DNA from: Okamejei kenojei
Lineage: Eukaryota
Assembly (NCBI GenBank): GCA_035221665.1
Contig: CM069150.1
Coordinates: 5,952,001-6,016,000, forward strand
DNA: 64,000 nt
Reading direction: 5' to 3'
Positions 1 to 64,000 of the stretch are shown one piece after another (the first letter of the stretch is position 1; the number at the start of each line of letters is the position of its first letter). The notes below the pieces were generated by a model. The model worked only from the letters and a program-made list of their open reading frames with translations, was not told where the DNA came from and ran no database searches. Both the position numbers and the translations under genes were made by a program.

Positions 1-1400
1 AAAGCTGGAAAGAATGATCAGCACACATGTGAAACAGTGGCTTGGATTTCCACGATGCTTAAGTGCTGTCGGACTGTATGGAATGGCAAATTGGAATTTA
101 CCCATTACAGGACTTGTGGAAGAGTTCAAATGCACTAAAGCAAGGTTGGTCATGAAAACCCTCCACTGAATCCGAATACTGTTATTCGAGCAGACGGCCC
201 CCCCGTGTGGCAACGGGAGGAAGTGGACCCCATCTGAAGCCGTTCAGAGTGCGAAGTCTGCTCTTCATTTCCGGGATATGGTTGGCCAAGTCCAACACAG
301 GAGAGCCGGGCTCGGGCTCGTCCCAAAAGCTCCTCAATGGCACAAGGCAACATCAGTGCAGAAAAGACGGCTCGTGGTGGGAGGAGGTGAGAAGACGGGA
401 GGAGGCAGAGCGACATGCCAAGGCCGTATCAATGCCAAGCAAGGCAAATGACAACTAAATGGGAGATGCGGAAAAGAGGAAAAACTCAGCAGGCGTGAAA
501 TCAAATGGAAGAATCTCTGCTAGTTTTGTCTTCAGAGCCACTTATGATGTTACCCCTCCAGAACATGATAGCAGTGGTTCGGGGTTTCACTTTGTTCCTT
601 TGCCAAGCACCTGGAATCATAGGCCTCATTTGTACCAGAATGTTGCACTATGAGCTCGCGCATGGGCGTTACACTTTGGCGCAGAACCTATTCCCCAGAG
701 TCAGCTGGCATCATATTCCTGAACAGAGGCGAACGGATCACTAATGCTTCCCAACACATCGAACCCGCAGGGATTGGCACACGTCTCAACATTGTACAGC
801 AGGCCAGCAGCTCCAGAAGCACCAGATATTTCAAGGATGCAAGCATTCTGCAGCCTGCTTTGGGATTGGAAAATGGAAGTGGACTTAGAAAAAAGGCTTG
901 TGTTTCCCCCCAGTCCATTGTGGTTAACAACGCTCCGGCGGCAGACATGGTCCTGTGGTCCAACAACAGCAAGTAGTTGGCATTATGTTGTGGGAATTGA
1001 CAGTTCAATGGGAAGATGGTGTTGAAAGAAGATGAGAGAGAAAAAAACCAAGTACTCTGACTGGCAACTGAAGCTTCCCAGAATGGGTTGGAAGACCAAA
1101 TTTTTCTTTCTGTAGAAGATACAGGGGATTTGTGCTTAAATCTATGGACCGCTATTAAGAGAAAGAAAATGAGGGTGAGGGGTAGCTGCCTCCAACAAGC
1201 AATCAAATTCATTATCAAATTCTGCGGAAAATAAGCAGCAAATTGGATATGGATCAAAAGAAGACAACCACATTGGGCTGCATGAATTGAGGTTGATGAG
1301 ACCGTTGCGTTGAGCCCTCTGGAGATGTTTTGGCTTATCTTATCAATTGAAGTCAAAGAAGGAGGGTGCCCACTGATGCCAGACCCGGTATGCAAATAGC
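1..1400 (+). mobile_element. Degenerate RLE-type non-LTR retrotransposon (HERO-clade-like), 3' portion
   Basis: Frameshifted peptides across frames: QWLGFPRCLS..GLY, LVEEFKCTKARL, RATYDV, GRYT(L)WR, DWKMEVDLEKRLVFPP, TTLR.(P)DMVLWS, ELTV(Q)WED, and C-terminal WIWIKRRQPHWAA*. These match the C-terminal restriction-like endonuclease region of HERO-type elements. Confidence 0.75.
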
Positions 1401-1499
1401 ATGGAGGGACTTACTTTTTGAGGATTGAAACATCAAAGTTCTATTAGCTCTACTACTGTGAATAAGCAGAAGGGGTTTTTTATGGGAAAACTCATTAGT

Positions 1500-2640
1500 A
1501 ACAATAGAATTACAATGATGGGGGGAGGATGACAGAAAGAGGGGGATACAGGTTAATTGAAATTAGTGAAATATCAATTTTCATACCATGGGGATGTAAG
1601 ACTTGCCAGGAGAAATATGATGTGTTGTTCCTCCAATTTGTTTTTGGCCTCACTCTGACATTGTTAAGCGAGGGGGCTGTTCTTGTACTGTAGCTGCGAT
1701 TATTCACAGCTGAACAAAAAGCTGGAGGAATCTAAGCAGTGCAAGGCAGCATCTCTAGGAAATGGAACAGGTGACAGGTCGGGCAGAAAGATTCTTCTTC
1801 AGGGGAGAATGATGAGGGGCCTCACCCAAAACGAACCCCATTCTTCTCTACAGAGATGCTGCATGTCACACTGAGTTCTCCAGCTTTGGTGTCTACACAG
1901 GACTGTAAGCTACCCAAGTGAAAATATGAGGTTGCTGCCTCAATTAGCATTCGCGACCTCACCTGACAGGGAGGAGGCTCAGTGACAGAAAAGGTCAGTG
2001 TGGGAATGGGTGGGGAGTTTTTGGCAACGTGTGAATTCACGTAGGACAGGGCGGACCCTGAGCGGAAAGATTTCAGTAAACAATCGGCCGTCTGCGCTTG
2101 TCTCTCGGATATTAAGTATATGAAAGGTCTGTCAGGTCCCTGGACAGAGTGTTACATCTCCTGCGTTCTCAGGAGAATGTATCTGGGGGGTGGTTTGGGT
2201 GGGAAGGGATGAGTTAACCAAGGGAGTTGCAGAGTGAACGGTCTCTGCGGAAAGCGTAAAGGGGTGGAAATGGGAAGTGACTAGTGGTGGGATCCCGTTG
2301 GAGGTGGCGAAAATGTCAGAGGATTATGTGCTGTATGCGACGGCTGATGAGGTGAAAGGTGAGGACCAGGGGGACTCTGTCCCTGTTGCGACTGAGAGGA
2401 GGGGGGGCAAGAGCAGAACTGCGGGATTTCCAGGAGACACGTGTGAGGGCCTTCATTTCTATTGAAGTGAGGGAAACCTCGATCCATAAGGCATCAGCTA
2501 GTAGGGTAGATGTGGGGGATGCAGAGCTTTGGATTTCTGACGTTTTGATAAGAAATACAAAACTTATGGAAATTAGTTTACATGTGGACTGAGAGATGGC
2601 AATCAAGATAAACGATGGGTGAGTTTATGGTCCATCTCTA
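1500..2640 (-). mobile_element. Penelope-like element fragments (degenerate RT/GIY-YIG 3' region)
   Basis: Minus-strand peptide SYFHLGSLQ and nucleotide similarity to the clearer Penelope copies at 29474-30115 and 53270-53735. Contains a terminal module at ~1700-1895. Confidence 0.7.
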
Positions 2641-3559
2641 TGTTGGACAAGCATTGACTTGTGGAGGACACAAGGATCAAGGCCGAGCCCAATATTCTAA
2701 GATAGACAGAAAATGCTGGAGTAACTCAGCGGGGGAAAAAAAGGCAGCATCTCTGGAGAGAAGGATGCGTGATGCTTGGGTCGAGGACCCTTCTCCAGAC
2801 TTTGTGGTCTAGACGAACTGGTACACGATGCTTGATGTTGGAACTATAGTCTCACAATCTGCATCTTTACTTCTGTTTCTGTACTTATGTTTACCTTGAG
2901 ATTGGCTTGATTGAATTTATGTATAGTATTATTCAATTTGATTAGAAAGCATGCAGAACATTCAATTATTTCCAGAGAATACAAAAATTCTTGTTTCTAA
3001 TTACACATAATATTGAACCACCCCCTGGGGTATTCATCCAAGTGCTCAATGCCTCCCACAATGATAAAAAAAAATACACGCAGGGTTTGACGAGGGCAAC
3101 AAACAATAAGGCTGAGATAACAGATCTGTTTTCTTTCAAGACAGTGATGTGCAGCGTACAGTGGCTATTCAGAACTCGACTGTGGCTCGACTGAGTATTC
3201 TTGTACGCAGCTCAACAACCCTTTATGGGTGGAGGGAACTGCAGATGCTGATTTATACTGATGGCTATTTACACTAAGCCCATTTTTTCATTAAATAGAC
3301 ACAAATGCTGGAGTAACTCTGTGGGACAGGCAGCATCTCGGGATGGAAGGAATGGTTGACATCCTTCAGATGCACAGTCTGTCTCTGATGAAGGGTTTCG
3401 ATGGCATAAATTTCCACATTTACTTCTCTACAGGAGATGATGCCTGTCGAGCTGAGTTAAGGGGCCTGTCCCACTACGTGTCTTGGCACGCAAATTACTC
3501 AACCTCGTGGTCGCGTTGTGAGGTGTAAGGCATCGCCTGGCCGCGCGGGTAGCTGGGCG

Positions 3560-6500
3560 CGGAGGGAGGGGCAAGTCGTTCGGATCCAAGGCTTTTTTTT
3601 AAGGCCCTAAAGAGAGGGGCAGAAGAGGTGGGGAGGCTCCACTCCTTCACTGGGGGTGGGAAATAGATCTAGTGGACACTCAAAATGAAGCTCACTATAG
3701 GCCAGCCTTAATTTCATTTGGGGGGGCAGGGGGTCTCTCCGTAGGTATCACCATTCTCTCCGTGTCAGGGGACGGGGGTACCGCGGTGAGATTCCTGCAG
3801 GAAACACACACTGTGGTAGTGATGAACCCACCTGGCTCCTGGAGTGGGAAGGGGGGGTCTACATGGAGCGGCATCTCAGACTCCAATTCGAGTGGAGTGG
3901 AATTCTGTTGGGGCACCCGTCCTTTCCAACCGGAGATCCTCTGAGTGAGGACATTGTTCCGGGCCGTTTTGCTGTGTATCTGGCCGTTGCGTTTGGATGG
4001 GTGCCATTACACTTCATTAATGTGTACGCTCCAAGATTCGACGCAATTGCAGACGCGCTTAACAAGGAAGTGACCACGTTGTTGAACACTATCGAAACGT
4101 GGGGAGTGTGTTTTACTTGGGTGCGGGAGTTTTAATTGTACCTCGAGGTGAGAGAATAGCTCTCTGGCGTTCAGCGTGACCGGCTGGAGTTTAAAGTCTT
4201 CTTTAAGGGAGATGGTGGATTCTTTGAGCTGGTAGATGATTGGAGGAATTTGCCATCCTGACTCTAACGCCGTCTCGTACAGGTTGAGGGGGGGTTTCCC
4301 GTATTGAAAGTTTATTACGTTGTCAAGGCCTATGTCTCTGTGTTTCGGCGGCCTCCATGCGGACTGCGCCATGCCGGGACATTGCCTGGTACGAGTGGAT
4401 TTTAACCCGACGCGCAACACGGGCTGGGTCCGCGTACTGGTTTTTAGTAGCAAGCTGCTGGAGGATCGCCGCCGATTTCGGATTCCTTAAGGCAGTTCTG
4501 GGCGCGGTTGGAGAGTGAGGCAGGGGCGTTTCTTTCCCTAAGGCAGTGGTGGGACGTTGGGGAAGGCCTACGTCCGTCTGTTTGGTCAGGACTATGCGAG
4601 GGGGTCGACCAAGGGGCGGGACTCCGAGATCGGACGGCTTGTGAGGAGTTGCTCGACTCAGAGGCTCGTCTGGATCAGACTGGTGGGGCTTGTTCGTGAG
4701 TGGGAGGAGTACCAGGGGAGAAGATGGGAGAGCTGCTGAGGGCTTGCAGCTTAGGGAGGTAGCGGGGCGCGTATGTTAGGTCGCGAGTCCAGTATGTTGA
4801 CTCGATCTGGACGTATGCCTCCCTTTTTCGGTTCTCTGGAGAAGCGGGCGAGGAGCCCGCAGGCAGCTTGTAGACTTGTTTGCGGATGATGGCTCCTCGT
4901 CACGGATTCCAGAGAGCATTGGTGCCTCGGGTTCGGTCTTTTACAGGGACTCTGTTCTCGGCAGGCACATCGAATTCGGAGGCGCAGGAGGTCACGGGGG
5001 GTTGGGGAGTCTTACCGCTGTGTTGCAATTGAGGTGGCTGAACACCTGGATGATCCCCTAAACTCTGGACGAGTTGACTGGTGCCTTGCACCAGCTCAGG
5101 GGGGCAAAGGTCTCAAGGGATGATGGATCTGTCTGTGGAGTTCCTTAGAGCTTCTGGGATGTTATGGGGGTGGACTATTTGAAAGGTCCTGGGGGAGAGC
5201 CTGGCGACGGGGAGATGCCCCCCCCCCCCCCCCCCCACTTCTCATGGCGCGAGCTGTATGTTGTCCTGCTGCATAAGAAGGGCGATCTCCCCCTTTTGAA
5301 GAAACTGGCGCCCAGTCTCTTCCTCAGCACGGACTATAAAGTTTTGCACGGGCATTGGGAATCGCACTGGGTCCCGTGCTGTCCCAGGTGATACACCCGG
5401 ACCAGTCTTACCTTTCCCGGGCCGGTCCATCCAGGAAATATCCATCTGCTCCGGGACCTGATCAATATGTCCCAGGGGGCTGGACAGTCAGGCGCTCTAT
5501 CTCTACTCGACCAGGAGATGGCGTTCGACTGGGTGGAGGGCATGAATACTTCTCGGGGCTATGGCTGGTCGTTTCGGAGATTTGGACCACTTTTGTGTCC
5601 TGGGTCGACTTATTATATATATGCTGCCAGGTGCATTGTTAAAAAGGTCAACGCTCTTTATTGGCCCCCTATCCCTTTGGGAGGGGGGTTCGTCAGGAGT
5701 CCATGTCCGCGTCAGCTGTTATTTCCATCTGTGTAGAGCCTTTTCTGTGCCTCTACGGAGGTGGTTGACGGCATCTGGTTGTGGCGGGGGCCGGAGGATG
5801 GTGGTGGTTCCTGGCCTACGCCGATGATGTCATTTTGATGTTTCACCGACCCTTGTTGACATGCGGAGATGCGTGTGTGCCAGCAGGGTTTGCAGCTGCA
5901 TCCCTACCGCCAGATGCCTAACTGGGGGAGGAAATGTTATGGTTTCTTGGGGGTCAGTGGGAGGTTGGACTCCCTGCCGGAGGAGATGGCAGTTTTGCGT
6001 GGATGACACCATGCACCTCCTCTATCTGGGGGTCTCCTGAGTCCACTGAGGGGGCGTGGTCGGCGAACTGGCTGGAGCTGGAGGCGAAAGTGGTCGCCCG
6101 GCTGGGGCGTAGGTCAGGCCTCCTTGGTGTGCTCGCTTACCGGGGCAAGAGGCTTCGTAGTATTAAACCAGCTGGTGGCCTCTATGCTGTCGTTGGTTAC
6201 CGGCTGGCCACTATGGTCCCGTCATCTTTATTTATAATAAGGAGACAGAGGTGATTGTTGTCAACTTCTTCTGGGGTGTGAGGGAACACTGGGTCTTCTG
6301 CGGGTGTTTGAGTCTCCCATGGAGGAGGGTGGTCAGGCGATGGTCTGTGTTTCGTACCCGGGGGCGGCTCTCCGACTTGAGGACCCTGCGGAGATACTCT
6401 ACTCAGACTTCCCTCATAAATGGCACGTGCTGTGCGTCGTTCCGTACTTTTTCCGCCAGGGGCGCTGCCTTCAGGAGGGCTCACAGCTCCAAGTAAAGGG

Positions 6501-7587
6501 GGGGGGGGGGGGGGGGGTATGAGTCGACGCGCCACGGTGGGAGTTGCCTGGCTTTTACGTGACTCCTGAAGGCCAGGAATTTGGTCACCTTCAGCAGGGC
6601 CGATGCTCCTCAGGGGGTGGGGGGTGTTGTGGCTGTGTCGGGGGGTGTTGAGGAGTGGCGTGTTGCCGTGGAGAGCGATTACGGATGTGCTTACCCCACG
6701 CTCCAGCGGTTTTGTTCATAGGACCCTGGCCGGGTCCCTCCCCGAGATTCGGGCCCCACAGCAACGTGAGCGCTTTCCGAAGATGCCAGCGTGCAGTTTC
6801 CGTGATGGGGAGGCGCGTGTTGTACAGGTTGTCTTGCACACTTACACTTCCTCGCACTGTCTTACGTCCAGACACGCCATGGCGGTCCGTGTTACCACCT
6901 GAAGAGGGAGAGGTCCTCAAGTGGAGTCTCTCTTTATGGGAGTCCTCCCCCTTACATCGGGGACCTGGGGTGCGAGAGTGTTCTTGCACAATGGTGTGGC
7001 CTGTAACAGGTACTTGAGACGGTTCACGGACTCGTCCGCCGCCTGTCACTTTTGGCGGCGAGGAGGGAGGACCGCTACGCCCGCGCCATGTCTACAACTC
7101 GGAGTGTGAGAGGTTGCAGCACTTGTTCGAGTATCTGAAGGGGTGCTCCTCAAGTTTTGGCTCCACTTAGTCCGACGCTATTGAATTTTTGGGCACCCGG
7201 TGCTGAGGGGGGGAGGGTTGGGAAGGGAGCAGGGGGTCTCCTGTCGGTCTGCTCCGGGCCTGGCCAAGATGGCCTTTCGTGGGTCCAGGCAGGGGGCAGG
7301 TCGTTGGCCGCACTGCAGTCGGGCTGCCTGATCCCTCTTCCGGGGTTACGTTCCGTGCCCGAGTGTCCCTAGAGATGAGAGGGAACACGCGTGTCACGGG
7401 GACTGTGGAGGTTTACCGTGAACGCTGGTCAACCGCAGGAGGTCGGAATATATTAATGACAAAGTTGATAATTTTTTAATTGAGAACTTTCTTTGTAAAT
7501 GCCAATATAGGCATTCTATGATCATTGTTACTGTTTTGTATTGTTGGTTTGAATAAAAGCTTTTGTAAAATAAATAAAAAAAAAAAA
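3560..7587 (+). mobile_element. Tx1-clade (L1 superfamily) LINE, degenerate ORF2 with poly(A) end
   Basis: APE endonuclease motifs FLQETH and FINVYAP; WWDVGKAYVR; RT motifs STDYKV, VIHPDQSY, LSLLDQEMAFD, and tacgccgatgat (YADD) at ~5817. AATAAA and an A-rich tail at 7552-7587. Many frameshifts. Confidence 0.85.
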
Positions 7588-7609
7588 GAGCGGGGCCAAG
7601 AAAATTGAA

Positions 7610-7790
7610 GATAGACACAAAATGCTGGAGTAACTCAGCGGGACCGGCAGCATCTCTGGAGAGAAGCAATGGGTGACGTTGCGGGTCAAGACCCTTCTTT
7701 CAGACTGAAGAGGGGTCTCGATCTGAAACATCATCCATTCCTTCTCTCCAGCGATGCTGCCGGTCCCACTGAGTTACTCGGCATTTTGCG
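7610..7790. mobile_element. Penelope-derived fold-back module
   Basis: gacacaaaatgctggagtaactcagcgg...ccttcttt cagac followed by its inverted counterpart ctgaagaggggtctcga...tgagttactc. Confidence 0.7.
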
Positions 7791-7937
7791 TCCATTTTCA
7801 AATGACGTCACACGCTCCAGACGGCTGTGCGGTCGAATGAAGTCACACACGACCTTCGCGGGACCGTCGCGGTTCAACGCGACCACGAGGTCGCGTAATT
7901 TGCATGCCAAGGACATGTAAGTGGGACAGGCCCTTTA

Positions 7938-8138
7938 CTGGAGTAACTCAGCGGGACAGGCAGCATCTCTGGATGGAAGGAATGGGTGACATTCCTTCAG
8001 ACTCATACTGTCTGAAGAAGGGTCTCGACCAAAAACTCACCAATTTCCTCTCTCCAGAGATGCTGCCTGTTGCGCTGAGTTACTCCACCCGTTTTTTTGT
8101 CTGTCCTGAGTTTAAACCAGCATCTGCAGTTTCTTCCT
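7938..8138. mobile_element. Penelope-derived fold-back module
   Basis: Inverted arms around tctgaagaagggtctcgacc; ends with ...aaaccagcatctgcagtttcttcct. Confidence 0.7.
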
Positions 8139-8154
8139 AACCCCCAATTATTCA

Positions 8155-8510
8155 TAATTGGACTTGACTGAGGGGACTAAATGTGACATCTCCAGGTTTG
8201 CTAATGCCATTCGAATATAAGTATTGATAAGGATGCACAGAGGATTTAGGGGTATATGGACAAGCCGATTGAGTGGGCAAGACTGTGGCATATAGAGTAC
8301 AATGAGGATAAATGCCTCGTTATCCATTTTGAGAGGAATGGCAGAAGAACTGAGCATCTCGTAAATGGTGATAGATTGGAAAACATTCATGTTCGAAGAA
8401 AACCTGGTGTCTTTATACACAACTCGGTGAAAGCCAATATGCATTGCAGTAGGCAATTAGGAAGCTAAATGAAACGTTTGCCTTTACGGGCAAAGAATCT
8501 GGGTTCAAGA
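8155..8510 (+). mobile_element. Old CR1-type LINE RT fragment
   Basis: Peptide EWARLWHIEYNEDKCLVIHF...NGDRLE...PGVFIHNSVK, the CR1 RT C-terminal signature. Confidence 0.7.
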
Positions 8511-8799
8511 GTTTAGTTTTGGATCTTGGTTAATGTTGGGGACGGCTTGAGGGGATTACAGTTCTCCTGTGCCACTGTTCATCATGTTCTTGCTCCTATT
8601 GCCCTGCAACCTCCCTAATGGTGTTCCTCCAGCATCAGCTGCTATCTAGTTCTCAAGGTCGCTGGTCGCTGGTTTATACTCCAGAGCTCTCGCAAAGTGC
8701 CACTGGCAGTGTCTTCACGTTTTCAGGAGACTAACGATATTCTGCACGGTGATTCTGCTGGTGCATAGTGCTTGTCTTATTGGTATCAGGCTGCATTAG

Positions 8800-9600
8800 T
8801 AGAATAGAAGAATAGAATAGAATTTCCTTTATTGTCATTCAAACAAAAGTCTGAACGAAATTTTGTTCCTTGCAGTCATGACAGCAAAAAATCAAAACAC
8901 ACAATTAACAGTGTTTAACACAAACATCCATCACAGTGAATCTCCAGACACCTCCTCACTGTGATGGAAGGCGAAAGTCTTATCTCTTCCCTGCTTCTTC
9001 TCCCGCGGTCAGGCAGTCAAACTGCTGTGTCGAGGCGATCCAGGCTCTTGATGTTAAAGCCCCCGTGGGCGATGGTAAATCCCGCTGCCGATTAAACCAG
9101 GCCGGGCGATGAAAGGCCTTGCGACGGGCCGATTCAAACCTCGCGATTCAGGGCAGACGAAGCTGCCGTTGCAGGAGCTCCTGAAAATTGGTCTCTGACC
9201 AGGGACCTGCGAGCTCCCGATGTTACCGTCCACATGGCCCACAGCCGAAGCCTCCGAAGCTCCGAAGTCGGGTGGCAGCCACAGCGCCACCACAGCCTCC
9301 GAAGTCAGCCAGATCCGCGATGGTAAGTCCACAGGCTCTGCGACCGGAGACATCAGATCCATTCCAGTTGGAGGCCGCCAGCTCCACGATGTAAGGCCTC
9401 AGCGAAAACGGAGACACGACAAGGAAAAAGGTCGCGTCCCCGTTCAAGGAAGAGATTTTAAAAGTTTGTCCCATTCCCCCACATATACACAACTAAAAAT
9501 AAACCAAAACATACCTCCAACAAGACAGAAAAAAGACAAAAAGAAAAAAGACAAACGGACTGCAGGCGAGCCGCAGCTGCTTGGGCAGCACCGCCACTTC
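8800..9600 (-). mobile_element. Non-autonomous retroposon with (TTCTA)n tail (family unassigned), copy 1
   Basis: Reverse-complement homologue of 9927-10722: same 5' gtggcgg..gcagc..ctgcagtcc, internal ccatcacagtga..tcactgtgatgg hairpin, AATAAA and (TTCTA)n tail. Confidence 0.7.
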
Positions 9601-9926
9601 TGGAAAATTCACATACCCACTAGGGATGTGAATCGGTGCAAAGTTAAAGTGAAGTGGAAGGTATTGTCCCACAGATCAGCACTGTGTGCTGGAGATGTCC
9701 CACTGTGTCACCTTCTGAAGGACCAGGGATCAGAAGTGTTTCCCATAACTTGGTCCTTCAGGAAAGTCTTTGCATGACCCACAACGAAACTAACACCAAG
9801 GGAGTGCAAACCTTACCTGTTCCGGTAAAGGTCCAGGTAATTATTGAAGTCCCATGGCGTCGAAGTGCAGGCAGGGACTGTGTGAACCTTTGCAGCTAAA
9901 TGTGCATCAAAATCGCATGTGGCAGT

Positions 9927-10722
9927 GTGGCGGCGCCTAACGGCAGCAGCTCGACTGCAGTCCATTTGTCTTTTTTTGTCTCGTTAAAAGTATGTTTTGA
10001 CTCTAGTTTTTATTATTTTTTTAGCTGTGTATATGTGGGGGGTTGGGGGGGGGGGAACCGTTTAATCTCTTCCCTGTATGGGGGACCTGACGTTTTCCCT
10101 GTCGGGTCTCCGGTGTCGTTGGGCCTAACATCGTGGAGCCGGCGGCCTCCGGCCAGAACCAATCTGAGGGCTCCAGTCGCGGAGCCTGCGGACTCGTCAT
10201 CGCGGAGCTGGCCGACTTTGGAGCGGGAAGAGCTGTGGTGGCTGCGACCTGACTTTGGAGCTTCGGAGGCTCCGGCCGCAGGCCCGATGGACAAGAACAT
10301 CGGGAGCTCGCGGGTCCCTGGTGGGAGACCGCTTTTCGGAGCTCCCGCAACGGCAACTTCTCCCGCCAGAATCGCAGGGTTTAAAGGACTCGGAGCGGGG
10401 CCTAACATCGCCCGGTGCGGCTTAACATCCACGGGACTTACCATCGCCCGCCGGGGGCTTTAACATCGGGAGCCCCAGTCGCCTCGATGCTGCAGTTGGA
10501 CTGCTGGACCGCGGGTGAAGAACTAAGGGAAGGGATAAGACTTTTGCCTTCCATCACAGTGAGGAGGTGTTGGAGATTCACTGTGATGGATGTTTGCGTA
10601 AATTGTGTTAAAGTGTGGGTCTTAGCTTTTTTGTAATGTTAAGACTGTAGAAATGCAATTTCAAGCTGTTCAAGCTGTTTGAATGAAAATAAAAGGCATT
10701 CTATTCTATTCTATTCATTCTA
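9927..10722 (+). mobile_element. Non-autonomous retroposon with (TTCTA)n tail (family unassigned), copy 2
   Basis: GC-rich body, 12-bp stem ccatcacagtga/tcactgtgatgg near 10551-10589, and aataaaaggcattctattctattctatt tail. Inverted relative to copy 1. Confidence 0.7.
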
Positions 10723-11150
10723 CCAAAACATTCTCTCGCAGTCTTTGCAACCTTTGTGAACTTATGAAGGTATCTGAAGTTATCACATTAGGCCTCTCAA
10801 TAGCAGTGGAGTCTCCTTAGATAAGAAGAAAAGCAAAATCCCAAGCCAATTTGCTGCGAGTTATACAGGGACAGTTGTATAAAGGGAGCATCTTGAAGCA
10901 TCAGCTTCAGTCAGTAAGACTGAAAATAGGATATACAAGCGTGGTGAAGTCAGCTGAGGGAAGGTGATCAGTACTTGGTTGGATTACACACAAGGAGTGT
11001 TTCTGGTTCATTTCACAAGGAGTGTGAATCAGTTGAGTACAATTAGTTAGAATCATAGAGCACATAAAGAGTCCTTTTCGACCCACTTTGTCCATGCTGA
11101 CCAACATGCCTCATCTAAGCTGGCCCCATTTTTCCATGTTTGACCCATAT

Positions 11151-11456
11151 AGTTTAGAGATACAGCACAAAAAATCAGCCCTTCGGCCCACCGAGTCCGT
11201 GCCGACCAGCGATCCCCGCACATTAACACACACACTGGGGTCAATTTACACTTATACCAAGCCAATTAACCAACTATCCTGTTTATCTTTGGAGTGTGGG
11301 AGGAAACCAAAGATCTCAGAGAAAACCCATGTAGTCATGAGTTACGAAGTACGTACGAACTCCTGTACAGACAGCGCCTGTAGTTGGGATTGAACTCGGG
11401 TCTCTGGCGCTGAAAGCTCTGTAAGGCAGCAACTCACTGCGCCACTGTGCCACCCT
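11151..11456 (-). mobile_element. HE1-like tRNA-derived SINE
   Basis: On the minus strand: tRNA-like head (ggtggcacagtggcgcagt..cccgagttcaatccc), conserved core cctcccacactccaaaga, and (taaac)n tail. Confidence 0.8.
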
Positions 11457-11816
11457 CTCCGGACCTTTCCTATCCATGTATTTGTCCAAATGTCTTTAAA
11501 ATGTTGTTATTGAACTGCCCCAAGCACTTCCTTTGGCAGATCATTCTAAACCCCAACCGACCTCTGTGTGGAGTGGTTGCCCCTCAGATTCCTATTCAAT
11601 CTTTTCCCTCTCACCTTAAACCTATGCCCTCTAATTCTTGATTCCCCTGCCCCAGGACCCTGTGCATTCACCCTACCTATCCCCCTCATGATTTTGTACT
11701 CCTCTATAAGATCAGCCCTCGCCTCCTGCGCTCCAAGGGATATAGTCCTAACCCGCTTAACCTCTTCATATAGCTCAGGCCCTCAAGACCTGGCAACATC
11801 CTTATCAATCTTCTTT

Positions 11817-12093
11817 TAATTTAGTTTAGAGAAACAGGCCCTTTGACCCACGGCTCTGCCCCGATCAGCGATCACTGCACACTAACACCATCCTACACAC
11901 ACTAGGGACAATATTCAATTTTATACCAAGCCAATTAACCTCCAAACCTGTACATCTTTAGAGTGAGGGTGGAAAACCCATGCAGGTCACTGGGAAAATG
12001 TACAAACTATGTACAGATAAGCACCCGTAGTCAGGATCGAACCAGGATCTCTGGCGCTGCAAGGCAGCAGATCTACCGTTACGCCACCATGCC
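11817..12093 (-). mobile_element. HE1-like SINE
   Basis: Same head, core and tail as the other copies. Confidence 0.75.
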
Positions 12094-12182
12094 GCTCATG
12101 CCACTGTGCAGTCTTTCCAGCTTAATGACATCTTTCAATAACAGGATAATCAAAACTGAACACGATACTCGAAGTGCGGCAT

Positions 12183-12545
12183 TTGATTGTTAAGGGCTTG
12201 GACACGCTAGAGGCAGGAAACATGTTCCCGATGTTGGGGGAGTCCAGAACCAGGGGCCACCGTTTAAGAATAAGGAGTAAGCCATTTAGAACGGCGACGA
12301 GGAAGCACTTTTTGTCACAGAGAGTGGTGAGTCCGTGGAATTCTCTGCCACAGAGGGCGGTGGAGGCAGGTTCTCTGGATGCTTTCAAGAGAGAGCTAGA
12401 TAGGGCTCTTAAAAATAGCGGATTCAGGGGATATGGGAAGAAGGCAGGAACGGGGTACTGATTGGGGATGATCAGCCATGATCACAGTGAATGGCGGTTC
12501 TGGCCCGAAGGGCCAAATGGCCTACTCCTGCACGTATTGTCTATT
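12183..12545 (+). mobile_element. CR1 LINE 3' end (young)
   Basis: KGLDTLEAGNMFPMLGESRTRGHRLRIRSKPFRT..RKHFLSQRVVSPWNSLPQRAVEAGSLDAFKRELD, followed by the 3'UTR and tattgtc tail. Confidence 0.9.
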
Positions 12546-12659
12546 GCGGCCTTATCAATATCTTGTACCACTGCAACATAACATTCCGTCTCCAATGCCC
12601 AATTCCCTGACTGATGAATACCAGCATGCAAAAAGTTTTTTTCATCACCCTATCTGGGA

Positions 12660-12792
12660 TGCTGAGAGAATGAAGCAGCTGGGCTTATATATTCTGGAAT
12701 TTAGAAGGATGAGAGGAAATCTTATTGAAACAGATAAGATTGTTAAGGGTTTGGACACGCGAGAGGCAGGAAACAAGTTCCCGATGCTGGAT
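12660..12792 (+). mobile_element. CR1 fragment (left flank of the ERV)
   Basis: ERMKQLGLYILEFRRMRGNLIETDKIVKGLDT, ending abruptly at LTR sequence. Confidence 0.85.
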
Positions 12793-13211
12793 AGGTCCCC
12801 AACCCAATAATACAGTAACTAATACATTGTATCTGGTAAGGCTTCTAGAAGGAAGCCAACGCAGATGAATAATGCAACATGTGCCCTGGGATTCAAACAA
12901 CCCAGACAAAACTTAACATTTCAACCAATCAACAACTAACAAAGTAAGGCTTAGCAACATTATTTACAATATGTATAACTGGCTTGCATTGATCCAATTA
13001 GCTCTAGGCATTTTACACCTCATTGTAAGTACCCTGCAGGTGTCCCATTCTTTCTCAGCAGCTCTTATCCAGGCCTCAGACAAACTAGCACCATTAAGCA
13101 GCTTATCTCAGTTTTACAGAGGCACATTTAACGACCAAAAATGGCCTAGAAGCATACAAACCCTTTCTCAATTTTCAAGCCATGGCTGCTCCAATTTAGC
13201 CAGGATTAACA
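12793..13211 (-). repeat. 3' LTR (U3 part only; R/U5 deleted)
   Basis: Begins TGTTAATCC at 13211, directly after the purine tract AAAAGGAAGGAA. Aligns to 19733-20148 with roughly 10% divergence by eye. Confidence 0.9.
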
Positions 13212-13224
13212 TTCCTTCCTTTTA
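13212..13224 (-). promoter_or_regulatory. Polypurine tract (PPT)
   Basis: The minus strand reads AAAAGGAAGGAA directly 5' of the 3' LTR TG. Confidence 0.8.
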
Positions 13225-14777
13225 TCATATATGATAAACCATCATTTATGATAATCAAATATACATGGGTGACTATTACATTATCAATCATATCAACAAT
13301 CACAAGATGATGATGTCACCTCCCAGAATCTCATCAAGCTTCCCGAGTTTTCGTGGGCGTAGCTTCACAATTTCCGTCTGATAAGTCATCACCTCCCGAG
13401 TTTTCATGGGCACGAATCCCATCCATCTGCGTTGTCAGTCCCTCTGTACTCCATCCATGGTTGAACCTATAATTCCTAAAAAACATGGGATGAAGCAAGT
13501 TACCATTCATGCACTAATGCTCTCCCATACATTCATCAACTGTACTATCACTATTCTATTCTATATAATCTTTCCCCTACTTGGATCAACATTAATCAGC
13601 CCTCTCCGTATTCACATGATGTTCTTCAATGTATATCTGATGATGGTTTCTCATATAAATTTCAACTGGGTTCTGTCCAGATTTCCCTACAGGCGTGACT
13701 CTTATTCAAAGCAAACCATGAGGAATGTTTCAATTCAACCAAATTCAGTCTCAGCCTTCAATTTAATATTTTAAATCTTGGGGTCCATCTCACCTTCTTC
13801 ATTCCACAGCTTGTGGTCGATAACACAATTCAATTCAATTGCTGTGGAATTCCCAGCTGTTCAAATGTAATCAATTAATTTCCATATTTTGTAGATTAAT
13901 ATAAAGCCAATTAAGAATGCCGAATCTAGAGACAATTTCTTTACATCTTGATAATAGAAGCTGTTTACTATCAAGGGTTAGACAAATTTAGATCCACCGG
14001 TCAAATACATCGACTCTGACACAAGTACCCATAGTACTTCTTATCACATAAGACTTCTCCTTCAGTAACTCTTTCTAAACTGTTAACTTTGTTTTCTCGA
14101 AGGGTAGTTCTGCTATCCGCATTTCCTCTTTCCTACTTTCAATGCCAACTCTCATGTTCCCTCCATATTCCTCCATTTTACCAGATCTTCCCAAGTTCCA
14201 TCCTTTGACTGATGTTCTTTGAATAATCCTTCCCATCCTTGGCTGCCTGTCTGGGGATGAGACAATAAAAAAATACCAAGTTAGTAATCAGATTTTAAAT
14301 ACTCGTAAGTCATGTCACTCCATGTCAGTTCATAATCTCAAGCTTTAAAGTTCTTCCAATTCATCAATATACATTTAGAGATCGAATTCAGAATTTTGCC
14401 AATTTATTTCAAATGACTAGAATTTAGGCACAAAGTAGGTGTCCCCGAAGAGGAGTTGGCATTTCCAAATTTGATTTGTTCTAATTGGTGCTTGCCCCAA
14501 TAATCTTCAGAGGCAGTTTGTATTTCTTTAGAAAGTGGCGGATGTTGTTCTTTTCTTTTCCCTTCACTGGTGTCAACATATGGCATGTTAAAGTTGGACA
14601 CTGGGGAAAGGTGTCTTCTTCTTGTTTCTCGATGTTAATTCCAAAGGATTAGGAATACCGAGGAGCAGCCTTCTTTGTTTTAAAGAAGGAACTGCAGATG
14701 CTGGAGAATCGAGGGTACACAAAAAGCTGGAGAAACTCAGCGGGTGCAGCAGCATCTAAGGAGCGAAGGAGATAGGC

Positions 14778-14805
14778 GACGTTTCGGGTCGAGACCCTTC
14801 TTCAG
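14778..14805 (-). ncRNA. Minimal hammerhead ribozyme motif
   Basis: The minus strand reads CTGAAGA-A-GGGT-CTCG-ACCC-GAAAC-GTC. Confidence 0.65.
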
Positions 14806-14864
14806 ACCGGGACAGGACAGTACCACTTCTTCTTAGGTGTTGGTCTGTTGTCTCTGGGGAGCTA

Positions 14865-14892
14865 CTGAAGAAGGGTCTCGACCCGAAACGTC
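14865..14892 (+). ncRNA. Minimal hammerhead ribozyme motif
   Basis: CTGAAGA-A-GGGT-CTCG-ACCC-GAAAC-GTC: CUGANGA core, 4-bp stem II, GAAA, palindromic ACGT and a GUC cleavage triplet. Confidence 0.65.
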
Positions 14893-15549
14893 GCCTATCT
14901 CCTTCGCTCCTTAGATGCTGCTGCACCCGCTGAGTTTCTCCAGCTTTTTGTGTACCCAGCCTTCTTTGTTTGTTGGCCTTCCCCAGATGGAATGTATTGT
15001 AGGGACAGGACAGTACCACTTCTTCTTAGGTGTTGGTCCGTTGTCTCTGGGGAGCTACTTGGATGGAGATAATGGCTACAAATCCTACCTGAGCTGTGCC
15101 TTCTGCCCGTTCTTAGGGGTCCATATACTCTGTTACCTCACTCCCCAGATAGTGGCATGTTGCAGGTAACACTGTACTGCAGATACAACAACTCTGTAAC
15201 ACATTATTACAATGGCTCCTATCCCTACCCCTGAACCTCCTGCGCAATAAATTAATTCCTTCTTCTCCTAGTGCCAGCTTTAATTCCCTTCAGTTCTTTC
15301 CCTTCTTGACACCAGCTACTCTGTCTCTATTTTCATAGGTTTCTCAATCCCAATCAGCTTCTTTGTAACTCTCTTCCTGGGATTCGAAAGGGGCGGTGTT
15401 CTTTCTCGTTCTGACCTAGTTTATATTCCGTAATGTCATTAGGATACCTTCAGATTTTATCTTTTAAACTTCGAGGCAAGGGTCATCTTACTTTGTCCAC
15501 ATCCTGGACTAGCTGACAGATCAGAGCTACCGGAATGGATTCGGCTGCC

Positions 15550-15770
15550 AGAGAGTTTAAGAAGGAACTGCAGATACTGGAATATCGAAGGTAGACAAAA
15601 GTGCTAGAGAAACTCAGCGGGTGCAGCAGCCTCTATGGAGCATGGGAAATAGGCAACATTTTGGGCCGAAACCCTTCTTCAGACTGAAGTCTGAAGAAGT
15701 CTGAAGCCTATTTCCTTCGCTCCATGGATGCTGCTGCACCCGCTGAGTTTCTCCAGCACTTTTGTCTACG
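15550..15770. mobile_element. Penelope-derived fold-back element with a 10-bp TSD
   Basis: Inverted arms; ttcggctgcc repeated at 15540-15549 and 15771-15780. Confidence 0.8.
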
Positions 15771-15866
15771 TTCGGCTGCCGGAGTGATGCTTGGTTCCCT
15801 TCCTCCTGATCCTCTGGCCAGTATTCTCTTCCTCTATCTTCAAGGTCCCAAGCATCCCGATAACCT

Positions 15867-17228
15867 CTAGGGGTCCATTGACCTCTGGGACCCCGTGGCC
15901 CTCTTCTCTGACCCCTTTCTCATAGGGCAAGCTCTGCTCCAGTGTCCCGTTTCCCCACAGATGTAACTGTGATCGAGCCTCACCGTTCTATAGCCTCTCC
16001 AATTAAATTGAGGGAAAGTGGGCTCTCTAATAGGCATGTTCCTAAGGTAATCAGGAGGGATCCATTCCTTAAATTCTTCCTCTTCTGTTGATGTCACTTC
16101 CAGTTTTTGAATTCTTAGTACTGGTCTCTGGAAGGATTCAACCGTTGTTGAACTGGGTTGCACTGGATTGTAGCCCGGGGATATTCTGCACCTACTGTGG
16201 TATCTAATTTTAAAGTAGGCAACTTCCTATTAGGGAATTATCTACGGGGAATTTGCTCCATTTCCATATCGGGAATCCGTTCTGATTTTATAATTTTAGT
16301 GATATCAGGATCAGCTACTTCACACCCCCTTATTGTCTCACCCTCAGGGGCACTGCTCCCCCTTCTAAAGACATTTCAATGTTTGAGGAATGATTCCTCT
16401 ACTTATTTTAATTAATTTCGGCACCCACTTCTGAGGAACCTTCTTTCTAATTCCCAGATCCTTCACATTATCCTCTACTGGTGAAACAATCATCGGAGCC
16501 AGAGAGTCCGCTCCCGATTTCCCTGCTATAGATTTAAATTCAGTGGGTGGAGTCGAAGATGCCACTGACTCCACCCGAGCACCCTGTTCGCATGCTGTGC
16601 AAGGTGCTTCAGGACTAGGAACATGAGAGGGCTCACAGGAATGCTGTGACTCTGTTCCAAAAAAGTCTGCCCATTCCCTTACATATTGGGCTTCTCTCCC
16701 CTCGAGATCCACGCTAACCGCTGCGCTTTTACTAAACTTGATGAGTTTAATTTTAGTTGGCACCTCTCCTTTAAGAGCCATTGTAGTTATTTCCCATTTA
16801 AAAGTCGGTGCTCTTTCCTGCTCCTGCTGCTGACTTTCAATGTCTCTCTCTCTTTGTTCAGAAATGTATAGGGAAGGACCAGCTCTCTCTTCCTCCAGCC
16901 TTATCCCTAACTTTGAGGCTGCCAGCCTTAGAGCAGAAAGCAGAACAACTTCTTTATTCACCTTCCTTTCCGTAAAAAACACCCTCCATAATTTAATGAG
17001 TTTGTTCCTTTCTTCACTGTTCCCATATCACCTAATAATTGTCTCTACGTAGGTTATTCCTATTACAGACTTCAGCCCACCCATCGGCCAAAGTTCACCT
17101 CCTAATTCTTTATTTAATTTCCCCAAAAATGTCCTTAATCTTTCTGCCTTCTGAGGAATTTCATCGCAGATTATTTTCAATGGACTTCTGGGGTGGTTTG
17201 TTAGGTCCTTCTCTAGACTATTTCCCAT
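15867..17228 (-). pseudogene. gag: Retroviral gag remnant
   Basis: Starts MGNS (myristoylation-type N-terminus) with a matrix-like ..ELWPMGG segment. Broken into ORFs 17028-17228, 16365-16982 and 15867-16163. Contains a CX2CX4HX4C knuckle, SYICGETGHWSRAC, whose first Cys codon is AGT instead of TGT. Confidence 0.75.
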
Positions 17229-19359
17229 ACTTCACACAATAGTCACAATGCAGATAAGTACAAAGCACTCACATCTCCTCTACACTCGCTCCTTCCTTTC
17301 AGTCTCCAAGGCCACTGAGATTACTCCCCCACAATGTCCAATGTCTAACAGATTCACACCTCTCTCACGCAATCGTACATTCAATTTTATTCAACCGCTA
17401 GTCAATCTTTTTATTCAATCACTCAGTTTGATCACTCTACTCAATAGCTCTGTTCAATTGTTCTACTTGATCACCCTTCAATCGTGCATTCAACTCCCTT
17501 ATCAATTCAATCTTATTCACATTCACCCTCAACTGCCAGCCTGTAAACAAAGAATCTTCAGTCCCTCAAACTAAGGCGCTTAATATTCAAATCTTCTAGC
17601 AGCAATCTCTCCCACTCAGAACACTTTGAATTAGCACAGACAGATAAACCTGAACTGTGCAAGCAAAACGATACTTTAACAAGAAACTATTCCCCCAATT
17701 ATAAAGAGACAAAGACACACCACAATATACATGGCAAACATATGATTAATCACCCACTCTAATAAATCCTCCTCATGGTGTACTCGGTCAATGGAATGAT
17801 CCCTCCCCGACACAGCGGTCGAAAGAATACGAACCCTGATTGAACCACCATGAATCAGACTCTAACAATGCTAATTTAAACAAATCCCATATATCCAATT
17901 GAAACACACTTTTACCCCACTTATCCAACATCCAAAAATCCTTAAGCACACACAGTCAGTACAAGTAGCGGTTCACGATCTTAACACACTCCCAATATAT
18001 TTTACACATTACAAAATATTTATACAGTTCAGATCCGATAAAGATATACACTGGAAATTTACAATACACGATGGTCACAACACGCTAGCGCACTATTCAC
18101 AAACTTGATTTCAATTCCGCGTCGCGCTGTTACCAGTGAGCCTCTTCCTCTGATACCGAAGATTTTTCCCCTCCTAGGGTACTCTTTGCTGAGGAGTACT
18201 ACTTGTCAGTTGACTACTTTTCCTCCTTCAGATACATTCCTCCTGCTAAGACTCGACTTACATTGGGGGATTTCTATCCTTCCACTCTAAGTTCTCAGAA
18301 TCAGGGGTACTTTTTCCTGTCCGGTTACTTTTCACAAAAAAAATAGGTTCCCTTCTCTCAGTTACTCTTCATTATCACGGACTAATCAACAATCGATCAA
18401 ATGGTTACTACTCACAGTTGATCTGCCGCTATTTGGAAACGATCTCAAACACGCTATACAAACTTTGAAGTTCTATATACACAGAATTCGAATTCTACCG
18501 TACAGTCAGAACTTCAATATGAACTTCTGTATTTAGATACTTTAATTCTGCAAATTTAAGTTGGTTCTGTTCAGACCAATCAGTTTTGGTGCATTCCACT
18601 CAATGTACGCGGGTTCAAATTAAAATTTACTCCAACAATGAAATCTCAAATGGACTAGAGTATTCCCAGCCAATCTATACTCTAGTCGCCGAGCCCGGTG
18701 CTTTTAAGAGAGTCCTCATCTGTCTTTTCAGGGTTGCAGATCACTCACACAGGCGTGGCCTCTAACCAACCCAGGCCACCCTGTCATATGGGTTTGCTCC
18801 CTATCACCTGCTTGGCACCGGGTGTCAGCGCCTAGCCTCTACACGCTGGCAGTCGATGCCGATTTTCGTAACGCACCTTTTCAATCAGCGCTCCTAGCAA
18901 TGATGGGTCAAATGGTTTACCGCTTAGCACGTATACCAGACTTGTTTTTCAATATCCCGTCAGTTGGATACCAATACTGGGTAGGGCTTTGAACCCAAAT
19001 CTGAATTTGTGGCATTTACCAGCAGCCGCAGCTACCAACTATGACCAAATTTCGGGCCTCGAACGCAGGAAAGGGCCCCGAAACCCAACCCCAGCAGGGC
19101 CTCTAACCCCACCCTGGTTTTACGGGTCTCTAACCAAATGGAGCGCTATCACCCCCCCCCCCCCCCCCCCGTGCTTGCTAGTCTCTGATATATTATGTCG
19201 TTGGGACCCTATCCCATGCCCACAAATGATTGATCTGCTCTGACTATCGAAGTGCCGAGGATCAATGCGAAAACCGCACCGTGGTGCCGATTTCTGCACT
19301 CGCGATCGGGACAGCTCAACACCCTTAATCGCAAACTTGTGTATTGGGGGTCTGTTGAG

Positions 19360-19377
19360 ATCCCGGACGAGCTCCCA
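19360..19377 (-). promoter_or_regulatory. Primer-binding site, tRNA-Pro type
   Basis: TGGGAGCTCGTCCGGGAT, 17/18 match to the MLV tRNA-Pro PBS TGGGGGCTCGTCCGGGAT, one base after the LTR terminal CA. Confidence 0.92.
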
Positions 19378-19378
19378 A

Positions 19379-20148
19379 TGTAAATAGGTTGTTCTAAGCT
19401 CCCCCCAGTCTAGTTTCAGTCAATAAAATACTGAATCAAGCACTTGAGCAACTAAACTTTATTTTGGATAACACAACACAACTCCCCTATACAATACCTA
19501 ACCACCGCGGGTTTGATCCTTGTATCTGCTTGGCCAAGCCCGTCTAGCCTCGTGCAAGCAGAGACACTCCACAAGGTCCCACAGTCCCAAGCATTCTTCC
19601 AGAAGATCGACACAGGACCTCGTGGGGGCTACCTTTTATAGGTCCCCGAACCTTGAGGGGCTGAACCAAATGGGGGTGGTCTCTGTATAGATCAATAACA
19701 CATATCGATTATCACAGTACATGATGGACAGTTCCCCAACCCAATAACACAGTAACTAATACATTGTATGTGGTAAAGCTTCTAGAAGGAAGCCAACATA
19801 GATGAATAATGCAACATGTGCCCTGGGATTCAAACAACCCAGACAAAGCTTAACATTTAAACCAATCAACAACTAACAAAATAAGGCTTAGCAACAATAT
19901 TTACAATATGTATACCCGGCTTGCATTCATCCAATTAGCTCTATACATTTTACACCTCATTGTAAATAACCTGGAGATGTCCCATTCTTTCTCTGCAGCT
20001 CTTATCTGGGCCTCAGACACACAGGCACCATTCAGTAACTTGTCTCAGTTTTACAGAGACACATTTAACTTGACCAAAATGGCCTAGCAGCATACAGCCC
20101 TTTCTCAATGTTAAAGCCATGGCTGCTCAAATTTAGTCAGGATTAACA
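19379..20148 (-). repeat. 5' LTR (770 bp)
   Basis: TGTTAA...TTTACA termini. Minus-strand TATAAAA at ~19634-19640 and AATAAA at ~19458-19463. Confidence 0.9.
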
Positions 20149-20205
20149 GCTCGAAGGGTCGAATGGCCTACTCCAGCACCTATTGTCTATTGTCTATTGT
20201 CTATT
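20149..20205 (+). mobile_element. CR1 3' terminus with (TATTGTC)n tail (right flank of the ERV)
   Basis: gctcgaagggtcgaatggcctactccagcacctattgtctattgtctattgtctatt. Confidence 0.8.
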
Positions 20206-20769
20206 CACACCCTCCTATCCCTTAGACATTACCTCTTCCCCAGTCAACAATGGGCCATTGTGGGCTTTACCCTTACTTGGACATCCATTGCCGGCCGTTT
20301 GTTCTGGCCTTTTCATACCTCCAGTTCCCTCCCTTCTAGTTTCAGTCTGAAGAGGGGTTCCGACCAACAATGTCACCAATCCTTTCTCCAGAGTTGCTGG
20401 CTGACCCGCTGAGTTACACCAGCACTTTGCGTCTATTTTTGATGTAAACCAGCATCCGCTTATTTTCGTGAAATCTGTAAACTTAAAATCATGCCTCATA
20501 CATTCTCTTTCTTTTAAAATCTTTTTATTGGGTTTTTTTTTTCCAAAGAAAACAAAAATAAAACATTTAAAAAAACAGAGCAAAAAAAATAGTGATAAAC
20601 ATAACAATGATATTGATACATAGGGATCAGGATTACATTAATAACAGGTATAACCTGATATGAGACCAATGTCAAAATACACATTGAGTATAGACCTCCC
20701 AGTCTCTATGTAAATATAGTTAAATCTTTAAAAGAAAATTTATAAATGTAGAAAAAAACACAAAAATAA

Positions 20770-22569
20770 AAACGTTATAACGTAGTGGCCCGTGCGTTTA
20801 CCTTAGTGACTCGTGAGTCTACCGTGGGCACTCTTTAACTTATTTCAGTGCCATTCACCCTCGAGTCTTAATCACAAAATTGAATTCACCCTCGACTAAA
20901 TTTTCTTTGTTTTTTTGGTAATTTTCATTCTATTTTCCCTTGTGTGAAATTTTATATATAATGTATTTTTGTCACATGAGCAAAATACATGAATGAACTC
21001 ATTTCGTAAGTGTTTATTTTACTCAGCTTTTTTAACATCCTAAAAATATGTTAAAAAAACTAGGAATGAAAAAAAGTTTAATTACCTCTGGAGTTGGAAA
21101 ATCATTCTATTAGAATGATTAAAAAAAAACATTCCAACATCTAAACACTGGGCTACAGCCCTATCCTACCCTTTCGGGCTTTGATTACTGCAGTTATTTC
21201 TTGGAAAATTAGCTATTAAAACCATGGAGTGTGTGATTTAATATATTTTTCTCCAACTAACATAACTTTCTATAACCCTCCCCGAAAGCTCACAAAACCA
21301 CCAAATATCAACTTTGGTAGCTACATTTCTACACAAAATAAATTGCAGTTCAACAGTTGCATATGGCGATCCTCCAGTGTTGCCATTTATAAATCACACT
21401 AGCTCGTCTGGTCTTCCCTAAACAGTTATATTACAGTAAATTTGGGAAATATCCTGTTACTTTGAAATTAGAAAACCATAGGTATAGATAAAAAAACATA
21501 TCAAAGTTCCAGCTCCACTGCCATTAAAACCAATGAGCTTACTAACCACTTTAATGGCAATGTCTTTTTTTAAGTATAGAAAACAAAATCTGGATAAATT
21601 ATGTCATTCACCCTTCACCCACCCCTCTAGTTTCATTCACTCCATAAAATAATTTCATTTGCGCTTGGGTGAACCATTCACCAGTTTAAGAAGCACTGAT
21701 ATAGCGCATTGCATCTGAAAAGTGAAATCAGACTTCAGGAAGGGTGTCCGAACTTCCGGACAGCAACGGGCCGTGCGTCGCTGCTTTCTGAGATGAATCA
21801 ATGAACGTTGGATTTTCCTGACGCGTAGATTTACAACCAATAGCGATTACAAGATCACAAGTTTCCTGATTTACAGCCTGTAAACGATCACAACCATCGC
21901 CCGGTCACAGCCCACGTTGATCAGTCCGAACTAACATCATCAGCGTGAATAGAGTATTCACAAAGGGATTTCTTTTCCTCTTCCAAGTACATTCTATAAA
22001 TCGATTGCTGGGTTTTCTCCGCTCTACCTTCGCCCAGGCGCCTTTCCTCCCCTTCCATCAATATCTATATAGAGAGAGAGAGAGACGGAGAGAGAGTGCG
22101 TGTGCGCGTCAGCAGCATAGTTATATACAACGGGCTTGTACGCGGTGGCAAGAGAGGTTTCCTTTTTTCTTGTCCGGGGCTTGAGAGAGATCGGAGAAAA
22201 TTAACCCTCCCTCGCACACCACTCCTAACCCAAGAGCCTTGTCACCCCAGACAGATTAATGACGCCCCCTCCCCAACCTCCCTCCACCTCAACTCACGCC
22301 TGGGCACCAAAGCAGCTCAGGAGGCGAACCCTGAGCTCCGTCTCCCAACAATCTGATGTGAAAGAACAGTTATTAAAACATACCTTCATTCACGGTTGGC
22401 TCAAGAGTAACGGGAGAGGAACTTGGAACATCGCAGAAATGACATACCCGTGGGAACTTGGTTAAACACTTGATCATAAGCTTGAAATCTCGTACACAAC
22501 CACGAGTCTGGTTTTTTTCTTTCACATGGGGTCACTTGTGGGTGGACTCGCACCGTGAGACAGGCCTTT
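20770..22569. mobile_element. Nested DNA-transposon remnants (Harbinger-like end at 22569, hAT-like end at 21698)
   Basis: The minus strand at 22569 reads AAAGGCCTGTCTCACGG, like the MITE TIR at 3460. The minus strand at 21698 reads CAGTGCTTCTTAAACTGG, a hAT/Charlie-like TIR. Partner ends are not clearly identified. Confidence 0.4.
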
Positions 22570-22716
22570 GACCATAATTCAAAACAAGATTATTTAATGG
22601 AAAAAGCTCACTCTTTACTAAGATTTAGTTTATAACCTGAAAACCTACTAAATTGATTAAGTAATGGTACTATTGCTGGAATAGATTTCTCAGGGTTAGA
22701 AATAAATAATAACAGA

Positions 22717-23310
22717 TCATCTGCGTAAAGAGACAATATTATTCCCGTGAACAATACTAAAAATATTAGGGGATTCCCTAATAGTGGTGGCTAAAGGTTC
22801 CAAAGCAATATCAAATAGTAAAGGACTTAAGGGACAGCCCTGTCTAGTACCTCGAAAGAGCCTGAAAAACGGGGATCTCTGATTATTAGTAAATACAGAA
22901 GCCTGAGGTATATGATATATCAACTTGATCCAAGAAATACATTTTGGACCAATCTTAAATTTTTCAAGTGTATTGAATAAATAATCCCATACTACTCTAT
23001 CAAACGCTTTCTCGGCATCGAGTGAGATGACACATTCTGGGGTCTTATTAGACGCTGTATATACAATATTCATTAATCTCCTAACGTTAAAGTCTGAGTA
23101 ACAATTTTTAATAAAACTGGTCTGATCTTCAGAGATAATTTGCGGTAAAATCTTTTCCAATCTCAAAGCTAATATTTTGGAAAGACTTTTGAAATCTACA
23201 TTTAACATTAATATAGGTCTATATGATGACACTCCAGTAGGGTCTTTATCTTTTTTAAGATTTAAAGAAATAGAAGCTTCATAAAAGGATTGTGGTAATC
23301 TATTCCAAGC
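22717..23310 (-). mobile_element. L1 LINE RT fragment
   Basis: SYRPILMLNVDFK..SKILALRLEKILPQIISEDQTSFI..ISLDAEKAFDRVVWDYL..RGTRQGCPLSPLLFDIALEPLA. Confidence 0.95.
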
Positions 23311-23574
23311 CTCATACATTATCATCCAAATCATTGATCGAGTTGAGAAACGGCAATTATCCGAGCACCAATCCTTACAGCATACCACCTGTCTGAAATG
23401 GCAGAGAAGATGAGGGGCTGATCAGTTTGCTCTTAGACACATATACTGTAGATATTATAAACACATTTTCCAGGGGATTAAATCTTTAACATGAGGGCAG
23501 TCTACGTAGCTAAATAATTTGCAATGTTGTGGTAGTCATCTTAAATTGAGATGACTACCATTTTAGTTTGTTTT

Positions 23575-24150
23575 TGGTTAGTTTAGCTTATTATCACTTG
23601 TAGAGAGGTACAGTGAAATGTTTTTGTTGCGTGCTATCCAGTCAGCAGAAAGACAATACATGATTACAATTGAGCCATTTACAGTGTATAGATACATGAT
23701 AAGGGAATAACGTTTAGTGCAAGGTAGAGCCAGCAAAGTCTGATCAAGGATAGTCCGAGGATCACCAATGAGGTAGTTAGTAGCTCAGGACTGCTCTCTG
23801 GTTGTGGAAGGATGATCAGTTCCCTGATAACAGTTGGGATGAAATTGTCGCTGAATCTGGAGCGAGTGGCCAGGGTGCGACTCGTCCTTGATTATGCTGC
23901 TGGCCTTGCTGATCAGCGTGAGGTATAAATAAAATCAACAGAAGGGAGGTTGGTCTGTGTGATGGTCTGGGCTGCGTCCACAATTCGCTGCAATTTCTTG
24001 TGGTCTTGGATGGAGTTGTTCCCAAACCAGTATATGATGCATCCTGATAAAATGCTTTATATTGTGCACTTGTAGAAGTTGGTGAGAGTTGTAGGGGACG
24101 TGCCAAAATTCTTAAGCCTTCTACGGGAGTTGGTGTGCTTTCTTGGTCTT
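23575..24150 (-). mobile_element. Rex1/Babar- or L2-like LINE 3' fragment
   Basis: LTNFYKCTI, then (frameshifted) HKKLQRIVDAAQTITQTNLPS..ASSIIKDESHP; 3' end with aataagctaaact-type tail. Confidence 0.65.
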
Positions 24151-25561
24151 TGGAAAGAATGGAAACAATCTTCAAAATCCCTTTTACAAAATGAGCCAGT
24201 GTTTGCAGCACAATCCACCCATTCATTGAAACCACCCATTCATTGAAACAATCTGATTTATTGCGACACAATCTACCCATTTATTGAAATGTTTTTGAAT
24301 TGGGAAGGAATAAAGGAGGCACCATTGTGAAGGAGAGGAAGAACAATGGGGACCCGGCGTGGGGGGACTGCCATGAGGAGAGGGAGGGAGGGGGAGAGAA
24401 CAAAGGAGGACCTGGTGCAGGGGCATTTTGTAACTTTATAAGTGCCCTTTAAGTGTTGACTATTTGCATACGCAAGCAAAGAATTTCACGGTCGCTGGTG
24501 ACAAAGTATCCAATTCAATTCAACAATTTATCCACAGTTGGGTGAGGTTTGTTTTCTGTTTCAAAGATCTGTGCGGCATGATAGCTGTTTGCAGTCCGAG
24601 ATAACTTGGTTGCCCACCTGATGAAAGTCATTGTTGATGAAAGGCACTTGAGGTTTTGAAGCGTAAAGTTATAAAGCGTAAAGGTTTTGAAGTGCAAAGT
24701 TATAAAGTCGTTGCTTCAGTTCAAAAGCCATGTAAGCATTTCCTTGAAGTGTTGTCAGTGGTGTGAAGATATTTGCTTCAAGGACAACTGCCACAAGGAT
24801 TCGAAAGTTAGAAGCTTTCAGGAAGCGGTGAATTTTGGTCAGGCTATGAAATAATTACATTTGTTTAATTAACAAGATGTCACACATTTTTTTTGGCTGA
24901 AATCATTTTGTGACCTTTAATTAATTGTTCCTGTAACATTGCCTTGAATCATCAGTGAAAAGGGGTAAAAAAAGAACATGTAATTGAAATCCAATATAAT
25001 TTGGCTCAAATTATCCATTGTCGCAAACAGCTAGATGTGTCACATTTTACCAGGCTAATTATCAAATCCTAGTTTGGTGATGTTTTGCAGTGTTCGACAT
25101 CTCACTTATATCGCGCATTAATTTGTTATGTAAATGACCAATTTATTAAATGGTTTGATCTCCTTTGAGGTTTTGTTGCAAAACTATTGTTCCATTTCCT
25201 ACAAAAAAACTTGGTGATTGTTCGGGGTCACACAATTTCCAAGCTGTGATTTGGGGACTATAGGACTTCTAAAGCACCTTACAACTGCTACCAGTTAGTT
25301 AGTACACACTTCCGAAGGATATCTTCCTGAGCTTTGAACATAATGATTTTATGCCTCTGATATTTACAGCACAGAAACAATTCAACCATGCCATTATCCT
25401 CCATGTTAACACAATGTTTGCTCCCTGCTCCTTCAATATTTCCTTGCATTCCTTGTGCATTTGTCCAATCTCTCTAACATCATTCACTTTCAACCATTCA
25501 TGATTTTTATGCTCTAGTTATGCATGATTAGCTGATTATGATTTTTTAAATAATCTGAAAA

Positions 25562-25873
25562 GGGCGGCACGGTGTCACAGCGGTAGTGTTACTGCCTTTA
25601 CAGCACCATGGACCCGGGTTCGATCCCAACTACGAGTGCTGTCTGTACGGAGTGTGTACGTCTCCCCATGACCTTCGTGGGTTTTCACCGAGATCTTCTG
25701 TTTCCTCCCACACTCCAAAGATGTGCAGTTTTGTAGGCTAATTGGCTTGGTGTATGTGTAAATTGTCCCTAGTGTGTGTAGGATAGTGTTAATGTGCAGG
25801 GATCGCTGGTCAGTGAGGACTCGGTGGGCCGGAGGGCCTGTTTCCGCTCTGTATTTCTAAACTAAACTAAACT
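25562..25873 (+). mobile_element. HE1-like SINE, full length
   Basis: gggcggcacggtgtcacagcggtag (A box), ggttcgatccc (B box), core ttcctcccacactccaaaga, and (taaac)3 tail. Confidence 0.85.
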
Positions 25874-25989
25874 ATACAAAATACTGAAGAGAACGCCTCA
25901 TTAAGTAGCTGATCCTCACCAATAATCTACTTCCTGGTGCCCAGTTTGAATTCACCTAAGGGAACTTTGTTGGGTATGACTCATCCCAG

Positions 25990-26520
25990 ATCCAAGACTG
26001 CAAGATTCCTTCGGGACAGTGTTTTGGGCCCAATCATCTCCAGTTGCTTTCTTAATGATCATCCTTCCATCATATTGAGGTCAACAGTGGGAATATTTGC
26101 TGACAAACACATAACATTCAATTCTACATGCAGCAACCCACCCTGCGCTTGCATACAGTAAGATCTAGGCCACAGCCTGATGCTGACTGATAAGTAGCAA
26201 AGACCATTTGCACCACAGATAGACACAAAAATCTGGAGTAACTCAATGGGTCAGACAGCATTTCTGGAGAAAAGGAATAGGTAACGTTTCTGGTCGAGGC
26301 CCTTCTTCAGACCTGAAACATCATCTATTCTTTTCTCCAGAGTTGCTGCCTGTCCCGCTGAGTTACTCCAGCTTTTTGCATCTATCTTCAATTTAAACCA
26401 GCATCTGCAGTTCCTTCCTGCACCTTATGCACCACAAAGGCACTGGGCAATGATGAATTCCAACAAGAGAGTTTGACTACTTAACCAAGATGTTTAATGG
26501 CACCACCATTGCTAAGTCAA
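25990..26520 (+). mobile_element. Old CR1/L2 RT fragment interrupted by a Penelope fold-back (26218-26420)
   Basis: SVLGPIISSCFLNDHPSII..VGIFAD motif. Confidence 0.6.
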
Positions 26521-26787
26521 CAACCACCGTTGCCATTTTTGATATAATTATCAGATATGCAATTAACCATAACTGGATCTGCAACGAACCACCTGTGGCC
26601 AGTGACCAACATAACTAATGCACAACGTATTGCTGGAAGACCAAATGTCTTAAAAGGAAACTGTACTTATATGAATCATTACATGACTCTAAGTGTCAAA
26701 GATGAAGGATCATTGTTGCTATGCTATTATGGCCACCTCGTGTGTGCAGTTTTCTTTGTGATATGAGTTAAGGATTTATAAGCACAT

Positions 26788-27195
26788 CATAGAAACATAG
26801 AAAATAGGTGCGTGCGTACGCTATTCAGCCCTTCGAGTCAGCACCGCCACTCAATATTATCATAGCTGACCATCCAAAAGCAGTATCTCATTCCTGCCTT
26901 CTCCCCATATCCCTTGATTTCTTTAGCCCTCGGAGCTAAATCTAATTTTCTCTTGAACCGTTCATGGAATGGGCCTCCATTGCCCTCTGTGGCAGAGAAT
27001 TCCACAGATTCATAACTCTCTGGGTGAAAATGTTTTTCCTCATCTCAGTCCTAAATGGACTAGCCCTTATTCTTAAACTGTGATGCCTGATTCTGGACTC
27101 CCCAACATCGGGAACATATTTCCTACATCTAGCCTGTCCAATCTCTTAATAATTGTACATGTTTCTATATGTTTTCCTCTCATCCTTCTAAATAC
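26788..27195 (-). mobile_element. CR1 LINE 3' fragment
   Basis: Reverse complement of the CR1 3' end with atagaaacatagaaa tail. Confidence 0.8.
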
Positions 27196-27710
27196 ATCAG
27201 AGATAATTCCCCCCCTCTCTTCTGATCCAAGTCTTGCTGACAGCACTTGGTTTTCATATCATATGTGAAAGACAACCTTCCAATCCAGCAGGCATATTGC
27301 AGAACTGCAACAGAATATCAATCCGATTGTACAGTAGATCTGGGTTTCAAGAGTGGGATTTGAACCTACCGCTTCCTAACTCCCAAGTAGGTTGCTGCTG
27401 AGAGAACCGCAGCTGACACAGATTTATAGCTTTATTCTAGCCAGCTTGAGGGCATATGTTAAACATGGATTGCCACTGCAGGGAGATCTCTTAAATCCAC
27501 TCCAGTGACTTCATGAGTACCATCAGGGAGTTGTTAACAATGCCCGCTGTCCCCTTTTTGTCAAGTGACAAAAGCCATCCATTATCAGAAGGTTTGTTGC
27601 AAACAGCTGCTTCTGAGCTTCCTGATTAAATCAGTTTTGAAACACACAGTGACACAAGCGATAATTAAAACTTTATTAAAAAATATATATATATATATCA
27701 CACAAATCTA

Positions 27711-27757
<47 letters not shown>

Positions 27758-27807
27758 ATAACCATATACGGTCACGGAGGAACAGACTGAAATCAACTAG
27801 GCCTTCG

Positions 27808-28722
27808 TCATCTGTAGACCGACCGCTGGTTCTGACAGGCCAGGGCACATTCTCATCCATTAAACTTTGCTCAAATGAGTGGACAGCGCTTGAGATTTGC
27901 CCCTTCCTGAATGTGCAAGGAGACAATTACATTGTAGGTCAACTGCATTTGTCTAAATGGCTGTCTCATCCTAACGCTTTTAAAGAGAGAGGTTGGTATA
28001 TAGCGACATAAGAGAAGATGCAAGCTTGACCATAAAATAAACTGCCGGAGGAACTCAGCAGGTCAGGTCACATATATATATATGTATATGTATGGAAGAA
28101 ACTCAGCGGGTGCAGCAGTCTAAGGATGCGAAGGAGATACGTTTTCGGGTCGAGACCCTTCTTCAGATATGTATATAGCTTTAATAAAGTTTTAATTATC
28201 CCTAGTGTCACTGTTTCAAAATTGATAAATATATGTATTACATTTATTACATAAATATAAATATAATAAAATATATAAAAATAATTTATAAAAATTATGT
28301 TTTATATGATATATATATAATAAATGTATATGTATATATATATAAAATAAATGTATATATTATATATATATGATATACATATAATATATATAATGTATGT
28401 GTATCATGTATATATATTATAATCATATATACATGTATATATATACACATGTATATATGACCTGACCCTGCTGAGTTCCTCCAGCAGTTTATTTTATGGT
28501 CAAACTTGCATCTTCTGTTATGTCGCTATACACCAACCCCTCTCTTTAAAAGCATTAGGTTGAGACAGCCATTTAGAGAAATGCAGTTGACCTACAATGT
28601 AATTGTCTCCTTGCACATTCAGGAAGGGGCAAATCTCAAGCGCTGTCCACTCATTTGAGCAAAGTTTAATGGATGAGCATGTGCCCTGGCCTGTCAGAAC
28701 CAGCGGTCAGTCTACAGATGAC
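27808..28722. repeat. ~265-bp inverted duplication with AT-microsatellite spacer
   Basis: 27808-28072 is the reverse complement of 28457-28722 (high identity). 27628-27680 is also inverted at 28181-28226. Confidence 0.9.
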
Positions 28723-29473
28723 TGTAAGGAGGACGCTGAGTTGATTTCAGTTGAGAAGTGAATTGAAAATGAATTAATCCACAAGGCACAACCCAGTGCT
28801 TCAATCAGCTCAGCATTCCCTGTGCGAGAATAAAACATGGTACAGTGTTAATTGTTGTCATTACGGGATAATGACCAATTTAGGATACAAGCTTTATGGT
28901 GCATTAATACCAGCTGCCTCGACCAATCAAATCACGAATTTAATCTCCTTACTAATGTCAGCTGGGGAGCCCTGCCAAGCCAATTACAGACTTTAATTGC
29001 CGTCGACCATCTATTGCTACATTTTTCATTTACTAGTTAACAATCTTAAGATAAATAATCCAGCATGGCCCCCCAAAATCAATACTGATTCATTTAAAAA
29101 TGTATGTTTTTGCAGAACAAAATAAATAACCCTTGATTCACTTAGGCAATAAATATTATAGTCCATTTGGTCTTTTTAGTTAAAAAAAAGTCTAGTTCCA
29201 TTAAATGCGCAACTTTCACTAAGCAATTGAAACTCATTCTGTGGTCAGATGTGCATTTTTTGCGGGCTTGCTAAATTTAACTGACTGAAAGAATAAGCAA
29301 TTTGCTTCCAGTTGAGTCCGAGACATTGATCTCCCATGCTTCATGTACACTTGAAGCATAACCCAAAAAGGATTAGTTTCAACTTTCATGATAAACTCTT
29401 CTTTATCCCCCACTCAATGGGTGATTTCCTTGTTTATGGGGAACCTGGATTATCAGCTTTCTAGTATGCTTCG

Positions 29474-30115
29474 ATAGACACAAAAAGCTGGAGTATCTTA
29501 GCGGGACAGGCAGCATCTCTGGAGAGAAGAAATGGGTGATGTCTTGGGTTGAGACCCTTCTTCAGACTGAAAGTCACGGGAAAGGGAAACAAAAGATACA
29601 GAATAAACAATGATATAGAGAGATATGGAACAATGAATGAGAGCTATGCAAAAAAGTGATGATGATAAAGGTAAAAGGCCATTGTTAGCTGTTTGTGGGG
29701 TGAGAACGAGAAGCTGGAGCAATTTTGGTGGGGGAGGGATGGAGAGAGAGGGAATACAGGGGTTACTTGAAGTTAGAGAAATCAATATTCACACCACTGG
29801 ACTGTAAGCTGCCCAAGCGAAATATGAGATGCTGTTCCTCCAATTTGCATTTAGCCTTACTCTGACAATGGAGGAGGCCTAGGGCAGAAAGGTCAGTGTG
29901 GGAATGGGAAGGAGAGTTAAAGTGTTTAGCAACTGGGGAATCAGGTAGGTCCAGGCGGAACTGAGCGAAGGTGTTCAGCGAAACGATCGCCCAGTCTACC
30001 TTTGGTCTCGCCGATATATAAGAGTCCACATCTTGATCAACGGATACAGTAGATGAGGTTGGAGGAGGTGCAACTGAACCTTTGCCTAATTTCAAAGGAC
30101 AGTCGGGGTCCCTGG
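29474..30115 (-). mobile_element. Penelope-like element 3' part (GIY-YIG endonuclease, terminal module)
   Basis: ..PVAKHFNSPSHSHTDLSALGLLHCQSKAKCKLEEQHLIFRLGSLQSSGVNIDFSNFK*, preceded in another frame by GLLYIGETK..LGDRFAEHLRSV. Confidence 0.9.
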
Positions 30116-30169
30116 GCAGAGTTGGGGCTTTGTATGCTTTGTCGGGGCTTTTGAGGTTAATTCTTGCTG

Positions 30170-30325
30170 AATCAGTCGCACTTTGACTCTGAGTCAGATG
30201 TTGTGGGTTTAGGCCCCACTTCAATGATTTGAGGACACAATCCAAGATGGCAGTGCTGACGGATTGGTGCCCATCTGACCAGAGGTACATTCAGATGAAT
30301 TAAAAGATCTCATGATGTTATTTTA
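30170..30325 (+). mobile_element. Ancient tRNA-derived (Deu/SacSINE-like) SINE fragment
   Basis: ctctgagtcaga..ttgtgggtttaggcccca head and taaaagatctcatgatgttattt, resembling the Deu core. Confidence 0.45.
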
Positions 30326-31623
30326 ATAAATACAGACACCAAAGTAAATCTTACTCAAGGTATAATCTAAAACAGAATATATGGTTATGGTTATTACTAG
30401 GTTGTGGATTAGTGGGACCTTGGTTACATTTCTAACATTATAACCAACTCTGTCTGGGCTTTGAGCAGTTCATTGTTCATTTCCTTCCACAGATGCTGCC
30501 TGACTTTGAATGCAGGGGATAAATTAGATTCTTTCTTTTTGGATGATGACCCTTTGTGTGCCAGTTTGGTAGAGTTGTTGCAGGCCAGTGTTCAGTAATC
30601 TATGCTGCACTCAACTGGTCAGACAACATCTGTGGAAGGAAATAGACATACAATGTTCCATGTGTTCAACTTTAGATGAGACCTTATATTAACAGTCTGC
30701 TTGAAGTTTAAGTGAAACACAAAAAGATATCGTCTGAGAGTAACCCAGTACACCCATCTCAAACTCCCCCAGCAGAAGGTGTGGACGGCAGGCACAAAAT
30801 GCTGGAGTAACTCAGCGGGTGAGGCAGCATCTATGGAGAGAAGGGATTAGCAATGTTTCGGGTTGAGACCCTTCTTCAGACTGATGTCAGGGGAGGGGGC
30901 GGAACAAGGAAAGAATGTAGACGGAGACAGTAAGACTAGTGGGAGAACTGGGAAGGGGGATGGGATGGAGAGAGAAACCAAGGGCTATTTGCTGAACCAG
31001 ACTCCGCCATTGGTACAAACCATAGGTCTTTAGACAACAGTGAACTTATCTCACATATTTGAATGAAAAAGTGGACATTGTAAAGGAACATATGATATCC
31101 CAAGCCCCTTTAGTTCACCAGCCTTTCTCCTCTAGTATAGTTTGAGTTCTTGAGAAGAATTCAATGATTTACCATGGACTGCGGGATCTGCATTATCTAG
31201 AGATGAAAGCGACTGCAGATGCAGGAATCTTGAGGGAAACACAAACTACTGGAGGAACTTGGTAGGTAAAGCAGCAAATGTGAAAGGATCTGAAGAAGTG
31301 TCCCAACCTGAAACATTGTATGTCTATTTCCTTCCACAGATGTTGCCTCATCTGTTGGGTTCTGCCAGCAGGTTTTTGTTTGCTTCCGAATAACCAAAGT
31401 CCACTGATTTCTCTTCTTGTAACAATAATTTAACTTCTGCAATTTCACAATCAAAATATCTATACCATTCCTATAACTCTCATCTTGTCCTCTTCCGGTT
31501 TGCGTTTTTGAATTTGCACAAAGATGGTACTCTATATCGCTCAATTTTCTTTGCCACCTTACTCACCGTTCTCCGCTGCTCCAAGCGCACCAAGTTTTCT
31601 TTTGATCGGTGGAATATTACAAA

Positions 31624-31925
31624 AGTCCACAAGCCGTGAGTGAGTGAACTGTGAGTCCCCAAGCCATGAATGGGTAAACTACTGTGAGTCCACAAGCCGT
31701 GACTGAGTGAACTGTGAGTCCACAAGCCGTGACTGAGTGAGTGAACTGACTGAGTAACTGTGAGTCCACAAGCCGTGACTGAGTGAACTGTGAGTCCAGA
31801 AGCCGTGAGTGAGTGAACTGTGAGTCCAGAAGCCGTGAGTGAGTGAACTGTGAGTCCGGAAGCCGTGAGTATGCGAACTGTGAGTCCAGAAGCCGCGAGT
31901 GAGTGCACTGTGAGTCCAGAAGCCA
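31624..31925. repeat. 30-bp minisatellite, block A
   Basis: Unit GAGTGAACTGTGAGTCCA(C/G)AAGCCGTGA(C/G)T, about 9 copies. Confidence 0.95.
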
Positions 31926-32455
31926 CTCAGAGCATGGAGCCTGCCCGATTGCTGCAAACTCGAGAAGTGAGGAGTGAGAGTGGGGGTATTGAGGGAGCTG
32001 GGTGCTGACAGGGTCGTGCGCTGGTGGGGCTCAACACCCCCGGATACACTCCCCCAACCCCCTCCCCTCGCACACACCCAACCGCCCCCAGCCACAGGCC
32101 ACGACAGCGCTCTCCCCCTACCAGCCCCTGCCTGAAGCCGTCCCTCTCCGCCGGCTACAGAATGCACCCACTGGCCCACAATGTCCATACTAGCCCTCTG
32201 GAAACCAGTCCCTTTGGCCCACAGCCATACATGCCCTTCTGAAAGATCTCCCCTCACTGGCCACCGCCTGAAGCCGTCCCTCTCCCCGGCTGCAGAATGC
32301 AACAAGAGATGCAACAAGAAAGAATGGATTGAATAAATCTCCTCTATAACATTTAAATTGTTGTTCTTCTCCCCATATCCCCTGACTCCGCTGTTTTTAA
32401 GAGCCTTATCTGCCTCTATCTTGAAAGCATCCAGAGAACCTGCCTCCACTGCCCA

Positions 32456-33322
32456 CTGTGAGTCAGTCAGCCCGGAGGCCTGGAAGCCTGGAAGCCGTGA
32501 GAGTTGAGTCCACAAGCCGTGACTGAACTGTGAGTCCACAAGCCATGACTGAGTGAACTGTGAGTCTGTGAGTGAGTCCACAAGCCCCATGTGACTGAGT
32601 GAACTGTGAGTCACAAGTGAGTGACTGTGAGCCGTGACTGTGAGTCCACAAGCGTGACGTGAATTGAGTGCACTGTGAGTCCACAAGCTGTGACTGAACT
32701 GTGAGTCCTCAAGCCATGACTGAGCTATGAGTCCACAAGCCATCACTGAGTGAATTGTGAGTCCGTGCACAAGCCGTGTCCACAAGCCATGAGTGAACTG
32801 TGAGTCCAGAAGCCATGACTGAGTGAACTGTGAGTCCATAAACCGTGACTGAGTGAAGCGTGAGTCCACAAGCCGTAAGTTAGTGAACTGTGAGTCCACA
32901 AGCCCTAAGTCAGTGAACTGTGGGTCAACAAGCCCTGAGTGAGTGAACTGCGAGTCCTGAAGCTTTGAATCAGTGAACTGTAAGTCCAGATGCCGTGAGT
33001 GAGTGAACTGTGAGTCAAGATGTCGAGAGTCTGTGAACTGTAAGTCCAGATGCCGTGAGTGAGTGAACTGTGAGTCCAGAAACCATGCGTCAGTGAACTG
33101 TGAGTCCAGAAGCCATGAGTCAGTGAACTGTGAGTCCAGAAGCCATGACTGAGTGAAGTGTGAGTCCACAAACTGTGACTGAGTGAAGTGTGAGTCCACA
33201 AGCCGTAAGTTAGTGAACTGTGAGTCCACGAGCCTTGAGTCAGTGAAGCGTGAGTCCACAAGCCCTGAGTGAGTGAACTGCGAGCCCACAAGCCGTGAGT
33301 GAGTGAACTGTGAGTCCAGAAG
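32456..33322. repeat. 30-bp minisatellite, block B
   Basis: Same unit, roughly 28 partly degenerate copies. Confidence 0.95.
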
Positions 33323-34579
33323 CTGCCCTGAGTGTGGAGCCTGCCCGATTGCTGCAAACCCGAGATCCTGAGGAGGTGAGGAGTGAGAGTGGGGGGATTG
33401 ACGAGCCAGGCGCTGGCGGGGCCTGGCGCTGACAGGGCCGGGAACACTGGCAGGGCTCAACTCCCCCGCCCACACACCCCCCATCCCCCTCCCCTTGCAC
33501 ACTTCCACCGCCCCCCCAGCAGCAGGCCACGGAATCAGCAGGCCATGGCAGCGGAAGGTCACGGCAGCGCTCCCCCCCCCACCAGCCCCTGCCTGAAGCC
33601 GTGCCCCTCCCCAGCTACATAACGCTCCCGACAGCCCACAATGTCCATACTAGCCTCTGGAAACCAGTCCTTCAGCCCACAACACCCATACTAGGCGTCC
33701 CTCTCCCCCAGCTGCAGGACACTCCACCCTCCTCCACTGGCCCCTGACAGCCCCACCTGAAGCTGTGTCCCTTCCCAGGCTGCAGGACGCTCCCCCCACT
33801 GGCCCCAAACAGCCCCCACCTGAAGCCGACCCCCTTGCCCAGCTGCAGAACGCAACAAGAGATGCAACAAGAAAGAATGGACTGAATAAATCTCCCCTTT
33901 AACGTTTAAATTGTTGTTATAGTTTAAGAGTTATTCACATTTTAAGCTTTAATAAATCCCTTTTCCACTTGCCGTACCCGTCAGCTGCACCTGCAACATA
34001 ATAGTTATGTGTCACAATGAGAACCCAATGGGAGGGAATCACTGCGCCGCCGGAGAGCCGCTAAAATGGATGGGGGGGGGATTGAGGGGGGGATTGAGGG
34101 GGGGGGGGGTTGAGGGGGGGATGGAGTGAGTGAGTGTGTGTGGGAGGGAAGAGCAAGGAACGGAGTGGGGGGTGAGGGGAGAAGGGGGGATCAGTGGCAT
34201 CACAACAGGAACCCGTCAGCTCCGCCTGCGCAGTTGGGGGCTATGCGTGAGTGGTGGAATATTGGAATTGGTGGAGTGAGAATATTGTGTTGGGGGGACC
34301 AGGCCTCCCATGTGAGAATGGGACCCAATGGGTCCAACTTAGTCTAGTTTTAATTAATCCTCCGATCTGAATCACAATGCTAATCTCAGTACCTTTTCCA
34401 ATAAGATATGACTTTTGACAAACTTGCTTTGGCATATCTAATTGTTATTAATCTCATTTTGCTTTGTTTTCATTTCACTGCTGTCAGCGTCTCGAGATTA
34501 GGTTAACAATAACAATATGTTTCTTTGGGATATTTTCACACCTTCTTGGCAGTCTTGAGATTAAGGGTGATTTATAGAT

Positions 34580-35075
34580 CATATGACAAAGGAATGTATA
34601 GCACAGCAAAAGACATTCCGGCCCACAATATCTGTCCTGAATATAATTCCAATGTAAACTAAACTCAACAGCCTGAACATGATCCATATCTCTCCTTTAC
34701 CTGCACATCCATGTGCCTACCTAAAAGCCTCTTCAATGCCACCATCGCATCTGCCTCCACCACCAACTCTAGCAACACGTTCCACACGCCCACCACTCTC
34801 TGTGTAAAAAATTCCTCCCACATCCCCTTTAAACTTTGCTCCTCTTACCTTAAAGCTATGCCCTCTAGTCTTTGCCATTTCCACACTGGGGAAAATGTTC
34901 TGACTGTCTACCCTATCTATGGCTCTCATTATTTTAGATGCCCCTCAATCTCTGGCATTCTAGAGAAAACAATCCAAGTTCGTCTGATATCACCCAGTGC
35001 AGACAGCATTCTGGTAAACGGTAAACCTCTTCCACTCTCTCTCCAAATCCTCAGCATCCTCTCTGTAATGGGGCA
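34580..35075 (-). mobile_element. CR1 LINE 3' fragment
   Basis: MRAIDRVDSQNIFPSVEMAKTRGHSFKVRGAKFKGDV. Confidence 0.85.
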
Positions 35076-35113
35076 ACCTGCAGCAGCCATCTTCGGGCAA
35101 TGGATAAATATAC

Positions 35114-35219
35114 TACCACTCTCCAGGGCTCGAAATTAGCGGTTGCCCGGGTGCCAATGGCAACTTACAGTCCCGCCGGGCAACCTAAAAGCCATGCCAT
35201 TTTGCCCGGCTTGGCAAGC
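35114..35219 (+). mobile_element. hAT-like transposon terminus
   Basis: CAGGGCTCGAAATTAGCGGTTGCCCGGG with repeated GCCCGG/GGCAAC subterminal motifs; only one end seen. Confidence 0.45.
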
Positions 35220-36344
35220 AACCGGGACACCCGCCCGCCATCCGTGTCCGGGTCTCGGCTCTCCGCTCGGTGCTTGCTCTCGGTGCTTGCTCTCGACGCT
35301 CGGCTCTCCAAAAGGTCACGCAGTCCCAAGCGTTCTTCCAGAAGATCGACAACGGACCTCGTGGGGGCTGCCTTTTATAGGTCACCGAACCTTGAGGGGC
35401 CGAACTACAGAGGGGTGGCATATTTACAATCCAATCAAGTTACAATAATACATTACTGACAGGCACACAGGCCAATTACAGAATCTTCTTACATTGTTGC
35501 AGGTGAAGCTTCCAGAAGAGACTAACAGAATCTTGAATAGTGCAACATTTACCCTGGGGTTCAAACAAACAATAGACAATAGACAATAGACAACAGGTGC
35601 AGGAGTAGGCCATTTGGCCCTTTGATCCAGCACCGCCATTCAATGTGATCATGGCTGATCATCCCCAATCAGTACCCCGTTCCTGCCTTCTCCCCATATC
35701 CCCTGACTCCCCAATTTTTAAGGGCCCTATCTAGCTCTCTCTTGAAAGCATCCAGAGAACCTGCCTCCACCGCCCTCTGAGTCAGAGAATTCCACACTCA
35801 CCACTCTCTGTGTGAAAAAGTGTTTCCTCATCTCCGTTCTAAATGGCTTACTACTTATTCTTAAACAGTGGCCCCTGGTTCTGGACTCACCCAACATCGG
35901 AAACATGTTTCCCGCCTCTAGTGTGTCCATGCCCTTAACAATCTTATATGTTTCAATGAGATATCCTCTCATCCTTCTAAACTCCAGAGTGTACAAGCCC
36001 AGCTGCTCAATTCTCTCAGTAAACCAGAAAGGGTTTAACATTTGAACTAATCAACACTTAACAGGGTAACTGTCTCGCAACATTATTTACAATATATACA
36101 AGGCTCTTGCTGAGATCCAATCAATTTTATACATTTAAGTTTGTTTGCAGGGATTATATACATTTTATCAATTAAGGGGAAATGAGGAGAACACCTGGAT
36201 TCTTCAGCCTTATATATCAATCTGATGCCCAGACTGGTTGGCGCCATCCACAACCTGTACATTTCCACTGACAAAGGTTAAACAATTCAGACAAATGCAG
36301 GGATCCTCCATTTTATGGTGTCTTTAATTTGGTCAATATTAACA
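35220..36344 (-). mobile_element. Solo LTR related to the ERV LTR, split by a CR1 insertion
   Basis: Starts TGTTAA at 36344. 35305-35420 closely matches 19566-19680, including the TATA region. Later blocks match U3. Confidence 0.8.
35571..36017 (-). mobile_element. CR1 LINE 3' end (young), inside the solo LTR
   Basis: ERIEQLGLYTLEFRRMRGYLIETYKIVKGMDTLEAGNMFPMLGESRTRGH; (aatagac)n tail. Confidence 0.9.
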
Positions 36345-36347
36345 ATT

Positions 36348-36632
36348 TTGAGGTGAAGTGGAAAATATTTAATAGGAATCTAAGGGGTAGCTTTTTCGTA
36401 CAAAGGGTGGTGGGTGTATGGAACAAGCTGCCAGTGAAGCTAGTTGAGGATGGGACTATCCCAACATTTAAGAAACTATTAGACAGGTACATGGACAGGA
36501 CAGGTTTGGAGGGATGTGGGCCAAATGCAGGCAGGTGGGACTAGTGTAGCTGGGGCATGTTGGCCGGTGTGGGCAGGTTGGGCCAAAGAGCCTGTTTCCA
36601 CACTGTATCACTCTATCACTCTATCACTCTAT
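36348..36632 (+). mobile_element. CR1 3' fragment
   Basis: FNRNLRGSFFVQRVVGVWNKLP..FKKLLDRYMD; (actctatc)n tail. Confidence 0.85.
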
Positions 36633-37673
36633 GGAAGATGGACACAAAAAGTTGGAGTAACTCACTGGGCCAGACTGCATCTCTGGAGAAAAGGAATAGC
36701 TGATGTTTCGGGTCGAGACCCTTCTGAAGAAGTTACTCTTCTGAAGAGGTCTGAATGAGTCATTCCAGCTTTTTGTGTCTATCTTCTCTTTAAACCTGGT
36801 TGCACTCACTCATTCGGCCTCATCGGCCAGGCAACACCATTCACATGCCTGACACCAGACTGCCAACCACCCCATTGAAAATTGCTAAACATTCATGAAT
36901 GTGCTCAAACAAACCTATTTCAAGATGCATCTTCCCCTCTGTGAATCTCTGACCCACGGCCATTCAAACTGGACTAAGAGCATTTGTGATGATATTGGAA
37001 ACCTCACATCGTCTCCTTCAAGAAAACCTCCATCCTCTTGTTGAGTAATGGAGTCATAGAGACATATACACAAAACAGGACCTCTCTTTCACACTGACCA
37101 GGTTTTGTAACTGAGCCTGTCTTTGACCCATATCATTCTAAACCATTCTGATCCATATACCTGTCTAAACATCTTTTGCACTTTGTCTATGTATCTACCT
37201 CAACAGCTTCCTCTGGCAGCTCGTTCCACATTCCTGCCACCTTCTGTGTGAGGAAATGGCCCGTCAGGTCACTTTTAAATCTTATCCCTCTTTTCCTACA
37301 CCTATGCCTTCTGCGCTGTACTCCTTTCCCCAAGGAAAATGACCGTGACCTTTTCTTGATTCTGTGATTCTCTTTATGCTCAACCTTCAGTCTCCTACAT
37401 TACAGGGAAAAATGTTCTAACCAATCTAGCCTCAGCTTTTAACTCAAGCTCGTAAGTCCTGGTAACATCCTGGTGAATCTTTTCTGCACCCTTTCCAGCT
37501 TAATGACTCTCTCTGAATAACAGAGTGACCAGAACTGTACACTTTACCTCAAATGTAGTCTCATCAACATCGTGTGCAGTTTAGTTCAGTTTAGAGATAC
37601 AGTGCAGAAACTGGTCCTTCGGCCCATCGAGTCTGCACCGACCAGCAATCCCTGTACACTAACACTATCCTAT

Positions 37674-38505
37674 ACCATATAACCATATAACCATATAACA
37701 ATTACAGCACGGAGACAGGCCCTCTCGGCCCTTCCAGTCCGTGCCGACCATTTGTTTTCCCCTAGTCCCATCTACCTGCACTCAGACCATACCCCTCCAT
37801 TCCCTTCACGTCCATATACCTATCCACTTTACTTTTAAATGTTAAAATCGATCCTGCCTCCACCACCTCTGCTGGAAGCTCATTCCACACAGACACCACC
37901 CTCTGAGTAAAGAAGTTCCCCTCACGTTACCCCTAAACTTCTGTCCCTTAATTCTCATGTCATGCCCTCTTGTTTGAATCTTCCCTACCCTCAATGGGAA
38001 AAGCTTATCCACGTCAACTCTGTCTATCCCTTTCATCATTTTAAAGACCTCAATCAAGTCCCCCCTTAACCTTCTGCGCTCCAAAGAATAAAGACCTAAC
38101 TTGTTCAACCTTTCTCTGTAACATAGTTGCTGGAACCCTGGCAACATTCTAGTAAATCTCCTCTGTACTCTCTCTATTTTGTTGACATCCTTCCTATAAC
38201 TAGGCGACCAAAATTGTACACCATACTCCAGAATTGGTCTTACCAATGCCTTGTACAATTTTAATATTACTTCCCTACTCCTATATTCAATGCTCTGATT
38301 TATAAAGGCCAGCACACCAAAGGGTTTCTTTACCACCCTATCTACATGCGATTCCACCTTCAGGGAACTATGCACAGTTATTCCTAGATCCCTCTGTTCC
38401 ACAGCATTCCTCAATTCCCTACCATTTACCATGTACGTCCTATTTTGATTTGTCCTGCCTTATCAGCATTAAACTCCATCTGCCATCTTTCAGCCCACTT
38501 TTCCA
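37674..38505 (-). mobile_element. CR1 LINE 3' fragment
   Basis: 196-aa ORF 37842-38432: QRDLGITVHSSLK..LYKALVRPILEYGVQFWSP..ERVQRRFTRMLPG..LYSLERRRLRGDLIEVFK; (ccatataa)3 tail. Confidence 0.95.
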
Positions 38506-39061
38506 AATACACTAGGGACAATTTACTATTTTTTACCAAACCCAATGAACCTACAAACCTCTCTGTCTTTGGAAGGTGGGAGGAAACCGGAGCACCTGGC
38601 AAAAAACCCACGCAGTCAGAAGGAGAAAGTAAAAACTCTATACAGACAGGACCCATAGTCAGGATCGTACCCGGTCCTTGGTGCTGTCAGGCAGCAACTC
38701 TATCCCTGCACCACTGAGCCACCCATGAATGGTCTAACATGGCACACCAGGACATGTACCCAATACATTTACCGATGATGACAGGCATGCCAACTGCCTT
38801 CTTCACCACTCTTTATCATCACTTCATCATCACTTTCATCATCATCATCATAACTCTTTCTCATCACTTCATCATCACTTTCAGGGAAATGTGTACTATA
38901 TCGTTCATCTCTCCATTTAAAACACAAAGTATGGAAGTAACTCAGTGGAACAAGGGTCAGAAGAAGGACCAACCTGAAATGTCACCTATCCATTCCTTCC
39001 ACAGTTGCTGCTTGATCTGCTGAGTTACTCCAGTACTTTGTGATTTCACTGAATTTCTTCA

Positions 39062-42000
39062 GCAACAGAATTCGGTCATTTCAGTGATCCACATCTTCAC
39101 TGCAGGAACTGTTATCTTTTTCCAGAATTTGAGTATAAGTTTTTTCGCAGTTATTAAGCCGTAGTCAAGGAAACGTCTTTGAAATGTCGTTAACTTAGAA
39201 CAGCCCTCTGGCATTCCTAAAATTATTAGTTTTGCATCTGGCTCCAGTTTAATTTGAAGTGTTTTAGAGATAATATCAAATAATCCCATCCAGAAATTTT
39301 GTATCTTTATACAGGATGCAAAGGAATGGGTTAAGGTAGCTTCTTGGAGGTGACATTTATCACTGATAGGGGAGACAGTTGGGAAGATCTTATTCAATTT
39401 AGTCTTTGAATAGTATAGCCTATGCAATATTTTGAATTGTATCAGGGGATGCCTGACATTTTGCTCATACATTGACTTATTCAGATGTATTGGAGATAGA
39501 AGAATCGAGCATATGTTAAAAGGCAAACAATCTTCCCTCTTCATTTTTAACCAATTTACCTGTTGACATGTATTGTCCAACCAGAAAATTATATTTTTAA
39601 TGTTAGTCGCCCAGTAGTAGAAAAGAAAGTTAGGAAGAGCTAATCCTCCGTTTTCTTTGGATTTGCACAAATGTATTTTATGTATTCTTTGGGTTTTGAC
39701 CATTTTTTAGTCAATTTTGACTAATGAATTTTTTAGTGACTATTCATTAGTCCCAAATGAAGTTAGTAATAGTAGAATCAAGTTTTTTTTTTTAACTTTT
39801 GGGGAAATATATCAGTATTGATTGAAATAAATATAGGAGTTGTGGAAGGAAGATCATCTTTATGGCATTTACTCTGCCTATCAGGGAAATAGGAAGTGTT
39901 TTCCAGAATTGAACGTAGGCATATAGTTTAGTAATTAGTGGTGAGAAAATTGTTTTAAATAGAGAGGAGTATTTTCTAGTCACGTAAACTCCGAGATATC
40001 TAATTTTTCGGTAACAATTCTGAAGGGAAATTTTTGAAGCTGAGAAGGATCTTGAGCTTTTATTGGCATAATTTCACTTTTATTCCAATTTATTCTATAA
40101 CCTGAAAAAGCGCCAAATTTTTCTATAACATTTAGTACTTTTTCGGATACTAACTTGGGAATTAGTAATGTATAAAAGTACATCGTCAGCATATAACAAA
40201 ATCTTATTGCTGATATATTTAGTGTTATATCCATGAATGCCCGAATGTGTCCTAATACTCTCTGCAAGGGGTTCTATGGCTAAAGCAAATAACACTGGTG
40301 AAAGGGCGATCCTTGTGTGTTCCCCTGGATAAGTGAAATGTAGGTGAAAGCATTTGGTTTGTCAGTATTCTGGCTGTTGGATTAGTGTATAACAGCTTCA
40401 CCCATGAAATGAAGTTTTCTCCCAATTGAAATGTTTCCAACACTGTGAAAAGATAAGCCCATTCCACTTGGTCGAAAGCTTTTTCTGTGTCTGGAGAAAG
40501 AATTGTTAGATCTTCGTTTGTCGTTCTATGGGAGTATATTATATTAAGCAAATGTCTCAAATTATAAAACGAATGTCGATTAGGTATAAACCCAGTTTGA
40601 TCTGAATGTATTAATTTACTAATAACCAAGCTTAATCTACGTGCCAAAGTCTTAGCTAATATCTTCTGGTCTGTATTTAAAAGGACTATTGCCCCATATG
40701 ATCCAGGCTCCTCAAGGTCTTAATCTTTTTTTTGGAATCAATGTAATAGTTGATTCGGCAAGGGTTTGTGGTAAAGTCTGTTCTTTAAATGCTTGAATAT
40801 AAAGGGCTCATAAGCTTGGAGAAATTGAATAGTTGAATTCTTTATAAAATTCATTACTAAACCCGTCCGGACCTGGCGTTTTTCCACTTTTCAGTGATTT
40901 AATAGTCTCTACAACGTCTTTTGTTGTTATCTCAGCACCTAATTCATCCCATTCCTCCTCAAGTCAAGTCAAGTCAAGTTTATTCATCACATACACATAC
41001 GGGATGTGCAGTGAAATGAAAAGTGGCCGTGCCTGCGACTTTGTGAAAAAAACAAACAAACAACCAACAAACTACAAACAGAATGGAACAGAATCACATG
41101 TTCTTTTTCATATTAAACATTGTGGGCGGTATTGTGGTACAGTAAAGTTAGTCCCTGGTGAGATAGGAGTTTACAGTCCTAATGGCCTCTGGGAAGAAAC
41201 TCCTTCTCAACCTCTCCGTTCTCACAGCATGGCAACGGAGGCATTTGCCTGACTATAGCAGCTGGAACAGTCTGTTGCAGGGGTGGAAAGGGTCTCCCAT
41301 TATCTTATTGGCTCTGGAGTTTCACCTCCTGATGTATAGTTCCTGCAGAGGGGTGAGTGAAGTTCCCATAGTGCATTCGGCCAAACGCACTACGCTCTGC
41401 AGAGCCTTCTTGTCCTGGGCAGAGCAATTCCCAAACCAAATTGTAATATTTCCGGACAAGGGATGGGGGATTGCAATTCTCAAGAAAAGCTTTCATCTTT
41501 GCAGGGTCTGCTGTTTTTTTTGATGAGTATAGTGTTTGATAGAATTTTAAGAATCTTTCATTAATATCTTTAAGCAGTGTAAGCAACTCTCCTTTTTCGA
41601 TCTAATTTTTTGAATAGTGTGATCCTTCTCTGATTTACGGAGTTGACGTGCTAGAAGTTTGTGTGGTTTGTCACCAAATTCAAAAATGTTTTGTTTAGTA
41701 TATTGAAATATCCTAATAATTTTTGCAGAAAGGATCTGATTTAATTTAAATTTTAAAGTGACTTATTATGTTTTGCTGTGGTTGGGTCAATCGCATTTTC
41801 TGAGTCAAGATGTTTAATCTGTTTTTCTAGTTCCAATTGTTCCATCCTGTTTTTCTTGTTTTGAAAAGCTTGGTAAGAGATAATACAGCCTCTGATAAAG
41901 GCCTTGAAAGATTCCCACAATAATGCTGCAGAAATACCAGGTGTGTCGTTTGTCTCAAAGAATATTTTCAACTGCAGCTTCAGATAGTCACAACAACTTG

Positions 42001-42360
42001 GCTCAGTAGTATTTGTGGGTTGAATCTCCAGAACGCTTTTTTATTGTACATTCCTTCCAATTTTAAGGAGAAAGTTAATGGACAATGGTCAGAAATGATA
42101 TTATCGTGATATTTAGGATTACAGGTAAAAGGGATAAGTTTTGCATCAACCAGGAAATAATCAATTCATGTATACGTTTTGTGAACAGCTGAATAAAAAG
42201 AGTATTTTCTTCCGGATGGGTTGGCAATCCTCCATACGTTGGTTATGTTTGATTTATTTATATACGCATTTAAAAGTTCACTCGATTTTGATTTTGGAGT
42301 ACTTTTCCTTTAACGTGAAGATTTATCCAAGTATTGATCTAGTACACAATTTAGGTCTCC
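39062..42360 (-). mobile_element. L1 LINE ORF2 remnant (EN-RT-C-term), frameshifted, with an internal insertion
   Basis: LLWESFKAFIRG, IHSDQTGFIPNR, DTEKAFDQVEWAYL, LFALAIEPLA, LLYADDVLLY, GGLALPNF..YYWA, IQFKILHRLY, C..C..HSFASC. Confidence 0.95.
40962..41458 (-). mobile_element. Rex1/RTE-like 3' fragment with (TTGAC)n tail, inserted in the L1
   Basis: (aagtc)n at 40962-40979 and ccagggctt/ERSRK-like coding remnant. The L1 frame is interrupted between ~40960 and ~41460. Confidence 0.6.
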
Positions 42361-42419
42361 TTCAAAGCTGTATCTCTAAAACTAAAACTAAAATCTAAAA
42401 GACAGAGAGGGGGGCAGTG

Positions 42420-42685
42420 TGATGATCTGAGGTGTCATCCCCAATGTGAAGAAGAGGTAGGGATCCCTGCAGTCCTTTCATTCTCAGTTTGCATCTTAGT
42501 CTTTGAACGCTTATTTCTTTAGATGGCTGAACAACATGATGGGGCACTGAAAGTGAAAGTGAATTTCAACATCAATATCGGCCTTTGCTGAAAGGCGGCT
42601 CCCAAGATATGAGAAGTGGTGTACATTTTCTAGGGTCTCTCCATGGATCTTTATTGTCGTGCCTGGAGCTGCACTTTGGTCGAGG
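42420..42685 (-). mobile_element. RTE/BovB-like LINE fragment
   Basis: Minus-strand translation KIHGETLENVHHFSYLGSRLSAKADIDVEI. Confidence 0.6.
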
Positions 42686-42900
42686 ACACAAAATGCTGGA
42701 GTAACTCAGCAGACAGGCAGCATCTCTGGATAGAAGGAATGGGTGATGTTTCGGGTCAAGACACTTCTTCAGACTAAGAGGTGTTGACCCGAAACATCAC
42801 CCATTCCTTCTCTCCAGAGATGCCGCCTGTCGCGCTGAGTTACCCGAGCAATTTGTGTCTATCCTCGGTTTAAACCAGCATCTGCTGTTCCTTCCTATAC
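42685..42900. mobile_element. Penelope-derived fold-back element
   Basis: Inverted arms around cttcagactaagaggtgttgacccgaaacatc; flanked by an imperfect tttggt(c/a)gagga(c) duplication. Confidence 0.75.
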
Positions 42901-44220
42901 ATTTGGTAGAGGACCATTGTTTTATGCATGTTTGCTGTAAGAACTGTTATATCATATACTTCTCAAAAAACATGTAGCTGAATATCCAAATGTTTCCAAG
43001 TGTCATCTCTATACGTCACCTTGACAATTGAAGTTTGAGCAACCTTCAATCTGGGTGTAGGTGATGGAGAGGGAACAATTTCTTATTCATGCTACTGATA
43101 ACCTCTGAAGTATTACTGCGTTGAGATAATTGAGAAGAGGTTTGAAAAAGTGACATTGTTCAATCTTCAACCCAAATCTCTAGTTAGTTTAGATTGCAGT
43201 GGTCAGAATCTCTTCTTACAGGTCATTGAGTAGCAGGTAGACACAAAATGCAGGAGTAACTCATCAGGACAAGCAGCATCTCTGCAGAGAAGGAATAGTT
43301 GACGTTTTGGGTCGAGTCCCTTATTCAGACTGGTCATTGAGTAACTGAACTTGTCTGGTCGTGAGGGCTACTATTCAAAGTATTATCTCTATTTGCTGTT
43401 TTAAGATATCTTACAATAACAATTTCTCATTTTTGTCAATACCTTGGTTTGATACTGGGTCACACTTTCACGTCCTTTCAAGGTTGTTGAAAATGAAATC
43501 TGGTGAAATCAAATCAAACCAATGCAAGCTAGAGGTGCAAACAGTGATACAAAATCACGGTTGCAGTCGGAAGAGGGACATTTTCTCTCACTGACAAATT
43601 CAGTAAAGAGTAGAAGAATGAGTCTGAAGAAGGGTCTTGACCCGAAACATCGCCCATTCTTTTTCCCCAGAGATGATGCCTGACCCGCTGAGGTACTCCA
43701 GCATTTTGTGTCTACCAGAAGAATGAAACTGCTGGAGATAATTGGTAGATCAGCCAGCAACAGTGAAGATTGAAATAGAGTTAAGGTTTCAGGTCAAAGA
43801 ACCTTCGTTGGAATTAGAGAAGTTAAAAAGATAATACATTTAAAGTTGGAAGGCCCATGAGTGTAAAGGGCAGAGTATGGTTAAGAAAAGAAATGAGGCT
43901 GAAAATCTGTCAATAACAGTAGAGAAACTCACATTTAAAGATTAAAGAACACCATCTCAGGGATGTCGGTTTAGAAAGTCTCATGTTCTGAGCAGAACCA
44001 ACAGAGATGTAGATAGAGACACTAGAAGATTGGAGTCCTTGCAGAAGGCAGAGTGGCATTGGGAGTTATATTGATTGTGGGTGTCTGTCTGCTTGTAATG
44101 GATATTGGGCCATAGCATGACCCTTGAAATTGAGATAGAGATCTGGAAGGGATGGGAAGAGTCAGCGATGGACCAGAAGAACAGAGTGGAAGTTGGCAGC
44201 TAACTGGCAGGGTGAAAATT

Positions 44221-44473
44221 GTGCGGCACAATGGCGCAGTGGTAGAGTTGCTGCCTAGCAGCCCTTGTAGCGCCAAAGACCAGGGTAGGATCCCGACTAC
44301 GGGTGCTGCCTGTACAGAGTTTGTACGTTCTTCCCATGACCACGTAAGTTTTCTCAGTGGTCTTCGGTTTCCTCCCACACTCCAAAGACATACAGATCGT
44401 TGGCCCATGGGGCCTTGGTGGACCGAAGGGTCTGTTTCTGCGCTGTATCTCTAAACTAAACTAAAGTAAAACT
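44221..44473 (+). mobile_element. HE1-like SINE
   Basis: gcggcacaatggcgcagtggtagagttgctgcct head, core, and (taaac)n tail. Confidence 0.8.
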
Positions 44474-44719
44474 GATTAAATCCTCACATTCCATAAGTGC
44501 CTCAAGTTATATCAATAGATCATCAATGTACCAGAAGAGAAAGCAGGGTAAGGGTCCGAATTGGCATGTAATATGGATTACGTCAGATATCCCACAGGGT
44601 AACAACATGGCATAATCAGTATGTTCCTTTAGCTATACTACTACTTTATTTCTGCATTTCTGCCCTCATCCCCAACTTCTCCCACCCAAAGAAAGAGAGA
44701 ATTCCTCTTTCCCTTATTT

Positions 44720-45690
44720 TTTTAACACATCTTCCCCTCCCCTCTCCTTGAAAGGAACCATCCCCTCTATGATTCCTTTATCCACTCTTCCAACCCTATC
44801 AATCACTTCTCCCTTTATGTGGTGACTATTTGCATACCTTGGGTATACAAGCAAAGAATTTCACTGAGACCTGTCACGTGGCAATAAAGTATTCATTCAT
44901 TCATTCATTCATTCATTTCTTTCACTGAACACTCTCATGTAATATCAGGAGATGCATCACCTGCTCTTTCACCTCTTTCCATTACAACATCCAGGGACTC
45001 AGACTTTGTTGAGACCCAGTCAGCCGTGTGTGCTTCTTCTAATCTATTGACATGGCCTCCTCCACAGTGAGAAACCAAATACTAATTGGGTGACTACTTC
45101 TCGGAACAACCCCATTCAATGCACAAGGGAACCTTTGCACTTTGAATCGGCTCCCTGTTTAATTTTTTGTCTCCTTCTTAGAATAACCACCTGCACTGTT
45201 CCAACAAATCCTATAAATAAACTTGAAGACCAGCACCTCATCTTCCTTGTGGGCATGTTGTAGTCCTCTAAACTCAATATTAGATTTAATAGTTTCAGCT
45301 AGTTAGCCTTCCCTATTTGTGATAGAACTGGCCAGTTTTACAACCAAGTGGTATGAATATTGATTTATCTAACTTCAAGTAACCCTTGCATCCCCTCTCT
45401 CTCTCCATCCCTCCCCCACCCTAGTTGTCGTACTGGTTTCAATGTCGTCCTGTTGAGTTTCATTGTCTGTAACTTGTTTTCACCTAGCTACGGCTAATAA
45501 TAGCCTGTTTCGTTTATCATCATTACCCTTTTGCATATTTTTCATTCATTTGTTCTATATTTTTCCATTTCACCATCTAAATCTCTTGTTTCCCTTTCCC
45601 CTGAATCTCAGCCTGAAGAAAGATCTCCTGAAATATCACCTATTCCTTTTCTTCAGAGATGCTGAGTTACTCCAGCTTTTTGTGTCTATT
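44720..45690 (+). mobile_element. Penelope-like fragments (old GIY-YIG region plus younger 3' end)
   Basis: Similarity to 29474-30115 and 53270-53735: aacttgaagaccagcacctcatcttc, ctaacttcaagtaaccc, ctgaagaaag..gaaatatcacc. Confidence 0.65.
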
Positions 45691-46019
45691 TTATGGCTGG
45701 TTTGAATGTAAAATCATAAATCTTATGTTCGTGTACTTCAGATTTATCACAGCCACAACTCACTTTTCCAACACTTTTTGGCCCACCTCCATTGTCCTTA
45801 TTCATCTCCTGGTGTTCACACCTCTCCAGACAGATCAGCATTGATCAACAACCATTAACCTCCCTCTCACAGATTACAATATTGTCACCTGGACAACCAT
45901 CGTCTCTACAGGTAGTTCCTCTTTCTCCCCTTCACAAATGTTCGCTGCGTAGCTTTATAGTTTTCTGTTTTTATTTCAAATTTGCAGCGATTGCCATTTT
46001 TTTTTGCTTGTCAAGTTGA

Positions 46020-46328
46020 GTTTAGTTTGGTTTAGATACACAGCGTTGAAACAGCCCCTTCGGCCCATCGAGTCCGCACCAACCAGCGATCCCCCTACAT
46101 TAACACTACCCTATACACCCTTTGGACAATTTTTTACGTTTACACCAAGCCAATTAACCTACAAACCTATACGTCTTTGGAGTGCGGGAGGAAACCGAAG
46201 ATCTTGGAAAAAACCCATGCAGGTCGTGGGGAGAAGGTACAAACTCCAGACAGACTCGTAATCAGGATCGAACCCGGGTCTCTGGCGCTGTACGGCAGTA
46301 ACTCTACCGCTACGCCACCATGCCACCC
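46020..46328 (-). mobile_element. HE1-like SINE, full length
   Basis: Head gggtggcatggtggcgtagcggtagag..cccgggttcgatcc, core and tail. Confidence 0.85.
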
Positions 46329-46642
46329 GAATACTGGAATTTTCCATGATGTTCATTTGGATTCCCAGAAGAAATTCCAGGTTATCTAGGTTATCCTTGT
46401 TAATGGTGAAATCCATGGGACTGGGCAAGAAATTCCACAGCGTTGGAAACCAGAGACACAATTCCAGGCCAGGATAGCATGAGAAACCTGCCATCTTCGG
46501 GGTTTGGTGGTTGTCTTTCAACTTGAGGATAAGAAAGCCCATCGCTGTTTCTTCAGTGTTATCTGACTGAAAATCGACTTTTTAGGAGTGAAATACAACA
46601 AAAACCATTTCCAAATCATTTCATCTTTTTTGCATATGATGT

Positions 46643-47020
46643 GGGAATGAGGGGGGATCTCATTGAAACTTACCAAATAGTGAAAGGCTTGAATAGAGTG
46701 GATGTGGAGAGGATGTTTCCACTAGTGGGAGAGTCTAGGACCAGAAGTCAGCCTCAGAATTAAAGGATGTTCCTTTCGGAAGGAGATGAGGAAGAATTTT
46801 GTTAGTCAGAAGGTGGTGAATCTGTGGAATTCTTCCCCACAGAAGGCAATGGACATTTTTAAGGCAGAGATAGATAGATTATTGATTAGTATCGGTGTCA
46901 AAGGTTATAGGGAGAAGGCAGGAGAATGGGGTTAGGAGGGAGAGATAGATCAACCATGATTGAATGGCGGAGTAGAGTTGATGGGCCGAAAGGCATAATT
47001 CTGCTCCCATCGCTTATGAT
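46643..47020 (+). mobile_element. CR1 3' fragment
   Basis: MRGDLIETYQIVKGLNRVDVERMFPLVGESRTR. Confidence 0.85.
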
Positions 47021-48324
47021 ATTATATTTGGACTGTTGTCATGGGAATGACCACCAATGTTCTCCCTGGAGGCAACTTCATGCCATTATGATTGGACTGT
47101 ATCAGGATCCATGTGGAGAAAGATCCTTCACGATACTCGATCCTTCAGGGCCACCCAATCACGCACCAAAGCAAACTACGTTATTGACAAGATTATCTCC
47201 TAGTGGCTCTGTACGCTTGCCTCTCTTCCCTTAAGTCCCCTGAACACCTTGTCATGAGCTTACCAGATTTCTGAACCTCTTGAACGTCTAAGGCCTCCTG
47301 AATCCCTAACCCAGACATCTACTATGATCACATCCTCACCTCCCAAAACCAATCCAATTAGCCAAGACCACAGATGGAAGCTCTCAACCTCTATCCACGC
47401 ACCCACAACCTTGGACACTTTACAATATACCGCATCATATCCCAGATCCCTGATCCTTCCCAACATTTCTCCCCTCTGCCTAACATCAGGGCCCTAAACC
47501 TTTAGAAAACCTACACCACTCATTCATTGGTGACGTTTCTGGTTGAGATCCTTCTTCAGACTGAGAGACAGGGGAAAGCATCTCCTGAGATGCTGCCTGA
47601 CCCGCTGAGTTATTCCAGCTTTTGTGTCTTTTGTGAAGAGTAGAATATTTCCACGTATAATAAGAATAATTTGGAACACTTTCTACATCAAGTTACCACG
47701 TAATAGAAGGAACAGAGAAATGCCCCATCTGGTCCCACCTGCCCGCGTGTGGCCCATAATATCCGCCTAAACATTTCCAATCCATGTTCCTATCCGAATA
47801 TCTTTTAAATGTTGTTGTGGTGCCTGCCTCACCTACCTCCTCTGGCAGCTCGATCCATATACCCATCATCCTTTGTGCGAAAAATGTGCCCCTCAGATTC
47901 CCATTAAATATTAAATTCAAAAGTCACACACAAGCAAATGTTTAGTCCTATGAATAGCGGATCTTGTTTTCCACCGTTTACTGATTGTTTTTTCTTAGTG
48001 TTCTTATGATGCCGTTCATGACAATACTGTGGAGATACGGCAACCATATTGCGTGATCATTGTGCATTTTTGAACCTATGGACAACATGCATTTATGAGC
48101 ATCTATAAACCAGATTAGCATTATTTTTACTCAGGGGCAGACATGCGCTGAGATGGTGGAATTATGAAGAAAAGTTCAAAGTATAGTCTGATGTCAAGGC
48201 TAGACCTTAAACACTGAACAAAGAGCTGCAAATGCTGAATGGATTTTCTTTTGGTAATAATTTGTTTGTGTGAACCCCAAGCAACCATTGATATCAATCT
48301 TGGCTTAAACCCAGCAGTGTGAAT

Positions 48325-48708
48325 ATTTCTCTACCTTCAAGTAACCCCTGCAACATCAAGTAATCCCTTCAAGTAACCCCTCCCCCACACACGTCACACC
48401 AGCTTCATAGCGGTCTTGTTGAGTCTCATTGACTGTACTCGTTCTCACCGAGCACACGGCTAACAATGGCCTGTTTACTTGATCATTGTTACTTTTTGGC
48501 ACATCGTTCATTCATTTGTTCTGTATCTCTCTACGATACTGTCTATATCTTTTGTTTCCCTTTCCCCTGACTCTCAGTCTGAAGAAGGGTCTTGACCCGA
48601 AACACCACCTATTCCTTTTCTCCAGAGATGATGTCTGACCCACTGAGTTACTCCAGCTTTTTGTGTCTATCTTTGGTTTGACCCAGCATCTGCAGTTCCT
48701 TCCTACAC
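48325..48708 (+). mobile_element. Penelope 3' end with hammerhead-type terminal module
   Basis: ttcaagtaaccc...ctgaagaagggtcttgacccgaaacacc...gcatctgcagttccttcctacac. Confidence 0.75.
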
Positions 48709-50739
48709 AATCTTGGCTGCAAGTTCTCTTTTATTTGGTTCTCAGATGAAATCTCTTGACAAATACTTTCTCATTTCACCTCATTTGCTTTACGCCGTAT
48801 TTCCACATTGCAGAGAATTATTCTGAGCAAAGATTTTTCTCAGTGAATCATTCTGTGTTTGTCTCTTTAAAATGTTGTGGCCAGAGTACGTGGTGGGGGA
48901 GGGAGCAGAGAAAACTGAAAAAAAATTACGATCGCAGGGAATGGAGGGATATGGATCACATGCAAGCTGATGAGATTAGTTTAACTTGGCATCATTTTCA
49001 GCACAGACTAGTGGCCAAAGGATATGTTTCAGTGCTGTGCTGTTCTACGCTTAACTATTGAATAGTATGTGTCAAGGCAAATTATCATGTGTAGAGTGTC
49101 CTTTATTATTTATGCAACTCAGCTATATCTGAGCAGCACATTCCGTCCCCCGTTCTTGCATTATGCAGGTGGTTATTACACAGTTTTGTCCATGTTCAAT
49201 TGCGCTCGGTGCTGGAAATGTTGACCTGTTTGCAAACCGTTTAAGAAAGAAGTGCAATGCTGGAAAAATCAAAGGTAGACAAAATAGCTGGAGAAACTCA
49301 GCGGGTGAGGCAGCATCTATGGAGCGAAGGAATAGGTGGAATTTACAAACCGAATGTCTTTGTCATTGTCTTAGTTCTTTTTGATTCCTCTCTGAAAAAA
49401 GATTTTCTTGCAAAACACTGTTTTGGTGTGAAGTGGTTTTGCATGTTCTCCACGGTGAAATATAAGGGGAACATTTTTATATGGAGATGTATAATTGCAT
49501 AATTAATACTGCAAGAACTATTGACTGCAAGATCAGTTCTGATTTTCTTTTGAAGAACGATCACGATTGTCAGAGGGGAAGGAGAGAGGACGTTCACAAT
49601 TTCATTCATGCAAATAGCAGCTGCAAAATGAACAGAAATGAAAGAATTTCTTGGCTTAGTGAAAGGAGGATGGTAATCTGTCCGCCCTCACTCTCTCTAC
49701 CCCGATCCATCTGTCACATAGGATGAGCTGTTGGAATGAGTCTTGCTATTTGTCCAGACAAACACAAAATGTATTTTCTCAAAACATAATGAATGGTTCT
49801 CAATTTGTCTGTCAAGAAAGCAAGACACTGATATATGCCAGCGCAGATGGAATCTATTTTTATTAATAAAGGCTAGTCTCTAACAAAAACAAAACCCAAA
49901 TGCCACATTTCAATTAGAATGGCATTTGTCATTCCTCCTGCCAGGCTTACAAACGCAGTTTTGAATGCTAACTGCTATTTTCTTCCCCTAAAAGTAAAAA
50001 TGTTGGTCGTCAATATTTGCCAGCCCCCCAGCGCATGCCTACCACCCTCATAGAGATATCACGGACATTAATCCACTCTCAGTTGCACCGGACCTTTAGA
50101 CTGTTGTGTATCTCTCTCATTCTGCTTGACAAGCCATGAGCAGCTTGTGTACAGAGACGGCAGGCTCAAACTGCTGACGAGAAGCATTTTGTGTAGCAGT
50201 CTCGCGAACATCCACACTTCCTCACGCAGAAGCCCACTGAGAGCGCGAGTCAGCACAAAACACAAGCATAAAACCACCTCGTAAAGTATACAGTACATGT
50301 TATTAAAGAGTACCAGATACCCTGGAGTGATCGCAACAGCAAACTAATGAAGGCCGTTGAATGATAGTTATAAAACTGTTCCTGCATTACAGTTTATGAT
50401 GCTCCTTAAATTAATTATCATAAGCTACGGTAATAAAGGCTGGACCATAAGAATTTAGATCCATTGCAAGAACCCGCAGAGGAGTTCAGTCACACTGGTG
50501 ATTCTGCCGTTTCCCAGCGTTCTGCATCATCGCATGATGATGGTGGCTGTGGATAAATATGGTTTCAAGGACACGGTTAGACACCATACCACACTCTCCC
50601 CCACCCCCCTTCCTCCCCAACCTCTCAGCCCCCATGCTATTCCTTGTGTGTTATCAGCTGAACTGACTACAACCACATAAGGTCCAGTCTGTCTGATGTA
50701 CGTAGCCTTTATGGCACAGAGGGAGACCATTCAAAATCC

Positions 50740-51080
50740 AGTCTGAAGAAGGGTCTCGAACCAAAACGTCACCCATTCCTTCTCTCCAGAGATGCTGCCC
50801 GTCCCGCTGAGTTACTCCAGCATTTTGAGCCTATCTTCCATTAAATCAATAGCAAGACACAAAAAGCTGGAGCAACTCAGTGGGTCAGACGACATCTCTG
50901 GAGAAAAGGAATTGGTGATGCTTCGGGTCGAGACCTTTCTTCAGACTGAGGGTCAGGGGAAAAGGAAACAAGAGATATAGACGGCGATGTCGACAGACAG
51001 AGAAAAATTGAATAAAAGATATGCCAAAAAGTAACGATGGTAAAGGAAACTGGTGATTGTGGCGATAGCTGGAGCTGTGG
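50740..51080. mobile_element. Two Penelope terminal modules, tail to tail
   Basis: gtctgaagaagggtctcgaaccaaaacgtc on + (50741-50770) and an inverted copy at 50856-50946 continuing into Penelope 3' sequence. Confidence 0.7.
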
Positions 51081-51912
51081 CCATTCAATCCAGGGCAACT
51101 CTGTAGAACAACCCAAGAGTCCAATTCCTTCCCAGCTCAGTTCCTACCATCCTACATCTTTATTTCCCTTATGCCCTTCCATTCTTTTTGAGGACATTGA
51201 TTGTTCCTCCTTCCACCCCCCTCACAGGGCAATGAGTCCCAGCTCATGGGATCAACATTTCTCTTAGGTGAAATTTTTGAATCGCAAACACCTCCATCAA
51301 ACACCCTTCAACCTTCCTTGATTATGAGCACAAACTTCCCAAAAGGAAACAGTAAAGAGCCCTGTCCAGCGGGCACGGAAATCGCTATCAAAGCATGCAG
51401 GGGACACAAAAGAAACAGCTAGACAGGTACATGGATAGGACAGGTTTGGAGGGATATGGGCCAAACGCGGGCAGGTGGGGCTAATGTAGCTGGGACATGT
51501 TGGCCGGTGTGGGCAAGTTGGGCCGAAGGGCCTTTTTACACGCCGTATGATTCTATGACTCTATGACAACGATAAAGTGAATTTCAGAAGGATCAGTGCA
51601 TTACCTCAGGGCCCATAAGATTTGGCAAAGATTATCAGGTTTCGGGGAATTAAGACTTAGATCTATTTTTCCAGTGCTTACCCTTCATCACAATTAATCA
51701 CTTTGCTCCTCATTTTCAAGAAACTCTAGGTTAACCACAATTTCAAATACAGTGACTTTGATCGTGAGTACAAGCATGAAATATTTGTTTAATGCCTCAA
51801 GCAGTTTCTTATCCCTTATGATTTTTTCATGACTATTCCTCTAGAGTTTTCACATTTACCTTGTATTGAATTACATTTGTATCAAAACTATTACAATGTT
51901 TTTCCTTGCTGA

Positions 51913-52224
51913 TTTAGTTTTGTTTTGTTTAGTTTAGTTTAGAGAAACAGTGAGTTAGTTTAGTATACGTTAGAGAAACAGGCTCTTTGGCCTACCAGCT
52001 ATCGGCACACTTAGCACAACCCTGCACACACATGGGACAATTTCCTACAAACCTGCACGTCTTTGGAGTGTGGGAAGAAACCGAAGATCTTGGAGAAAGC
52101 CCATGCCATCACGGACAGAACGTACAAACTCCGTACAGACAGCACCCGTAGTGGGGATCGAACCCGACTCTCCGGTGTTGCAAGCGCTGTAAGGCAGCAA
52201 CTCTACTGCTGCGCCACTGTGCCG
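51913..52224 (-). mobile_element. HE1-like SINE
   Basis: Same family; joined to a CR1 fragment at 52225-52472. Confidence 0.8.
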
Positions 52225-53269
52225 ACCTCTCTGGACCTTTCCTATCCATGTATTTGTCCAAATGTCTTTAAAATGTTGTTATTGTACCTGCCCCAAGCAC
52301 TTCCTTTGGCAGATCATTCTAAACACCAACCGACCTCTGTGTGAAGATGTTGCCCCTCAGTTTCCTATTCAATCATTCCCTCTCACCTTAAACCTATTGC
52401 CTTTAATTCTTGATTCCCCTGCCCCAGGACTCTGTGCATTCACCCTATCTATTCCCCTCATGATTTTATACTTTCATATTCTCACTTTCAAACTTTGGGC
52501 TCTTTCAATTGTTGGCCATCGCTGTTCCAAACAATCTCGATCCTCAGGCTTACATTTGTTGTTTAGCTTCCTGTTTTGCACCAACACTATCTTTCACCTC
52601 CATTTGGCTGCAGATGGATCAGGGTCCACATGAAATAATTTCTCTGTGGAAGATTTATATTTCTCATTGCTTGCCTAGTGGAAAGCTTTTAATCTAATTA
52701 ACCAGGCTCATTCCCCAGGCAGGAGCATGGGGTTAGGAGGGAAAGATAGATCAGCCATGATTGAATGGTGGAGTAGACTTGATGGTCCGAATGGCCTAAT
52801 TCTCCACCTATCACTTATAACCTTATATTAACTATTTATTCTTAGTTTAGTTTTGTTTAATGATCCAGTGGAAATGCTGTAATTATATCCCTATCTATCC
52901 CTATTTTAAAATGAGTTCATTTTCTGGCTGGATTGTACCACACTGGAACTAATATAAAATTCTATCATAATGTGATTTGTTTCCCACTGGATGTTTGTCT
53001 GATTAACCCTTTGTTCCATAATTGTGTCATGAATTGCACTGCAAAAAGCTGCCTGAATAGGTTTTGTTATCATTTTTTCCAAACAACTTTCAACAGCTTA
53101 AGTTACTTCATGTATTGTATTAGCTGAGGTGCAAGTTCTTTACCTTAAGATATGAAAACATTCTCTAGCAATATCAGTGCTATTTGATGAATAAACTGGT
53201 CCCACCTAACTTTCTTTCATTTCTACCATATTGATTCTAATTTATTACTGTGGCTTGTCCCACTCCCAT

Positions 53270-53735
53270 CTCTTTATATATCGGTGAGACCAAGGGTAGG
53301 CTTGGCGATCGTTTCGCCTAACACCTCGGCTCAGTCCGCATTAACCAACCTGATCTCCCTGTGGCTCAACACTTCAACTCCCCCTCCCATTCCGAATCCA
53401 ACATTTCTGTCCTGGGCCTTCTCCATTGCCAGAGTGAGCACCACCGGAAACTGGAGGAGCAGCACCTCATATTCCGCTTGGGCAGTCTGCATCCCAGTGG
53501 CCTGAACATTGACTTCTCCAATTTCCGGTAGCCCTTGCTGTCTCCTCCCCTTCTCAGCTCTCCCTCAGCCCTCTGGCTCTTCCTCTTCCTTTCTTCTTCC
53601 TGACCCTCCACCCTGCATCAGTCTGAAGAAGGGTTTTGGCCCAAAACGTCGCCTATTTCCTTCGCTCCATAGATGCTGAGTTTCTCCAACACTTTTGTCT
53701 ACCTTTGATTTTCCAGCAACTGCAGTTCCTTCTTG
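53270..53735 (+). mobile_element. Penelope-like element 3' part (GIY-YIG) with terminal module
   Basis: LYIGETKGRLGDRFA*HLGSVR..LPVAQHFNSPSHSESNISVLGLLHCQSEHHRKLEEQHLIFRLGSLHPSGLNIDFSNFR*. Confidence 0.9.
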
Positions 53736-53924
53736 AACATCCCATCTCTTGATATGTTACCTATCCATCATTATGGTCCCAGGAGTATTTAATTCTCCCC
53801 GCTGGTCATCTTGCAGGACCGGCATTTTTTCATCCTTTGTGGATCAAACCCAAATACTGTTATTTGTACCACTAATTCACTTATCTTACAGAAGTGCCTC
53901 CCATTCACAGGGCTGTCAACATTG

Positions 53925-54215
53925 GGTGAAAGTTGGGAGTGAGAAATTGCGAGAGACCAAGCCCGAGGAAGTGTACCGACTGGGGGGGGGGGTTTCAGAG
54001 GAGGGTGTCCCCCCTCCCATTGGTACGGAACTTTTGCATTTTTCAGCTTGAAATTGTGCAACATGGTGCACACTGTAGCGAGTCTTTTAACTTACACTTG
54101 AATGCAATATATATGCTTTAAATTAAATTAGCTATGAATAAGGATAGAGTAAATTACATTCCTAATTACATTCCACAGTAGAGTCCAGGCTCTGATCCAT
54201 ACGTGCAGCACATGA
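53925..54215 (+). mobile_element. Dispersed DNA-transposon-like repeat fragment (similar piece at ~55850-56015)
   Basis: Shared gagggtgtcccccctccca..ttttg..aaatt..gcac/ttgtag motif. Confidence 0.4.
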
Positions 54216-56318
54216 ACTATCTTAGTGTGTTCATGTATGGAAATCAGATTATAATCAAGCACTTGGCCCATGTTGGCCAACCTGGGTCTCACTGCACACC
54301 TGGTACTACTCCTGGTCCTGACTCCAGTTGCATACCTTCTCTCATTCCTGCCCCTGAGACCAGCCTTGCACCTGGCCCCCTATTCTACCCTGATCCTAGT
54401 TGCTTAGCTGCTTAGGTTCCCAGTGCTGAACACACCCCTCCCTGGTCCCAGCTTTGACTGCACACCTAGTACTATTCCAGACCTTGACTCTGGATGCACA
54501 CTTGGCCTTGCTCCTAGCCCCTTTGCACTGACAATATATCTGGCCCACACATAAAGCCCCATATCTGACCCCCTGGACTTAACCTATTACGTTCAAGTCC
54601 ACAGGTGCTCATCTAATGCAGTAATCCTTTATGGGGCACTTCACAGACCAAATTATGGATAACAACATTTGCTACATTCATTGGCTTCCTTGTTATCTAA
54701 CATGCTAGTCACATTGTCAAATAAGTCATCAATTGGTTGAACACAATTCCCATCCATAAAATTAAACTCACTCAGCTGTATAAGTATTCTGGTACAATTT
54801 CTTTCATTTTCGTAACAAACTGTCCGGAAGTCATTTTCACCCGCAATATTTTCAATATTTTGCTGTCTTCCTCTCTGCTGGGACTTTTCCGAAATGCAAA
54901 GTCCAATAACTATATATTTAAGCAATATTATTCTATTAACTGTGATCTTGTGAGTACATAATATTTTCTGTGGTATTCATAACACAACAATGATAAAAAG
55001 ATATTTGTTTTGATTGCACCTACCAACATGCATATATTATTATATTACAGTTAATATGTACTGAGGACAAATTTTTGTACCAATGCTCCCCATTCCCAAT
55101 TACTTTTACATTGAAGTGATTGAAATCCAAGTGAAGTTTAAATGGCATCATAAAAGCAAAACCTCCAGAATGGATGATATTCATTGCGTGGTTGGTTGGG
55201 GTCAGTAGCAGCACAATTACTATATTTAACTTTGAATCTTCAGATGTCCTGGTTCAAGCTAAAACTAAAGACAAATAATAATCTCCTCACACATTCCCCT
55301 GCAAGTATCTCTGTCACTCCTTTAAAATATGCCCTTTCATTGAACAAGCTCTTAAATATCGCATCTGAATCAGTTTCCATCTGATTACACTCCTTGGGGA
55401 TGTTCATCTATGTGTTCAATTAATAAAACAACGAGATTGGGGACATTTTTATTCAACCTGTCAAAGGAATTGGGGGAGGGAGGGTTGTTAGAAATAATCA
55501 GTGAGGGAGACAAACATAATAATTGAGTGGCAAATGACAATAGTGCTACCTTCCCAATATTTAACTGAAGGAAATAATGGGTTATCAGAGCTGTATGTTG
55601 TGACAGAGAGCCTGACACCTTGCATGTCATTTAGTATTACACTTATGCCATCCCCCTAGATATTCCGGATTAATAAATTAAGGTTTTGTCAAATAATTAC
55701 AAATCAGGCTAATTACAAACCAATAACATTAGCCAACTCCGAAACATGAAGCGCTGAGCATTGGGATCTAGACATCACGGACAACTGGCCTCAGTTCCCC
55801 GCTCACATCTGGCAGTGTTCTCCGTCTGATCACTGGCCTTAGGGGTACCCGGTGAGGGAGTGGAGCAACCGAGTGGGGAGAGGGTGTGGAAGAAGGGGGT
55901 GCCCCCTCCCAGGTTAGGGACTTTTTGAAATTTGATGTATTAAAATCATGTTTTAGTGCATTGTAGAAATATGATTTCAATGTATTTTGTATGAAGTATT
56001 TTTAAGAGGCAACTTTTTAAGGGGTAACTTTATCCAAACAAAGGATGGTGGGTGTATGGAACAAGCTGCCAGAGGAGGTAGTTGAGGCAGGGACCATCCC
56101 AACATTTAAGAAACAGTTAGACTGATACAGGGATAGGGCAGGTTTGGAGGTATGGACCAAAAGCAGGTAGTGTAGCTGGGACATGTTGGCGGGTGTGGGC
56201 AAGTTGCGCAGAAGGGCCTGTTTTCACACTGTATCACTCTGTGTCTACATCATACCTCCACCATGCATGAATGCTTCAAAATCAAGGGATCGAGTTTTAT
56301 TACCATATACTCAAGCTT

Positions 56319-56658
56319 AGAAACATAGAAAAATAGGTGCAGGAATAGGCCATCGGCCCTTCGAGCCAGCACTGCCATTCAATATGATCATGGCTATTCA
56401 TCTAAAATCAGTACCTCTTCCCTGTTTTTTTCCCTATATCCCTTGGATTCGTTAGCCCCAAGAACTAAATGTAACTCTCTCTTGAAAACATCCAGTGAAT
56501 TGGTCTGCACTGCCTTCTGTGGCAGATAATTCCACAGATTCACAACTCTCTGCATGAAGAACGTTTGTCCTCATCTCAATCCTCACTGGCCCCCCCTTTA
56601 TTCTTAAACTGTGACCCCTGGTTCTGAACTCCCCCAACATTGGGAACATTTTTCCTGC
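56319..56658 (-). mobile_element. CR1 3' fragment
   Basis: MFPMLGEFRTRGHSLRIKGGPVRIEMR. Confidence 0.85.
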
Positions 56659-56764
56659 AGTTACAGTAAGTGAAAATCAAGCAGGCAAACATGATGCTTT
56701 CTCCAGCCGCCCCAATTTGAAGTCCACTATCTTCCACTGTTTCTACCCAGTGCTTGGTACTTAC

Positions 56765-56920
56765 TCCCAGCAGCCACTGGTTGTCCTCCAGGATGCACCG
56801 AGCCACAGGCTGATCCATGCCGGTCACCTGGGCGAATTTCGCACGGAGACTCTCGCGGCAGCAGCGCAACGCTTCCGACGCCTCCGACGGCCCGGGACTC
56901 TTGCACCGAGGCTGCTCCAT
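56765..56920 (-). pseudogene. TDP2: TDP2-like first coding exon (UBA-like domain); orphan or pseudogene candidate
   Basis: Kozak ccggccATGG at 56920. Peptide MEQPRCKSPGPSEASEALRCCRESLRAKFAQVTGMDQPVARCILEDNQWLLG resembles the TDP2 N-terminal RRLLCVEFASVASCDAAVAQCFLAENDWEME. A phase-0 GTAAGT donor follows at the equivalent position. No catalytic exons were recognised downstream. Confidence 0.6.
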
Positions 56921-57131
56921 GGCCGGAGCTGCAGTGAGCAACTCACGAGCCCGGCAAACATTCGCCAGCCCCGCTCCCCATCCGCATCTGTCCCCGTCGC
57001 TGCTTCTGCTTCCAACACCCATGGCCCATGCAGTTGATATGAGTTTTCACCATTTTGAGAAATTTGTGATCAGCGTAGAATTTGGCAAAATGCGTGATTC
57101 TCACGCTCAATGCATGGGAGTTGGCAGCCAT

Positions 57132-58070
57132 GCCTCTCTATCCCCCTCTCTCCCCCCTCTCTCCCCCTCCCCTCTCTCTCTCCCCCTTCATCTCTATCCC
57201 CCTATCTCTCCCTTCCCCTCTCCACCCTCTCTCTCCCTTCCTCTCTCCCCTCTCTCTCTCCGTCATCCTCTCTCTCTCCTCTCTTCTCTTCCCCTCCCCA
57301 CCCTCCTTCTCTCCACCTCTTTCGTTCTCTCCCCTCTCTCACTCTTCCTCCCTCTCTCTCTCTCCCCTTCCTCTCTCTCTCCCCTCTTTCTCTCTCCCCT
57401 CTCCACTCTCTCTCCTCTCCACTCCTCACCTCCACTCTCACCTCCCCCTCTCCCCTCTATCTTCCCCCTCTCTCTTCACTCTCCCCCTCTCTCCCCCTCT
57501 CTCTCTCTCCCCCCTCTCTCTCCCCCTTCTCTATATCCCCTCCCCCCATCTCTCTCTCTCCCTCTCTCTCTCTCCCCTCTCTTTCTTCTCTCTCTCTTTC
57601 TCCCTCCCCCTCTGTCCCCCTCTGTCCCCCTCTCTCTCTTCTGCTCACTCTCTCTCTCTCCCTCTCCTTCTCCCTCTCCCTCCCTCTCTCTCCCCCTCCC
57701 TCTCTCTCCACTCTCCCCTCCATTTCTCCCTCCCACCTCACTCTCCCCTTCACTCTCTTTCTCCTGTCTCTATCTCCACCTCTTTCTCTTTGCCCCCATC
57801 TCTCTCTCTCTTTCCCCGTTTCTCTCGTCCCCCTCTATCCTCTTCCCTTTTACCACCCCTCTCTCTTCCCCTTCTCTCTCCAATTCTCTCCTACCCTCTC
57901 CTCCTCCACCCTCTCTCTCCCCTACCTCTCTTTCCCCTCGCTCTCTCCCCCTCCCCCCTCTCTCCCCCTCCCCCCCCCCTCTCACTCTTCTCTCTTCCCA
58001 TTCTCTCCCTCTGTCTCTCCCCCTCTGTCTCCCCCCACTGTCTCCTTCCCCTCTCTCTCTCCTCCTCTCT
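57132..58070. repeat. ~940-bp CT-rich polypyrimidine tract
   Basis: Almost exclusively C/T on the + strand. Confidence 0.95.
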
Positions 58071-58086
58071 ATGAGAGTCTCTGTCT

Positions 58087-58262
58087 CTTCGGCACAGGGA
58101 CTCTCACGGCAGCGGCGCAATGCTTCCAATGCCTCAAACCGCCCGGGACTCTTGCACTGAGGCTGCTCCATGGCCGGAGCTGCAGCGAGTGACTCGCCAG
58201 CCCCGCAAACACTCGCCAGCCCCGCAAACACTCGCCAGCCCCGTTGCCGGCATCTGTCCCCG
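58087..58262 (-). pseudogene. TDP2: Partial second copy of the TDP2-like exon 1 and 5' region
   Basis: MEQPQCKSPGRFEALEALRRCRESPCAE from the ATG at 58171, homologous to 56838-57000 and cut off at the CT tract. The 5' part has a 19-bp repeat, ccccgcaaacactcgccag. Confidence 0.6.
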
Positions 58263-58308
58263 GCAAATACTCGCCAGCACCGCAAACACTCACCAGCCCG
58301 GCAAACAC

Positions 58309-58559
58309 ATTAACACCATCCTTCACACACTAGGGATAATTTACACTTACACCAAGCCAATTAACCTACAAACCTGTACGTCTTTGGTGTGTGGGAGGAA
58401 ACTGAAGATCTCGGAGAAAACCCACGCGGTCACGGGGAGAACGTACAAACCCCGTACAGACAGCACCCGTAGTCGGGATCTAACACGGGTTTCTGGCGTT
58501 GCAAACACTGTATGGTAGCAACTCTACCGCCATACAGTGTTTGCAACGCCATGCCACCC
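58309..58559 (-). mobile_element. HE1-like SINE with an acquired 22-bp palindrome
   Basis: Family head and core; see findings. Confidence 0.8.
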
Positions 58560-60039
58560 TGCTTCATATCATAGCGTTGACTTTTCTCTTTTGCCTGCAA
58601 TTTTCTCCTCATGGATTCTAGCTCAACCCGTTTATTTTTCTCCATCGGTCTGAAGAAGGGTCTCGACCTGAAATGTCATCTATACCTTTTCTCCAGAGAT
58701 GCTGTCTGACCCGCTGAGTTACTCCAGCTTTTTGTGTCTATCTTTATTTTAAACGAGCATCTGCAGTTCCTTCCTCCGCTTCTCATTTATTTAAAATCCA
58801 TTTTTAGTCCACATGACCATTCAATAAGACAGGACACTGGATCACGCTAACTTTTAATCGAGCTTGTCCCAATGGAATAGACTTCTTCAAAACTTAATCC
58901 AATTTCTCATGAATCAAAAAGAGTAATTGTTTATTCAATTTAACTAGAAGAGAGAAACCTGTAGCCCCAAGGGTAATTTATGCAAATCTGATGTAAAACA
59001 CTATGTTTTAGCTGCATTCAATTAAATTCACATTAATTCATGGTGCAATTTGTTACGGACAAGTCAATTTTTCTGCTTCCATTAGTAGTGAATAAAGCTA
59101 GTGATAATCCACCTATGAAATTCCATAAATAACATTTGAAGTATCGTGGAGAAAGATCTTATCAAATGATGGCATGCTGGTATACGAGTTCCCTTGTCAG
59201 TAAACACTGAACCAAGGACGAGAGAGCAGGTGGTCTGTACAGTAAAACATCTTGGTGGTTTGAAGCTGGTATGGTCTGATATTAGCGTTGTGAGCACTGA
59301 GGCTGAGAGATAGAAGAATTACTTTTAAACCTAAAATACTCTTTGCCCTAGTCTCACACCACACCTCTACAGGATTCTGCTCGTGACATTAATTGGTTTT
59401 GCACTGAGTGCTGAGCTGTGCTCTTTTTGGCTTCTCACCAACCTGTTCTTGCCCTAACAGGAGTCATTCCAATAGACATATTGAATCATAAAAATGTACA
59501 GTATAGAAATTGACTCCTTCAGCCCACCTCCTCCATACCGACCATGATGCCTGCCTACACTAATTCCATTTGCCTGCAACATGCCCATATCTGTTAGAAC
59601 ATTTTGCTATTCAAGTTCCACTCCAAATGCCTTTTAAACATTGTAATTGTATCTCTCTACCAACTCATCTCATAACTCGTTCTAAATAACCATCACCATC
59701 TTGGTGAAAAACTTGCCCCTCAGATTGTTCCAATCTCAGCTTAAATCCATGCCCTCTAATTCTACACTCTCACGACCTTTGAAAAGGCCTCAGACTAACT
59801 ATGTGTAGGAAGGAACTGCAGATGCTGGTTTAAACCAAAGGTAGACGCAAGATGCTGGAGTAACTCAGTGGGTCCAGAATGGTCCTGACCCAAAATGTCA
59901 CCCATTCCTTTTCTCCAGAGATGCAGCCTGTCCTTCAGACTAACGCTATTATCTATGTCCCTCATAATTTGTACAAATGTTCCATGTAGGTTGGGACACA
60001 AGTACGCGCAAGATGCCTTAATCACTATACACCTCGTAT

Positions 60040-60653
60040 ACTCGTCATGGGTAGATAAGGTGGTTAAAAAGGTTTTCAGCACTTTGGCCTCAATCAGTCA
60101 GAGTATTGAGTATAGTTGGAGGGCCCTGTTGCAGTTATATAAGACATTGGTGAGGCCACATTAAGAGTATTGAGTTCAGTTTTGCCCATCGTGTTATGGG
60201 AAAGATGTTGTCAAGCTGGAAAAGGTGCAGAGAAGATTTACAAGGATGTTGCAAGGAATCAGGGAGCAGTTGAGCAGGCTAGGACTATTCCTTGGAGCGC
60301 AGAAGATTGTGGGGAGATCTTAAAGAAGTGTTCAAAATCATGAGAGGAATAAATTGGGTAAATGCATAGAACCTGGCCCAGAGTTGGAGAATCATGAACC
60401 AGAGGACATAGGTGCGGGAGGAAATATTTAATAGGAACCCGAGGTTCCTATTTACATAAAAGATGCTAGGTATATGGAATATTGCCAGAAAGGTTGTTGA
60501 GGCAGTTACTATCATAATGTTTAGAAACATTTAAACAGGACAGGTTAGAGGGATATGGACCAAATGCAGGCAGGTGGGACTAATGTTGATGTGACATGTT
60601 GGTCGGTATAGGCAAGTTGGGCCGAAGGGCCACTTTCCACGCTCTATGACTCT
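60040..60653 (+). mobile_element. CR1 3' fragment
   Basis: VDKVVKKVFSTLASISQSIEY..LQLYKTLVRPH. Confidence 0.85.
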
Positions 60654-60839
60654 TATTCTGTAAAGCAGTGTGGAGTTGTCATTGAATCCCAGCACTGCTC
60701 AAGTAGACCTATTCAATGCAGAGCACTTAGCCCTGTGTCCAACATTCACCGAAGATCAAGAATTTCATAGCAAGAGGATGTCTTGCATCCCACCACTTAA
60801 AGGGATATCAATCATTTAATGAGATGTCAGTCACTTTGA

Positions 60840-61305
60840 GCATTTGGAGTATTGCGTGCATTACTGGTGACCCCGGTACAAGAATGAACTGGAGGCTTTG
60901 GAGAAGGTGCAGAAGAGGTTTACCAGGATGCTGCCTGGATTAAAGTGTATATGTTGTAAGGAGGGATTGGACAAACGTGGATTGTTTTCTCTGGAGCATC
61001 AGAGGCTGTGGAGACCTGAGAGCAGTTTATAAAATGAGGGGCATAAATAGGGTGGCCAGTCAAGAGCTTTTTCCCAGGGTTGAACCATCAAATACCAGAA
61101 GGCATGATATGCAGGGCATGTTTTTACACAGAGCGGTCGGTGCCTGTATTGCACAGAAGGGATAGTGGCGGAAGCAGCATTTAAGCATCTTTTACACTTG
61201 AATATGCAAGAAATGGAAGGATATGGATCACATGCAGGCAGAAGAGATTAGTTTAATTTGACATCTTGTTCTGCCTGTTCCTTTAATTCATTGTTCTATG
61301 TTCTA
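60840..61305 (+). mobile_element. Old CR1 3' fragment
   Basis: LEALEKVQKRFTRMLPGL..GLDKRGLFSLE. Confidence 0.75.
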
Positions 61306-61704
61306 GGTTATTAGCTGCTAATTGGCTTCATGTTCATTGGAGTAAATTAGTGTTTACCCCATTCACACTTTACAATTTGCAACTTCCTGCTTCAAATACT
61401 TATGTTGACCTAAAAGCCGTGAAATTAAATCAATCAGCAACTTCTGGTTGAAGTTGTGTCCAGCGGGAATTGAACTGAGTAGCACAATGCGCATTGGGGA
61501 TCTGAGACTCTTGTCCGTAGATTGGAATGCTAATGGCATTTAGACATTTAAATAGATAAGACATACAGTGATGTGGTCCTAATGCAAGCAAATGGGATTT
61601 GTGTCGATGGGAAGAATGGTCAGCATGGGTGTGGTGGGTGGAAGGTCTCTTTTCAGTGCTGCATAACTGTATTCATCTATCACAAAGCGGTCGGTGCGGT
61701 GAGT

Positions 61705-61732
61705 CTGAAGAAGGGTCTCGGCCCGAAACGTC
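61705..61732 (+). ncRNA. Minimal hammerhead ribozyme motif in a Penelope terminal module (61703-61797)
   Basis: CTGAAGA-A-GGGT-CTCG-GCCC-GAAAC-GTC; stem II is retained through a G-U pair. Confidence 0.6.
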
Positions 61733-62543
61733 GCCTATCTCCTTCGCTCCTTAGATGCTGCTGCACCGCTGAGTTTCTCCAGCTTTTTGTGTACCCGTAT
61801 TCATCTATCACAATGCTGTTTGCCTTGTCAACATTAGCAGGAACAATGGCCATCATGGCTGTCACAACCAGAACACATCACAGATCACAAGTTATAGAAG
61901 AATTAGGTCATTCAGCCCATCGAGTCTACTCCACCATTCAATCATAGCTCATCTCTGCCTCCTGATCCCATTTTCCTGCCTTCTCCTCCTAACCCTTGAC
62001 ACCCGTTCTAATCAAGAATTTGTCTATCTCTGCCTTAAAAATATCCACTGATGGCTTCCACAGCCCTCTGTGGCAATAAGTTCCACAAATTAACCACCAT
62101 CTGACTAAAGCCTTTTAAAGCCTGACTCAGCGCCTTCTCCAGGATAATTAGGAAGAAGAAATCCAAAAAAAAAGTCAACTGATAAAGACTATTGAAATTC
62201 CACAAGGAAAACAGGCACAGCTTAGGCCTATGTGGCTTTGCATAGCTACACTGCCCTTTGGCCCAATGCATCCATGTTGACCAAGATCCCTCACCTATTT
62301 GACGGTGCCAAGCCCAGATCCCTCTAAAGCATTCCGATCCACCTACATATCCAAATGTATTTTCAAAATTTGTTATTGTACCTACTTCAACTACTTAATC
62401 TGGCAGCTTATTCCATATACCCATCACCCCACTGTGTCAAAAAGTTGACCCACAACTTCCTATTACATTTTTCCCCTCTCACCTTGAACCTATCCCCTCT
62501 AGTTCCAGATTCCCCTATCCTGGGAAAAAAAAATATATATATA

Positions 62544-63281
62544 CTAGAATAAGTGGGACCCGTTGGGTCCCAGCATCACATGGGAGGGCTGGTCCCCCAA
62601 CGCGATATTCCACCTCGCCACCAATTCCAATATTGGTGGCCAGTGGGGGAAGGGGGGGGTGGGGCTTTCTGGAGCGCTAGTATGTGTGTTGGGGACTGGT
62701 TTCCAGAGGGCTAATATGGACATTGTGGGCCTAATGGATTCTTGGTCTGGCGGCTCAGTCACTCAAGCCTGTTGTGCTGGCAGCTCACTCACTCACAGCT
62801 GGTGGGCTGGCAGTTGACTCACGGCTATTCCTTGAAATTCCAGTTCAAGCAGGGTGCAAGGCCACCAAATTCAAGTGCAGTTTCTTACCACTTCAAGCAG
62901 GGTGCAAGGCCACCAAATTCAAGTGCAGTTTCATACCATTTCAAGCAGGGTGCAAGGCCACTAAAGACAGCGAGTCATGAGCTCTCCCTCCTTCATCTTG
63001 CAGGGACTGAGCCACGCCCACACTACTGGGTTTTATAGTCTCTCCCACCAGAAGGGGCATGGCCTTCATGGCATGATTGACAGGAGAGAGAATCTCAACA
63101 TTTTTTAAACACTAATAACTCTTATTTTTCATTGATGGGAATAATCCTCAGCACCTGGTGAGCAGAGGGGGACTCTGAGGAAGATGGCCAAAAATCACAG
63201 CCGTATGTGGTAGCGTTCTTTCTAAAATCAATATAAAGAGCAAACAAGAAGTGGTCAAGATTAGACTTTTAATTATATAGA
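62544..63281 (-). mobile_element. Non-autonomous Helitron, related to 31459-34347
   Basis: On the minus strand: 5' TCTATATAATTAAAAG, 3' GGGACCC-AAC-GGGTCCC hairpin then CTAG-T. Shares the internal block gcccacaatgtccata..ggaaaccagtcc. The base before the 5' TC is T rather than the canonical A. Confidence 0.75.
62844..62961. repeat. 48-bp tandem repeat (~2.5 copies) inside the Helitron
   Basis: ttcaagcagggtgcaaggccaccaaattcaagtgcagttt.. starting at 62844, 62892 and 62940. Confidence 0.9.
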
Positions 63282-64000
63282 AGGCAAGGCAACTTTAATT
63301 AGGCAAGGCAACTTTAATTAGGCAAGGCAACTATCCCAAAATCTACAGCACGATTGAATGGCGGAGTAGATTTGATGGGCCGAATGGCCTAATTCTGTTC
63401 CTTTCACCTATGACCTTATGACTTAATAACTATCCCAACTTCGTGCTGATCTATCTCTATCTCCTGACCCCATTCATCTGCCTCTTTCCCATAACCCCAG
63501 ACACCCATATTCTGTCCTAATGAATGCAGCTCTGTTCAACTTGCCATATGCATCTTATTTTTGGTACACATTTGAAAGGGTAACTTGAAACTGGATAACT
63601 AAGAATTTTGAGGAATTGCTCATGCAGTACTTTCAAGCATTACGGCATTCTGCAAGAGAATTCAACTCAGGCCTAAACAAGTGTGACAGGAATCAACTAA
63701 GCTAAATTTGGATCAAAGAAATATCTCTCCACACACGTTTTGATTATCCAGGGTAATTAAGCAGATAATAATCATCTGTCCTACAGTATCATCTCTTTGC
63801 ATCTGAACACGGGGTTCAAATGCTTTGCTATCACCTGCCCCATGTAGTTTCTGATCATCACTTCTAATCTCTTCTTTCTAATCCTTATCTCAGTTCTAAT
63901 CCTGTCAACGCCAATCTGTCAAAAATAAGTGCACACTTGTTTTGCATGCCATTTGCTCCACATATTCAAAGATATATTGTCATTCTCAGTACTCTGTCTC

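Follow-up and report, generated by a model that had tools for sequence, protein, structure and literature searches.

The feature studied here is a fold-back at positions 14666–14971 of the window, that is, of the whole 64-kb stretch of Okamejei kenojei DNA that was analyzed. It consists of two inverted arms enclosed by a 15-bp target-site duplication (TSD) at 14666–14680 and 14957–14971 (both plus strand). The left arm (14681–14807, minus strand) covers positions +2 to about +129 of the element, where +1 is the A in the CAGT that immediately precedes the hammerhead core, and the right arm (14865–14957, plus strand) covers +4 to +96. The arms are unequal, as a tail of about 33 nt is present on the left one only (14681–14712, minus strand), where it extends from site 1 (+96/97) to site 2 (+130). 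Reading of the sequence places a minimal hammerhead motif, which has no match in Rfam, at 14775–14807 (minus strand) of the tailed arm; its helix I would be 3 bp long, with the bases of the junction supplying part of it, and in the untailed arm the 5' strand of the element's helix I is missing. The spacer between the arms (14809–14866, plus strand) is a direct copy, at 57 of 58 positions, of a flanking segment 30 bp past the right TSD (15002–15059, plus strand), with one extra base at its left edge and a 2-bp overlap with the right arm. Since the spacer is a copy of the local flank, the fold-back was assembled at its present site. Both the one-sided tail and the origin of the spacer had been overlooked in the earlier note on this DNA.

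In the predicted fold of the minus strand of 14676–14812, pairing between the 5' core of the hammerhead and the tail end closes the module at its two boundaries, and positions +52 to +59 pair with the tail; this fold is not significant against shuffled sequences and is absent in two older copies.

Fold-backs and single arms in the window and beyond

The module is more frequent in the window than the approximately 20 recurrences counted in the earlier note: a blastn search with one query gave 37 matches, and five real copies used as queries gave 45 arm fragments. The nine fold-backs listed in that note all proved to be pairs of head-to-head arms, and three further pairs were found at 1714–1895, 31212–31379, and 47526–47629. 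Among the 12 head-to-head pairs of the window, one arm is tailed in eight, no tail was seen in four, and none has two tailed arms. The pair at 15552–15772 has its tail on the left arm and an exact 10-bp TSD. Old fold-backs with the tail on the left arm lie at 3228–3459 and at 59803–59933, the latter with a 10-bp repeat at its ends, and those with the tail on the right arm lie at 7938–8142, 42680–42900, and 26212–26423, the last with an exact 9-bp TSD and a recurrent 3-bp microhomology joint. Two other old fold-backs have no visible tail: one at 7600–7798 with a near-perfect palindromic joint and a rearranged one at 36635–36795.

The three TSDs named in the earlier note were also recovered (15 bp at 14666/14957, 10 bp at 15540/15771, and 12 bp at 43221/43332), the last of them around a single untailed arm (43235–43334, minus strand). 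A young single untailed arm that begins at +1 is flanked by a 17-bp TSD (61702–61796, plus strand). The absence of Penelope coding sequence holds for the fold-backs, but several single arms in the window extend upstream into the body of the element, such as a 5'-truncated Penelope-like copy (29478–30114, minus strand) and a tailed module with element body in front of it (53277–53739, plus strand).

The tail-to-tail neighbors at 50738–50949, one of which has upstream body, are likely two separate insertions. The window also contains 30-bp minisatellite arrays (31624–33323), where a 656-codon minus-strand frame with matches to pentapeptide-repeat profiles is most likely a by-product of the repeat, and a reverse transcriptase fragment (22720–23421, minus strand; RVT_1, E = 4e-29), which probably belongs to a LINE.

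Across 264 kb of contig C20, window included, 143 arms were found, and the same search of three Markov-shuffled controls gave 0 matches each. Neighboring arms in this region are head to head in 34 cases vs. tail to tail in 6. The exact 55-nt string of the focal subfamily is present in 25,591 copies in the 2.76-Gb genome; this and the other genome-wide counts are numbers of exact-pattern matches. Extrapolation from the 264 kb would give about 1.5 million arms genome-wide. On the same basis there would be several hundred thousand hairpins that are perfect or nearly so, which could supply large amounts of dsRNA from introns.

The parent element and its hammerhead motif

Longer copies of the module run upstream into a Cys-rich linker and a GIY-YIG domain, and then into a reverse transcriptase (RT). 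The Pfam matches (RVT_1, E = 9e-6; GIY-YIG, E = 2e-4) are both under the curated cut-offs, and the copies examined are frameshifted. Three loci (L173, L187, and L192) are partial pLTR-ORF-pLTR tandems (pLTR, pseudo-LTR) with a unit of ~3.9–4.0 kb (3934 bp in L192), in which the tail comes after the module and an ATG-led frame begins about 30 nt further on; in full-length copies the tail continues into the 5' region and the start of the ORF. Because of this order, the module is identified as the pLTR 3' end of a Penelope-like element (PLE) of ~3.9 kb that bears an endonuclease (EN+) and has RT and GIY-YIG domains, and the Penelope origin suggested in the earlier note is supported by module copies linked to both frames. 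The features of an EN+ PLE are all present: an RT followed by a C-terminal GIY-YIG domain, a pLTR tandem, and an optional tail of 30–40 bp together with an inverted copy and a TSD. The Cys-rich linker before the GIY-YIG domain is a mark of the Neptune clade, to which the element may belong.

Some individual copies are arranged differently. A module starting at +1 lies in front of the near full-length copy L175 (C32:19502896), with ~130 bp of other sequence between it and the tail; at L107:4943, sequence from beyond the tail is joined ahead of pLTR position −18; and at L045 two modules lie head to tail, 88 bp apart.

Units with an inverted 5'-truncated copy, a tail, and a TSD have been described for EN+ PLEs (PMC3846280, Pen2a_Av; PMC8557442; PMC2377424). 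In the portions of these reports that were available, the tail is an optional extension of 30–40 bp, often present at one end only (PMC8557442; PMC3846280), and is ascribed to resolution by the endonuclease (PMC8557442); the origin of the inverted ends and of the one-sided tail is stated there to be unresolved (PMC8557442; PMC3846280; PMC11167929). The two 3' ends of the skate module match these tail boundaries, as well as the start sites determined in vitro for another PLE. The inverted-plus-tail layout is already published, and the fold-backs are end debris of a PLE in this layout, ordinary as a sequence family. They differ from the published units in that the arms are mostly 100–130 bp long and occur at very high copy number. 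A strict one-tail pattern, a single pile-up of 5' ends, and high-copy arms of this length are not mentioned in the available portions of PMC3846280, PMC8557442, and PMC2377424, and no statement of a strict one-tail rule or of nested twin priming for PLEs was found in the literature searched, which covered few subscription journals. Very short new PLE insertions have been reported in Chlamys (PMC9977147, in the part available).

The hammerhead motif has a readable layout of core, extra A, 4-bp helix II, GAAA, ACGT palindrome, and GTC. At the level of the primary sequence, the minimal type I arrangement proposed in the earlier note is borne out, with the core boxes, the extra base, the G-C closing pair, and the palindromic helix III in place. 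The motif resembles the hammerheads of metazoan PLEs in the extra base between 9 and 10.1, the G10.1-C11.1 pair, and the palindromic remnant of helix III, and in the available part of the same study those hammerheads likewise occur mostly as solo copies, with some close pairs on opposite strands (PMC4209133). Helix I (2–3 bp) and helix II (4 bp) are, however, shorter than the 4–5 and 7–8 bp of the Schistosoma motifs (PMC4209133). The Rfam search gave no hammerhead match at the gathering score, nor at E ≤ 10 over 14600–15900; only miRNA-hairpin look-alikes of the palindrome appeared. Likewise, no compensatory change between subfamilies was seen in helix II of 478 motifs; the changes present are a U-A to U-G wobble in one subfamily, CpG decay, and at most six double changes per pair. 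Six of the nine groups listed, the four largest included, have the majority sequence at positions +1 to +31, and the flanking positions differ, which is consistent with constraint in the source elements.

Predicted folds of single-arm RNAs do not form the hammerhead and are no more stable than shuffled sequences (z = −1.2, 0.9, and 0.9). For the focal fold-back, the read-through RNA is predicted to form a perfect 93-bp stem (z = −26) with both motifs inside, in agreement with the long dsRNA hairpin anticipated in the earlier note; the hammerhead is predicted to be a passenger sequestered in this hairpin. The 5' ends were scored for 98 arms among the first 100 places of a pattern lying 3' of the ribozyme. 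They lie at −5 to +10 in 42 of the 98, beyond −300 in 29, and at +26 to +36, where the ends of a cut RNA are expected, in one. The template RNA is evidently uncut. Hammerhead-cut templates were ruled out as the main source by this single end at the cut site.

Tails, templates, and joints of young pairs

The young loci, picked by exact patterns and located mostly within the first 15 Mb of a single contig, comprise 81 inverted pairs in 1.57 Mb of DNA, with 246 single arms alongside. As supposed in the earlier note, a fold-back corresponds to one insertion event with one TSD: a duplication of at least 10 bp surrounds 62 of the 81 pairs and measures 13–17 bp in 51 of these. The 3' ends of 145 young arms are bimodal, at +93–99 or +128–135. 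Exactly one arm is tailed in all 62 TSD-flanked pairs, 57 of which were recovered without the use of any tail pattern. The 19 pairs without a TSD include 10 one-tailed, 6 untailed, and 3 both-tailed ones; on inspection, the nine exceptions are mostly nested, three-armed, or mis-paired, but the both-tailed pair at C1:15082530 looks real and is a counterexample. When pairs of all ages in the 264 kb are considered, 27 of 34 are one-tailed, 7 are untailed, and none is both-tailed. Among the single arms, 78 of 246 are tailed (some were picked by the tail), and therefore an independent choice of ends would give at most half one-tailed pairs.

Both arms of a pair are derived from the same template. 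They match at the polymorphic site +84 in 50 of 51 pairs (expected fraction 0.61, p = 5e-10) and agree in 134 of 136 comparisons over 18 sites vs. 83 expected, although the sites within a pair are not independent; the divergence within pairs is also lower than in permuted pairs in three age classes. These shared variants could also stem from two RNA molecules transcribed at one source locus, from a cDNA that snapped back, or from later conversion between the arms.

The two arms differ in their reach. Of 52 pairs, 34 have the longer reach on the untailed arm and 16 on the tailed one, with 2 ties (p = 0.015); as the tailed arm is the longer in 16 of the 50 decided pairs, once by 1.4 kb, trailing of this arm is a tendency and not a rule. 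When short paired arms are compared, a cut beyond +11 is found in 29 of 42 tailed and 15 of 42 untailed ones (p = 0.004). Among 30 loci with the 3-bp joint, belonging to several subfamilies, the shorter arm carries the tail at 21, the longer arm at 2, and both arms at 1, and no tail was detected at the other 6. In five pairs, an arm that consists of the tail only (start at +94 to +107, that is, about site 1) abuts an inverted untailed arm. Slipped A runs at the tail ends and an extra C at the site-1 ends are common. Without extra bases, microhomology to the target averages 2.0 nt at tail ends (36/62) and 1.6 nt at site-1 ends (49/61), against 0.35 in a one-sided control and a fair expectation of about 0.7; these values are inflated by the choice of ends and are suggestive of a modest enrichment.

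The joints between the arms are mostly unique, with 50 different ones among 52 one-tailed young pairs, none of which was picked by its joint. The arms extend over ~30 to 1825 bp of body within the same architecture. A long match to the flank was found for 1 of 20 spacers of at least 10 bp, namely that of the focal fold-back, and most of the others are duplicated pieces of the element. Recurrence is seen for a perfectly palindromic joint (606 exact copies) and for a joint with a 3-bp overlap (395 exact copies). Each corresponds to a microhomology that the module naturally contains and is found in several subfamilies, with the arms matched within a locus. Relative to the center of the palindrome, the tail was on the left in 14, on the right in 15, and on neither side in 1 of 30 loci inspected by eye, and the two orientations are 13 to 7 in the young pairs.

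The earlier note had regarded the fold-backs as a retrozyme-like, non-autonomous family, in which a whole fold-back is transcribed and re-inserted, and had itself held that unique junctions would speak against such a family. We consider this reading highly improbable. The recurrent joints, and an odd joint common to two fold-backs 55 kb apart (L028, C1:834507; L030, C1:889937) in the same orientation and with different TSDs, do favor it. However, the recurrent joints have the character of natural microhomologies and both orientations of the palindromic one are found, whereas a self-propagating unit should have a common joint and fixed arm lengths, for which L028/L030 is the exception; their joint has only 2 copies in the genome, and rare local re-copying or conversion is possible there. 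The distinct joints, the local flank in the focal spacer, and arms of up to 1.8 kb are likewise at odds with re-insertion of a unit, whose RNA would be predicted to be a perfect 93-bp hairpin, and the cut site accounts for a single 5' end. Retrozymes are tandem units by definition (10.64898/2026.07.22.740005, in the part available). The available portions of 10.64898/2026.07.22.740005 and PMC7229834 describe non-LTR retrozymes that resemble the present copies in being non-coding, hammerhead-bearing, pLTR-related, and dependent on PLE proteins, but these are head-to-tail arrays, whereas the copies here are single or head to head, with ends that ignore the cut site; one tandem pair was found among the 100 places listed. 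The positions of the copy ends also speak against a circular RNA monomer delimited by ribozyme cuts.

A recurring three-armed fold-back at four loci (L032, L075, L078, and L083; C1:1155645, 5157239, about 5520500, and 6079940) has the same TSD and GC-rich flanks in each and is a passenger inside another repeat.

The 5' boundary and the proposed priming of one RNA from two target ends

Position +1 lies in what we take to be an Inr-like context, 29 nt after a motif that we likewise regard as TATA-like from its presumed consensus. The fixed 5' end of the RNA near +1 is probably a start site behind this motif, as judged from the DNA footprints and the motif itself. Just upstream of +3, otherwise diverged pLTRs of many subfamilies have in common a pyrimidine tract, CTGAC, and CAG, which resemble a 3' splice site. 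We therefore also considered, tentatively and with some doubt, that the boundary, instead of being a transcription start, might reflect splicing at a 3' site or a stop of the polymerase before the hammerhead. This alternative is favored by the occurrence of the tract, the branch-like CTGAC, and the CAG directly before +3 in many subfamilies, and by the intron of Drosophila virilis Penelope, which ends at helix I of the hammerhead (PMC4209133, in the part available). On the other hand, no upstream exon common to 249 arms starting at −6 to +8 was found: the clusters were inverted arms or unspliced pLTR, and 119 sequences were unique. The ends lie beyond helix II and not at its 3' foot, and the putative TATA-like and Inr-like motifs also argue against this alternative. 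Of 24 assembled-contig sets listed (many only guessed to be RNA), the four that were compared with the module showed coverage, without usable starts, ends, or a spliced joint. The Drosophila Penelope promoter is described in the available part of PMC2377424 as internal and TATA-less.

Based on these results, we consider it probable that the fold-backs are single insertions assembled in situ, in which both target ends prime on one RNA and the resulting cDNAs join head to head. The endonuclease would make a staggered cut of 13–17 bp, and the two 3' ends would prime cDNA synthesis on the same RNA at positions about 33 nt apart, namely site 1 and, at the tail end, site 2. The site-1 primer would presumably lead and the site-2 primer trail. 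The trailing polymerase may stall at site 1, leaving a tail-only arm as in L1 twin priming, or displace the first cDNA, and both cDNAs would usually run off the fixed RNA 5' end near +1. Their ends could then be joined by microhomology, by snap-back, or by copying from the nearby flank, as in polymerase-theta-type repair. Annealing of two cDNAs that end at +1 would span five bases, the central one mismatched, and could yield the 606-copy palindrome with its center falling either way. The single-arm copies may represent events in which one cDNA was lost, and the hammerhead would matter only in the source elements.

In L1 twin priming, a 5' inversion with a microhomology joint is produced when two target ends prime on one RNA; its arms are free of overlap, and the position of the second primer varies. 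The skate element differs in having a fixed second site and arms that overlap in most cases, so that a palindrome results. The closest biochemical parallel comes from the lizard PLE Poseidon_Ac (PAc), which in vitro cleaves both strands and extends them. Its tail is bounded by a pair of neighboring internal RT start sites, a dimer is predicted, and the RNA used is uncleaved (PMC11167929). The start sites bounding the tail, the extension of both strands, and the uncleaved RNA have their likenesses here. The available part of that paper does not address inverted units and reports no homology to the target and no difference in start site between the two strands, the last of which speaks against the proposed mechanism (PMC11167929). 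In the skate element, known here from its DNA footprints, the ends are coupled and short homology appears modestly enriched; the start of the ORF also differs, lying inside the hammerhead in PAc and about 30 nt after the tail here.

This leads to a more general proposal, to which we give about even chances: that PLEs integrate by nested twin priming, in which one RNP makes a staggered cut of ~15 bp and, on the same RNA, a leading RT starts at site 1, with a second RT trailing from the tail end. If true, it would account together for the inverted pLTR, the one-sided tail, and the solo ends. Initiation on the 5' repeat copy would then give stubs of a strong-stop-like kind, extending as far as the RNA start; the roughly 1.5 million arms would be such stubs. 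The footprints form a natural dataset, and the one-tail rule, the same-template arms, and the lead/trail polarity are testable in the existing in vitro system.

Other ways of obtaining two arms from such a start have to be weighed. Both ends may be primed, and one long cDNA may fold back to provide most of the second arm before joining a short cDNA. This course, which we regard as unlikely, requires no strand displacement and would account for the shared variants, the tail-only arms, and the polarity of the 3-bp joint (21/23), and templated or duplicated pieces at the junctions are common. However, the recurrent joints would require hairpins of 2–3 bp, the palindrome center falling either way (14 to 15; 13 to 7) implies that both cDNAs were at times of full length, and some pairs have 0.7–1.1 kb on both arms and little spacer. 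An asymmetric RT dimer on two RNAs of one source locus, with its subunits fixed to site 1 and site 2, appears still less likely to us. It would yield the one-tail rule, fits the cases in which the tailed arm is much longer, and would give shared variants if one source dominated in the cell, but this supply would have to be near-completely from a single source despite several co-existing variants in the genome, and neither tail-only arms ending at site 1 nor a shorter tailed arm is predicted.

The third course, proposed in PMC3846280 (in the part available), is that self-priming on an antisense template makes head-to-head palindromes. The frequency of palindromic joints (606) and the excess of head-to-head over tail-to-tail neighbors are in its favor, but it leaves unexplained the outer ends at two sense-strand start sites, the short target homology, the slipped A/C runs, and the palindrome center falling either way, and we find it very hard to support. 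Self-priming of the tailed cDNA alone was ruled out, as the central base of the palindrome falls either way.

The extra A and C bases at the outer ends of the arms suggest slippage on the template at priming, as in telomerase-like RTs.
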